From Parasitella parasitica NRRL 2501 (taxonomy: Eukaryota > Fungi > Mucoromycota): a DNA stretch of 64,000 bases. The stretch's first letter is position 1. Every line of letters starts with the position of its first letter. The stretch is taken from positions 18,555-82,554 of the forward strand of contig MU619378.1 in assembly GCA_025201805.1 (NCBI GenBank). The letters are read 5' to 3'. A program made the position numbers and the translations under genes. This document shows positions 1-64,000 of this stretch, piece after piece. The notes under the pieces were generated by a model. That model was not told where the DNA came from. It searched no databases and was given only the letters and a program-made list of their open reading frames with translations.

Positions 1-300
1 CAAATCAGGCATGATCATCGCTATCTGAGCATTACTTGATTCCCTTTGGGCGATGTGTTTATCAAAAGTTATGTGCGAAAACAGTTTTATTTTTCGATAT
101 TTATCATAAATATCAGATATTTGCTTATAACTTTTGCTAAAATGACCATAAGACCATGATCTAAGTTGGAAAACTTGGCATTGACTTGGCGCTATCTAGA
201 AACAACATTGACATTGATGTTTTTATTGATATCTATAAAGTTATCAGATGATGTCACATATTTTCATATCAGAATTGCATGTAAAATAAACACTGTCATT
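1..300 (+). repeat. Dispersed repeat copy 1 (truncated by window start); probable non-autonomous transposon remnant
   Basis: caggcatgatcatcgctatctgagcattacttgatt...tatcaaaagttatgtgc aligns by eye with 51365-51610 (+) and with the reverse complement of 36820-37065. Confidence 0.8.
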
Positions 301-848
301 GTAGATTATTTTTTCAAGCAAGGAAATAGACAATGATTTATATTGCGAAGCATTTACTTTGACTAATTATAAAATTATATGCATATAGCTCTTGAGATCA
401 CTTTCTGCAGTATATCAGCTATTGATTTATATCACAATGAGGACATTAGATATCATATAGTAGCTGGTAGCAGGTTACAAAATGTCTCAGCAGAATAAAG
501 ATTTAAAAAACGATAGTGTGGCACAAAGAAAATTGACGTTTGGAGTATTTTGTAGAACAAGCTTCCAGTGTGAAAAATTTAAAACAAACAATGGAATTGC
601 CTTGAGTTGATTAGCTGTTCACATTACATTCATTGACTGCCTTCATATCAGTCGCTGATTCCTTAAATGTACAATAGCACATACCAGTTCTGTGATACCA
701 ACGGTTTCTATGTTTTCCCTCAATAGTATTGAATATAATAACAGACACAATTAATAAGCTTCGTACATATGACAATGTTATCGTTGAAATAGAATCTGCA
801 AAATTAAGACAAGATGCAGAAAATAGAAGACCTGAATGTATTTATTAT

Positions 849-2764
849 TTACTGAAGTGCATAATGCTTTAATGTATAGAGTAAAACATGACCTTTTTCA
901 TTTGACACGGCAAGGTAATCACTATTGGGAGAAAAGGCGACGTTTACAACATCACTGAGGGGAGTTCTATTTGTGGGCCAATTGCTATAAGCAGTTGCTG
1001 TGGGCACATGAATGACTCTTAATTGATCTTTCTTGGACTGACTAGTGATGACCATTAGTTGTGAATCATGGTTAAATACAATATTATTGATCCTTGTCGT
1101 TAAGTTGGCGATGGCCTTGATAGGTGTGGGCTTTGTGTTGCTGGGTTCAAGCACAGATCTATCGTACAGGTTGACAATACCCGTAGATGAACTACAATAC
1201 ACAGGCACACAGTTAGAACCTGCACGAGGGAAAAACTTAATCAATGTAAATCCTACCCTGTGGCATAATATTTTTCATTCGGACTGACACAAACAACTGA
1301 GGCACCGATGCAGCCATCATCAATCCAACGTTTGGTGCACTCTTTATCGGCAATGTTGAACTGATAGACCTCACCAGAAGAGCCAAAACCAAAGATAAAG
1401 TTACCATCAGAACTCCAACTCACCGATTCAACAGAGCCATTCATTTTCAAATCGCAGAACCACTTCTTTGTCAAATAGCTTACAATAATGATTGTTCCAC
1501 TTGTTCCTAAGAATGCTATATAACGACCACAAGGGCTGATCGAGAACTTTTCCAGCGATTTCTCCTCTTTGCCCCAAATACCAGGACATTTATCAATAAT
1601 GCCTGATTGGATGTCGTAAATGTAAAAGAATTTGCGTCTTCCACTGACAATAATTTGATCGCCGGAAGGATGAAATTCAGCGTGGTAAATAGGCATGTCT
1701 TTAAACATGACAGATTGGATTTTGGGGTTGATTTTACCGTCAATTTGGAATAACCTCAGTGTTTTATCTAAGCCTGCGGTCAACATAACCTGTGCATTTG
1801 GATGAAACGCGACAGTAGTGATCAATTTCTACACATAAGCGTCAGCATTGAGTGGGGTTTTTGAATAGATATTGACTTACATGCGATCTAGGTACAGCAC
1901 GGTTGGCGTTCTTTACTCGTAATATGTCTAATTTTCTGGGTGAAATGGTATTTTTTCCTGTTCTTCTCTCTAAAATGCCCATTGTGCTCTTCAATAAGTC
2001 TAATCTAGTATTATCGTCCAATTCATCTTCATGGCTATTCGCATAATCATTTTCATCTTCGTCAGAGCTGTCTGATGATGCTTTACGTTTCCTTTTATCT
2101 GCCTCGATTTCTGATGGAAGGCGAGCCCAATCCGGCTTGGGGTAGATTTTGTTGAATCTAAGAGTTTGAGCTTTAGTGGCATTCCATAAAAATAAAGCCA
2201 TTGAATATATATTTACTGTTTGCGTAATCTGCGAGTGTACTCGACACCGTCAATCACATCTTCGTCTTCATTGTTACGAAGTTTCTTTGTGATATTGGTG
2301 GCAGTTAATGAAATCTTTAAGCGCTTATCGTCTTCATCCTCCCAAGCTGCATTACTATCATTATTTGCGCTGCCTTCGCTATCATCACTATCATTTTCGT
2401 CATCATCATCGTCATCATTGTCATTTTGTTTCTGTTCTGCTTCATAATCGATCTCGCTATCAGATCCTTCATGGTCTTCAGCGCCTAATATAGGTGCGTC
2501 CATTGTGTATGTTATTGGTCCAGAATCAAAAAAAAAAGCCTATATCATACACTTAAATTGATGCAGTGATCAAATGAGAAATCATGAGTATACCTCTTCG
2601 TTATCCCCATCTTCATCATCTTCGGTGTTAAAATCTTGTGTCTGTTCATTGTTCAGCTCTTGGCCCGTTTTTGCCCATAAATTCTCGGTGTTGTCACCAA
2701 ACAAAAAGCCTTCAAGCTCTTTTTCAGATGATTCTTTCTTTGCTTTTTTACTGATAGGTGACAT
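849..2764 (-). CDS. UTP18: U3 snoRNA-associated protein 18 (WD40, SSU processome); multi-exon
   Basis: E.ELE.FLFG N-terminus, AAWEDEDD, acidic tract, YTRRLRKQF, WD40 repeats (FHPNAQVMLTAGLDKTLRLFQIDGKINPKIQS), C-terminal YSNWPT..TPL..V..VAFSPNS..LAV.NEKG. Confidence 0.92.
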
Positions 2765-3361
2765 AATTTACAAAACGAAAGGAAAGCACTTACAGAGGCA
2801 CAAATGAAAAAAAAAAAAAAAAAAGGTAATGTGTTGATGGGTGAAAAAAGGTCACCGAAATGTTGGTGCCAAAGGGTGAAGAAAAGCCACTGAGGTACCA
2901 TTGAGGAACAAGTGAATTGTGACATTAAGGAGGTTGCGAACCTATGACTTTAATTTACATTATACAGTATTTGACAGATATTCAGAAGAAAAAATATATA
3001 GTGATTTTAACAAGTTTAAATATAGTTTTTCATTTTACAAATGTAATTTAGCTATTTTGGACACTGAGAAAATTCTTTAAACATAGATTCAATGTGGTTT
3101 TTTTTTACAGCTTTGATGTGCAAAATACAGTTAATTCGAGTTAATTATTCAATGTATACATTTTGTGAAATTGAGAAGATTGGTGGTTTGTTGTTGTTAT
3201 GGTTGCAGTATATATATGTAAATGTGTATAAATATGCGTGTGTGTGTGTGAGAGAAAGAGTGAGAAATAGGGTTTTTTTTCCTTTAGTGTTTATATTTGC
3301 TTTGTTTGTTTTTGTCTTCTTGGTAACAAAATATTGTAAGACGTTTATCAAGAAGAAAAGA

Positions 3362-4672
3362 CTAACAGCCAGATTGATCACCAAAACCATCTTTTCTAAT
3401 ATCAAATAATCTTCCCATATCTTTACCAGCACGAATTAGACGAATGCTCTTGAATGCGTTTCCATTTGGACGTTTGTCTTTTGTCACTTTGCCATGGTGG
3501 TCCAGAATCTTAGTCTCCAGAGCGGTTGGAGTTTCAAAGTCTTCAAAGATCTCATCGCCTAGCTTCACTGATATGCCAGAGAGTCCACATGCCTTTATAA
3601 CCTATGTGGATGTATCGCGGTTAAATATATTATTGGCATGAGGCGAACTAGGGTGAGCTTTACCGTCATTGATTTTGATACCACCACTTTACATGCGCTG
3701 AAATTGCGTTTATATACAATCACATCTTGTTCGCGAATTAAGCCTTTGCGACACATGTCCTTTAGTGTGATGCTCTTCGAATCGCCTGCAACATTATGCG
3801 CTCTTTCTTTATCAATAAGCTCGCCCCAGTAAGACTCGAATGCTTCGTCCTACAGTAAAAAAAAACATGTTAGAAGCGTTTGAATCAATCCATGGTGATA
3901 TATACCTTGAATCTATCCTTTTTGCAGGGTGTTTTATGTGATTTTGATTCATAGGATGCGGTTGACTTGTTGCTACTGCTGTTGTTTGTGGTTGTTGGAG
4001 GAGAAGGGGATAATTGCAATGGAGATTCAGGACGGTAGAATTCGCCATGACCAAGCATAGTTTGCCACTCTGTCAGTGAATTCCAAAAGATGGGGTTATC
4101 AGATTTTGAGAAGAAATCAGGGTTATTATTATTGTGATTATGATTAAAAGCAGAAGCAGGGTTATAGTTTTCATTATTGCGTTGGTATTGTTGTTGTTGA
4201 GAATAGTTTTCATAGTTATTCGAAAGATTTAATAATGCATTTTGATCCACCTGTGGTAGCATTGAACATAATTCATCTCTTTTATCTTGTGATAGCATAT
4301 GAAATGTGGACATATTAAAAACTGACTAAATATACATTGAATTGTAATGTTAGTAATGGTATAAGCTTATATAATGTTTCATACTTCTAAATCAATAGCG
4401 GCTAATGGGCTACATGGATGCGTGCATAGATTATCCAAAGTCCAGCTTGGTTCATAACGTGGTCTTTTATTAGAATGATGGTGGCTATGGTGATGGTAAC
4501 CATGGTTATTAGAAGCATTAATGTGGTGAGGTGGAGATCGAATCATAAGCTGACTTGTTTCTAATGCAACAATGTTGTCTTGATTATCATTGCCTTCAAA
4601 CACCATTTCCCTGCGTTTATTTATCATTGGTGATAGCATACCGGATGTATGATTTGTTGGATGATTGTACAT
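3362..4672 (-). CDS. ASX-homology (DEUBAD) domain protein with C-terminal RAMA-like domain; ~4 exons
   Basis: LCTHPCSPLAAIDLE..FHMLSQDKRDELCSMLPQVD..FW..LTEWQ..L..G and FESYWGE match ASXH. Spliced 3' exons read ITLKDMCRKGLIREQDVIVY...FETPTALETKIL...NGNAFKSIRLIRAGKDMGRLFDIR. Confidence 0.7.
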
Positions 4673-5522
4673 TCTATTAGAGAAAAAAAAACAAGAAAAA
4701 AAGAAGAGAGAGACGAAAAAGTAAGGAGGTCCGTCTTCTTCTTTGAATTAATCATGGAAAAAAAATGAACATCGAAACAAAGAAGGAGGTAAAATAAGGG
4801 TGAAAGGGGGTGAGATTGAGGCGTGTGATCGATGTCATATCTACAAACAACAACACAGAAAACTGCCATAAAAAAAAGGCATCCAGTATTTGCGAATGAC
4901 GAAAGCCCATGTTTATTGCATGACTCCAGTAAAAGGTGTTGTCAAACTTCCCTCTATTTTCTTTGTTCTTTTGCTTGTGCTGTACGTCTCTTTCTAAACA
5001 AATGTTAAATCAACAAGTAAACATCTTTGTACGTCGGCGTTCTAACCTTTTTGATTTGATATTCGATGGCCAGACCATGCTGTCTATGATTTATAGCAAC
5101 TAAACGTGTCATCTATATTCTACTATGAGTTATTGTACAAATCAAACAGGTATAGATAGTGCTATAAGGACTAGTATTACTTGCTCGTATGATACAAATA
5201 TACATACATTGTTTTCCCTCCCTTTCTATATATTGGGTGATACAAGATGCAAGCATCAAGGAAAGCACTTTGTTATCCCCCCCTTCTGTAATGCCCCCTT
5301 GATTACAAGTGCTTTTTATGTTTAAATGATGTTTATATTTGATTTTGAGATATTAATGTTGAATTATATATCAAAAATAATGGCGCGCATTTATATACTT
5401 CTAAAATGCAAATACACAAAAGCACTGTTTATTGGCAGTCATAGACATATATGTTTGTAAAGAAGTGAGCTTTCTCTTTTTTTTCCACACAACACGGCAC
5501 ATTACACAAAATACTCCCTTAA

Positions 5523-8500
5523 ATGAACATCATTGATGCGGGAAATATATTCATTCCACTAAATAAGCCATGTAATTGCTCACAAACTATCAGTGCTGGA
5601 TCGCTAAAGCATTATACTCAAGATGAGAAGCACCTTTATATAGTTGATTTAATAAATCGCCTTGAGAAATCAAACATTATTTTCACAAAATGCTCTGTAT
5701 TGGACATCAACAATATGCTGTGTTGCGTTGGGATAACCGTGATTTTAAGCGAATCAAATGTACCAAGCAAGCTTCTAGATCTCCTGCTATTTGTCAGCAG
5801 ATCCTCTGATCCCGCATCATTTCAGGCGACAATGGACATACCATCAAAATCCAGCTTATTGGATATTTTTATTCACTTGCCATCTCCTCGTATAGACCAT
5901 AATCTCTCAAAGTGGTGCCAAAACCCGGATATATTGGGGTTTCTTAATGAAGATGTTCAAGCTGAAGTTTCCGGAATGAAAACTCGATTGTATACCTATC
6001 AAAAGGTGAGCATTGAGACCGAAATGTTTAATACACTCATAAACATGCCCATAGCATACCATGTGGAAGATATTGCAGAGAGAATTAGCTCCTTCATTGG
6101 TGGAATCGTACGAAATTGTCAGGTTAAGAGCCATGGATAATTCATATTACTATTACAACCAGACAACAGGAGCAGTGACATTGGAGCCTACATACATACT
6201 AGATATTCAAGGTGGCATCATATGCGAAGATATGGGTACCGGGAAAACTTGCATTTGTCTGGCAACTATTATGGCAACCAAAGATTTATCAAATCCGGTT
6301 GACCATCACTCTCATCCCTTGAAATCTGATTATCCAAAGCATGCCCTAGGAGTGGTACCCTCTTTGAAGGAAACGGCAGCCAACATTTTACTGCAATTAG
6401 GAATCAACTGGAAACCTATTCAGCATCAATTGCCTTCTGATGTGGTGGATTGGTTTCAAAAGCATCCGGTTTTTTATGAATGGACAGACATACCTTCTCA
6501 TTATGTCGAGAGACCTCGTCGGGTTCAACCCAACTTTACTACCTTGGCAGTGTACTTATCCAATGCTACGCTTGTTGTGGTACCTGATAACTTGGTTGCA
6601 CAGTGGACAGGGGAAATTTACAAGCACATTCAAGATGGCCAATTGAGATTTCTAGTCTACGATGATATTAAACAAAAGATCACCTCACCTATCACGATAG
6701 CAGACGCTGATTTGGTGCTTATTAGCCAAAGTAGGTTTTCATATGAAAACTTCAAAGGTGGCCTTGATTTCAACAGTAAGTTGTACCCTTTAAGTGTTTT
6801 CAGTAAGTTTAAATATACAAGCGAAAACAAAAAAGGTCATATTTGCCAGTGCCCTTACATTGGCTCAACAAGAGAAAGAGCCTGTGTTTGTTTAGTAACC
6901 AGCTTGGGAGAAGACTATATTTCACCTTTATTGCAAGTTCATTGGAAGAGACTCATATTTGGTATTATATTCAACACTAAATTTAATATGACCATATGTA
7001 AAGCTGTCATAATAACAAACAAACACTGTATTAGATGAGGGACACAGATTATCATCAAAAAACAGACAATCAGAATTATCGTCAAAACTATTTTCAAATT
7101 GGAAATGGGTTTGCACCGGCACCCCAACTCAAAATTTGACTGAATCTGCTTCTATGAGAACCAGGCAGGAATCTCAAATGGACGATCTAAATAGGTTTGT
7201 TTGGTTATGAACAACTGTTTGTTTTGAAGTTCTGATATATACAATCTAGACTGGGGACCTTATTTGGGCAAGCGCTAAATACGGAGCCTTTCAAATCGAA
7301 TAGGAAGCTATGGAACAAGTTAGTGAGTAAACCATTTTTAGAAGGAAAGCCATGGGCAATCACAAAACTATCAAGCATCATGGAACGTACCATGATTCGA
7401 AATCAACGTGTGGACATGGAACAAGAGGTTACACTACCACCACTACATCAAACAACCGTGTACTTAAATTTTGATTACTACCAATGGATTGCTCATAATT
7501 GTCAAATTGCCATGATCAGCCTGAATGCAATCTTATCCAGACGAGAGGGTCCAGATTATTTATTTACTGCGAAAAATCATAAAGCATTACGCGAAACAGT
7601 ATTCAATTTATGGCAGAGCTGTCTTTGGCACTCTGTCGACCTCAAGCTGCTTAAAATGGCCTATGAGAATTGCGTAGAGAAATGCTTGGATGTAGAGCAA
7701 GGCATATCAGATTATGGTGACGAAAACGAAGACCTTGTCAACATCCGTGAGGTACTCTTTCATGCTTTAGAGGATAGGATGTTTACATGTATTATGAGCC
7801 AGCATTCTCCGTCTTACGTTGTACAAGGTTTGCCCACATTGTTCAAAGAGACTTGGGGCTGGCTCAAAGGAGATCATGGCGCTTATGAGCCTTTGGGCTC
7901 ATTACCTTGGGATGACCATTGTGTGATAGGTGCAATTCAAATATTTGAAGCCATGGATGCTGTCATTGCCGTCAAAAATGACGAAATCAAAGACTTGTTT
8001 GTATATAATGGATCGAATCAAACTCTGGTGAGTGTGCATGAGTTTGAGTTGAGGAAAAGTAAAAAGAAGCACGCTGAAGAAATGGCTTTAAAGAAGGCAA
8101 AGAAGAAAAAGACACACGTATTAGGAAAAACGCTATCTGGAAACGATGGCAATGGTAGTGGCCCCTTAGCCAAAAAAGCGTCTTATGATAGGAAGGGCAA
8201 GGACGATGAGAAAAAGCTACAGGTGGATCAAGAAGAACAACTTACTTATTATACTAGGAATGCATTCTCTGATGCTCGAGTACTCTCCAGCTCTAGCGTC
8301 AAGATCAACTACCTAGTAAACCAAGTGTATAAATATCAGTCTACTGAAAAGTGTATTATTTTCTCGCAGCAGTATAATGAAATGTACGAAATATATTTGG
8401 CTTTGGAGCTTGCAAGAGTGCGTGTTCTCATGTATCAAGACAACAAGTTGGTAAACTCGACAAGCTATCTATAGACTGTATATAGAAACCATTGGCTGAT

Positions 8501-9530
8501 GAAGCAATCGATTTAGAACAACGCGCAACGATCCCAAATGATTTTGACGTTTAATACTTCGGATAATGCCAATGTAATTATCATGGCCGTACAAAAAGCG
8601 GCTTATGGGATTGATCTATCGTCAGCCACCCGCGTCTTTTTTGTCAGTCCTGTGTGGCAAATCGGTATGGAACAACAAGCTATCAAACGTGCCCACCGTA
8701 TTGGACAAAAAAATCCTGTTTACATAGAGACACTAGTCATTCGCAATACAATTGAGGATGAATTACTAAAAAGAAGAGATCAGGTGCAAACTGGAGACGG
8801 TAAATATACAGTTGAAAAGTGCTTCGAATTTCTTATAACGGTGATAATCCTACATGTAGAAGTGGAAGAAGATAAAGAAAACTTGAAGCGAGGAGATTTC
8901 TTTGCAGATTCCAAGCTTCGAAACATCCTAAATCATGCTCATTTTGTGCCTTTGCCAGATTCTGTTCGTAAAAATAGAGAAACTGGAGAATATCAACAGA
9001 AGATTGTACCACTAGATGCACCACTATATTTAGTACCTAAGAAAACAATATCAAGTGAACCAAAGAATACTTTAGGCAATGATACGATTGTAACAGAGTC
9101 GTCAGTACAGTTTTCATCGGCCATATTACCCAAACAAGATTACGACATATCAGATATTGACGTGGATGAAACTGGCGATATAGAAGTTGAACAATTCCAA
9201 TTTCAAAATCAAACATTTACTGATGCTTTTGAGAGCCATGGTGAATACGATCAAAGCAGCCAGAGTAGTAACTGTAGCAGCCAAGATGATCATGATATGA
9301 CGCTAGATATAGTGGGTGATGGAGATGTGACGAATCATATTCAACCGTGGAAGATGAGGTTGATGGATGAGCAAAAGCGACACAAAATTGATCACTCGCT
9401 ATCATTGACAAACAACGAAAAGAAGAGGAAATTTACAAAATCGCTATCACCGATAGCAGTACAACTTCAAGCTAAACAAGAACCAAGCAATCCGCCTAAA
9501 CAGAAAAAGAAGACGGTTAGGTTTGCTTAG
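5523..9530 (+). CDS. SNF2-family helicase/ATPase (Rad5/16-like subgroup); multi-exon
   Basis: GGIICEDMGTGKT (motif I), ATLVVVPDNLVAQW (Ia), HWKRLIF|DEGH (II, split by an intron), CTGTP (III), KCIIFSQ (IV), AAYGIDLSSATRVFF (V), EQQAIKRAHRIGQ (VI). Confidence 0.9.
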
Positions 9531-9560
9531 TTTACTGAAGTACATATCATATCATAATTA

Positions 9561-9599
9561 ACGAGCTGTTACTACACCGCCCTACGGTGCACAGCTCGT
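9561..9599. other. GC-rich hairpin (9-bp outer stem plus 5-bp inner stem); possible transposon terminus
   Basis: acgagctgt (9561-9569) / acagctcgt (9591-9599), with inner caccg / cggtg, in AT-rich context; followed by CTAT. Confidence 0.55.
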
Positions 9600-9927
9600 C
9601 TATATGATTGTCTTATCAATGCAACACTACTAACCATTCCAATGAAGGTTTTAGATTGTTCTTTTATCATTTCTTTTAAAATAAACATATGAATAACAAA
9701 TAGTTAGATACAAATAAAATCACAATAGAAAAAGAAGCTGTAGCCATGGACCAAACTGTAAGTACATTGCCATGTACAATCACTTGTAGAGGAAAGGATC
9801 ACATGCAATTGTATCATAGTTTAAGTCGATAGCCTTAGAAGGAATAAGTTTAAATTATACAATAAAATTAGATATTTGCAGTATCTTTTGTAATGACTTT
9901 AGTTTTGAATATAATTAATTTCAGTAT

Positions 9928-11818
9928 TTATTGCTCGGCAAAAGACACTGGGTCCTCATAACAAAGACCAGCATAATCACATTTTGATTCCTTAATCTTG
10001 TGCATCTGTGGGCGGACGATGCTTTCGAGGGACATATCTTCATTCAAGTTTGCTATTCCCAGGAGATCATTATTTATTTCTGTGGCGTGTTCAGCGTTGA
10101 GGGAGTTGATTAAATTTACAGTCGATTTTAAGTGCTCCTATGTATAAAGGTAAAAGTTTCAGTGGTTATTGTCATGATTTTTAACCAGAGATATTTACTT
10201 CGATAAAATGCGCAAACTTAATTAAGTTTGAGATTGTTTGCGACTTGAATTCGAAGTCTAACGACAATTGACATTTTTGTATTCTTTGGAATACAAATAT
10301 ACTATTTGTAAAAGAAATTGACCACAATTGAAGGTGACAGCCTACAAAAATCTATTTAATACAATGATGATACTCGCCTTATCAATGTTATATATTACCT
10401 TTGGAGTGTAAGAAGAGAATACTGAAATTCTTGAAACTGTCCAGTGAAGCATACTTGTATTTTACAGCAATGGTACGCAACATTGTAAAACATGCATAAA
10501 GACCTTTATGAAGGTCGAATTGTATCTTGGACATAGCAACATTTCCATATGCACCGCATGCCTCTACCAGCATTATCTCCAAGTCTTTGTATCTTACGAT
10601 CCCATCAGCTTTATATCCTTCTGATGTACTTTTTATAGTTTCATTATTTTTCCAGATGGTATTGATAGATTTTAGAAATGCTTCTCGGCTTTCGTACGAG
10701 TAGGTTTCGTCCATCAGATTCGCGATTGCCTTCATTAGTGGTGTGATACAGAAATCAACAAAGTTTTTCTCCTGAACTCGCACGTCTGGACTATTTTTGA
10801 CCAGATTTAATGCATAACAATAATTTATAATTGGTAAAGCTAATTAAATATCACTTATTGTACTTACACAACAAAGCAAACATTTTGTAAATAAAACACA
10901 TCTTTACCAGACTCAGCTGGAATTGATCTCATCCTTCTCTCGAAGCTCTTCAAATTATTTATGAACTAAATGAAAAATTACAGCGATTGAGGTACAGGAC
11001 AAATACGCTTTTGATAAGTCTGAGTGTATCATTGGCACTGGTTGCTTAGTGAAATGGCCCTTCGATTGTTTGTACCTATCGCCATTAATCTCCTTTTGTG
11101 CCAAAATACCATCTCCACATATAATAACACCATTCCTAATTGCACTATATTATTACATTAGCATATTGTGCCATCATGTTTGGTAGATACAGCGAAATGA
11201 AAATAACTGTACCTATATTTATGATATTTTTCATTATCACGACCTAGCATTTTCTTGAACTATTCCCAAACATCTTCAGAAGGTTTCTATTTAAAAAAGT
11301 TTAATTATATCAAACATCGCTTTTATATTTATCGTACTTACCTCTCTTTCTTCTTCTTCTCTTCCATCCGCTATTTCATCTACTTCCCTCTTTCCACTAT
11401 TATTTAATATTATTTTAAAATATACACTATACGCTACAGAAAGAATAGAAGGGGACAGAGCATTCAAAAGAGTATAAATAGCGTACCTTCTCTTTTCTAT
11501 AGCTTTTCTTTTTCTAGAGCTGGATTTGTTATTGAAGGCGACCGTTGACTTATTGATTGAGTCAATTTTGTTTACTTGGCTTCAAAACGTTACTGAAGAA
11601 AAAGTTTGTATTGAAATAAAACTTACCTTGGAGTAGCAGCTGGAGGAGGGGAGAAATTATCCTTTTCATCACACTTGAGGTTATCGCCACTAGCCAAGCT
11701 CTAATAATAAAATAAAATAGAAGAAGGAAGAGTTTAACGAATAGAAAAAGTACGCCAAAATTAACTTACTTTCCAATTTGCAAGCCAATTTTTCGCAACA
11801 GAACATTCATATGTTTTT
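9928..11818 (-). pseudogene. Multi-intron PD-(D/E)XK (restriction endonuclease-like, Crinkler-type) nuclease gene, apparently 5'-truncated by a Helitron end
   Basis: Core exon 10388-10783 has E..L.S...YKADGIVRY.DLEIMLVEACG......K...DLHKG. Last exon ends LESIVRPQMHKIKE..DYAGL...EQ* (stop 9928-9930). First visible exon KTYECSVAKNWLANWK abuts CTAG at 11820. Confidence 0.6.
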
Positions 11819-11819
11819 A

Positions 11820-13600
11820 CTAGCCGTTTGATCTCGCTACGCTCAATGACGGCGTCGCCCTGCGGGAAGATAAGCAATCAAGCATTGATAATGGAGAAGT
11901 TTAGCTCCTGTTGGCGTATTCGTTTGGAATAATAGCAGCGATTTTATCGACTGTTGGAAAATTCTGCGTGCGTCGATTGTTGCCAACAACAAACTCTATT
12001 GTCATTTAAGGATTAAATCGCACATAAAATTCTGTATACTCATTCTCAGAACTTTTAAATATCAAAAATGAGGTCTTCCACACGGCCGTATGCTGCTTTT
12101 TCTTGATACTGAAAATGACCAATTCACTACTGCTGAAAACATCGATCGAATTACATCTGCTGAAATACCAGACCGAAATTCGGAACCTGAGCTATACGAA
12201 GTTATCACAGGAAATATGATACATTGACCATTGGTAAAGACATCAACGAAAATCTAATTTGCAGAATGGAAAGCTCAATGGGTATGCGTAAATGCTCGAA
12301 AAAATCCCAAAGGAGTTTCAGCCAGTTACAGTCATCAAAAATATTGGATATCCACTGTGTCTTAGAAGGTTAGATAGTCGCTCTCATGTAGTAAGACAGC
12401 CATCAGCTCCGGAACAGGAATTTCATCTCACAAACCAGTGGGTTATACCTTATAATCCATACTTGTCAAAAAAAATACAATTCCCGCATCACTATTGAGG
12501 TATGTGGTAGCTTAAAAGCTATAAAATACCTCGACAAATACATATACAAAGTTTCAGATCAAACTACCGTAGAGGTAGAAAATTCGCTCGACAAAGTTTA
12601 AAAATACCATAGGGAAGGTATATAAGTCCTATTGAAGCTGCCTGGAGGATACTCGGTTCCTTTATGCATGAAGAGAGCCCTTTTGTTACACTTCTTGCAG
12701 TTAATCTCGAAAATGATCAGGCCGTATATTTCGATCCAGAATGGGAACAAAGTAAAACTAAAAGAACCAAGGCAAGGTCGGCTTTCGTGAGTACCTATAT
12801 TGAGAGTTTTCAGAGCATTTTATTTGGCAAAAAGACAAGAAGCTTTGGAAACTCAAGGAATCAACAGGCTTTCAATTAGGCGCAATCCTTCTTCCAGAGA
12901 GCGGTATTATTTACGTCGTCTTATAACTCTCGTGCGTGCCTCAACTTCGTTTGCTAATTGACGCACTGTCAATGGCGTCCTGTGTGATTCATACAAAGAA
13001 ACATGTATGTTGATGCATTTGATTGAAGATGGCAAAGAATGGGGAAGGCGCTTTCATAAAGCTTTTACTTTCGCCTCAGGCTCTTCCTTGCGTTCTTTGT
13101 TTGATTCTTTAGTTTTGTCATCTGACATTTGGATTATGGCTTGCATCTCTTGGATAACTCATTAAAAGCCCACAGCAAATTTTTATATTAATATCATCTA
13201 CCTTTGCCCCTGTTTGATAGGAATGGCTAGAATACATCGCAATTCATTAATATTTGGTGAAATGTCGTATCAGCAGGAGCAAGGGTCTTAATCGTACGAA
13301 GAGAAATATGCGCAAATGAATCCAATGCAAAAGCGAGTCTTTGATCATATCAAATTGTCTGTCAATAGTGCCAATCCAAATTTGCATTCTTTTTGCAAGC
13401 TCCTGCCAGAACTGGTAAAACCTTTGTGTACAAACTCTCTGCAATTATTATAGGAGTTACGGAAAAATTGCTTTATGTGTCGCCTCTTCTGGTGGTCGGA
13501 TATCTCACTCCCGCTTTGGCAATATCAGCAAAAAAAAGCGATCTCGCTGAGCTTATTCGTGATACAACGCTGATTATCTATGTTGGAATAAGCTGAATCG
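11820..13600. mobile_element. Degenerate, internally rearranged Helitron (Rep/PIF1 helicase remnants)
   Basis: Plus strand: YQK*GLPHGRMLLFL, IDRITSAEIPD, NQWVIPYNPYLSKK, EVCGSLKAIKYLDKYIYK, RYISPIEAAWRI, ERYYLRRL, APARTGKTF, with many stops, frameshifts and deletions. Minus strand: NRRTQNFPTVDKIAAIIP, plus hairpin and CTAG|T terminus at 11820-11853. Confidence 0.9.
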
Positions 13601-14933
13601 CCGACTTGAGTCCTCAGCCTTATGCAGCAAATTGAGATTATGTTAAGAACAACATGCAATTGCGCATAGTATAAATAAGCTTGTTGAATGATTTACTTTG
13701 ATTTCTCTTTATTTCTTATTTCATTTTTATCATCAATTCAACCCAAAAAAAATGCCAGGATGAAGAAGTAATTGATTAAAATAATAATTGAATAGATTAA
13801 ATAAACTCATAACACATATCGTTATTCAATAAGACGTAATCAAAACATTATAAATGGTCTAAGGGAAAGTAATGCATCAAGTACTCTTCTTCTGCCTTAA
13901 TTACCACCCCAACACATAAGTGCAATGAACAGTGATTATGCTTATGCCAAGCGTCCGAAACTGCTGCCCAACAAACGGCTGAGAAGGTTAAAAACGAATA
14001 GAAAGTAAGAATTTCTTGAATGGTGTAAAAAGTTTTGTCCACCGGGTCCATTAAACGAAATCCCTGATGATAAAAAATACGTTTTTTTTTTTTTACATAA
14101 TCAGGTATGGTTTGAAATTATAATGCTTATGTCCTTTTTTTTTTCTAATAATCAATATACTGCTCCCGTCCTCAATACCAGTACATAATTGAATCAATAG
14201 TCCGTTGTTCGAGGTTCACCACTCCGCGATGTATCCCTCACTTACTAATATTTGAATAAAATCAAAAAATATTGAATAAATCGAACCTTCTTGCATTTAA
14301 ATTCTGTATTATATACTTGATTGCTATTATATCGCTGAGATATCATACCATCTTAGTTATTCGACATAATATGCACTTGAACAACAGCGACACAGTCGAA
14401 TTAGTCTCGGGATTGAACTGTTTACTGAAAAAAATTCCAAACAACCCAGATCTATTATAAAACAGCACCGCAGAGTATCAACCTATGTCATTTTTGTAGG
14501 TGTATAGGATAATAGCAAGGGTATCTTCATCATCAGAAGTTGATCGTAAGTCAATTAGACCTAGGTTCCTGATGAACTGATGGTTAATGGGATAAAATAT
14601 TATTTGGGTTGGTTTTTTTCTTGTCAAAAAGTTGATCTCTTCATAAGCTTGCTTTTTTTTTTAGGACAAAATAAAAAAAACAGTTTACGAAAGGTAGAAG
14701 AACTTTGGACCTTGACACGCTTTGAACCTTTTAGTCAACAATAGCCAATTTAATTTAGTAGTCAAGTTGTCGCGTTCCATTCGTTTATTTACTTGTTTTA
14801 TTATGTAATGTGATTTTTTTTGGTGAATTTATAATACATTTAGATTGTTTTATATGATATTGAAGAAATGAATTCTATTTCTTTTGAGAGTTGCTTCAAG
14901 TTGATTATGGTTAAACAAAATTAAAAAATAAAC

Positions 14934-16192
14934 TTATTTGGCTTCTTCATTTTTTGGTTCTGAAACAGGAACTTTCTCAGTGTTTTCAGCAGAAGCGTCG
15001 GTCTTGGCGGCCAAAGCAGCAGCTCTCTCAGCCTTCTTCTTCTCCTTCTTTTCCAATTTGGGGTTGAACTTCTTAACTGGTACAGGCTTAGGGTAAGCCA
15101 ATTCAGTGAGCTTGACGAATTCGGGATCCTCAAATGCTTTACGAACGGGCTCTAATAGCTCGTTGATAGCAGCAATGACACCAGCCTTCAGATCTCCAGG
15201 ATGAACAACTTTATCAGCAAAATCCTTTTCCAGAGCCTCATAATTATCGTAAACCATGTTACCACCATATTGCTCAGGACGGATGCAAGTAAAAGCAGCC
15301 TTGTTACCATTCAAGGTTTTGAGAGGGAAATATACAGACTTGACAAAGGATAAGATGCCATTTTCCTCGATATTACCTTCCTCACAAAAAGCCTTTTTGA
15401 TCTTTTTCTCAACATCCTTGCGACTGTCTAAAAAGTCAATTTTGGAATCAGGGTCAGAGGCAGACATCTTGGAACCGGTCAAGCCAGGAACCATAGGGTT
15501 CATCAAGTGAGAGCGTTTCTTATAGCCCAATTGAGGCATGTACTTTTCAGCTAAAATGAAAATCTTGCGCTGATCGACACCACCAAACTGGGCATCGACC
15601 TTCAAGTATTCTTCGTCAAGAGCCTGCATACCGGGATACAGCAAACCTGATAAAAGAGGAGAAGCAACCTGCTTGACAACCTCAGCACCAGCACGCTTAG
15701 CATCGTGTTCAGTGACAAGAGCACATAAGCGGAAGTTGTCCATGGTGTATTCCTTTGATAACTCGTAGGATGAGCCAATGACAAACTTGAGTTTCTCGAT
15801 AGGAACACCGAGAGAGGTCAAGACAGTTTTGATCATCTGTTCATAGTATTTGACACGATGATTGACAAGCTCAAGTGGTGCTTTCATGTTGTCAAGAAAA
15901 GCGTGAAGGTCGGCCAAAAGAATAGTCATCTACAATATATAAAAAAAAAGCGTCAATTGTTGAGCGTTGATGTGGATGGTGATCCAAACTTTACCTCTAC
16001 ACCAGCAGACAGGAAATCGGCAATCTTGGTCATAGGTACAAAGTAACCAATGTGTGGTCTACCCGTAGGAGCGGTTCCCCAGTACATCTTGAGATCACGC
16101 TCAGCAAGAACCTTCTTCATTTCATCAGCACCAAGAACCTCTTGAAGATTACGAGTGATAAGATCGTACTTTTCGTCAGGAGTAAGAGACAT
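14934..16192 (-). CDS. TYS1: Cytoplasmic tyrosyl-tRNA synthetase; intron 15930-15994
   Basis: [14 protein letters not shown] (HIGH motif), [40 protein letters not shown] (KMSKS motif), HPGDLK. Confidence 0.97.
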
Positions 16193-16573
16193 GGTGTTCT
16201 GTGGATGTTGTAACAAAAGTAAAAAGAAAAGGTTGGTTGTATAGCAACGCTGAAAAATTATGAGTCATGGCCCACTGCAACACAAGCCACTACACAAGCA
16301 ACCTGTTCGGTGGATTTCCATACTTATTATTAAGCCTCCTCAAACGATCCCAAGCAAATTATGAGCTGCACACAATTGCAAAAAGTGATCGTAATTTTTG
16401 TAGTCTTACAAAGCTGACCCACACGACAAATCATTGCTCGCATTGTAACAAGGAAGGTTTCTTTGATTAGAGTCGTAATACAGCAGAATGCTTAAAGTTG
16501 CGTATCCTTTTTGTTTTTCAATCACACTCCTGTTCACAAATGCATATAAGCCCTTTAATCCCTCAGACAATAA

Positions 16574-16649
16574 TGCCACTGCCACTGCCACTGCCACTGC
16601 TACTGCTACTGCTACTGCTACTGCTACTGCTACTGCTACTGCTACTGCT
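16574..16649. repeat. Compound hexanucleotide microsatellite (TGCCAC)n-(TGCTAC)n
   Basis: Directly visible; produces the spurious AVAVAV and ATATAT ORFs. Confidence 0.95.
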
Positions 16650-16774
16650 GACGCCAACTCAACGTTGAAAACTTTCTTGATTTAGTATTAGAACTACCCA
16701 CATAAAAGAAATAATTGGAGAGGGTGTGGTTTTAATGAATTTTGGATTACAACTTTTATTTCAAAGATGCTTGC

Positions 16775-17160
16775 TTAACGGAGACGACGAGCTTCACGTT
16801 CAGATTCCAAGAGACAGAGAATGTCGTTTTCACGAACAGGGCCCTTGACGTTACGGATGATGGAACGGTGAGTATCATCCATGAATTCAACGCGGACTTG
16901 GGTCACACCACCACGAGAACCGGTACGGCCGAGAACCTTTGTAACCTTGGCGAGCTTGACAGGAGTCTTAGAAGAGTCCTATAACGAAATGCGATTAAAT
17001 GTTTAGTATTTGCGTAATTAGGGATAAAAAGAGCCATCATCGAGATTTGTTGAAATGAAGGTGCATCCATCCGCATCAGCAGGATTCAGCATTGATCCAT
17101 CCATTCAACTTTTGTCTAGTATCGTCTTTTGATGTTGCATGGCTGGCACACACATACCAT
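16775..17160 (-). CDS. RPS28: 40S ribosomal protein S28 (eS28); exon 1 is ATG only, intron 16979-17157
   Basis: Manual translation M|[67 protein letters not shown]; not in the ORF track. Confidence 0.97.
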
Positions 17161-17521
17161 AATTATTGATTATAGAAAAGGAAGGATTTCTAATCGCTTC
17201 CTATTCTATTCAATGTGATGTCTGCCCCTCTTTCTTCTTGCTCCTCCCTCCTCGCTCCTCGCCGGGGCATACAAGTTTTTTGCTCAGCGACCGAAGTCTT
17301 TGGTTCCACCCTATCTAAACCCTCCTTCGCTACGTCACGATAATTGCTCAAAAACAATTTTTTCCTAGTGTACATACATGTTTCCCTACAACCCTTTTCT
17401 TCTTTCTGAATTTTCAATTACCCCGTAAATACAGAACTGAAAGTAACTTCTGTACCAAAAGAGAAAACACCCAAGGCATTAGACCAATTGACGCGTTTTT
17501 ATCTCTCAGTTCAATACGCTT

Positions 17522-19568
17522 ATGAAATCCAACTCAACATCTATAGCGACCATGGACAACAATACCACGAATACCGAAGAAGGCGCTAGACAAAGCTCAA
17601 AACTATCGTTAGGCTCTTCGCCATCTGTGTTGAGCGCTGATGAGCAATTGGAAGGAGATGGTCCCCTGACTCCAATTGATAAAATGCAAGACGATGTCGA
17701 AGACGATGATGATATGTCTGCACTGAATAGCATATTACAGGCTGGCTCTCCTGGTTCTTTATCTGACGAAGAAGAAGAAGATGAAGAAGAAGATAGGGAT
17801 TCTGAAGGGGATGACGAAGATGAAGGCGAAGGCGAAGGCGAAGGCGAAGGCGAAGGCGAAGACGATGAGGACGAGGATGAGGACGAAGACGAGGACGAGG
17901 AAGGTTCACAAACAGAGCAAGATTCTGCCTCCCCATTGTCATCTGTCCCTGATGACTTTCCCTTGTCAAGATCTGCATCTCCCGAATTGCCACTGGTAAA
18001 TCACTTGCATCAGGAAGAAGAAGCTGATGGCGAAGATGAGGATGAAGATGAAGATGATACAGTCACAACTAATACCACCACTACAAACGTGAGCACTAAA
18101 GAAGACGAAGACAATGATGATAATGATGACGATGACGATGAGGAGGAAGAGGAGGAGGAAGAGGTGGTAGTGGAAAGAGTCCCAAATAGAAAACTTTCAA
18201 TAAGTGGCAACTTGAGCACAACCAAAAAGCGTCGAAAAGAGGATACCAAGAAGAAATTAGAAATCAAAGAGGAAAGTGATTCTGAAAATGGCCCCAGTCC
18301 TCCCAAAAAAGCAAAGCAATCTGAAGCTTCTACGGCAAGAGAAAGCAGTAAAAATACCGATACATGCAGCAGTAGTGAAGATACCGTTGTAAACCATAAT
18401 ACCAAAAAACGCCGTGCATCCCGATCCACTCTGGAGATGACCGAATCACCTCGAACTCGTCGAAGACAAAGCCGACAAGATGAGTTGTTAGCAAAAAGTG
18501 AAGTGGGACAAGCTACAGAAGAGATACCCGTGACGCCAAAAAATGATGCGACCTCGACAGAAGCGGTGAATGTTGGTAACAAATCCGAAAAAGAGGAGGA
18601 AGAAAATGCGGCTTCCGTTAAAACTACCTGTAACAAAATTGAAAAAAGCTGCGACAAGTTTGGTAATCAGAAAGATCAGAATAAGGATGGTGTCGCAATG
18701 GAACCATCCGAAGATGTAGAGGTTGAAAACGGCGAGGATTCAGAAGAGCAAAGAGAAAACCATGGAGCACAAGGTATGAGTAACACGTAAAATAGCAGGG
18801 CAGTCATTAACGACAACTAGATAATGACGACCAAGATTATCAGCATAGACATCAAGAAGCGTTAGATGCATTGACTCATATAGAAATCGAATTTGCCAGG
18901 CTAAGAGACAAGTAAGACGGACACTAGCTCAAGATGGAATCACAAAATTAACATGGTTCTGTAGAATGTATCAAGAAAAAATGACAGAATTACATGATGA
19001 GGCCCGAATGATAGCCAATGGAACGCACCCCGAATTGGTTACGTTGTTAGCAGAGATTGAAGAAAAGAAAGGCAAAAGGATACATAGCGCTGAAGCTTGG
19101 CGAAAATATCAACATGACAATTTCAAGCAGCAATTTGAGGGGCTGGAGTATCAAGCCAATATACATTTCATAGTAAGTTGTATTCCGCATGTCAATGAAG
19201 AAAAAAAAAAAAAAGCCCTGACACAGGATGGATTTAGTCACAAAAGAATGCATTGCGACGTGAGTTATTAGCAAGGATCAATAATAGAAAATGGAGTATG
19301 GAAGATGAACGAACAAAATTAAATGATCCTGCCAGAGGTATAGTTACACATATTGCAACAAGATGTGAAATTGACATTTGACATAGGTGAACGCGAATAT
19401 CCGGATGGCCGGGAATTGGTTGTGCACAAACGAGAACAGAAGGAGGAGACAGGTGAATTGCAAGACATCAAAGAAGCAGTTGGATTCCCTATGGCGCCTA
19501 ATCCATCCGGGCTTAGTGTACAGGACGTTGATGATGATTTGAAGTTATTGGGTATCAAACAATCGTAA
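17522..19568 (+). CDS. Sds3-family (Dep1-like) Sin3/Rpd3L histone deacetylase complex subunit with long acidic N-terminus
   Basis: Spliced C-terminal exons HQEALDALTHIEIEFARLRDK|MYQEKMTELHDEARMIANGTHPEL and GFPMAPNPSGLS..DVDDDL; long D/E-rich low-complexity region. Confidence 0.8.
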
Positions 19569-19922
19569 TAAGTTCTTTTTTTAATTTTATTTTATATATA
19601 TTTCATTATTATACCCTTTTTTGTATTATACAATCAACATTCATCACCTCACAAACACTTGGTCTATATTGTACATTTATTGTTCATTCCATCTCCTCCT
19701 CAAGAAAACAAGGTACAAACTTCTTTTGTTTCTTGAACACACGTGCAAGCTCGCCTTTAAGCTACTAATAATAAAATTCATTATTTTTCATATGAATATA
19801 AAAACTTGCTTTGTTTTGTCAAGTCCTTTTTCCCTTTTTTTTTTTTTTGTTTTCTTTATTCTCTATTTCACATAGACTTGATTGATTTTTGGAAGAAAAG
19901 ACTGCATCAATCCATAGATTAC

Positions 19923-20787
19923 ATGACAACGAATTTACGTAAATTGTCTTTGCCAAGGAGTCTATTATCAACGCTTGATGACGATACATTCTCAAAAGAT
20001 CTTTTACGTCAGTTTGATAAAAAGAGATCAGTATTGCATTTCGAATTAGGCTTTGTATCCCAAGTAGGTATTTTTGTCGTAAATCCAGGGGCGGGAGGGG
20101 GGGAGAGAGAAAACCAACTCTATAAGCGTGGAGAAACCCCAATTAAGGTAAATTGACACCTCTACCTAGGAACCATCACCGGAATCATCAATTGTCGCCA
20201 CATCGCCAGCTGTTGATTACCAATATGAAGAGCCAATCCAACTAGACCAGCAAGACGAGGATGAGATAATAATACAAACGCAAGTAGCGCCATCTGATTC
20301 CTTTAGACAGAGATCGACAGCGAGTAAAAGATCTTCATCGGCAAGCGATCTGTTTCGCAGATCCTCTGCCTACTTGAGATCCAAGCTCGATTTTATAAGA
20401 AAGAACAAGTCGCATGATGATTATTATTTCAAGAACCATACTAGAACACCTATAGATGTTGCAGAGAAGCCAACAAAATTATTTATGAAAACAACCATAT
20501 CAATCCCATCCATCACAGCCATTAAGCCTAATTCCACTTTAACATCCAATCCGCCTACCATAATGCAATACCCTCCCAAGCCTTTAGTATATTCCCCTAT
20601 TGAACCTATTCCTTACATGAATCATGAATCGAAACCATTACTCCATCGTATCTCCATGCCATTGATGCGCGTCTACAATCAAGAAAATCGCCCCCTTGCA
20701 CGAAACAAGTCGTTTGCTTCACTTGTAACTCGCAGGCGTAAGTCAGAGCTTGAACAGCAACCCAAGAGAAAATTAAAGAAACAATAA
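19923..20787 (+). CDS. Hypothetical protein (2 exons, intron ~20064-20169)
   Basis: MTTNLRKLSLPRSLLS..VLHFELGFVSQ|EPSPESS... splices in frame to the 20374-20787 ORF; no recognisable domain. Confidence 0.55.
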
Positions 20788-20818
20788 AAATCTATGTATA
20801 TGTCTATCTTTTTTTTCA

Positions 20819-21195
20819 TTTTTTTTTTTTTTTTTCATTCAAATTTATTGTATCAAAACCCTCTTGCGAAGGTTTCCAAAAATTGACTAGAGGATCAATA
20901 AGAAAATCCTCTAGACATGAATAAATTACATTGTAATTGTATTGGGTTCGGCATTTATCCATCGGTAGGGACCTCATTTGGATAAGCATCTCCCCTTTGA
21001 AAAGGACAAGGAGCACTTTATGAAAAAAATTTGCGTTTTTAATGGTTATTGAACCGAGACTGCTTTCAAACCAACAGATCCTACTATAATGGCTGCATCC
21101 GCAACTCAAATGGTTACCGAAAGGACACCTCTCCTTCAATTCAAAGATATAGATCACGCAGGTGAATAGATTGCGGTGCCGCACATATCTAGTCG
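20819..21195 (-). mobile_element. Probable 3' end of a non-LTR retrotransposon (LINE) running into the assembly gap
   Basis: Minus strand ends ...gatacAATAAAtttgaatg-A17; two stem-loops just upstream (ctagaggat/atcctctag and aaacc/ggttt); sequence breaks into Ns. Confidence 0.55.
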
Positions 21196-21355
21196 NNNNN
21201 NNNNNNNNNNNNNNNNNNNNNNNNNNNNNNNNNNNNNNNNNNNNNNNNNNNNNNNNNNNNNNNNNNNNNNNNNNNNNNNNNNNNNNNNNNNNNNNNNNNN
21301 NNNNNNNNNNNNNNNNNNNNNNNNNNNNNNNNNNNNNNNNNNNNNNNNNNNNNNN
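21196..21355. other. Assembly gap (160 N)
   Basis: Run of n. Confidence 1.
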
Positions 21356-21685
21356 AAAAAAAAAAAAAAAGTAGGTTTAACGCATATGGCTGCTGGTTTG
21401 CTGGGCGTTCCATAACATTCAAGAAAGTTGTATTATTAAGAGGATATTTCTTACAGTTTGTCATATGAATGAGAATAGACTATATTGATAAAACAAACAG
21501 CGAAACTTTACTTGACAGTAGACCTATAGATATAAAACTCCAATGGTTATATATGTGATTTTTCCTAGAATGTTATTTCGATATTCTTAAGGATATGTCC
21601 TGTTCTCGACTTCGTTGTACAAACGCATCATCGTACCATGGTAGATAATGGCGGCTTTGAAAGCAAATGATCAATTTCCTTATAC

Positions 21686-21737
21686 TGATGGGATGGCTTC
21701 AAATGTATGATGGGATGGCTTCAAATGTATGATGGGA
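21686..21737. repeat. 22-bp tandem duplication (tgatgggatggcttcaaatgta x2.3)
   Basis: Directly visible. Confidence 0.85.
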
Positions 21738-22287
21738 ATCTAGTCTAGTCCGCTTTAGTTCCAAACAATCTTGTTTAAAGAAGACGGGAGACATGACAAT
21801 CAGCGACGAGATGTTGCTCCAGAAAGAATGATATTACTCAACTCATTTTCTGCTTCAGATACTTGGCTTCCTTTTCTTGCACCTCTTTGCAAAATTCTAC
21901 CTACCTTTATTACTTGATACAGACCAGTGATTATACAGTTCAAGGTAACTCTTTAAATTTTCAAGACTAAAGTTACAGGCCTCTGTCGTCTTTGTCGCCA
22001 CATTCAGCAAAACAAGTAGTATCCGCAGAATATTACAGTTGATGCTTTTCGCGTTTTGTTATGATATTTTGTGAGCTACAAGCACATCCAGGATACATGA
22101 GTTCAGAGTTTTATATAATATATACAAGATCAATTACTACATGATGATGCAGTTTTTTTTTTTTTTTTTTACTTGGAAGATAAAATTGAGATGATAACGT
22201 CCTAGTTATAATAATCGTGCTCCCACATCATTTTGTAAGATCATGGTAATATTTTTTGATTTTATATGGACTTCTGCGATTTTGAAC

Positions 22288-23333
22288 TTAAACATTAAGC
22301 CATGGATGATTCAGGATCTGCTTAATAGATAGCCTCTTTTGAGGGTTGTTTTTCAACATTCCGTTCAGCAGATCCAAGCAACTATCGGAACAGTTCGGTT
22401 CTTTTGTTGGCCGTCTCCAATTACCGGAAATAACCTGCGTAGAGTTTGCAAATGGCACTTGGCCATAGAGTAATGTAAACAGTAGGATACCCAACGACCA
22501 AACCTCGGCAGGCTCAGGTTTATAGACTAGACCCAACAGTATTTCAGGGGATGCAAAGGAAACGGTTCCATAAAACTTGTTCATTGTGTATTGTTCACGA
22601 TCAGGAAAATCAGGAGGTATTTGAATTGCCGAGCCAAAATCCACCAATTTCATCTGTCATATTTACATGTAAGGGATTTGTAACATGTTGTCCTACTGAA
22701 AAAACATACCTGAAAGTTTGAATCAACAACGATATTTTCATCCTTGATATCTCGATGGTATATACCTAGATCACTGAGATCACTCATGCACTGCACAAGT
22801 TGCTTAATGATCTTTTGAGTGTGCGACTCGCTTATTTTCTTATGGCTTTCAATGCATTCAAACAAATCACTTGAACTCCTTCTTCGCATTGGGCAGCCTT
22901 CAAATAGGGACGGTGGTGTTGTAGGCGCTGCATCACTTTCGCAGCTGCTGCCCTCACTATGGGCATCGCCTGATTTTTGTTGAGGAGAGGACCATTCACA
23001 ACCATATAGCTCCATGATCAAATAATGATACACATCATCTTCAAAACTGTCGATATATTCAATGACAGTGGGATGATTGATTTGCTTGAGAATAGTTATC
23101 TCATTTGGCGTACTTGTATTGCTTTGACAAGGTAGCTTGTGCTTGTAAATAAATTTGACGGCCACATTCTCCCTTGTTTCACGATTCACAGCAGACATTA
23201 CAAAGCCATATCCACCACTGCCAATTTGATCCTCCAGTTCATATAGAGCAGAAAATTGTTCATTCAGGCGATATCCATTCATTACCGGTTGGAATGAACA
23301 TGATTTATCTCCAGCATTCTGATTCATTGTCAT
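22288..23333 (-). CDS. Ser/Thr protein kinase, PASK/PIM-like CAMK without PAS domains; intron 22654-22709
   Basis: IGSGGYGFV, VAVKFIYK, HRDIKDENIVVD, KLVDFGSA, FYGTVSFASPE, EVWSLGILL. Confidence 0.92.
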
Positions 23334-23970
23334 AGACGTAATAGACCTCTTGATTCTGATTTCACAAATGAGAAGAAACGTATAAAAACGGAAGAATTAG
23401 TATCCAAAATTATTTATTGCAATAACTTTTTTTTTTTTTTTTCAAAGTTACATTTTACATGATATAATTTTGCCGACGATAAAGGCAACATAAGAATGAA
23501 AAAACGCCACTATTCACATGTACCGTATGTATTTATGTATGGTGAAATGGGGTTTTGAACCCTTTTTTCATTTTAAGCTTTTTAATACATATAGCAAGGA
23601 ATCATTGGGCAAGATTCATCTGCCTAGATTATTAGACAGCTGTGCTGAACTAATCTACAACATGCATTCTTTCAATACATGGCCATTACACTTTAATGAT
23701 AGGCAAGGGGTTTCAGATACAATTGTTTTGAAATTCTCTGTTTGCGATGGCAACTGTTGGTGAAACGAGCTTAAAGCAAAACGTGTTATGCAGCGTCTTG
23801 GTTTCGGGTTTTCGGTCAAGATAATGCCATTATTATATATATTATAGTTGCAATATAAATTTATACGGGTTCAATGTACATAAACAATTAGTAACAGATG
23901 TAGAAAAAAGTGGTTTTCATGCTATTTTATAGGATATTACCAAGAGGCCTTCTATTGAGCTCAAGATCAC

Positions 23971-23975
<5 letters not shown>

Positions 23976-24068
<93 letters not shown>

Positions 24069-24071
24069 TTT
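23976..24071. repeat. ~96-bp poly(T) tract
   Basis: Directly visible, with two A interruptions. Confidence 0.95.
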
Positions 24072-24541
24072 GGTTGCTCGTTAAAATGATTGTTTAACAA
24101 CTGATGTATATCTTTTAACTGTCAGTTTTCCAGTTTGATCCTTTTTTTATACTTAAGAAAATCATTAGATCGTTCCATGAACTGTGTATTTCGAACGACA
24201 TGTTTATACCCGTGCTTAAAGGTCAAAAGAACGATTTATAGCCTTCCGAATGCAATGGCCAAAACAATCTGGTGAATAATGCATAGAAAATCGGTTTCTT
24301 TATCTACATTATAATCGCAGTTTGCAAGAGAAGATACAAATGGCTTAAATTGGTCTTTTCGAACAAAGCATATCCCTGTCGATTCAGCCATGCACGAAAA
24401 TGCCTGATAAAAAGGGTTTGGTTTCACTAATCTTTTTTACTTTGCATGAAACATGAACAATTACCAGATCAAGCAAACCCACCCAAAGAGTGAAAAAAAA
24501 AGTGATCACCTTTCTTTTAGAAGACATAACAATATTTTCAA

Positions 24542-26136
24542 ATGAAAAGAAAGAATTGGTGTTGTAATGTGTTGACTTGGCGAGCTTTTGCGTGTTTTAT
24601 TATAACGCTATTAATCGTAAAGTACATGGCTGTTTCCTAATAAGTATCAAAAATTAAAGTAATATTATGTAGGCAATGGCCCCAATAGTAATCGCAGTTG
24701 ATCTGACATTTCTTACCGGTTTGTATAATAAAGAGTTGCACAAGTCTTCAACTTGACGTCTAAATTATGCTAGATTTTATAAACAGTATGCGAATGGGAG
24801 ATTTTTATGTCTATTTGACATTTATTGGTATTGTCAGTGTCTGGAGTATTTATGGGCTTATTTGCGCATTGATGGTCTGTTGTATCAAATTTTTTATCTA
24901 CCAACGTAGTATATTGAATATGATTTTTGCAATAGGGTTCATTGGGAGGAGTAACCGTATACATGATAGGCCTTGTTGTTGGGGTTGTCGCGACCATTAT
25001 AGTTGGATTCATCCATATCATGTTGTTATTCATTAATTACAGACCATTACTGATGAATTCATGCCTTCAACGAGACCCCTCGAGGCTATTTTGGTGGTCT
25101 TTAGGGTTTGATGATACGACAGAAATGAAGGAAATCTATGCTAATTGTCAAAACCAATGGGTTACATTCACAGTTGAAAGGATTGTCTCTTATGTGCTCT
25201 ATAGTATTTTTTCAGTAAGTCATCCATCTGACAACTAATATCCAGATAGTTACAACCGACATTTCTATGTAGAGCATATGCGCTTTTGTTATTGTTCGTT
25301 ATCAGCGAGGATTAATTGTCCAAAACAAAAAGGCAAAGGGTCTAATCATCAGTAACCAAACAGATGGCTGGTCTGACGATGAAGACGACATCAATGAAAA
25401 GGAAAAGTTACGAGGTCAATCGATAACTTACCATGAGGTATCCTTTCCTTCATCTCCTAACGAAAGGTCCAAGACGACCAGCACTACCGCATCAGCTACT
25501 TTAGAAACTGCAGCAAAGATATCTGGCACTGAACCAGCTAGTGTATTATCCGCTGATATGTATCAGCAGAGGCAACGCTTATTTGACGAAATCGCCAAGC
25601 GCAAGAAAGCAAGAAAGAGTTTGAATCGTAAATCTATTGCCAGCAACCCTAACCGTGATTCGATTCTAGCTGTGCATCCGTTGGATCTATCTCAAGATCC
25701 AGACTCATATACGCCACCGCCCATGCCCCCAAAAGAAACAGGGAAAGAAGACACATCTTGGAACAGATATAATGAAGATGAAAATAAAATTCGAGAGGAT
25801 GAGGAAGCTATTGAACGCCAAAAACGGCTGGACGCACTTTCAGCAGAGCGTATGGAATATGAGCTGTATCGGTCTGATGAAGTTTCCTCTACTGCATCGA
25901 GCGTTATTGTCAGATCAAACGAGGATGATGAGGATGATGACCAATCAACGCTTGTCAAAAAATCTCATAGAAAACGACCCAAGTCTGGCAGATGGTCCCA
26001 AGTGTATGCAGGTAGTAATGACAGCAAACCTCTCGCTACCTTGAATCAATCAAACGAAGAAGACGAAGAAAATGAGGAGGATCATGAAAATCAACAGCTC
26101 ATGGATCCTGAAAGTCAAGAACTGTTGAATAAATAA
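24542..26136 (+). CDS. Hypothetical multi-pass membrane protein (~4 TM) with long charged C-terminal tail; multi-exon
   Basis: MKRKNWCCNVLTWRAF start; several hydrophobic exons; Cys pair in a loop (SCLQ...ANCQNQW); in-frame link to the 25558-26136 ORF. Confidence 0.6.
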
Positions 26137-26147
26137 AAGCCGTTGTA

Positions 26148-27128
26148 TTAATTAAAGTTGTTTTTCATTTCTCTAAGCGTATGCAAGACCTCAACCGGAT
26201 CAGATTTGCCTGCCATTATTTGCAAAGATGGATCATTCACCCTTAAGAAGGGATTATAAAGCTTCTCTTGGCCAATGGTAGATGGAACTGTGATTAATTT
26301 GTCTTGACACCAATTCCATTTTGCTATCAGCGTCTCGTTTTTAGGGTCGACAGTCAATGCAAACTGCAACGTATTATGAGATATATGCTAAATACAACAC
26401 ACGCATCTTATATCTACCTTTAAATTGATCTTTGTATACTCATGTCCGCAATAGACCCAGGTTTCATCAGGCAGTTTAGTTAATACATGGAATAGGATCC
26501 TATACATGTCACGAGCATCGCCCTCAAAAAACTTGCCAACACCTCCAATGAATAGAGTGCTGTATTGTGATGAATACTCCACCATAGGCACAAAAAGAAA
26601 AAAAGGGATACTTACTCGCCAGTAAACACGGCCTTCTCGCCCGTAGCTGGGTCAGCAACATAGTAACAAACATGCCCTTTTGTATGGCAAGGTGTGTGGA
26701 GCGGCGTAACCGTTAAAGACCCCAATTTGAATTCTTCATGGTCTTTGCAAACATAATTAATCTCTGGTATACGGGCATCTGCACCGTACACTGCTAATCC
26801 TGGCTTTTTGGCTAGACATAATAGGATTGTGTTACTCGATACCCGACACTTCATCCAACATTTAACTGTACCTATTAATTCAATATTTCCACCTGCATGA
26901 TCCCAATGATGATGAGTTGTAAAGACACTGCAGCAGTGTTATTTCATACCCCTTGCTCTACAAACCATTATCCGAATCTTACCTTGTTAGCTTTGAACCT
27001 GTTTGGCTGATGACATTCAAGATTTTGATTGGCTCAACAGGGTCAATGACAGCAGCCTCTTTTGTTTTATCATCGATAAGAATATAAGAATAGTTGTCTT
27101 CGAGCACGCTAATAGGGATGATCTTCAT
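26148..27128 (-). CDS. GLO2: Hydroxyacylglutathione hydrolase (glyoxalase II); multi-exon
   Basis: [37 protein letters not shown]|[29 protein letters not shown]. Confidence 0.93.
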
Positions 27129-27455
27129 GTCTTTCGAAAAAAAAAAAAAAAGAGAAAAAAAGAAGAAGCGAATGAAACAGAACGAAAAGGAAAAGAAATG
27201 CAATTAAAGGGGGTTCCAAAGTGGAGATTATTAACGACAAGATTTCCATGCACTTTTCTCAACAGAAGCTTCTCGTTTTCCTGCTAGAACACAAATAGGA
27301 AAAAGTCCGAATAGAAGCAAATGTCTCAATATACGTAAAATTTTATTAAATATGGTTCAGGTTGCATTTGCGTATCTGCATGTTTATAATCGCTGCTTTG
27401 TGTGCATTCAACAGATCCACAATTTCTATCCAACGTTCTCTGATTTGGTGGTAAT

Positions 27456-28117
27456 TTATTCCTCGTCTTGTCCAACACGGGCCTATGTTTACACATGTTC
27501 AGCCATTGATATACACAATTGCCACACTGGTCTACTCAATACTTACGCCACGGGGACGAATATCACCTTCACGCGCACCGAATTCCTCGGTTAATCCATT
27601 GTAGGGATAGGTACGAGGGACCTGTACATTGACCATTAACAAATTTGGAATTTTCGTCCTCTCAAGTTACTTACAGCGACTTTATCAGGGTAAAACTTGT
27701 AGACGGTTGCTGCAAATCCAGTGAAAATAGTAGCGAAGAGAGCAAATTGAGCAGCAGCCTTGTAAGGACTGTAAGTGTGAAGATCAGGTGCCCAAACACC
27801 CATAATTTCATCTTCTTCATGGACCTATTGATGTTTGGTTACAAATGTCTATTTTTTTTTTTTGGCAACAGGAGTATTTTGCTTACAGCTTCGCCAAAGT
27901 TACGCTTGTCTTGAGGATCATCCCAACCAAAAGGACCTCTGGTTTGTGCACTGATACGAGGCAAGTTGGGGTAATCACCAATTTGGGGATCGGATACAAC
28001 TTCGCCGGTGCTCAAGGTGGATTGAGGGCGAACTGCAGTGATAGCAATAGGCTGGCGAGTTGTGTTCATAATAAGACGCATGTTCAATGCGTGGTGTGTA
28101 GCTGCACGGAAAGCCAT
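27456..28117 (-). CDS. NDUFB8: Mitochondrial complex I subunit NDUFB8 (ASHI); 4 exons
   Basis: Mitochondrial presequence-like N-terminus, DPQIGDYPNLP....Q.R.P.GWDDPQDKRNFGE, one TM segment, VPRTYPYNGL..EFG. Confidence 0.88.
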
Positions 28118-28807
28118 TGTTGTTTCGAATAAAAGAGTGGGGTGTGTGTCTTGTGTGTTTGATAATTCGAATTCAAGAAAACAACCAAGGTTTTTTTTTT
28201 ATAAATTTCGTACTAGAGGACTATTGGGTTGCCCACACATCTCCTCTTCTTCTACCCTCGCACCTTTGCAGTTGATGACATCAGTTGCTCGTTTCAGCAC
28301 CAACGACTCCAATAGGAAATAAGTGTCCCTATTCATAGAGTTTCCTTGTTACAGTGAACCAGTGGGGATCACTTTATAAGAAGAATAGAATTTATAAAAA
28401 TGAAAAAAAAGGCCGTAACTGCCTATAGTTTCTATGGAAAAATTGATATTTCTCAAGAAGCAAACAGTGTCGTATTTAAATAACCACACATTTGGACTAT
28501 CACAATCCATTTTGCCTTAGCTTTTGATACCTAGTTACCATTTTAGGTAACAGCTGTACAAAAACATAAGCTTGTTAGTTGCACATCGATATTCCCACTT
28601 GCAATTTTCGCTGTTGTTGATAATTGACACTATCTCGATGCAGAAAATTAGGTAGACTTAAGAAAATAGCAGACCATTGATCATCAACATATACCAAGGG
28701 CTTGCGAATCAATCATATAAAGCGAATGTCGAATAAACAGGAATATGACAATAAAACTGTACAGGTCGATTTATATTTTGGTTAAATAATAGAAACCTAA
28801 TTTAAGA

Positions 28808-29605
28808 TTAGGCCTTCAAAACTCTCTTCACTAAAGCTTCAATCCCTTGGTTATTCTTGATAGCATCCTCTAAACTCTTGAGAGCATATTTGGCCAGCAT
28901 ATCAACTTCAACGTTTACACGATCACCAATCTTCTTTGTAGTCATGATAACATGAGATTGGGTATGAGCAATCATCATTATTGAGAATGTGCGCTCATCG
29001 TCATTTACATCACACACAGTTAACGAAGTTCCATCCAAGCAAATAAACCCCTTTGGGATAACATATCTCATCTTGTCCTGATCAACTTGTTCCATTTGGA
29101 AAGTATACCAAACAGAGTTTCCCTCTGGTTTGATGTCTACAATTTTGACAGTATTGTCAACATGTCCTTGTACCATATGGCCACCGAATCTTTTGTTGGA
29201 ATCCATCGCACGCTCCAAATTAACTTTATCTCCAACCTTCAAGTCGCCTTTACTTACGTTAGCCATTATGTATAAATCGTGAATGAAGACTTTACCTAAA
29301 TTGGTGCACCTTAAAGTCTCGGGTGCAACGCCAACCTTGAAAGAGTCAGCGTCAAACTCTGTAGCCGTCAAACAAGTACCTAAGTAAGTGAAAAATTAAT
29401 ACATACGATGGAACACTTTTTTTTTTTTTTTTTTGGATATTGCTTCCTTACCATTGATGGCAATACTATCACCAAGATGGCAGTCGCTTAAAATTTCAGC
29501 AGCATTGGATACAGTGATAGTCCAGCCATTTCCACCGGATTCAGTATTGTCCTGTTCCTGAATATTGGACACAGTACCCATAAGCTCAACAAGACCAGTA
29601 AACAT
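28808..29605 (-). CDS. RIB5: Riboflavin synthase; 2 exons
   Basis: MFTGLVE, GDSIAING|TCLT, VNLERA, GGHMVQGHVD, KGFICLDGTSLT, VNVEVDM. Confidence 0.96.
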
Positions 29606-29793
29606 TTTTATAACTATCGATTTTTTTAATGAAAAAAAAAAAAAAAAACAAAGAGATGCAAAAAGCTTATTTAAACGGATTTGTCATTGAAATACTCGTC
29701 ATATGACTGCGCAAACAAAGCGCCAATGCAAACACGAAATCATGGCAGTATGTACTATGGAAAGAGAAAGTCTATATGCTTAATCTAGCATGT

Positions 29794-31772
29794 CTAATCA
29801 GCAAAACAGACGTTTTTTTCTTTGATGGTAGGTATATTGGCTTCGATCTCTTGGATTTTCTCGCTATTATTATCGCTGACTGCCCTGGATGTTGTCCTTC
29901 TGATGGCACCTAACCGATCAGCGGCTACCTCCTCTTCTACTTCCATCATGGCTACTGTTGTTGCATTCTTTTTATCTTGAGGACGCACAATAAATTTACC
30001 AGGCTCACCAGTGAAAAAGTAGACGTAAGGGCAACAAGCGACTAAGAAAGCGCCCATGACAACACACATGTTAAAAAACCCAATTCTGCCGTACAAAAAA
30101 CCGCCTAGTAATGGACCTACGAGACCACCCAGAGCAAAAGCGATATTGAACAGAGCATAACTCATCCCTTGGCCTGAGTCGCCATCGTCAGGGTTAAGAT
30201 ATTGAACAACGTAGGCTAGTTCAGGCAAAACAGGCGTGATGAATGCAAATGATGTAAATCCTTGGATTGCAAAAACTACAATCAAAGGCACAATACCGCC
30301 AGCAGTCGATTTGCTAGGAATACCAATAAGAAACATAGTAATTGAGCAGACAACCAGTGTGGTAAAGCACACAACTTTAGGCCCATATTTGTCACTGATG
30401 ATTCCAGCCAAGGGCGTTGCAATAAATGTTGGAATAACTTGAGCCAAGAACACAAGGCCAATTTGACTAGAATTGTAACCCCATTCAGTCGACAATCGAA
30501 CAGTTAACGTAGGCTCAAATACATTGTATACACAACCATTAGCAAATGCTAGTAGCAAACTAGCAATTAGTCGATGCTGGCGCAGAAGCTGAAAAACAGT
30601 AACCGTATGTTTTTTCTTCTTTTTCATGCTGCTACTGTCATCATCTTCGGATGTAGGATTTACAAGTGTAGATGGCACGGTAGTAGGTGCGTTTACAAGG
30701 GGCTCTTTTTGGAACCATTCGGCAGGTCGATTTCTACGTTCCACCAGGAACACCCGCAAGATGAAATCAATTCCTGCTAAACAGATGCATAGAATAAAAG
30801 GAGCTTTGTAGCCTGCTGAGTGATAGAGTGCTGCGTGATGAAATGTGAGCGCTTTTTAGTTCGATTCTAGTTATGTATATAACCTACCACCTAATAGAAT
30901 AAACAAATGTGAGAACTATATGGAATAGCTTTATATTATAAAACGAAAAACATACCACCAATGGGACTACCACAAACAAGGCCAACTGAATGAAATAGTA
31001 AAACTCTACCCATCTATCACACACATGTCTAGTCAGTGTAACCATCGACACAACAGACAAACTATTTTACCTGTTTACCGAGCTCTTCTAATGGAAACGT
31101 ATCAGCAATTAGACACATACCAAGTGTCCAGACGCAGGCATCAGAGAAACCTTGTAAAAACCGAGCCAACAATAACTCCCAATAAGCATTAGCAAACAAG
31201 AATAGGAATGTAGCGCCTAGTAAACCTGCAATGCCAGCAACCATTGGCCATTGACGGTATTTCATTCGATCGGCTGTTTGCAGAAATTAAGCAACAAACA
31301 ATTAACTAACAATTACTTTCTGCACAACGCTATAACATTTTACCCAAATAGCCTAGAATGGGGGACCCAACTACAAGTCCAACGGCAAATAAGGCCAACA
31401 AAACACCTGTATCTTGAGATACTGATGCACCATCGGATACTTCTGAATTATAAGGATCAGGCCCAGAATCAGGGGATTTGCCATTTTGTAAAGCGTCAAT
31501 GACAAAAGGCACTGCAGTAAGAAATGCCAAAAAAACGCAATACAGATTAGTAATTGCGCTAGATTCAATTTCCATGTATATGTACATACTGATAGGCACA
31601 ATAATGCTATAAACCATCATCTACTTCGGACAAGTAATAAATTAATAATCTGCTTATACTTGCTTCTGAATGTAAAAACACATACATCAGTGAATAATGA
31701 TAGCGATACCGTCACTAATACATACAGATTGGAAGATCTGAAATGAACAAAAATAGGCTTCCTTTTAACCAT
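29794..31772 (-). CDS. MFS transporter, SLC18/VMAT-like (fungal DHA-type); multi-exon
   Basis: SLFTD|MMVYSIIVP, ARFLQGFS, GPLLGG, LAGIISDKYGPK, YALFNIAFALG; about 12 hydrophobic segments. Confidence 0.9.
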
Positions 31773-32441
31773 TGCGATTAGAAACAAGGTCAAGTAGGTC
31801 GAAACTGATGGAAATAGAGATAAAAAAAAAGCTTGCAAGGAATAGGTTGCTAGTCTTCCTGGGCAAGACCGTTTGTCAGATGTGACGGCCAGAGAAGTTA
31901 GTTGAACATCATGATGAGCGGATTTCAATGATTAAGAACTCCTTTAAGAGTCAAATTCTATCAACTTCTACATCATTATACATTAGATAAAAGTAGCGTG
32001 TTCTATCAACATAGATTGATAGTATCACCAAGTAAACAAAGCATAATTGATGTGTCCTAACAACGCATTTATTTTTAATATCCCGAAAAAGGAACTTCTG
32101 GTGGTTGCTACACTGTTGGCATGGAGACGAAATTCTCAGGTTGATCTAGTAAGCTACAAACCTGTCTAAATCAACTGCTTTTACACCTTTATTGGAAAAA
32201 AATTGATCATTTACTAACTGATCAATTGAACAAAATTACCAAATAAAATGATGGGTGAATATAAGGGAGAATCATTCTCCCCCCTCATTTGACTCGATCT
32301 GTCATGTTCGTTTAATCTTGGCAAAAATATTCTCTCGATTACTGCCAACTTTTATATAAATACATGTACTGAAAACCAGCATAAATATACAATATTTTTT
32401 CGCAAATACTTCGGGGCTTTACTCTGTACATCAATTACAAC

Positions 32442-33398
32442 ATGCTTGATTCACTTCCAACAGAGATTATTTGGAATATAATGCAGATCTTAGATCCATT
32501 TGATCTTTCGGCAACAAGATTAGTATGCAAAAAGCTGTGTGCTATTAGTGACCATCCTAGTCTATGGAGAAATATTCAACTTAGACCAGCAGCAACATCA
32601 ACACCATTGCACAATGCTGAAAACTTACCACTGTGGAGTTTGATGGACCTTGAACACGTTTTGCAACTTCATCTTAGGCATATACAAGCAATACACATTT
32701 GGGGTGTTCGTGACAACATTATTCAATACATTTTAACAAATTGCCACCACCTTCAAGAATTAACTATTTCGGGATGGTCTACACTTTCTGATCATGCTTT
32801 CAGAATAACAGCACCAACACCAGGATTTGACCACAGATCTCTAAATGCTCTAAATTTACGTCGTTTAAGGTTGATTGGGCAAAGAAAATCAAATTACACA
32901 TCCTTGGATGCTTTTGCTTTTGGAAAGCTGTTGAAACGGTGTCCCTACTTGGAAGAAATTACGGTTGTGAGCTGCCAAATTCACCTTCAAGCCGACTATT
33001 TACTCCAACTCGTTGATCAAGACCGCCGCGGTGAGCCAATGCTTGCTTCAATGCTGCAGGAGCAGCATATAGCTGAGCAATCTACTTTATCTTCACTCAA
33101 ATCTCTTGTTATCGCGACTAAAAAAACTTGGTCAAGTCATCATGTCACACGATTATTCCAGCTTTGTTCGAATCTTCGATTTCTTGGCCTTGTTCCTGAC
33201 TCAATTGAAATTGTCGACTATACAGGAGCGAATAAGAGGCAAAACAATGGCGAAATAACAGCATCAATGCCAGTCCTGGATTACTCGAGCAGTGTTACAA
33301 GCAATCAACCACATTTACTGACAAAGAATATTCTTGCTATTGAAGAACATGAAATGCTGGATTCGGACAACCTTATCGTTTTCAAATCTGGTATATGA
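32442..33398 (+). CDS. F-box / leucine-rich-repeat protein
   Basis: MLDSLPTEIIWNIMQILDPFDL..TRLVCKKL..I..HPSLWRNI (F-box); LRRs C.HLQELTIS and CPYLEEI; TATATAAA at 32353. Confidence 0.88.
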   Translation: MLDSLPTEIIWNIMQILDPFDLSATRLVCKKLCAISDHPSLWRNIQLRPAATSTPLHNAENLPLWSLMDLEHVLQLHLRHIQAIHIWGVRDNIIQYILTNCHHLQELTISGWSTLSDHAFRITAPTPGFDHRSLNALNLRRLRLIGQRKSNYTSLDAFAFGKLLKRCPYLEEITVVSCQIHLQADYLLQLVDQDRRGEPMLASMLQEQHIAEQSTLSSLKSLVIATKKTWSSHHVTRLFQLCSNLRFLGLVPDSIEIVDYTGANKRQNNGEITASMPVLDYSSSVTSNQPHLLTKNILAIEEHEMLDSDNLIVFKSGI

Positions 33399-35038
33399 TT
33401 TTTTTGCTTGATTGAGCACCCTATATAATTTACATAATAAACACAAGTTGCTATTGTACATAATTTCTCGTCATGGAAAAGATACAAACACAATTCTGTA
33501 GTACATCCTTCCATTTTAAATACAATAAAATAGCTGATCGGGTTTCTTAAATCAGGATTGGAACCAGCTACACTACCTTTAAATACGTTCTAACGCAATA
33601 AACTCAAAGAAAAAGTTGTCTTACTAATTAAAAGGAAGAATATCGCACCTCTGCTTGAAATTGGAATCTTGATAACTCAATCTCTAGACAAAAAAAAAAA
33701 AAGCCTATATACATAAAATTTATTTTAAGCCTCTAGTTTTTTATTATTAAGTTTTTTTTAAGCAAGAACATTGATTTTTCAGGGTTCATGCCTGAAACTT
33801 AGAGTTTCATTATACAACAATGAATATGCTTAGATCTATAGCAACAATCGCGTAAATTTATACACCAATCAAGTATATCGACGAATTCAATGATAAAATG
33901 GATTACAATTACTTGATCTCCAAACAATACATTTAATAAGCCAAGCTTGGTAATTATACGTTTGTTCTATTAATGGAGACTTGTAATTTTGGATTGATCG
34001 TGTGGACAAGAGTGGAATTTGGAACAAACATATGATGATGCACATGCATTATAAAGTACAAACATTCGGTTCTCACATATAAAACGAAGAAAAAAAAGTG
34101 GCTTTTAGCAATTCACATAGCACTACAACATGTACATGCACAATGTAAAGAATCATTTCAAGTATCATATGATACGACGAGGGTATAGAATTGCATTGCT
34201 GACGCTTTTTATGTGTATTGTGTGCTATGTACATGTGCATAATCCCGCGTGTTTCTCGTGTTGTCTATATTGTTTGTAAGTTTTGTAATATTGGTCGATC
34301 AAAAAAGGTTTCACATGTTATATAAACATTTGGTCAGGGGTTACAATTGCAACGGGCTATGATAGTCTATTTCTATAGCAAGCACTAATACAACTTGTGA
34401 AGGAAATCGTATGTGAAGAGAGGCTACACAAAATATACTTCCTTCGTTTATATAGGATACTATAGATTTCCGTGCTGCTGTAATATAATTCAATTGAGAA
34501 GAAATCCTTACATATTTGCTAAAAATAGTCATTTTCTGTAAAGCACAAGTCTTTGCAAGTATCTCATGTTAATATTGATGAAGAAAAGATACAATAAAAC
34601 TTTTAGCGCTTTGTTTTCATAATTTTATATAGAGTAAACCTCAATGAATAATGAAATTTGCTTCTCGTTTGAATAGTATAGTCTGGATGATGAAACACTG
34701 AGCATGATATATATTTTTAGTTCAATGGATATATGCACCTCAGATTGGTAAGACGTAGAAGGACACATATTTGTTTTAAATAATAACGAAAGCAGCATCA
34801 AGGGGGATCATATCGAAGGAAAGAGTAAATGCAGAACTTAACGTTCAAGCAAATGACGTAGATATCATTTGGGATACCATGTGTATTTAAGGACCCAAAT
34901 TTCTTTCAAACAAGTTCTCTTCTCTCTTTTCTCTTTCATTTCTTCAGAAGAGCTTCTCAGAAATTGTATTATATTACGTTGCAGACATAGCACAAGTATA
35001 CTTGCTTAAAGCTTGCGCAAACGACGTATACATCGATT

Positions 35039-36342
35039 ATGTCTTTAGTAGATTCGCTAATGATGCCCATTATGAACACTAATAATAATAGCACCACCGG
35101 TGCCAACAGTAGATTCCATGACTTCAATTACCACCATCATCAACATCAATTTCTGCTATCACCCAGCACAAGCAATTCAATCATAAAAAATGGCATCTCA
35201 ACTTTTACTAATAACAGCAACATAAACACGCTATCAAACAGTTCTCCTGGTGAAGAAATCTCGACCATATTTGTAGTCGGATTCCCAGAAAACATGCAAG
35301 AGCGTGAATTCCAAAATATGTTCATCTTCTCCCCTGGATTTGAAGCTGCCACATTAAAATTGCCACCATCAAATCAAAGCGAATTTGATGAGGATTCCAA
35401 CCGCAAACAAATCGTGAGTTTTCACAATATGCCAAAAGCCCAAAATCACTTGATTTACATATGTTCGTAGATTGGGTTTGCCAAGTTTCGCACTCGCCAA
35501 GAAGCACTGGACGCCAAAGAAGTTCTAAATGGTAAAAAAATAGACAGCGATAAGATTCTGAAAGCAGAAATGGCTAAAAAGAACCTGCACACCAAAAGAG
35601 GACTATTGAATGAGCCAAGCGCCAGTACTACAAAATCACTTTACGAAGCATTCTATTCAGTTCCTATTAATGAATTTTCGCCATCAACATCACCAACATC
35701 ACCTACACATAGTTATATCGCATCATCAATTCAACAACAGCAACAGCAGCAACAACAACAGCCTTCATATCACATTCATCAGCAGCACCCACAGCAACAG
35801 CATAGTTTATTCGGCATTATGGGAAATCAATTCACCACCAATAAAAGCACTTCCATTTATCCTACACATTCATCTTCTTCATTACTATCATCCATCAATT
35901 CACCAATTCCGAAAGAAGATGTCTTGGCATCTCATTTATTACAAAAGCTAGTTCTATCTACATCATCGCCTATGCCGACCAGCTCAGTCTCGACTAATAA
36001 CGTAGATCAAAACCCTCCTTGCAATACTCTGTACGTAGGCAATCTGCCGGCTAACACGAATGAAGACGAGCTTCGACAATTATTCATGCATTGCTTGGGA
36101 TATAAACGCTGCTCATTCCGCGTCAAGTCAAATGGTCCCATGTGCTTTGTCGAGTTTGATGATTTAAAATTCGCGGCTTTGGCTTTGAAAGAAATGCAAG
36201 GGATCCCGCTCAGTAATTCTGTGAAAGGTGGCATCCGTCTTTCTTATAGCAAAAATCCACTGGTAAGTTCAACAGAACCTATCACATGAAAATACGTCGT
36301 TCTAACGTAATATCATAGGGGGTGCGTCAAAATTTTGTATGA
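35039..36342 (+). CDS. Whi3/Scw1-like RNA-binding protein with two RRMs and a poly-Q linker; 3 exons
   Basis: [35 protein letters not shown]; [15 protein letters not shown]...GPMCFVEF...[15 protein letters not shown]|GVR. Confidence 0.9.
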
Positions 36343-36819
36343 TATAGCGTAAGAAATCGCATCTTTGCAGTGACACCAAGCTTTATTACTAAGAACGATA
36401 TGCATATGAATAAACTTGCAAAGGCTTATTCCATGCTTTTTTTTTTCCTTTTTTTTTCTGAGACTACAATAACTATCATAAGCAAGGCAAGTGCGCATTT
36501 GGTTTTAACATCAACAAGCAGACAAATGATATGAACAAGTTGGGTATCTAGTGGATAGATAATACGATTAAGCTTCAGTAAAGGGAGTCCGCTTTTAACT
36601 CTCGATGTAAAGAGCTGAATTCTGTATTAGTTTGCAATAGCCGCTGGTTCATTTGGCTTCTGTAAAGAAATAGGATATTCTGCAGAATTACTGTGCAGTT
36701 AAAAACATACTTTTTAATTCACACGTCGCCCAGTTGAAACCAAATACCTATTGGGTAGCTCTGATTGTGCTTTTATCAGCCGAACGTAAGGTAATCTATA
36801 CTTTGGTCTTTATCAATAC

Positions 36820-37065
36820 CCAGTAGTATTTATTACATGCAATTTTTATCTGAAAATTATTGTTTTCCGTTGACACTATTATATATGTCATCGATAGAAA
36901 TATTTTTATCAGATATAGCGATTCTTACAGTTCATTTAACAAAAATTATGGCCAAATATATGTTGATTATGACACTAGAAAATGTTTTTGCCATGAATTT
37001 CGACAGGAACGTCCCCCAATGAAAATCAAGTAATGCTCCGATAGCCCTGATCATGCCTGTATTAA
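36820..37065 (-). repeat. Dispersed repeat copy 2 (inverted)
   Basis: Reverse complement reads caggcatgatcagggctatcggagcattacttgatt...aattgcatgtaataaatact, matching positions 6-40 and ~273-295. Confidence 0.78.
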
Positions 37066-39025
37066 CCAGGCTTGATGAGAAGAGAACAGCTGCACTTCTT
37101 CCTACTTCCTCCTGGATGGCCACATATTACTTATTCAATACGTTGGAGTGGTGGTTATTATCTTTTGCGTTTCTTCAAAAGCCCCCTTAAGCCAATTCAT
37201 TTTCTAATTTTGATGGGATTGTCTTTACATGAGAGTTCCTCAGTTGTATCTATGTTTGAGGAATAATTTATACTTCAAGGCCGCCATTTAGCATACACAT
37301 TTATGATAATTAGTTATCAATAATTTACAAAATACTATTAAAACCTAAAATTATGATGGTTTTCATTTCACAATCTCGATTGCAATAAAAGTCGATTTAA
37401 AGGGATTTATAGGTAGTTTATAAATATGTTTCAAAGATATTACGGCAACAAGATTGTATTTTGAAACTTATCTTTGGATAACCACAAAATCTTTTGTATT
37501 GGCTTTACAATATTCATATTGATGACTAGAAAGCCTTATTAATCACCCAAATTCTTTCACTTCAAAACCATAAATCATGCCTTCACAATAAAACAAAAAT
37601 GGGTTAGACTTTCGAAAATTTTTATTGGAAACACCAATTCTTTGTATTTTCAAACTTGATGCACGGTATGTAGCGTGCCCCTGAAGTAAATGTCAGGGTA
37701 TATCCAGAATATATTTTTATAAAATAGAAATCTCAAATGCCAAAAGGTACTTTTTCACAAATAGTACATGAATCGGCGTTGAGATAACACTGCGCATTCA
37801 ACATGTAAGCTGTGTCGATGTCGTATTCTAATGCATAGCTGCATAACATTGTATACATGCGTAGTAGGGGGAAAGAGAAAATTGGTGAAAACCCGAATTT
37901 AAGGTTTTCTAATGTTTTAAAGTGGATGTAACGTTCCTCAAATATTTTAAAGCTTATAAATAAACAAATATAAAACACTTGGTACTTGATGAGACTATAT
38001 TATAGAATTATTTATTGACGAGGACCTACTGATCTGACGTGAATAAACTAGCTATGTAGACGAATTCCGGAATGCCGGGATCGCATGGTTCTAGTTTCAA
38101 GTATCTGAATAAACATATAAATAGTTATTTGCCTATTGCCATGTACGACCATCATAGCTATTAGGTCATTTTATCAAGATGTATGCATTACAGAATACGT
38201 AGTAAGGATATAGGAGGCTCATGTTTTGAAGATTGTGAACATTTTTTTGGGACATGGTACGATGGAGTATCTTCTTCCGGCCAACAAAAAAAAAGAGCAG
38301 CATTAATATTGTGATGGATAAAAGTTTATCTTTTCTGCTTGAAACCTGGTATTATATGAAGGGAATTTAGCGTTTTAGGCAGGCTACATTTTCTAATCAT
38401 AAACGAGCTACTGTCTCTCTCTCTCGTTAATAACGATTTTGCACGTATGCAACAACTAAACCACATCATTATCGTATCTATTATTATCTTCAAACTGTGC
38501 TCAAACATTTCTCAAAAAAAAATATTTACGCTGAGTCATTGGTGAGATTGCTCCTAGGCATCTTCGGAGACTTCCAGTTGCAGGGTAACACTGTTTTTAA
38601 GCACTGTTTTTGGTGGGGGTAAAACATGCACAAATAAATCAAATGGGGGTGTAACAAACGAGATAAGTGTTCTTGTTTTTCTCTGTCTTGCCTTCCGTTA
38701 TTTACCAAGTGTTACACTGAATTTTTGAAAGGGTTCATAACTGCAATTTGTCTCTTTTTTTCTGTTTTTCTTCTCTATCCCTTTTTACAAAAAAAAAACT
38801 CTTTTTTTTTCTGCTGAGGCGCGATTTCTTAGTGAACGCTCCTCTTTTCAAAACGGTAAGATTTGCTTGTGTGTGGACGATGCTCTCAACAAAACTAACA
38901 TGACAAACAGTTTTCAAATCTCCTTTCTTCCACCCATAACCCACATAAAGGCTTACGGCGGTGCAGTGATCGACCCAAAAAATCAAGTTAATATCACATC
39001 TCAACAAACTCCAGATTCACTTCAA

Positions 39026-40676
39026 ATGGCTCCTCCTAACGCTGATCTTTCTCATTCCGCAAACACTGCTGCTTCCAGCGGTAGCGTCCCCTCTCCCTTG
39101 TTCAAGGTGAGCTCTCCCAATGTTCAATACACTGACGAGCACATCCTGTCCAAGTACTCTTACTTCAACACTCTGGTTACTAAACAAGCTGATGGCACCA
39201 TGATCGCTGAACCTACTGAAACCGTCTACGAATTCAAAACTGAGCGCACTGTTCCCCGTGTTGGGTAAGTAAGGTGATATTTCTCGAGCTATATGTCATA
39301 TTGATTTGATATGTCCTAGTATGATGATGGTTGGTTGGGGAGGCAACAACGGCTCTACATTAACTGCTTCCATCTTGGCACACAAGAACAAATTGACTTG
39401 GCGTACCAAGTCTGGTGTTCATAAGCCCAATTACTTTGGCTCTGTCACCCAATCTTCTACTGTCCGTTTGGGCGTCGATGATCAAGGTGCTGATGTTCAT
39501 GTTCCTTTGAGCCAAATGCTGCCTCTTGTCAATCCTACTGATTTCGTTCTCGGCGGTTGGGATATCTCTGGTAAAAATTTGGCCGAATCCATGGAGCGTG
39601 CCAAGGTTTTAGCTTATGATCTTCAACGTCAAGTCACTGATGAGATGTCCAAGATGACTCCTCTGCCCTCCATTTACTATCCTGATTTCATTGCTGCCAA
39701 CCAAGAAGATCGTGCTGATAACTTGATCCCCGGTAATGATAAGCGTGCTCATGTCGATCATATCCGCAAGGATATCCGTGATTTCAAGGCTGCCAATGAC
39801 CTCGATAAAGTCATTGTTATTTGGACCGCCAATACTGAGCGTTTTGCTGAGCTCATCGAAGGTGTTAATGACACTGCTGATAATTTCTTGGCTGCTGTTG
39901 AGAACTCTCATCCTGAAATTGCTCCTTCTTCCATCTTTGCTCTTGCCTGCATTGAAGAGGGCGCTCCGTTCATCAACGGTTCTCCCCAAAACACTTTTGT
40001 TTCTGGTTTGATTCAATTAGCTGAGCGTCATAAGGCATTTATCGGTGGCGATGATTTCAAGTCTGGCCAAACCAAGATGAAGTCTGCTCTTGTTGATTTC
40101 CTTGTCAATGCCGGTATCAAGCCTGTCGCCATCACTTCTTACAATCATTTGGGTAACAACGACGGAAAGAACTTGTCTTCTCATAGACAATTCAGATCCA
40201 AGGAGATCTCCAAATCTACCGTTGTAGATGATATGGTCGCTGCCAATGACTTGTTGTATGGCAAAGATGAACACCCCGACCACACTGTTGTTATCAAGTA
40301 TGTACCTTCTGTTGGTGACTCTAAACGTGCTCTTGATGAATATGAATGCGATATCTTTATGGGTGGTCGTCAATCCATCAGCATGTACAATATTTGCGAA
40401 GATTCCTTGTTGGCCTCCCCTCTCATCATCGATTTGGTCATCATGACTGAATTGATGACTCGTTTGCAATACAAGACTGGCGATATGACCAAGTATAGCA
40501 CCTTTCACAGTGTCTTGAGTATTTTGAGTTACATGCTGAAGGCTCCTATGGTCTCTCCTGGAGCTCCTGTCGTCAACGCTTTGAGCAGACAACGTACTGC
40601 TATTGAAAATATCTTCAGAGCTGCTGTGGGTCTGTCTGCCAACAATGAAATGGGCTTGGAGCACAAGGTTTGGTAA
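39026..40676 (+). CDS. INO1: Myo-inositol-1-phosphate synthase; intron ~39265-39319
   Basis: [55 protein letters not shown]. Confidence 0.98.
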
Positions 40677-43398
40677 TTTTCATCGGACAGGATGATGTCG
40701 TTGTCCTTTGGATACAAAAACCGCCCCCCCTAATGTCAATTCTATAAAAATAAAACTCGTTTTCATTTTTGTATGCATATACCGTTTCTATTCATGGTCC
40801 CTATTTAGAAAAAGGCCAAACAAGAGAAAGAATCGAAAGACATGGATACCGTCGGTACAGTGCGTCTGACAAAGTTTGTCTATTTTGAGAGAATAGATGA
40901 GGTTGGCTTGAAATAATAGAACAACACCTTCTGCATCACGTTCTGCGTCCCCGAAATAGGAATTACCATCAGCGAGAATAAAAGAAAATTCGTACGAATG
41001 ACACACTGCCTTGTAAGAAAACCTTGAAAATAGATAGAATTACTAGTTGCTTTGTTCGAAACATTGCGAAAGATGAGCGACAGTTACAATGAGTAATGAA
41101 TAATCATGAACAAAGCTGTTTCTTACTTTTATTGTTTAACGCACTGTAATACATGTCTTTATTTTCCAAACTTTTGTTCTCTTTTCTGGCCGCAAGCCAA
41201 GGAAGAGAAATGTATAGTAGTAGATATTATGCAGAGGTATAAAAATGACAAGGGGTTATTACAGCAAAACATTGTCTTCATTAATTATCCTCTTCTGCTT
41301 CCAAACTCAATGAGCCAGAACTGTTTGATCATAATACTATGAAGAAATGTGTACCTATGGCATCAAAAACACTTACTTTATAGAGCTGTGTCATGTACTA
41401 GAATTAATAATAACGTGATACCGTCTCCAGATAGATATTTTTTTACAGCTTAAAAGCAAAAACTTTAGCTTTGTGCGCCATCTTTTGACTGATTTTCATA
41501 ATCAAAAGTGCCCTGAAAACACCAGAAATAGTATCCATTGGGAAAAAACTATATTATATATGATTTTGGTGCAAGTTGAGCATGATTTTTTTTTCGATGC
41601 AAAATGACGGATTTTTTCGATTTTTTCCTTGTATCCACACATCTGAAATCATCGATTACGCATTATCCTCAATTTTGACCTCAAAAATACAACTTTTTAT
41701 TATAGCATATATTAGAGGAAAATGATCGTAAAAGGTCATTCCTTGATCTAAGAGACTGGAAATGCGCTCTGATTAAGCAAAATATTGACTTTTTCCTCTT
41801 AATCTGTTTTAGAGGTTTTCTCAACAGAACTAATTCCATAATCTTACGGGAATTGTGAAATTACACCATCGTGTAGAGCGCCCAAAAATACAGCTATTAT
41901 CATAAACTGACAGCCGTGGTATGCATAGTATTCGAGGATGATATCTTGCCTCAAAGGAGTAATTTTGTTTTCGAAATGTCCAAATGGAGTTTCTGAAAGA
42001 ATTTTTCCTTCCTGATTTTGGATGCGTTTAATCTCCGCTATCAAAGGAAAATGGTAGTTTTTTTAAAGAAAGCATTAGCTTTGAGAAGCCAAAGCTTACC
42101 CGGTTCAAAAAAACAATTGCAAACTAGTTTATTTAAATAGTATGCTTCTTAATTTTCTAATGGTAGTACTTGCATGTCTGTGCCTGGCCTGACGATCTCA
42201 CGCTCCGATTTTGAAAAACACTTTTCCGAAAAAAAGTTAGAAAAGTCGCTACCTTCATCTAAGCTATGCAAATATGTAATCAAAAGGTTTCTTATAGTCT
42301 AACGCATTATTTTAAATTACTTGTTTTTGTGTTTGAAATCGCTAAACATTTTTTTCTTAAAGTTTTTGTCTTTTTTCTAACAATAACACACTGAAGTCCG
42401 CGTAGACCAAAAAAAAAGCAGACACCTAAAATCTACATACTTTTGAACCATTCCAATATTTTAGAAAAGATGGCTAGATTGAAATCTGAGGTTAGCAAAT
42501 CGCAGGCACATATTACATTTTTTTACAGTGCCATATCGCATTGATCAACCAACTTCAAATCGCATCGTTTCAGAAGAAAACATACTGCAGCACTTTTGAA
42601 ACCCTTACGGCATACGAAGCACAGTTTCTTGTGTAAATCAGTCGAAATAAGATCCTTTGTCTTTCAGGATAATAAAGGCCTGCACCATTTGTATTATTAA
42701 ATCGGCCAAATATTCTAGGCTCTATACCATACATTGACTATTTCTGCAAATGAGTTGATTGAGCTACATCTTATATTCTTCGAGAATAAAAGAAAAATAC
42801 GGTTACCTTCCGTGCCTAAGGCAATCTTAGTTGCCTACGTTTCGGCCTCTAATGTGGTAAATGCTCTTTTAGGCGCACCTTATTTTCGTAATATTTGAAT
42901 AACGATAAGCGAAAATTATATCTTTCAAACTTCATAAATACTCTCTCTCTCTCTTTTTTTTTAACAGGAATGGGTTGACCACCAAAGTAGATGCTAATGG
43001 CGTTACCACATTTTTGCTCAACACTTCGGCAGCATTTTGATTTTAACTCAACAAATTCAACATTTCGTTCAAAACCATGCAGTTTCAGACTCACTTGCAC
43101 AACAAAATTAGTTTGTTAGATGGATTTTAATGCTCCAGGGTTTGCTTAGTTAGTGTTATTTCATACTAATTTAATCCATTACATGCAGTATCATTTTCCA
43201 GGATACAATCTACTCTTGTTGCTACTATTAAATGCGTAACTATCACTTGCTCAAGAAAAAGCGATCAATTATAATATATTACGTATCAAAGGAGAAAGTT
43301 TTAAACCCCAATAATGCTTCAAAACAATCATATCGTTTGGGATTGTGCGATTCAATCCCATGTCATCATGTATTGCAAAACCGGAGCACATCGACAAC

Positions 43399-43407
43399 TA
43401 TATAAAA
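43399..43407 (+). promoter_or_regulatory. Putative TATA box of the choice-of-anchor-A gene
   Basis: TATATAAAA ~65 bp upstream of ATG 43470. Confidence 0.45.
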
Positions 43408-43469
43408 GTGCCTCTAATACATACCATTTCACTCCTAAGCGTTTTTCTTTTACTTGTTATTCAAAGATA

Positions 43470-46207
43470 ATGGTACAAAATAGTTTGATCTTGTCTGCTA
43501 TAGCTTTATTGGGCATGTCCCATATGATGCTTGGTGGTATTGAAGCTGCTCCCTCTGCCGATGCTGCTCGTCAATTGTTTGGCAAAATTTACAACTCACA
43601 CCACCTTTATAAAGATAACATTGTCCTACTCAAAGAGGGACACAAGACCAATTCTACACATGCTGGCAACTACACTTGTCCTATTGACATGGGAAACAAC
43701 ACTGTTGACGCTGTAAGTAGTTCTTGATCACCAGCTGCTCATATACGCATATATTGACCTTTTTATATTCACAGTTTAATCATTTCCAAGGCATCTTCTT
43801 TGGTGACTATGCTAATCACTTCAATGGCTCTAATGTAGAAGGCCCTTTGGCTGTAGGTGGTGATTTTACTGGTTCCAACTTTGTCATCAACTCGCTTGCA
43901 AACACCTCTATTTGCAACACAGAAACCAGTAACTCTACAGTTGCTGCTAACAGCACTGCCAATGCTTTTGAAAACTATGGTATGGTCCTCGGTGGTGTTC
44001 CTATCGCTCAAAATGTTTCTGTGAATGGTGATGTTTTCATTGCCAATGGCACCAACATTGGTATTACTACCACTGGCGCTCCTTGCCAACTTGAGTTCAA
44101 CAATAAAACTGGTGCTTTGGACTTTGATTTACTCAAAGAAGCTGCCAACAATGCTTCTGCCTATTTAGCTAACATCCCTCCCAACATGATCTTGAACAAA
44201 GAGGGCAATTTGAGGCCCACTGATATCAACAATCAAACCTCTTTTACTACGCTCAAGTTTGATTCTTGCACTCAAATTGGCAATTGTGGCGTTGAAGACA
44301 AAGAGGCTTCTGATCCTACCAAGATCTTCTTTGGCAACGGTAACTGGACTGGTCCTGAAGGCAATGAAACCTACCCTACTCATAACCCTGTTGTATTTAA
44401 CGTAAGTATCTCTTGTTATCTGTAAACGTATAGATAATATTTACTCAATTGTCACACGTCTGCATAGATTCCTGTCACCTCCGGCACTACTTTGGTCCTT
44501 AATTCTACTAATCCTGGTGCCAATCTGACCGCCTGTAATACCATCTATCACGCATATCCCGTAGATACTGAAGGAAACTTCCAAGCTAACGGTACTTTCT
44601 CGGTTAACCGTGAAACAAAAGAATATCTTCCTGGTCTTTTCTTGGCCCCTCGTGGTAAGGTGGATAGTATTTACCACTAAGTGATGTTAAACTAAAGTGA
44701 TGCCATTATAGGTACCATTATAGATGGTTTCAAGGGTGGCTTCGAAGGCCAAGTCATTGCCCTGGGTTATACTTGGAGTACTGAAGATGGACCTGTTATG
44801 AAGTCTTCCGAATGCCCAAATAGAGAATGTTTCCCTTTCAAGGTTCTTAATGAAACCACCGTTGACAACTCCACTACTACCGTTAAAACTAAAACCAAGC
44901 TCTCCACTGCTGCCCCTATGTATACTTCTGGTATTGCATCAGCTTCATCTTTTATGGTAAGCACAGCCTTCCCTACAAATTTTGCGAGTGCTGCATCTCC
45001 TGCCCCATCCGTTTCAGAATCGGTTCTCTCTACAGCTATTGAAACCGCAGCTTCTTCTGCTGGTGCATCTGCTATGTATTCATCCATGTTAACCGCTCTT
45101 GAGTCTTCTACTGCATCCTCTGCTGTTTCATCTGTTGAAGTACCAGTATCTTCTTTTTTGACTGCGGCTACTGAGAGAGCTGCTTCGTCCGCTGCTTCTT
45201 TTGTTCGCACATCTGTTGAGACTACTTCCACTGGAGAAACCGCCTCATCCATGAAAACTGCAGTTGCCTCTACTGCTTCAGCCTTCGAATCATCAGCTTT
45301 CGAATCATCCCAAGCCTCTACCAGCGATACTTCAGCTTCCATCGAGACTGTAGCTTCATCTGCTACCTCATCTGTTTATGAATCTGCTTGGGCTACCTCC
45401 ACCGAAGAGATTACTTTGTCTATGGAAACTGAAATTTCGTCTACTGCCTCATCTTTTGAACCATCAACCTTTGAATCGGCACAAGTTTCTGCTACTGACG
45501 CCACTACTTCAATTGAAACTGCTATTTCGTCTGCTGCTTCATCTGCCTATGAGTCTGCCTATGAGTCTGCTCAAATGACTAGTACTGACGTTGTACCTCC
45601 AGTTGTTGCTACTGCAACCAACGTTGCTTCATCTGACGAAAATGCCAAGACTACTATTCTCCTCAGCTCTACTGCTTCAAATGAAAAAACAAATTCAGCT
45701 GCTGAATCCATCACCACTGTTATCGTCGTACCCAGTGCTACAGCTAGTGAAACCTCTTCTCTTGCATCCGCTTCAGATAAAGCTACTGTTGCCACAACTC
45801 GTGACAGCACTGCTACTAGTTTCACCAAGTCTGCCACCAAATCTTCTTCAAAGAACTCTGATGCTACCAAGAAGCCCAAGACATCTGCAGTAACCTCCAC
45901 CACCAACAATGCCAAGACAAAGACTAAGGATGCTACCACAACTACTACCAAAGACAAGACCAAGACTTCCTCTTCTGATAAACCTACCATTACTTCTACT
46001 AAGAAGGATAAGACAAAGACCAAAGATTACGAAGTTTTTACTACTACAAAACTCAAGGTCAAGACTAAGACTAACAAGCATGATGAAGTCAAGACCAAGA
46101 CCAAGACTAAGGTCAAAACTACTACCATCTGGCATAACGACGAGGATGAAGATGATGAAGACGATGAAGACGATGAAGATGACGAAGATGATGAAGATGA
46201 CGAGTAA
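43470..46207 (+). CDS. Secreted choice-of-anchor A (adhesin-like) domain protein with S/T-rich stalk, K/T block and acidic tail; 4 exons
   Basis: Signal peptide MVQNSLILSAIALLG..IEAA; FQGIFFGD....SNVEGPLAVGGDF, VVFN|IP, PGLFLAPR|G, GGFEGQVIA; many N-X-S/T sites. Confidence 0.75.
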
Positions 46208-46580
46208 ACACATCATCTCATCATATAATCTTACTAAATTACTGCTAATCATATATTTTAGTTTTCTTTAACATAAGTATAAACGAATAAATCATTCACG
46301 CTTGTAATCGACAGAGAACAAGTATGTTTTTAATTGTAAATCTACTTTTTATTTACGTACAGTGTTTGTCTGGTAAATGCCTTTCAGAACCACCATATAT
46401 GAATCAAAAACATGAAATCTTGCATTAGAGGAGGCCAAGACTTGTAGAATGCATTGGAGCCACCCTTGAAGCACGAAATGTCTCGATTTCATTGGTCTTG
46501 TAGTAGTGTTCCAGGCCGTCACATTGCGTATAAAGGCAACAATTTGAAAAATATTCTATCAACTCTTTACATTCAATAAC

Positions 46581-48753
46581 ATGTCTTCACTAACATCACT
46601 TGGCGTCAGTAAGTATTAAGTTTAGATCAAAGTCTGCCATGTAGCTGAATTATTCTGCTGGATTTTATTAGACAAAAACAAGAAACTATTTGCTCCAAAA
46701 CTGAGTAAACGTAAAGATCGCAATGATCGTAAACCAAATGCGACAAAGGGTACTGTGGATGTTTCTCCAAAAACAGATCCTCCTCAACCTGCAATAGCTG
46801 GAAAATCATCTAGAATACAAGGAATAGATACAGCTATCCCGTCAGTAGCAAAAGCAGCAAGGTCTATGGCGGCAAGAACAGTGGATTCATCCTTAACCGC
46901 CGTAAAACTTCAACCAATGTCTGCCACAGTGGATTCTACAGAGAAAGGATCCGCCTCAGTTGACACCAAAAATGAGCCGTTGACAGAAGAAGAGTTAGCC
47001 ATCAATGCATCTGCAGCGAGCCGAAAAAGAAGACGTCCTTCCTATGAAGAGCCCGTCCCAACAAATACTCCTTCTCCAATGTCTGCCATAGATAAACCAG
47101 ATTGTACCTTTGAGAAACACAGACAAGATGTCCTTCCCTTTTTAAAGGTTGAACGAATGACACCGGACACAAAAAAGAGATTATATGACATTACTGAAGA
47201 GCCTCAACAACCCACCGATGACACTGCAACATCAGAAGACTTGGTTCCCATCAGAAAAGAAAGTGTAGCTCCAAAGATTGACTTGGACGATGATAACATA
47301 GATTATTCAGACTTGCTGGCGAGTGGAGAAGACGATGATGTCGACGTTGATGGTGATGTTCATGTGGAAAGACTTATGCCGGTATATATTGACGTTGGCA
47401 CTCCGTCTTCAAAGGAACCAAAAAAAAGACTAGCATTAAAGCGACTGTTACCACGATCATCAAAATCTAGCGCAAATGTAAAGTTAAAGGCTGCCAGGTA
47501 CTCTTCGGACCAAGATGAAAGTGATCAGTTGGATGAGGATAAGGATAAGGAGGAGGAGAAGGAGGAGGATGAAGTGGGGGATAAAGAGAAAAAAGAGCAG
47601 CCCAAGCCAGCTCCAAAAAAGAGAATGATCCAGCCGTTAAAGGTGAAAAGAAAAAGCATAGCAAAAGAAAAACCAGTGGCCAAGAAGAAATCAACACCCA
47701 GCAGCAAAGGCGCAAAGAAAGGAGGAGCAACAGCAGTTTCTATCGGGATTAATATACCTACGGCATCATCATCTACTCGTCTTGCTTCTTCTGGTGCAGC
47801 GAAATCAGACAAGACAGACCCAGGCGAGGAAGAATACTCTGAAGTGGATTCAGACGGTAAAAGAGTAGTGCGAACCAGAAAGAAGAAACAAAAAGGCGAA
47901 AAGAAATATAAATACGCATATCGCCTTGTCGAAAATATGAAAACATTAGACGATATTACAAACGATCCTACATCTGTCAATAATCTCCATAAACCCATGT
48001 CTAGTTTCACTAAGGACGTTGACGGCATTGTTTCGAAAACATTCAAAGAAATGGAAACGCAAAGAATGAGGGCTAAAAAGAAAAAGGAAGAGACAAGTAG
48101 AATGTCACAAGAAGAATTAGAGGCATTGAGAAAAAAAGAAGCTGAGGAAGAACGCATCGCAACAGAAATAAAAGAAGCTGCCAAAGCGAGAGAGGAAGAA
48201 AGGCGTAAAAAAGAACTGGAAGGAAAAGTATTAGCAGAATCATCCAATGCTTTGCAAGTGCGTATTGTCAACGGAGAAATTGTGCTCGATGCAGATTCTC
48301 TAGTTGTTGAAAGAAGAGAAGGAAGTGACGCAAATTATGGCGAGAACCCAATGGAAATTGTAGAAGAAAACTCAACAACCAAAAAGGTCAACAGTGGCAC
48401 ATATGGTAAAAGAAAGCAATCTTCTCGGTGGGACGATATGGAAACTGCATTATTTTACGACTGTCTCTCACAGTTTGGCACTGATTTTGAAATGATTGCC
48501 AACATGATCCCAGGAAGGAATCGAAGCCAGATCAGAACCAAGTTCAATCGAGAAGAAAAACTGTGCCCTGAAAAAGTTACTGAATATATGATTACAAAAA
48601 GAAAACTCATGGGTAATTAATTCTATATCTTCATAGCTTGCAATCCGCCCGCTAACTTTCTACGTGTCATTAGATTTAGATAAATACAAAGAAGTTACAG
48701 GAATCGAATTGGAAACAGTACCCGACGATTTTCATGAAATGCAGCTAGCATGA
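46581..48753 (+). CDS. BDP1: TFIIIB component B'' (Bdp1), SANT/Myb domain; 3 exons
   Basis: LQVRIVNGEIVLDADSL, VNSGTYGKR....RWDDMETALFYDCLSQFGTDFEMIANMIPGRNRSQIRTKFNREEK. Confidence 0.92.
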
Positions 48754-48834
48754 TTGCAATAAAACGAAAGACATACGTACAATGTAATATTTACAGCTGG
48801 CTTTTCTTTTTTATTATTATTATCATAATTAGCT

Positions 48835-49486
48835 TCATGATTTTGTTACCATTGCTTGAATAACACCATCTTTTTGTATCTGGATTGCTCGGTTTTTTGG
48901 CGCTGGCAGAGGCGAATCGGCATCAGTTTGTGTGGGCACAATAACGTGCTGATCAGGTAAAATCCTGCCTAAATAAATGAGTTTGACACGAGCGTTTTTT
49001 TCCAAGTGTGGTAATAACTCTTGTCGCAGTCCAGATACTGTTAAATAAGGAGGCTGCGTTGGTACTTGGAAAGTGATGTCTTGCCCATTATTTGAAAGTC
49101 GGACATATATTGGCCATGTGGAGGTAGCAGTTGCGGTTGTAGTTGTGGTAGTAGTAGCAGTAGCAGTAGCAGCGGCAGCAGCATTGGAAGATGTAACTGA
49201 AGAGCTATTATCCATTTCCCTTGAAGAAGTCTTTTCAATATTACTTTGTGAATGTAACGAGGAAGAGGCTCTTGTAATTGTAACCTCGGGCTTGTTGATT
49301 TGGACTGGGAACATACGACATTAGCATCGATTGTTTTGTGTGCAGTTTCCTCTGCTACTTACTTGGAGATGGCTGCTGTAGCTGTGTCTGTGCTCTATTA
49401 TTGCTATTAGTAGCTGCTGCTGCATTTGATATATTTAAGCCAGCTTCTCCATCGTCAGTTGCAGGTATCGAAGAACAACAACCCAT
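48835..49486 (-). CDS. Small N-acylated ubiquitin-like domain protein (UBTD-like); 2 exons
   Basis: Starts MGCCSS (myristoylation/palmitoylation-type); C-terminal IYVRLSN.GQDI...TVSGLRQEL...RVKLIYLGRILPD...VIQAMV. Confidence 0.7.
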
Positions 49487-49604
49487 GATTGAGTATTTTA
49501 TTGAAAAGAAAAATAGCAGATGCTACAGTGTGCGTGTAATTGTTTGTGTCGAAAAAGACGAGAAATTAATTTCCTTTTAGATGGTTGCTCCAGTCACATC
49601 AGCA

Positions 49605-50756
49605 TCATTCAAGGTCTTCCTCGAGCACTATTGAAAGCCCAACTTTGTTAATAATATAATGCAGCATTGTTTGTGTGTAACTTGGTTAAACATACGTTGT
49701 TGGTGGTCATCATGTGCCCTATTCACCCAATTATCCTTGCTTAATCTCTGCTTGACAAATGACGAAAACAAGACAAACTCAAATACGATAAATGAATCAA
49801 TGGAGAGCTGGATCGCACCGCATACTATAAACTGCAGAGGCGATTGTTTGTATACGAAGTAAAACAATTTAAATCCATCGCCCAAAAACTACACAATAAA
49901 TGTCCTTCTATCAGCTGAAGCCCAAGTAGTAATCCCATCACCAAATAATACAAACCCATGATGCCAAAACTAACAAGCTGAAGCCGCTGGTTGATCTCTG
50001 TTTAAAGTTGGATATGCATTGTGGTAGCGGCAATGTCGATTCAATTCCTAAACTCAATGCTCCTAAAATCTCGATAAACGCAGGATACTGTCTTAGAAGC
50101 AAATACAAAAATGCAATGAGGGTCGTAAAAGCGAGCAGACAATTGATATAATCCAGGTAATGATCCCAGGTCCAAAATGGGAGGCGCCATGATCGCCTTA
50201 ATGAGTGTCGCTGTAGCTCTAATCCATTTTCTTCCGCCCTCAAATCCTCCTCTATAGAATTCGAGCTAAAGGATGATCTTAATTCACTGTAGAGAACTGC
50301 AAAGCTTTGATCATGCTTATATCGCACTACAATTTCTAGTAAAATCAACATTGCAGCAATCATTATGATAGATTGAAGCAGCAACGTCAATTCAAATCGT
50401 TTCCCAATCCTAATCATACAATCAATATCAATAGTTTTCATTATCACACTGTTCATATATATACCAAAAGAATATTCGTAGAATGCTATAGAAAATAAAC
50501 CGGTTTCAGTAACGATTTACATACTCTATAGTGGATATACATTACTTTGCAAATAATAGAATAGCACAAGTCATCGAGTTGAAACCAACACTGGATTGCT
50601 TACGCTTTATAAGAAAGTACTACAACAAAATGACAAGTTAGAAATCATTGTTAAGGTTTTTCTCTTTGCGTAATATTCTCTTACTTGATCAATATAACCC
50701 ACAACAGGACCTATCACCATAGCCGCTGATAACGCAACTGAGGCTATATCTGACAT
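49605..50756 (-). CDS. PQ-loop repeat membrane protein (PQLC1/Any1-like); multi-exon
   Basis: MVIGPVVGYIDQ, GKRFELTLLLQS, LGIESTLPLPQCISNFKQRSTSGFS, GDGFKLFYF..KQSPLQFIVCG. Confidence 0.88.
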
Positions 50757-51364
50757 TTTCAAAGTGAAAATTGAAGAAAAAGAGCTTCTTGCTGCAAAAA
50801 GGGAAAAAGTCTTGTCTCCCTTTTTTCAGAAGCAGCCATTTAATATGTTGGGAGCATGCCTTCATATTGCACACGGCTTTCTTGCATATGACTATAGGCT
50901 TCAATCTTATGATATACATGACTTGACTGTTGAGCATTGTAGAATTGAGCATATGCATATATTTGATCATAAACAACCTTGGCTGCTCCGTCATGTTCTA
51001 TGGTGGCATCAAACGGCCGGCATTCTAACTACTAAACTTACCGCTTTTGTTTTATCACTCTAGCTTACGTTCACACAATACCTAAGCAAATAAATCTATT
51101 GAGATGATACTTTTGAATTATTAAATGGCTCTGCATTCATAAGAAATATATGTTAACTCTCAACTTTAAACATCATATCTTCTACAGCAATACAAGCATT
51201 TATCGAGTTGTATGATAATTGTCAATCTTGCTAACTGATGCTACCTGCTTCCTTCTTTTTTTGTTTTATTAAATGTGTCGAGTGTTGTATCAGAAGTTGC
51301 AGGTATATTGTCACTTATCTTCATTCCGCATGTTCACATATATAAACAACATTGTTGTATATTG

Positions 51365-51610
51365 GGTCTAATATCAGCACAACCAGCGCTATCTGAGCAT
51401 TATTTGATTTCCACTAGGCGATGTGCCTATCAAAAGTTATGTGCAGAAACAGTTTTTATTTTCATAATCACCAGACATTTGGCCATTAATTAATTAGTAG
51501 AAAAATCGAGATCGAATTTGAAAAACATAACCCTATCTAATGAAAATATTTCTATAAGACAAAAGTATCGATATCTATAAAGTTATCAACAGAAAACACA
51601 AATTTTTATA
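51365..51610 (+). repeat. Dispersed repeat copy 3
   Basis: cgctatctgagcattatttgatt..ggcgatgtgcctatcaaaagttatgtgc and gatatctataaagttatca shared with 1-250. Confidence 0.8.
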
Positions 51611-52800
51611 ATGTTCAGCTACCATATATTAGTATTACTATACCTTTGCAAAGTCTAAAGAATGTTGAGTAAACCATCAACAATCTTAATAATAGTTGCG
51701 AGAGACTCATTAGCTTGCTCCTTGATAAATATCTAATGAACTACAAAAAGAGATACAAATAGAGCTGATCGATAACTCTTAGATCTTTTTCTGTTATCAC
51801 CACTCAGTTGCTCATTTGCAATGCGACAAGCAAAGCCAATGTTCAAGTTATTACCTTCAGTTTCGAGTTATCTAGTTTGGTAGAATAATATCACTAATGA
51901 TCTGAATCAAGCCTATTATCTAATGAATTTGTGGTTTTCTGCTATCACTTATTGTCTTTGCTTGTTCTTTTTATAATCTAAGCTGAAAACAGGAACGAGA
52001 ATACATGATATGTTTTTGGCATATACTTTCAAAAAATACTATTCTCCACATTATACTCCTTAGCTTTAATAACAAAAGATATGTAATGGCCATGTTTTAC
52101 CTTTTTTGTATATGTCTATCGTATTGCCATCGCGGCAGTCAACAGTTAGACAAGTACTATGAGCTTCTTCTATAATGATCGCATTATATTATACATAATA
52201 TATTTAAATAAATCTGACTAGACACAGATCTTAGTATAGATTGGAGCCTTGATAAAATATCTCAACAAACATTTGATCTGTCACTACTGGACAACATTCT
52301 TTACTATAAAAAACTACCTTTTATCACATACATTTTCTCATCTGTTACTTGGCCAGTATTACCTACATGCAGTATATAGTAAGTAATGGCTGAGATAACA
52401 AAGCTAACAATGAGAATTGCCAATTTTCTACATACTCTCTTAGATTTTTGTACTCAATCACAAGCAATTACCATAGATGAGTTTTACTCTTTTGCTCTCG
52501 TTTATATTACATCATTGTGTGTCTTTCAAAATGGCAATGCCATTCCTTTTTCAGCAAAGGGAACGAAGGTACCATAGCCCAAGCAACAACGCAGCAAGGC
52601 AAGAGCAAACTGTAGATTGCAAAGGAACTTGTGAAGTAGTGTGCCAGAATGACATCATCCATGCTTGTTTCACAGCATCTTCTCATTATTTTACAATATG
52701 CGGGATGCTAAATGAGATAAAGCAAAGTAGAAACCAAGGTGCTTTTTTCTCTCTTTTTCGTGTGATTCACCATATCTAAACCACATAACTCAAATTCTTT

Positions 52801-54445
52801 ATGGATATAAAAAGCTGGTTAAGAACAGTATTGCAACATGTAAGCATTTTTGCATTATTTTCTACTCTTCACAGCCATCATTATTCGAAAAAAGAAAAAG
52901 AAAGATAGCTAATACTTCGTGATGTAGTATCAAGACCCAGAAAGAACCTTTCGAGATGTGGATGCAGTTCTTCAAACGTATCTATCTTTAAAACCAAAGA
53001 TGGATACCTACAGTACGTTCATTTTTCATACTAGCTCTGCAGATTATACGTTTGCTAAATTACATTTGTAGCGTCGAATGATGGTCATACGGAACTGTTA
53101 TTATGCTTACATGGCACAGTTCCCATCACCTATCGCTCTATTCCCTATAACATCCCGGTAGCTTTTTGGATCCCCAAAGAATATCCTAAATCTTCACCTA
53201 TCCCGTATGTCAAACCAACCGCAAACATGTTGATTAGAGAAGGTAGACATGTTGATAAAAGCGGTATGTGCTATCACCATTATAGATCAAGCTGGTCAAG
53301 TGATCAAGTAAGTATGCATAGGCTTTCTTTTCCCTTTCTCACTAATAATAATAATAATAATAAAAAAACCACCAGAAGCACACTTTTTTGGAGCTTGTTG
53401 CTATTCTACAGCAAGTGTTTGCCCAAGAGCCACCAGTATATACCAAGCCAACAAGCATTGCCACAAGCAATGTGGGATCGCCGCAAATACAGTCAGAATC
53501 GCTTTTGGATAAAGTTTCAACTTCCCAACAACAAAGACAATCAATGCCATCACAGTGTATAACAAACGGAAGCCCTGCCTTATCGCACGCATCACCGGAT
53601 ATGCATAGATGGATGGGGGAAAGCACAGCATTATACAATATGAATCAAGGACTGGCTGTAAGCATTGCATGTCTAATGCCACTAAATGGCACTAATGCTT
53701 CTAAATAGTCAATGAACCTGAATAATAACTTGACCAAGTCGGCATCACTCCCAGCGATCGCCAACATGCCGTATCCTCAGTTACCACAAACACCCACATT
53801 AATGCCTGGCAACGGCAATGTAGTAATAGATAAAAATAATGCACACAATAGTATCAACGGTTACAGTATCCAGGAATCGCTCTATAGGAAAGTGACAGAT
53901 AAATTGCAGCAATACAATGTATCAATTTCTGGGGACATGGATAGATTACTGCTCCAGAATCGACAATTGAATGAGGGAGAAATAAGCGTCGATCAAGAAT
54001 TCAGAGCTTTGACGGATATTAAGGAGCGATTGAAATACAACAATTTAGTTCTAGAATCGAAATCAATGGAAATTGACCAAGTAACAGAAAAAGTGAATGG
54101 GATACCAGATGTCCAAGTTGATGAGGCACTATGCGGAACAACCGTGGTTGCTAATCAGTAAGTTGATTCAAGGTTTAAAACGGGAATAGTGGTTGATAAA
54201 ATTCGACTTGTGCATAGGCTCTTTGAGTTGGTGGCAGATGATAATGCCATTTCTGATACAGTTTATTTTTTGGCTAAAGCTTTGAATTCTGAAAGAATTG
54301 ATTTGACACAATTCATGAAGGTAAGCAGCGGCTACATCTCCAATATTCCTGTTCTTTAATAGTTGTATTAATGTAGTACACCCGTATTTTATCAAGAGAA
54401 CAATTTATGAAGAGGGCTTTGATAAAAAAAATTACTCAAACTTGA
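52801..54445 (+). CDS. VPS23: ESCRT-I subunit Vps23/Tsg101; multi-exon
   Basis: MDIKSWLRTVLQH|YQDPERTFRDV; UEV domain LLCLHGTVPITY..YNIPVAFWIPKEYP..SP.PYVKPT; steadiness box LVADDNAISDTVYFL...SREQFMKRAL. Confidence 0.93.
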
Positions 54446-55086
54446 ATAAAAGCTCTTTGATGCGCATGAAAGCTTTGCAGATGTGTCGTTCAAATTCCTA
54501 TTTGAGGCATCTTTAAGATGATATGGTATTGACTCTGTGTAACAGCTAATGCACTTTCAAATAGGATCAAGGTACAACGAGGATATTGAGTCGGGATAAC
54601 ATCACCTTGTCATGATGATGTTTTCACTTGATATTAGCTGATTTAATTTGAATCTTGTTTAAAATTTTGAGAATAATCATTACAACATTATATTCCTAGA
54701 TAAAAGCGAAATATATAATATGTTGTATGAACAATTTGCAAATGTACTAATTGGGTCAGTTTTCGATTTAGCTTTAGTGTAACAATTAACATCTAATGCT
54801 ACAACTAAATAAACTACGCCTATTAACGTCTTATTTACTAGGCTTTTCATAGAGAAAAATAGATGGAAATATCGAGAGCATATCAGATCAATGAATGCTG
54901 CGATTAGTTGACGTAAAAGAACTTTTTCTCCTTCTTTTGAGCTCACACTTTGGTAGGAACCAACATCTCGGACTACAAATGTTGACCAAGGGTATCCCTT
55001 CAACAAGCCACCCCCACCCTTATATTATTCGGGAAACCTGGTCTTTTAGCCATTTCCAATCTATTCTTTCTGTTTCCATCTCTCTT

Positions 55087-55106
55087 NNNNNNNNNNNNNN
55101 NNNNNN
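55087..55106. other. Assembly gap (20 N)
   Basis: Run of n. Confidence 1.
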
Positions 55107-55148
55107 CGTAATATCTAATCAACAAGAAGGAGCCACTATCCAGGGAAA

Positions 55149-56736
55149 ATGTCTGCATACAAAGCTTTACTAACTTCAACTCCAAGACTCCGTTTGACCG
55201 CCAATGTTGTGCGCTACCAACAAAAGACAACCGTTCGTCACTATAGTTCACCTTTCAAAGTGTTTATTGATACCATCAAAGAGCAAATGGCCAAGGGTAA
55301 AGACGTAAAAAACTTGCAAGATGAAGCAGGCAGACTTAATGATAGTGAGGCACTTAAGAAGGCAAAGGAGATGTTTGAGAAAGCCAAGGTAATGGCGATA
55401 ACATCGTATGTTTGTATGCATAAACTTATTATTTGAATCTCGCTAGGCTCAACAATCTGCTCAGTCTGAACGCTTAAAGCAAGCAACTGAAAAGTTCACG
55501 AAGGCTGCTGAAAAGATGGGATCTTCTGTCAATGAGTCCTTCAAAAAGGCATCCGAGACCGAATTCGCCAAGGATACTTCAGAGAAAATAAAAAAGGCAG
55601 CAGAAACAATTAATAAAACTGCTGATCCTCTCAAAAAGAGTGAAGCTGTTGGTAAGATCACTGATTCTTTCAAGACAGTCTTGAAGGATAATAGCGGCAG
55701 ATATGGTGGTTTCGTGGACAAAGAAACTAGACGTAAATTGCGCGAGGAAGCACAAAAGACAACAGAAGGTGCTGCGAAGAATGTTGCCGAAAACCCTGAC
55801 GCTGGCGCCAGTATTGTCCTCCATAAAGACTCCAAGTGGAAGGAAAGCTGGAATAAATTCAAGGAAGATAGCCCCATCATGCAAGGTAAGATGTCAGACA
55901 AGGTGTTCCAGAAGAGTTGCACACTCAACGTTGTATGATTAGGCATCTTTCGTGCAAGAAGAAATTATGAAGAATCAGATAATGTATTTGTCTCTTATTC
56001 CCGTGCTTTTACTGATCGTATTTCAGATACCTTTGGTAAGTTGATTGAAAAGAAATTTTGAATAAGATGGTTTTTATTAACACGATTCTTTGGGCGGGAA
56101 ATAGGCTCTATTTTTGAAGAATCAGATCAAGCACAAGCTATTCGTGCCTTCCAATCCATTGATCCCACATTCAACATGGATAGATTTCTCACTGATGCTC
56201 GAAAATACATAGTTCCTGAGCTTATGGAAGCCTATTTGAAGGGTGATGTCGAAACACTGAAATTATGGTGTTCTGAAGCAGTAAGTGAGAAAAAGAAAAA
56301 AGAAGAGAGAGAGAAAAAGTATTCACATGTGTATCTACAGACATACAATGTGCTGACTGCCGTCATCCAAGCACAAATGCAACAAGGGTTGATCAGTGAT
56401 TGCAAGATTCAAGATTTGCGTGATATTGAAGTAAGCTTACTCGTTTTCCGACAAAATGAACAGAGTTAATTTTTTTTTTTTTTCGTGCATTAGTTGGTTG
56501 CTGCCAAAATTTTAGAAAATGATGTTCCTGTGTTGGTTTTGTCATTCCGCACGCAAGAGATTATTGTTTTCCGCAATGCCAAGAGTGGCGAAATTGTTTA
56601 CGGAAAGGAGGATTTGATTGAGCAAGTTACTTATGCCTGTGTACTTACCAAGGAACCGGAGGATCTCAATAACCCTGTTACAGGTGGCTGGAGAATCATT
56701 GATATGGCCAAGCATGACTCAAGACCTGTTTGGTAA
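55149..56736 (+). CDS. TIM44: Mitochondrial import translocase subunit Tim44; multi-exon
   Basis: SPFKVFIDTIKEQ, YGGFVDKETRR, LHKDSKWKESW, DPTFNMDRF...YIVPELMEAYLKGDVETLKLWCSEA, SFRTQEI, GWRIIDM. Confidence 0.95.
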
Positions 56737-57521
56737 TAAGCATCACTTTTTTTTTTATTTAAAAATAGACTTTATATACTCCCCTCCTCTTCCCCTCTCC
56801 TGCCTTCTCTCTTACACTTGTTTTATAATTTCATTTATATACACAGATTTACATATTGTAGAATAAGCATAAAAAATGGATTTTGTACTGTAGATGCTAA
56901 AATATTGACCCAAAACTGGCCACTGTATGCAAAATAATTTCGAATAATGATAAAGCTAAATGTTTAACCATGTGCAACTGTTAGAGCTTAAAAAGGACTT
57001 GACAAGGAAACTTGTATATATGCTTGTACAGGGTCAGGGGCATCTGTCATTGTTGATTCAGTGCCCGCGGACGTGCATATGATAATCTCGAGCAGACTTC
57101 ATCTCTTAACCATGGACGGGCTGTCAGAATTCACAGAAAGCAGATGATTTGGCAGGCGGCATTGTTCAATGTCCATTAAGGTTTATTATTCTGGACTAAA
57201 TGCTAATTATTGCCTTTCTTTCCCTTATAATTGTCATAATTGTTTAATCGGACCCAAGCAATAAGAAATTTTTGGCTGAGTGTTACATGGAATATCTACA
57301 CACAGACTTTAATAAGGACCCCCATAAACAGTGAGAGCACAAGGGAACTAATAAAGATGGTATTCCGATTGGCTCAAATAATCATGCCATTTACAACATG
57401 TAGCAATATAAATGTGATATATTTGCCTGTACAGTTATTCCGTTGCGGAATTGAAGAAGAGTATAAAATCAAGTTACCCCTATATTTTCTCTCTCTTTTC
57501 TTTCATCAACTCCAAGCTAAC

Positions 57522-60319
57522 ATGCAATATAAACACGATGATTTGCAGTCGCAAAACTCTTTCTCGTCTTCGTCGTCTACCTATTCATCGTCAACATCAA
57601 ACTCATCAGCAGCAGACGACCATTCTTCGAGCATTTCGTCGACGCAGTACACGCTAAACCAAGTTTTATCGAATCCAAAATTGCTATGTGCATTTGAATG
57701 CTTTCTTCGCCAAACATGGTCACATGAGAACCTGTTATTTATCGAGGCCATTACCCAATTAAAGCACGAAACCAACGCAAAGACGGTTGAAATCACGCTT
57801 CATAGAATATACAAGACATTCCTAGCCAAGGGCTCACCGCTAGAATTGAATGTCACCACTCAAGATCAAGTGAGAGAAGACATCCGGTCTTTGGAATGGG
57901 CCATCGTAGACAGAGTCGACGCTGTTACTATTTTAGAAGAAACGGAAGCACAAGTTGTTGACATGCTGGTATTACACACACGTTGCATCCTAATTTAGGC
58001 GCATGCTAAACTAATGAAATACTGAACTTTTATAGAAATCAAAGCTAGCCGAGTTTATTGACACAATGGATCTTCCAACTGGGTAAGGCACACAGTTACA
58101 CCAGACAACCTCATGCTCGTACTCATTTTATCATTGTATCATGTGTAAACAGGAATGTGAGTCCATCAAATATCACACATCAGCAAGTCAGCGTAGTCAT
58201 TATCGGTGGTGGATTCACTGTACGGTATATCAAAAGGCCATTCTATATTACTTATGCTTACGTTATATTACTACAAACAGGGCTTCACTGTTGCTTCCGT
58301 TCTAGACCAGATGCCCCGCTTCTATGTGACATTAATTGATACAAAAGGTACTCTACTACTGTATATGTATGAAACTTTGGATATTAAATCATTTTCCCTA
58401 GATTCATTTGAATATACCCCTGGTATTGTCAAGAAGATCATCAACCCTGAACAGACTAGTTCTCTTCGAGTTCGCCACGACGCCTATGTAAAGAACGGCA
58501 GGGTCATCATTGGCTATGCTGAGGATCTTGCCAATGGCGGTAAATCTGTCACAGTCAATCGCGAAAAGGTATATATTCAGTAGCTGGTATTTACACATTC
58601 TAATAGCATTGTGCAGATTACTTTTGATTATCTCGTAGTAGCCACGGGCAGCGCCTATTCCTCTCAACTTAAATCAACCGACACTTCTTCCTTGTATCGT
58701 ATGTCTGGCTTAGAAGAATCGTATCTAGAACTCTTGAAGGCTCGCAAGGTGTTAATCATTGGTGGTGGCCTTGTTGGTTGTGAACTCGCTTCCGAGATAT
58801 CCCAACATACATTCCCCGGTGCCTATACAAAGAAGGATGTTACTCTTGTAGATTCGCATTCAAATGTTGTCAATCGCAGCGATCCTCGTCAGCAATCTAT
58901 TGCCAACAAGTATCTTCGAGAACTTGGCGTTAAGGTCATCTGCAACGAAAGAATCCTTGATTTTGACTCCTCAAATGACAATGTCTATCTTGGTTCTAGT
59001 GGCCGAGTCTACGCTGGTTTCGATAAAATCTTTATCGCAACTGGCACTCGCCCCAATAGCAACTTGTTTGCTACAAACATGTGCGATAGCTCTTTAGACA
59101 ACTGTCTTGATGCATGGGGCCGTATCAAAGTTAGAGCTACTCTACAGATTGATCACTACAAATACGACCATATCTTTGCGGGAGGAGACGTTACGAATGT
59201 AGTCGAAGAAAAAACCGGTTACGCTGCCACTATTTCTGGTGTCTGCATTGCTCGAAACATCTGTAGACTAGTCAAGGGAAAAGCGCCTCTCAAACAGGGC
59301 ACGAAAGGTACTTTACCCGCTCCGCATAAGCCATTGCATGGCATGCTGGAACATGGTGGTATTGGAAAACGTAATGGATATCAAAAACACTGTAAACAAC
59401 CTTGTTTCCTAACACATTGTTCATGATAGAAAATCTCAATTCGATCAAGAAAAGGTTTTCGTTCCTTAATCCCTCTTGGGCAGCGCTGAAATACTTTGAC
59501 GAACAGCAGTTCCTAAAGATTGTGCAAGGCCAGGGATCTATCAATTCTTCTCAGGTTCTAGGTCGACTTCCAAGAAAACTAAATTTGCCTCTTCCAGCAA
59601 ACCCACCACAGCTGCAGCATTCCAGATCAAATTCCCAGAATAACCGCCCAGTGGCATCTGCTAGAATGCAAAGACAGCCTAGTGCACCTTCTACTACCAA
59701 CTACAACAATATTCCTAGTGTTCGGCCCAGAAGTTCCAGTCAATCTCAGCATCAACTATACTCTAGTTCCAGAATAGATGCGCTTAAACAGCAACAACCC
59801 AGGTCATCTTCGAGTAACACCAATTCAAAGAGTCGGTATGCCACTCCTCCCGAGAGACGCAATACACATTCTCCTCAGTCTAGTATCAGTAAAAGTGCAA
59901 ACACCAGCATCAGCACCAGCACCAGCACTAGTACTAGTATTAGTGCTTCATCATCCGAAAAGAATTTGAAATCTCTGGAAGGCCTCTTATTCGAGCATTT
60001 TACCTATGGTGGAGAAGATATCCACTTGTTTGCGAATGAAAACCAGCCCGCTACAGCTGCCAGTAGTCCTCATCCTACGGCTAGGACCACATCGTCTCCT
60101 ACCGTAGCCACTGTAACAAAAGCAACAACAACAGCAACCACCGAGAGAAGAGATACTCCAAGGCTCATGACATACGACAAGAATTTCCAATTGTCGCCCC
60201 CTCCTAAAAGAAGAGCAAGTCTAACTACATCATTTAATTCGCTTTCATGCTATGATTCCAAGCACTCTGTAAAATTAACAAGATCTACTTCCTTTTCCTC
60301 AATCATTCAAAACATTTAA
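57522..60319 (+). CDS. RGS domain fused to AMID/FSP1(AIFM2)-like FAD/NAD(P)H oxidoreductase, with S/Q-rich disordered tail; ~7 exons
   Basis: RGS: TLNQVLSN...FECFLRQTWSHENLLFIEAI...IYKTFLAKGSPLELNV. Oxidoreductase: VVIIGGGFT|G, FEYTPG, FDYLVVATGS, VLIIGGGLVGCELASEI, IFAGGD. Exons splice in frame. Confidence 0.85.
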
Positions 60320-63051
60320 ACTGTATAGCACAAATATGGACTTTGTATCACTCCTCCTTTCTTGCACTCCGCATTGCAACAAGCTCCAATTTCCTCACCT
60401 TATTATACTTTTTTTTATATTAATACCAATATGTATACTCATTTGATAAAGATTACTACTATTTACTATTATTATGGCTCTCACTGAGAATTGAAATGAT
60501 TGCCCATATGGTATTTTCCAGAATTGGATGCTATCATAATGGAAATTGAGGTATACTCATCCAATACAAGGATCTGAGATGAATTGCGCCTTTTTGCGAG
60601 GTTGACATTGTTGTACAACAGTAACCATGACTTTGGGATCTGTGACCCGATCAGTTTAGCAAAGAAAAAAAAAAAACTTTACGAAAACCTTGCGAAAAAG
60701 TGGTACGATCATTTCAGCGTGTATGCCAGAGAAAAAATTTAGTATTTCAATTTGTATCTCAATTAGCAATGTTAAGAAGGGGTATTTTCAGTTATATATT
60801 TTTATGAATCTACCATTATATGTCATTATATGACATATCTGTGCCAAATATATGAACAAATTTTTATTTTTCTGGGATGGGGGAGGGAGAAGGGCGAATA
60901 TAACAAACCCAAAACGATTTGAAGGGAATCTTATGGAAGGTTTTTGTGCATTCCTACAAATTGAGTAATATTTTAATCCGTCGTACCTAAACACTTCGTT
61001 ATATAATGAGGTACAACAAGTGCGCAATACAACTCAGACCAAGCAATATGTGCTGAAATATATTAACTGTCTTCTACTGAAATAACATGAAAATTAGGGA
61101 TGATAAATGTCGACAAGGCTTTGATTGCTTGAATGCGATGTATTTTGGAAGCAACAATTTAGTTGTGCATAATGGAATCTCCTAATTTCCATTAATGCAA
61201 AATTTGTAATTGAGTCTATCCAGTCTTTGAGGCAAGGTTTTATTAATTTTGGTATGGCGAATTAGACCATGTATGCGCAGAGCTCAAAATTTATTTGCGA
61301 GAGGCAAATTTGCTTTTTTATGGGATAATGAACCTCAATATCAAAGGTAAAACTTGTGGACTATAATCAACCAATCTTGAAGTTGGTTAATTGTCCACAC
61401 AAAAAAACTGTAAATATGCACACCCACTCGAATGCTACTAAAGTGCCTCTCCATTTTCAAATGGGGAAGAAAGGGGGGAGGGGAAGAATAAAAGCTAGGT
61501 GTGTGGAAATTACTCAATCTTATAGTGTCTTCATTACAATATATTAGTACATAATAACTTGAAAAATGTATAATAATCAATGACTGCATTACCCTTCTAT
61601 GCTACTGTTTTACAGAAAATAGTTTATATTACATTATTAACACCTCGACAAAAATCAGTTTATGCACATCAAGAACTTGCTTTTTTCTCTTATATTTATA
61701 GTGATGGAAGGCGCGCTATCAGCAGGTTGGCAGAAACAGTGCTATCTTGCTCCTTTATTAACATATAAAAGAGTAGAGTATAATGAAAAAACGACAAATC
61801 TCTTAATTGAATTTTGTTGATTAAAACTATAAAACTCTTTGGTCAACTAGAAATTTTATTGATATCTATATTGTTGTATTATGCCCTCTTTTCTTTTAAA
61901 CGAAAGCAAGCAAAATAACTTGATAAGTGTATAAATAATAGAGTGTGTTTCTTCCAAAAAATGATAAAATTGGATTATATTTATTGACAATGATCCCCAA
62001 AAGCCTTTGATTGAGCACGCAGCTGAATTTAAAAAACAAGCGCATTTTTTGTTCAGTTTGACAAAAAAAAAAAAAAACGTTTTCTAAGCTTTTTGATTGC
62101 ATATTTGATGCCAAATTTATATAGTCTCCAATCATAATAAAACAACCTGATACAAGGGCTGGTACTCTATTTAAATGTGTAAAAATTAAATTAAATTGTA
62201 TTGAAAAATTAATGGATTAAACAGAAAAACGAAATTTTGTTTTTTAGGCTAAAATGTCCAATTTTTTATACTTTAATCTATGAACAAAGATTGTGGATGA
62301 CATACTCCTAAAGCTAATAGAAAACATGCAGTATTCTTTAGGTTTTTAGCAATGTCTTTGCACTTTGGCTGAATATTTCTCCAGTTCATTGATCGAGTGG
62401 AGTAAAAACAACAAAATCTATCTATAACAACATGAAGACTTTTTTAGGTCGGGTATACTATTATATACCGAATGCTTTCAGTCTCTATTGACACAGATCG
62501 AGTTGTTCCTAAATTTGAGTTTGGCAAAGCAACCGTTGAGATTATATATGATGTCTTCCAAGAGGACATTTTTTCCCGTATAATTTGGAATGTTGTGATC
62601 TTTTTGAATATTGAAGATCATCTCCATTTTCCCAATATAAAGCGCACAGCGAAATGTTGTGCGAATGTGTTATTTTGACGTGATAAAGACTTCTGAGTAA
62701 AACTCCAAATACAAATCTGGAGACTTTTACAGATGTGATACATTATATGATATCTCTACTATTACTAAAACAAAATCTTGATCAATCATTACCCATATGA
62801 CTTGCTCTAAAATCAGCAAAATCTCATTTTGGCGGTATCTCGACAGCTAAGATAGATATTAGAATTCGGAAAGCGTGGTGAGATAAAGTTGTTATTTCAA
62901 AAGTCTGAGAAAATAAATCTGCCAAAGAATTACACTTTTTTCATAATACATCTCTCGATGTATTATATATACATTCATTACACTAGGGCCCTACTGTCTA
63001 ACTGCATAATGTAAATCATGACTACTCATGATTTACTGTAAGACCCTGGGA

Positions 63052-63077
63052 CTGATGTGAGATCCTGATGTGAGATC
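63052..63077. repeat. 13-bp tandem duplication (ctgatgtgagatc x2)
   Basis: Directly visible. Confidence 0.75.
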
Positions 63078-64000
63078 TTGCCATGTTATTGATATAACAA
63101 CAGTTATTTTACTTGTAATAAAAAGTATAAAAACAACAACAGATACAATTTAATCCCTTCTTTATTTTCGGAATAGGATAACGTGCAAAGGTTAGACATT
63201 TCTACTTGTGAAATTACTAGTAAAAAATATATAAAAAATACTTTTTAAAACTGTTTGATGTGTATGTCAATTTCCCAACCGGAAGTCAAACTCAAATAAA
63301 CTCAATTCTGAACACAATTCAGGAAGATATCCCACTTCACCTGATTAATTCACAACCGTTTTATTTGAATAATTTCTCATTCTGATAAATCAATCTGTTT
63401 ATTAGCTTGATTTGGAATCTCTAAGGTAGCTCCGTAAGAGATGACATTCAATTACTTTTTTCTGGGAAGTTCTATCTTCAGCACAGTACTAGAGACTTTT
63501 CTTTGACTCCAAATCAGTACCTCAAAATAATCCTGAAGGTGGACACAAATTTGAAAATTGAAAATTGAATATAAGGTGTGAGGTCCAAAAACATAGCGAA
63601 ATCTGAATAATGGTCCGAAATATTTGCGAATTGGACGCGTTCTTGAATAATTTAAACGAGAAATATTTTGGTTGAAATTGTTACGTTTCTATCGCTTAAT
63701 AGTTTTTAAAGATATCAGTAATTACAAATTATGTCTTTAAGCCTAGAAACCGGTTATATATCTGAGTTGGTGGTATTTATTTCAATCAAAAATGGAGCTA
63801 TACAAAAATGGTTTTTGAGCCTGTATTATACATTATCTCAACTATCAATTCGTATGGAGACATACGCAAGGTACCTACTAGAATTATGCTTTGCTCTTCA
63901 ATTGAAATTTGGTGTTGCACTCATTTACAGGAGCGAAAAAAAAGGCTGCAGATTGAATCTCAGCACTGTGTTTCCATTTGACCCAAACCAGTTTCGAATA

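Follow-up and report, generated by a model that had tools for sequence, protein, structure and literature searches.

An RGS domain fused to an FSP1-like flavoprotein in Parasitella parasitica and its possible role in coupling G-alpha to quinone reduction

RGS domains are known beside kinases, RhoGEFs, sorting-nexin modules and 7TM receptors. Among such proteins, p115-RhoGEF/LARG and GRK2 are G-alpha effectors and GAPs at the same time, and phospholipase C-beta is their functional analogue. There are also RGS-homology folds that do not act on G-alpha, in GRKs, sorting nexins, AKAP10 and axin. FSP1-type enzymes, which attract strong current interest, guard membranes by reducing coenzyme Q, and FSP1 requires an N-myristoyl lipid anchor to work there. 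A literature search, poor in subscription journals, found neither a described case of an RGS domain beside a redox enzyme nor a study of an RGS-oxidoreductase fusion, which agrees with the first-pass annotation of the DNA discussed here, where no characterised fusion of this kind was known. Nor is one mentioned in the accessible part of a review on the G proteins of fungi from 2025.

Such a fusion is encoded in P. parasitica NRRL 2501, in a window of 64,000 nucleotides (contig MU619378.1, positions 18,555 to 82,554 of the forward strand), which is the whole stretch of DNA analysed; positions below are those of the window, and all features lie on its + strand. The coding sequence (57522-60319) consists of seven exons and six GT-AG introns, the removal of which leaves an open frame from the ATG at 57522 to the TAA at 60317-60319 with a translation of 812 amino acids. 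A transcript contig of run X1 (2629 nt, 57456-60427, 100% identical) skips exactly these six introns and contains, in one spliced sequence, everything from the RGS box through the flavoenzyme to the tail. The RNA evidence is this single run in the form of assembled contigs, its label as RNA being a guess; a spliced contig means that molecules without the introns exist. The locus is a single real seven-exon gene, transcribed and spliced into one mRNA. The in-frame fusion in one gene and one mRNA proposed in the first-pass annotation is therefore upheld by the open frame, the spliced contig and the profile matches of both domains. Its four introns (57969-58035, 58083-58152, 58220-58280 and 58348-58401) are all bounded by GT and AG and skipped in the contig, and the two junctions at which it had recommended a search for RNA, 57968-58036 and 58082-58153, are both joined there. 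As a complete set the four do not suffice, since 58569-58616 and 59371-59429 are also needed; a model with the four alone does not give an open frame.

The contig starts after an adapter remnant, and up to that limit the 5' untranslated region (57456-57521) contains no ATG, the first one of the transcript contig being that at 57522. Exon 1 (57522-57968) opens with the start codon, runs through an N-terminus rich in Ser (aa 1-40) and covers the greater part of the RGS box (aa 45-149). Intron 1 (57969-58035, 67 nt) falls within the last RGS helix, and exon 2 (58036-58082) completes the box at about aa 160 and adds the linker, as judged from the translation and from an AF2 helix (131-159) that spans the exon junction. 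After intron 2 (58083-58152, 70 nt), exon 3 (58153-58219) opens the FSP1-like domain at aa 176 (base 58184), as placed by the translation and the FSP1 alignment, and ends with the FAD motif GGGFT (58205-58219), so that intron 3 (58220-58280, 61 nt) interrupts GGGFTG before its last glycine. Exons 4 (58281-58347) and 5 (58402-58568), read from the translation and the transcript contig, are separated by intron 4 (58348-58401, 54 nt). Intron 5 (58569-58616, 48 nt), which would bring an in-frame stop if retained, precedes exon 6 (58617-59370) with most of the flavoenzyme, the NAD(P)H motif GGGLVG (58761-58778) and the GD motif; the best PDB match of this exon is FSP1/AIFM2. Intron 6 (59371-59429, 59 nt) is followed by exon 7 (59430-60319), which, according to the translation, the FSP1 alignment and AF2, encodes first the C-terminal segment that resembles FSP1, up to aa 536 (59488), then a stretch conserved in the family as far as GRLPRKL (about 59590), and finally the disordered tail with the stop codon. 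The 3' untranslated region extends from 60320 to 60427, the limit of the contig.

The translation is identical, residue for residue, to the public P. parasitica protein BD408DRAFT_424716 (P0101), which fits the Mucorales origin assumed in the first-pass annotation, and the search queries were either single exons or this protein. NCBI names it "hypothetical protein", and UniProt lists the orthologue of another strain as "RGS domain-containing protein". The protein and its architecture are thus already catalogued publicly; the fusion is uncharacterised, not unseen, and the first-pass annotation is to be amended in this respect. Pfam places RGS at aa 45-152 and Pyr_redox_2 at aa 178-461. The order of parts in this cytosolic protein is a Ser-rich N-terminus, the RGS box (aa 45-160), a linker of 17 residues, the flavoprotein (aa 176-536) with a conserved extension that reaches about aa 570, and the tail. 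The AF2 model has a pLDDT of about 90 across the two folded domains. The last RGS helix continues from exon 1 over intron 1 into exon 2, and the first Rossmann strand, in exon 3, comes about 17 residues later, in line with the earlier statement that no gap lies between the domains. The motifs that had been claimed (SHENLLF, IYKTFL..SPLELNV, the split GGGFTG, ATG, GGGLVGCELASE and GD) can all be read in the translation.

The flavoprotein part is, judged from alignments and models, a complete FSP1/AIFM2-type two-Rossmann enzyme. Pyr_redox_2 (PF07992) matches the whole protein with E 3e-33 and the large exon alone with E 7e-25, and aa 176-536 align end to end with residues 11-368 of human FSP1/AIFM2 (E 5e-19). 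K523, F528 and W533 are aligned with K355, F360 and W365 of FSP1. The top six Foldseek hits are all FSP1 structures (target-normalised TM 0.75-0.78); type II NADH dehydrogenases come next, and these (Ndi1/NDH-2), like the fungal Aif1-type enzymes, share the fold class as second-best structural matches. Of the two GxGxxG motifs, GGGFTG lies at aa 183-188 and GGGLVG at aa 314-319, and neither varies among 70 members of the fusion family. Unlike the disulfide reductases, the enzyme is without a redox-active CxxxxC disulfide, since the translation has no cysteine from aa 186 to aa 319. Part of the equivalent of the FSP1 C-terminal domain (aa 500-530) is modelled by AF2 with low confidence. The predicted reaction is most likely the NAD(P)H-dependent reduction of a quinone such as coenzyme Q. 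The fused enzyme resembles FSP1/AIFM2 (AMID), the animal NAD(P)H:coenzyme Q oxidoreductase, in its two GxGxxG motifs, GD, the C-terminal K/F/W and the missing redox disulfide, but identity is only about 20-25%, and it carries an RGS box (about 175 residues) before the enzyme and, after it, some 240 residues of disordered tail. An N-terminal myristoylation signal (MG...) is absent: the protein begins with MQYKHDD, and the enzyme only at aa 176. Given the end-to-end alignment with FSP1, the RGS box occupies the position of FSP1's N-myristoyl anchor. The nearest unfused relatives listed by a profile search, metagenome proteins of about 340 aa, might suggest a prokaryotic origin of the reductase, but this idea was set aside: the best of them (P0192) comes from another RGS fusion of a eukaryote, of which a prokaryote-style gene caller had cut out one exon as a separate fragment.

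The RGS box scores 38.4 bits against PF00615 in the whole protein (cut-off 23.9), with aa 45-152 covering profile positions 2-103 of 117, and exon 1 alone is recognised with E 6e-10. The profile check on both domains that had been proposed in advance is thereby positive. In the PDB, exon 1 matches RGS9, RGS10, RGS17 and GAIP with E of about 2e-6, and the AF2 model is an all-helical bundle (45-50, 52-64, 68-82, 86-101, 114-123, 131-159) with a pLDDT of about 86-97. We take the G-alpha contacts of RGS4, from the RGS4-Gi-alpha1 structure, to be S85, E87, N88, N128, L159, D163 and R167. At the first five of these positions the Parasitella protein has S67, E69, N70, N110 and M148; of the two remaining, both in helix 8, that of D163 is deleted and that of R167 is taken by E155. 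Among the 70 members, E69 is kept in 60, N70 in 55 and N110 in 52; position 67 is S or A in 61. The box thus resembles canonical RGS domains (RGS4, RGS9, RGS10 and GAIP; Sst2, FlbA and Rgs1 in fungi) in exceeding the Pfam threshold and in having S-x-E-N and an Asn that corresponds to N128 of RGS4. Unlike in canonical RGS proteins, its partner is a flavoenzyme and not DEP, PX/PXA, GGL, PDZ or transmembrane segments.

The genome has at least 11 G-alpha and at least 16 RGS loci. A complex of RGS aa 38-172 with the Parasitella Gi-type G-alpha P0216, GTP and Mg was modelled, as had been recommended earlier, and the RGS box was placed on the switch regions with a score of 0.81, the best control giving 0.42. 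In the calibration of the tool, 51 of 78 solved complexes and 2 of 108 mismatched pairs attained this mark, counts that are rough here, where the ligand is included. Three runs had at least 76% of contacts in common, with a partner pLDDT of 81. The modelled interface comprises switch I (181-187), switch II (204-215) and switch III (237-238) of G-alpha and residues 65-67, 70, 108-112 and 144-155 of the RGS box, the contact residues being placed on switch I/II with low expected error. The predicted docking onto switch I-III is that of canonical RGS proteins of the R4, RZ and R7 types. The high score may reflect memory, RGS-G-alpha complexes being abundant among solved structures, and the model does not single out a partner among the G-alpha genes. 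P0216 begins with MGCCAS. A hint of an intronless G-alpha on another contig (C17) was not borne out.

The explanation that best covers the whole, and to which we give about an even chance, is that lipid-anchored G-alpha-GTP binds the RGS box and thereby positions or regulates the FSP1-like reductase, G-alpha itself being switched off in the process. The altered helix-8 contacts and the loss of contact residues in Umbelopsis, described below, count against it. The RGS box would bind GTP-loaded, lipid-anchored G-alpha via its switch regions; through G-alpha-GTP the NAD(P)H-dependent FAD enzyme would reach the membrane or take up its orientation on it, and would then reduce a quinone, most likely coenzyme Q or the like. 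Meanwhile the RGS box would accelerate GTP hydrolysis, making the protein a G-alpha effector with its own off-timer. G-alpha is assumed to recruit the enzyme because the RGS box holds the position of FSP1's anchor; by this analogy, that position would favour recruitment over redox sensing. The logic would be that of p115-RhoGEF/LARG and GRK2, in which an enzyme with a built-in binder of active G-alpha is recruited or activated by G-alpha and switches it off, whereas the partner here is a redox flavoprotein and not a GEF, a kinase or, as in phospholipase C-beta, a lipase, and the effector role is a proposed one. A wider claim, that the family is an unrecognised class of G-protein effectors in which active G-alpha recruits or switches on an FSP1-type coenzyme-Q reductase at the membrane and the built-in RGS box times the signal, is put forward tentatively and is rather less probable.

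If the proposed mechanism is true, it would connect G-protein signalling directly, and in a way open to testing, with redox chemistry at membranes. It would also give a role to some of the G-alpha and RGS proteins of Mucorales, whose repertoires of both are unusually large. The three paralogues per genome would be open to dissection in Mucor or Rhizopus, for which genetics is available. Were the effector class real, receptor signalling would be tied to lipid-peroxidation defence or plasma-membrane redox in Mucorales. The virulence of these fungi is strongly iron-dependent, and the signalling and iron biology of Mucor and Rhizopus matter for mucormycosis.

A different reading, which we regard as unlikely though worth weighing, takes the N-terminal domain as an RGS-homology fold inactive on G-alpha, which would serve another partner as a module for docking or dimerisation, or else form a lid that autoregulates the reductase. 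The Pfam score of 38 bits is moderate, and the helix-8 contacts differ from those of canonical RGS domains by a one-residue deletion and a charge reversal: the deletion at RGS4 D163 and E155 in place of R167 (in RGS4 numbering as we take it). These changes are conserved in a way of their own, with a Lys adjoining an acidic residue (K152 in 59 of the 70 members, E or D at 155 in 61). Moreover, the E/N/N contacts are gone in the proteins of Umbelopsis, so G-alpha binding would not be universal among the fusion proteins. Against such a fold stand the canonical S67, E69, N70 and N110 here and in most members, the modelled contacts on switch I/II with controls passed, and an expanded G-alpha set in need of regulators. 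Should the box not bind G-alpha, the protein would be no more than an AIF-like enzyme with a domain combination peculiar to its lineage.

About as improbable, or slightly more so, is a redox sensor, in which the flavin domain would chiefly sense the NAD(P)H/NAD(P)+ couple or the state of quinones and switch GAP activity via contact with the RGS box, turnover being secondary; metabolic redox state would then tune G-alpha and cAMP signalling. This was the first of two mechanisms put forward in the first-pass annotation, the second being that G-alpha recruits or regulates the reductase; a link of either to the O2- and cAMP-dependent dimorphism of Mucorales would be speculative. The linker of about 17 residues and a pTM of 0.69 for the whole protein despite 285 disordered residues suggest that the domains pack as one body, and C320, C475 and C481 are nearly invariant across the family alignment. 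The invariant FAD and NAD(P)H motifs fit equally well, being required by sensor and enzyme alike. However, the whole catalytic architecture of FSP1 is kept, including the C-terminal K/F/W, which exceeds the needs of a nucleotide sensor, and what the RGS box replaces is exactly FSP1's membrane-anchor position.

The fusion is, as far as sequence comparison tells, old and conserved across Mucoromycota. Based on precomputed Pfam domains, PF00615 and PF07992 occur on the same protein in about 90 proteins among the matches listed, from more than 35 genera of Mucorales; the word-based search behind this listing scored 8000 candidates and missed some members of its own query alignment. The same fusion is found outside Mucorales in Umbelopsis, Jimgerdemannia and Piptocephalis. 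The members from Mucorales form three paralogue clades, and the Parasitella genome has three fusion loci with the same domain order and spacing. The architecture survey that had been suggested at the outset thus finds the fusion to be widespread. Unfused Pyr_redox_2 genes of Parasitella (contigs C26 and C25) have 28-31% identity to the large exon of the fusion, which makes the fused enzyme a separate lineage. That an RGS gene and an adjacent AIF-like gene were falsely joined in the gene model, as could be hinted by public models without the RGS part (e.g., P0090, 469 aa) and by prokaryote-style gene callers that split the exons into separate products, is highly improbable, as the spliced contig connects exons 1, 2 and 3 in an open frame, an RGS helix spans intron 1 and GGGFTG spans intron 3, order and spacing recur at the three loci and in the other genera, and P0090 is simply truncated, since RGS exons precede its first exon at a distance of about 50 bp.

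The Ser-rich tail described in the first-pass annotation is present, at about 240 aa (aa 571-812) and not the roughly 270 given there; it is disordered and has a few short conserved motifs. One of them, FEHFTYGGE (aa 704-712, 59990-60016), is found in 15 of 21 tails of close orthologues. Another, KRRASL (aa 776-781, 60206-60223), is by its consensus a putative basophilic site of the protein-kinase-A type (RRxS), and could allow feedback by cAMP-dependent kinase on the proposed G-alpha-recruited reductase. A site of the RR[AST]S type near the C-terminus is present in 18 of the 21 close orthologues and in five more members of the clade.

The gene under study in Parasitella parasitica (57522-60319, + strand) carries an RGS box followed by an FSP1/AIFM2-like flavoenzyme. 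The four introns proposed in the first-pass annotation do have GT..AG ends at exactly the proposed positions; however, these four alone give no open frame, and two extra GT..AG introns, 58569-58616 and 59371-59429, are required. With six introns removed, the coding sequence runs stop-free from ATG at 57522 to TAA at 60317-60319 (+), in seven exons and 812 residues. The single public run that covers the locus, aligned to 57300-60500, gave one 2629-nt contig (57456-60427, 100% identity), which omits precisely these six introns, all GT..AG, and whose first base is preceded by an Illumina adapter remnant. Since 57456-57521 contains no ATG, 57522 is the first AUG of this contig. As the contig skips six introns, intron-free molecules exist in which the RGS exon is joined through two small linker exons to those of the flavoprotein. 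The spliced model was found to be identical at every residue to P0101 ([quoted passage not shown], 812 aa), then used as the whole-protein reference. P0101 was reached in two steps: the RGS part was compared with 1.8 billion cluster representatives, and one of its matches then served as a new query. The matches of the RGS part were proteins of 598-740 aa with the RGS box at the N-terminus and, according to Pfam, Pyr_redox_2 behind it. The single-gene fusion proposed earlier is therefore borne out at the transcript level: one assembled contig joins all exons, including those across the RGS-reductase junctions, into a single spliced mRNA with both domains in one open frame.

An exon-wise Pfam search detected RGS in exon 1 (E 6e-10) and Pyr_redox_2 in exon 6 (E 7e-25); exon 5 and the tail gave no match. 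Against solved structures, exon 1 finds RGS9, RGS10, GAIP, and RGS17 at E ~2e-6, and AIFM2/FSP1 is the top match of exon 6 (E 1e-14). The whole protein P0101 has an RGS score of 38.4 bits over aa 45-152, against a cut-off of 23.9, and matches Pyr_redox_2 over aa 178-461 at E 3e-33. Residues 11-368 of human FSP1 align end to end with aa 176-536 (E 5e-19), and K355, F360, and W365 in the C-terminal segment of FSP1 face K523, F528, and W533 of the Parasitella protein. An AF2 model built on an alignment of 70 family members has pLDDT of ~90 for aa 177-500 and lower confidence at 500-530; it places helices at 531-548 and 556-560. Six FSP1 structures head its Foldseek list (TM 0.75-0.78, normalised to target), followed by type II NADH dehydrogenases, NADH oxidases, and sulfide:quinone reductases. 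The two GxGxxG motifs are invariant in the 70 members, as are many further positions. The enzyme is not a disulfide reductase, because aa 186-319 contain no cysteine. The second Rossmann beta-2 strand has an acidic last residue, the sequence being VTLVD in this protein and VTLVE in the family consensus. As a general rule for Rossmann folds, an acidic beta-2 end hints at NADH over NADPH, and the residue weakly suggests NADH as the cofactor here. The unfused Pyr_redox_2 genes of the Parasitella genome reach just 28-31% identity. Three cysteines, C320 (58779-58781), C475, and C481 (the latter two within 59244-59264), are invariant or nearly so in the 70 members, C475 and C481 lying six residues apart in the helix that follows the GD motif. 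Human FSP1 has no cysteine at the aligned positions, and these residues are a possible redox-sensitive feature.

FSP1 requires an N-myristoyl anchor to act at membranes, and the RGS box of the Parasitella protein occupies the position of this anchor. Because the box sits exactly at the membrane-anchor site, the most likely reading is a G-alpha-recruited reductase with built-in GAP action. Activated, lipid-anchored G-alpha would bind the RGS box and thereby draw the NAD(P)H:quinone reductase to the membrane or orient it there, and the box would in the meantime speed GTP hydrolysis. The same logic is seen in effector-GAPs such as the RGS-RhoGEFs. A rival reading is that the protein is a redox sensor, in which the state of the flavin gates GAP activity. 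Another rival is that the N-terminal part is an RGS-homology domain that no longer recognises G-alpha. The role in O2- and cAMP-dependent dimorphism put forward in the first-pass annotation is a hypothesis. The fusion offers a clear, testable hypothesis.

In the family profile, canonical RGS domains align across the full length of the RGS box, helix 8 showing a deletion of one residue. The RGS4 residues S85, E87, N88, and N128, which contact Gi-alpha1 in the RGS4-Gi-alpha1 structure, correspond to S67, E69, N70, and N110 here, and these positions hold S/A in 61, E in 60, N (70) in 55, and N (110) in 52 of the 70 members. The position of RGS4 D163 is deleted in the family alignment; that of R167 is acidic instead (E/D in 61/70), with an adjoining Lys in 59/70, and the Umbelopsis members have lost the E/N/N contact set. 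The Parasitella genome has a large signalling repertoire: profile searches placed G-alpha at 11 or more distinct loci and RGS at no fewer than 16, with contig C52 in addition, and three of the RGS loci are the reductase fusions. P0216 (356 aa), a Gi-type G-alpha of Parasitella that starts with MGCCAS, matches the exon at locus L001 with 100% identity. A model of the RGS part (aa 38-172) with P0216, GTP, and Mg scored 0.81 as compared to 0.42 for the best control; in calibration this mark was reached by 51/78 solved complexes and 2/108 mismatched pairs, a rough guide here as a small molecule is included. At least 76% of contacts are common to the runs, and the partner has pLDDT of 81. The modelled interface is canonical, with switches I (181-187), II (204-215), and III (237-238) of G-alpha against RGS residues 65-67, 70, 108-112, and 144-155. 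Since many RGS-G-alpha complexes have been solved, the high score demonstrates likeness and may echo known structures; it does not demonstrate binding by this particular copy or single out a partner among the G-alpha subunits.

That separate neighbouring genes were wrongly joined in the gene model is essentially excluded. The RGS box extends past exon 1, its predicted helix 131-159 spanning intron 1, the first Rossmann strand begins at aa 177, and intron 3 interrupts the motif GGGFT|G; there is no space for a stop, start or promoter between the domains. The same layout occurs at three loci of the genome, on contigs C142 (the gene under study), C81 (public model P0121, 686 aa), and C52, and at each of them the RGS exons precede the reductase exons by a few hundred bases and share their strand. 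At the C52 locus (172285-174045), the public model P0090 (469 aa) has no RGS part, apparently because it is shortened at the N-terminus: RGS-similar exons in the same orientation lie ~50 bp ahead of its first exon. The third paralogue is thus probably an RGS fusion as well, judging from these exons. One gene, one spliced mRNA, and two intact conserved domains in fixed order are established.

About 90 proteins are listed with PF00615 and PF07992 together. Where the fusion was found, in a search that scored a subset of candidates and does not set its limits, the carriers belong to >35 genera of Mucorales (including Mucor, Rhizopus, Lichtheimia, Cunninghamella, Phycomyces, Apophysomyces, and Absidia), Umbelopsis, Jimgerdemannia (Endogonales), and Piptocephalis (Zoopagomycota), with a few Pfam-confirmed metagenome contigs. 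The ESM Atlas cluster of the protein has 59 members, all Mucoromycota, 98% with RGS. A quick maximum-likelihood tree of the 70 members, with long branches and an unsure deep branching order, shows three Mucorales paralogue clades with the other three genera outside. The architecture is kept in Mucoromycota, and its presence in these lineages makes the fusion older than the Mucoromycotina radiation. In databases it is present under automatic names only ("RGS domain-containing protein", "Apoptosis-inducing factor B", "alternative NADP(H) dehydrogenase", "FAD/NAD(P)-binding domain-containing protein"). In agreement with the earlier remark that no characterised RGS-oxidoreductase fusion is known, no paper describing or discussing one was found in the full-text literature, most subscription journals being outside coverage; the fusion is catalogued by automatic annotation and functionally uncharacterised. 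Passages of a fungal G-protein review from 2025 give 12 G-alpha subunits for Mucor circinelloides and mention no such RGS protein.

The tail (aa ~584-812) is predicted to be disordered in the AF2 model and is poorly conserved family-wide. The close-orthologue clade keeps short motifs, among them LQHSR, EGLLFEHFTYGGEDI (15/21 close orthologues), FQLSPPP-KRRASLTTSF with an RR[AST]S-type site in 18/21, and the C-terminal LTRS.SFSSI. RRxS is the classical consensus of cAMP-dependent kinase, and the RR[AST]S site is a putative target of this kinase.

Several database entries deserve separate mention. P0188 of Blastocladiella britannica (979 aa) is a related Pyr_redox_2 enzyme with a ~300-aa N-terminal and a long C-terminal extension, neither with a Pfam match; a second lineage may have extended this enzyme in its own way. 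P0192 (343 aa), an "unfused" relative on a eukaryotic Logan contig (L023:210-1608), is preceded by a called 118-aa product with a weak RGS match and has COPA-like exons as its neighbours. This is a further RGS-reductase fusion, split by prokaryote-style gene calling, and such fragments can pass for bacterial relatives. Upstream of the gene under study, the last exon of the neighbouring gene (56494-56736, +) codes for the C-terminal portion of a Tim44-like domain (PF04280, E 7e-12). P0027 (268 aa) combines Tim44 with a 37-residue stretch that matches the RGS query at 76% identity and with a weak Pyr_redox_2 fragment under the Pfam cut-off (19.9 vs. 26.1 bits). It resembles a chimera made by the gene caller in a relative that shares this gene order.
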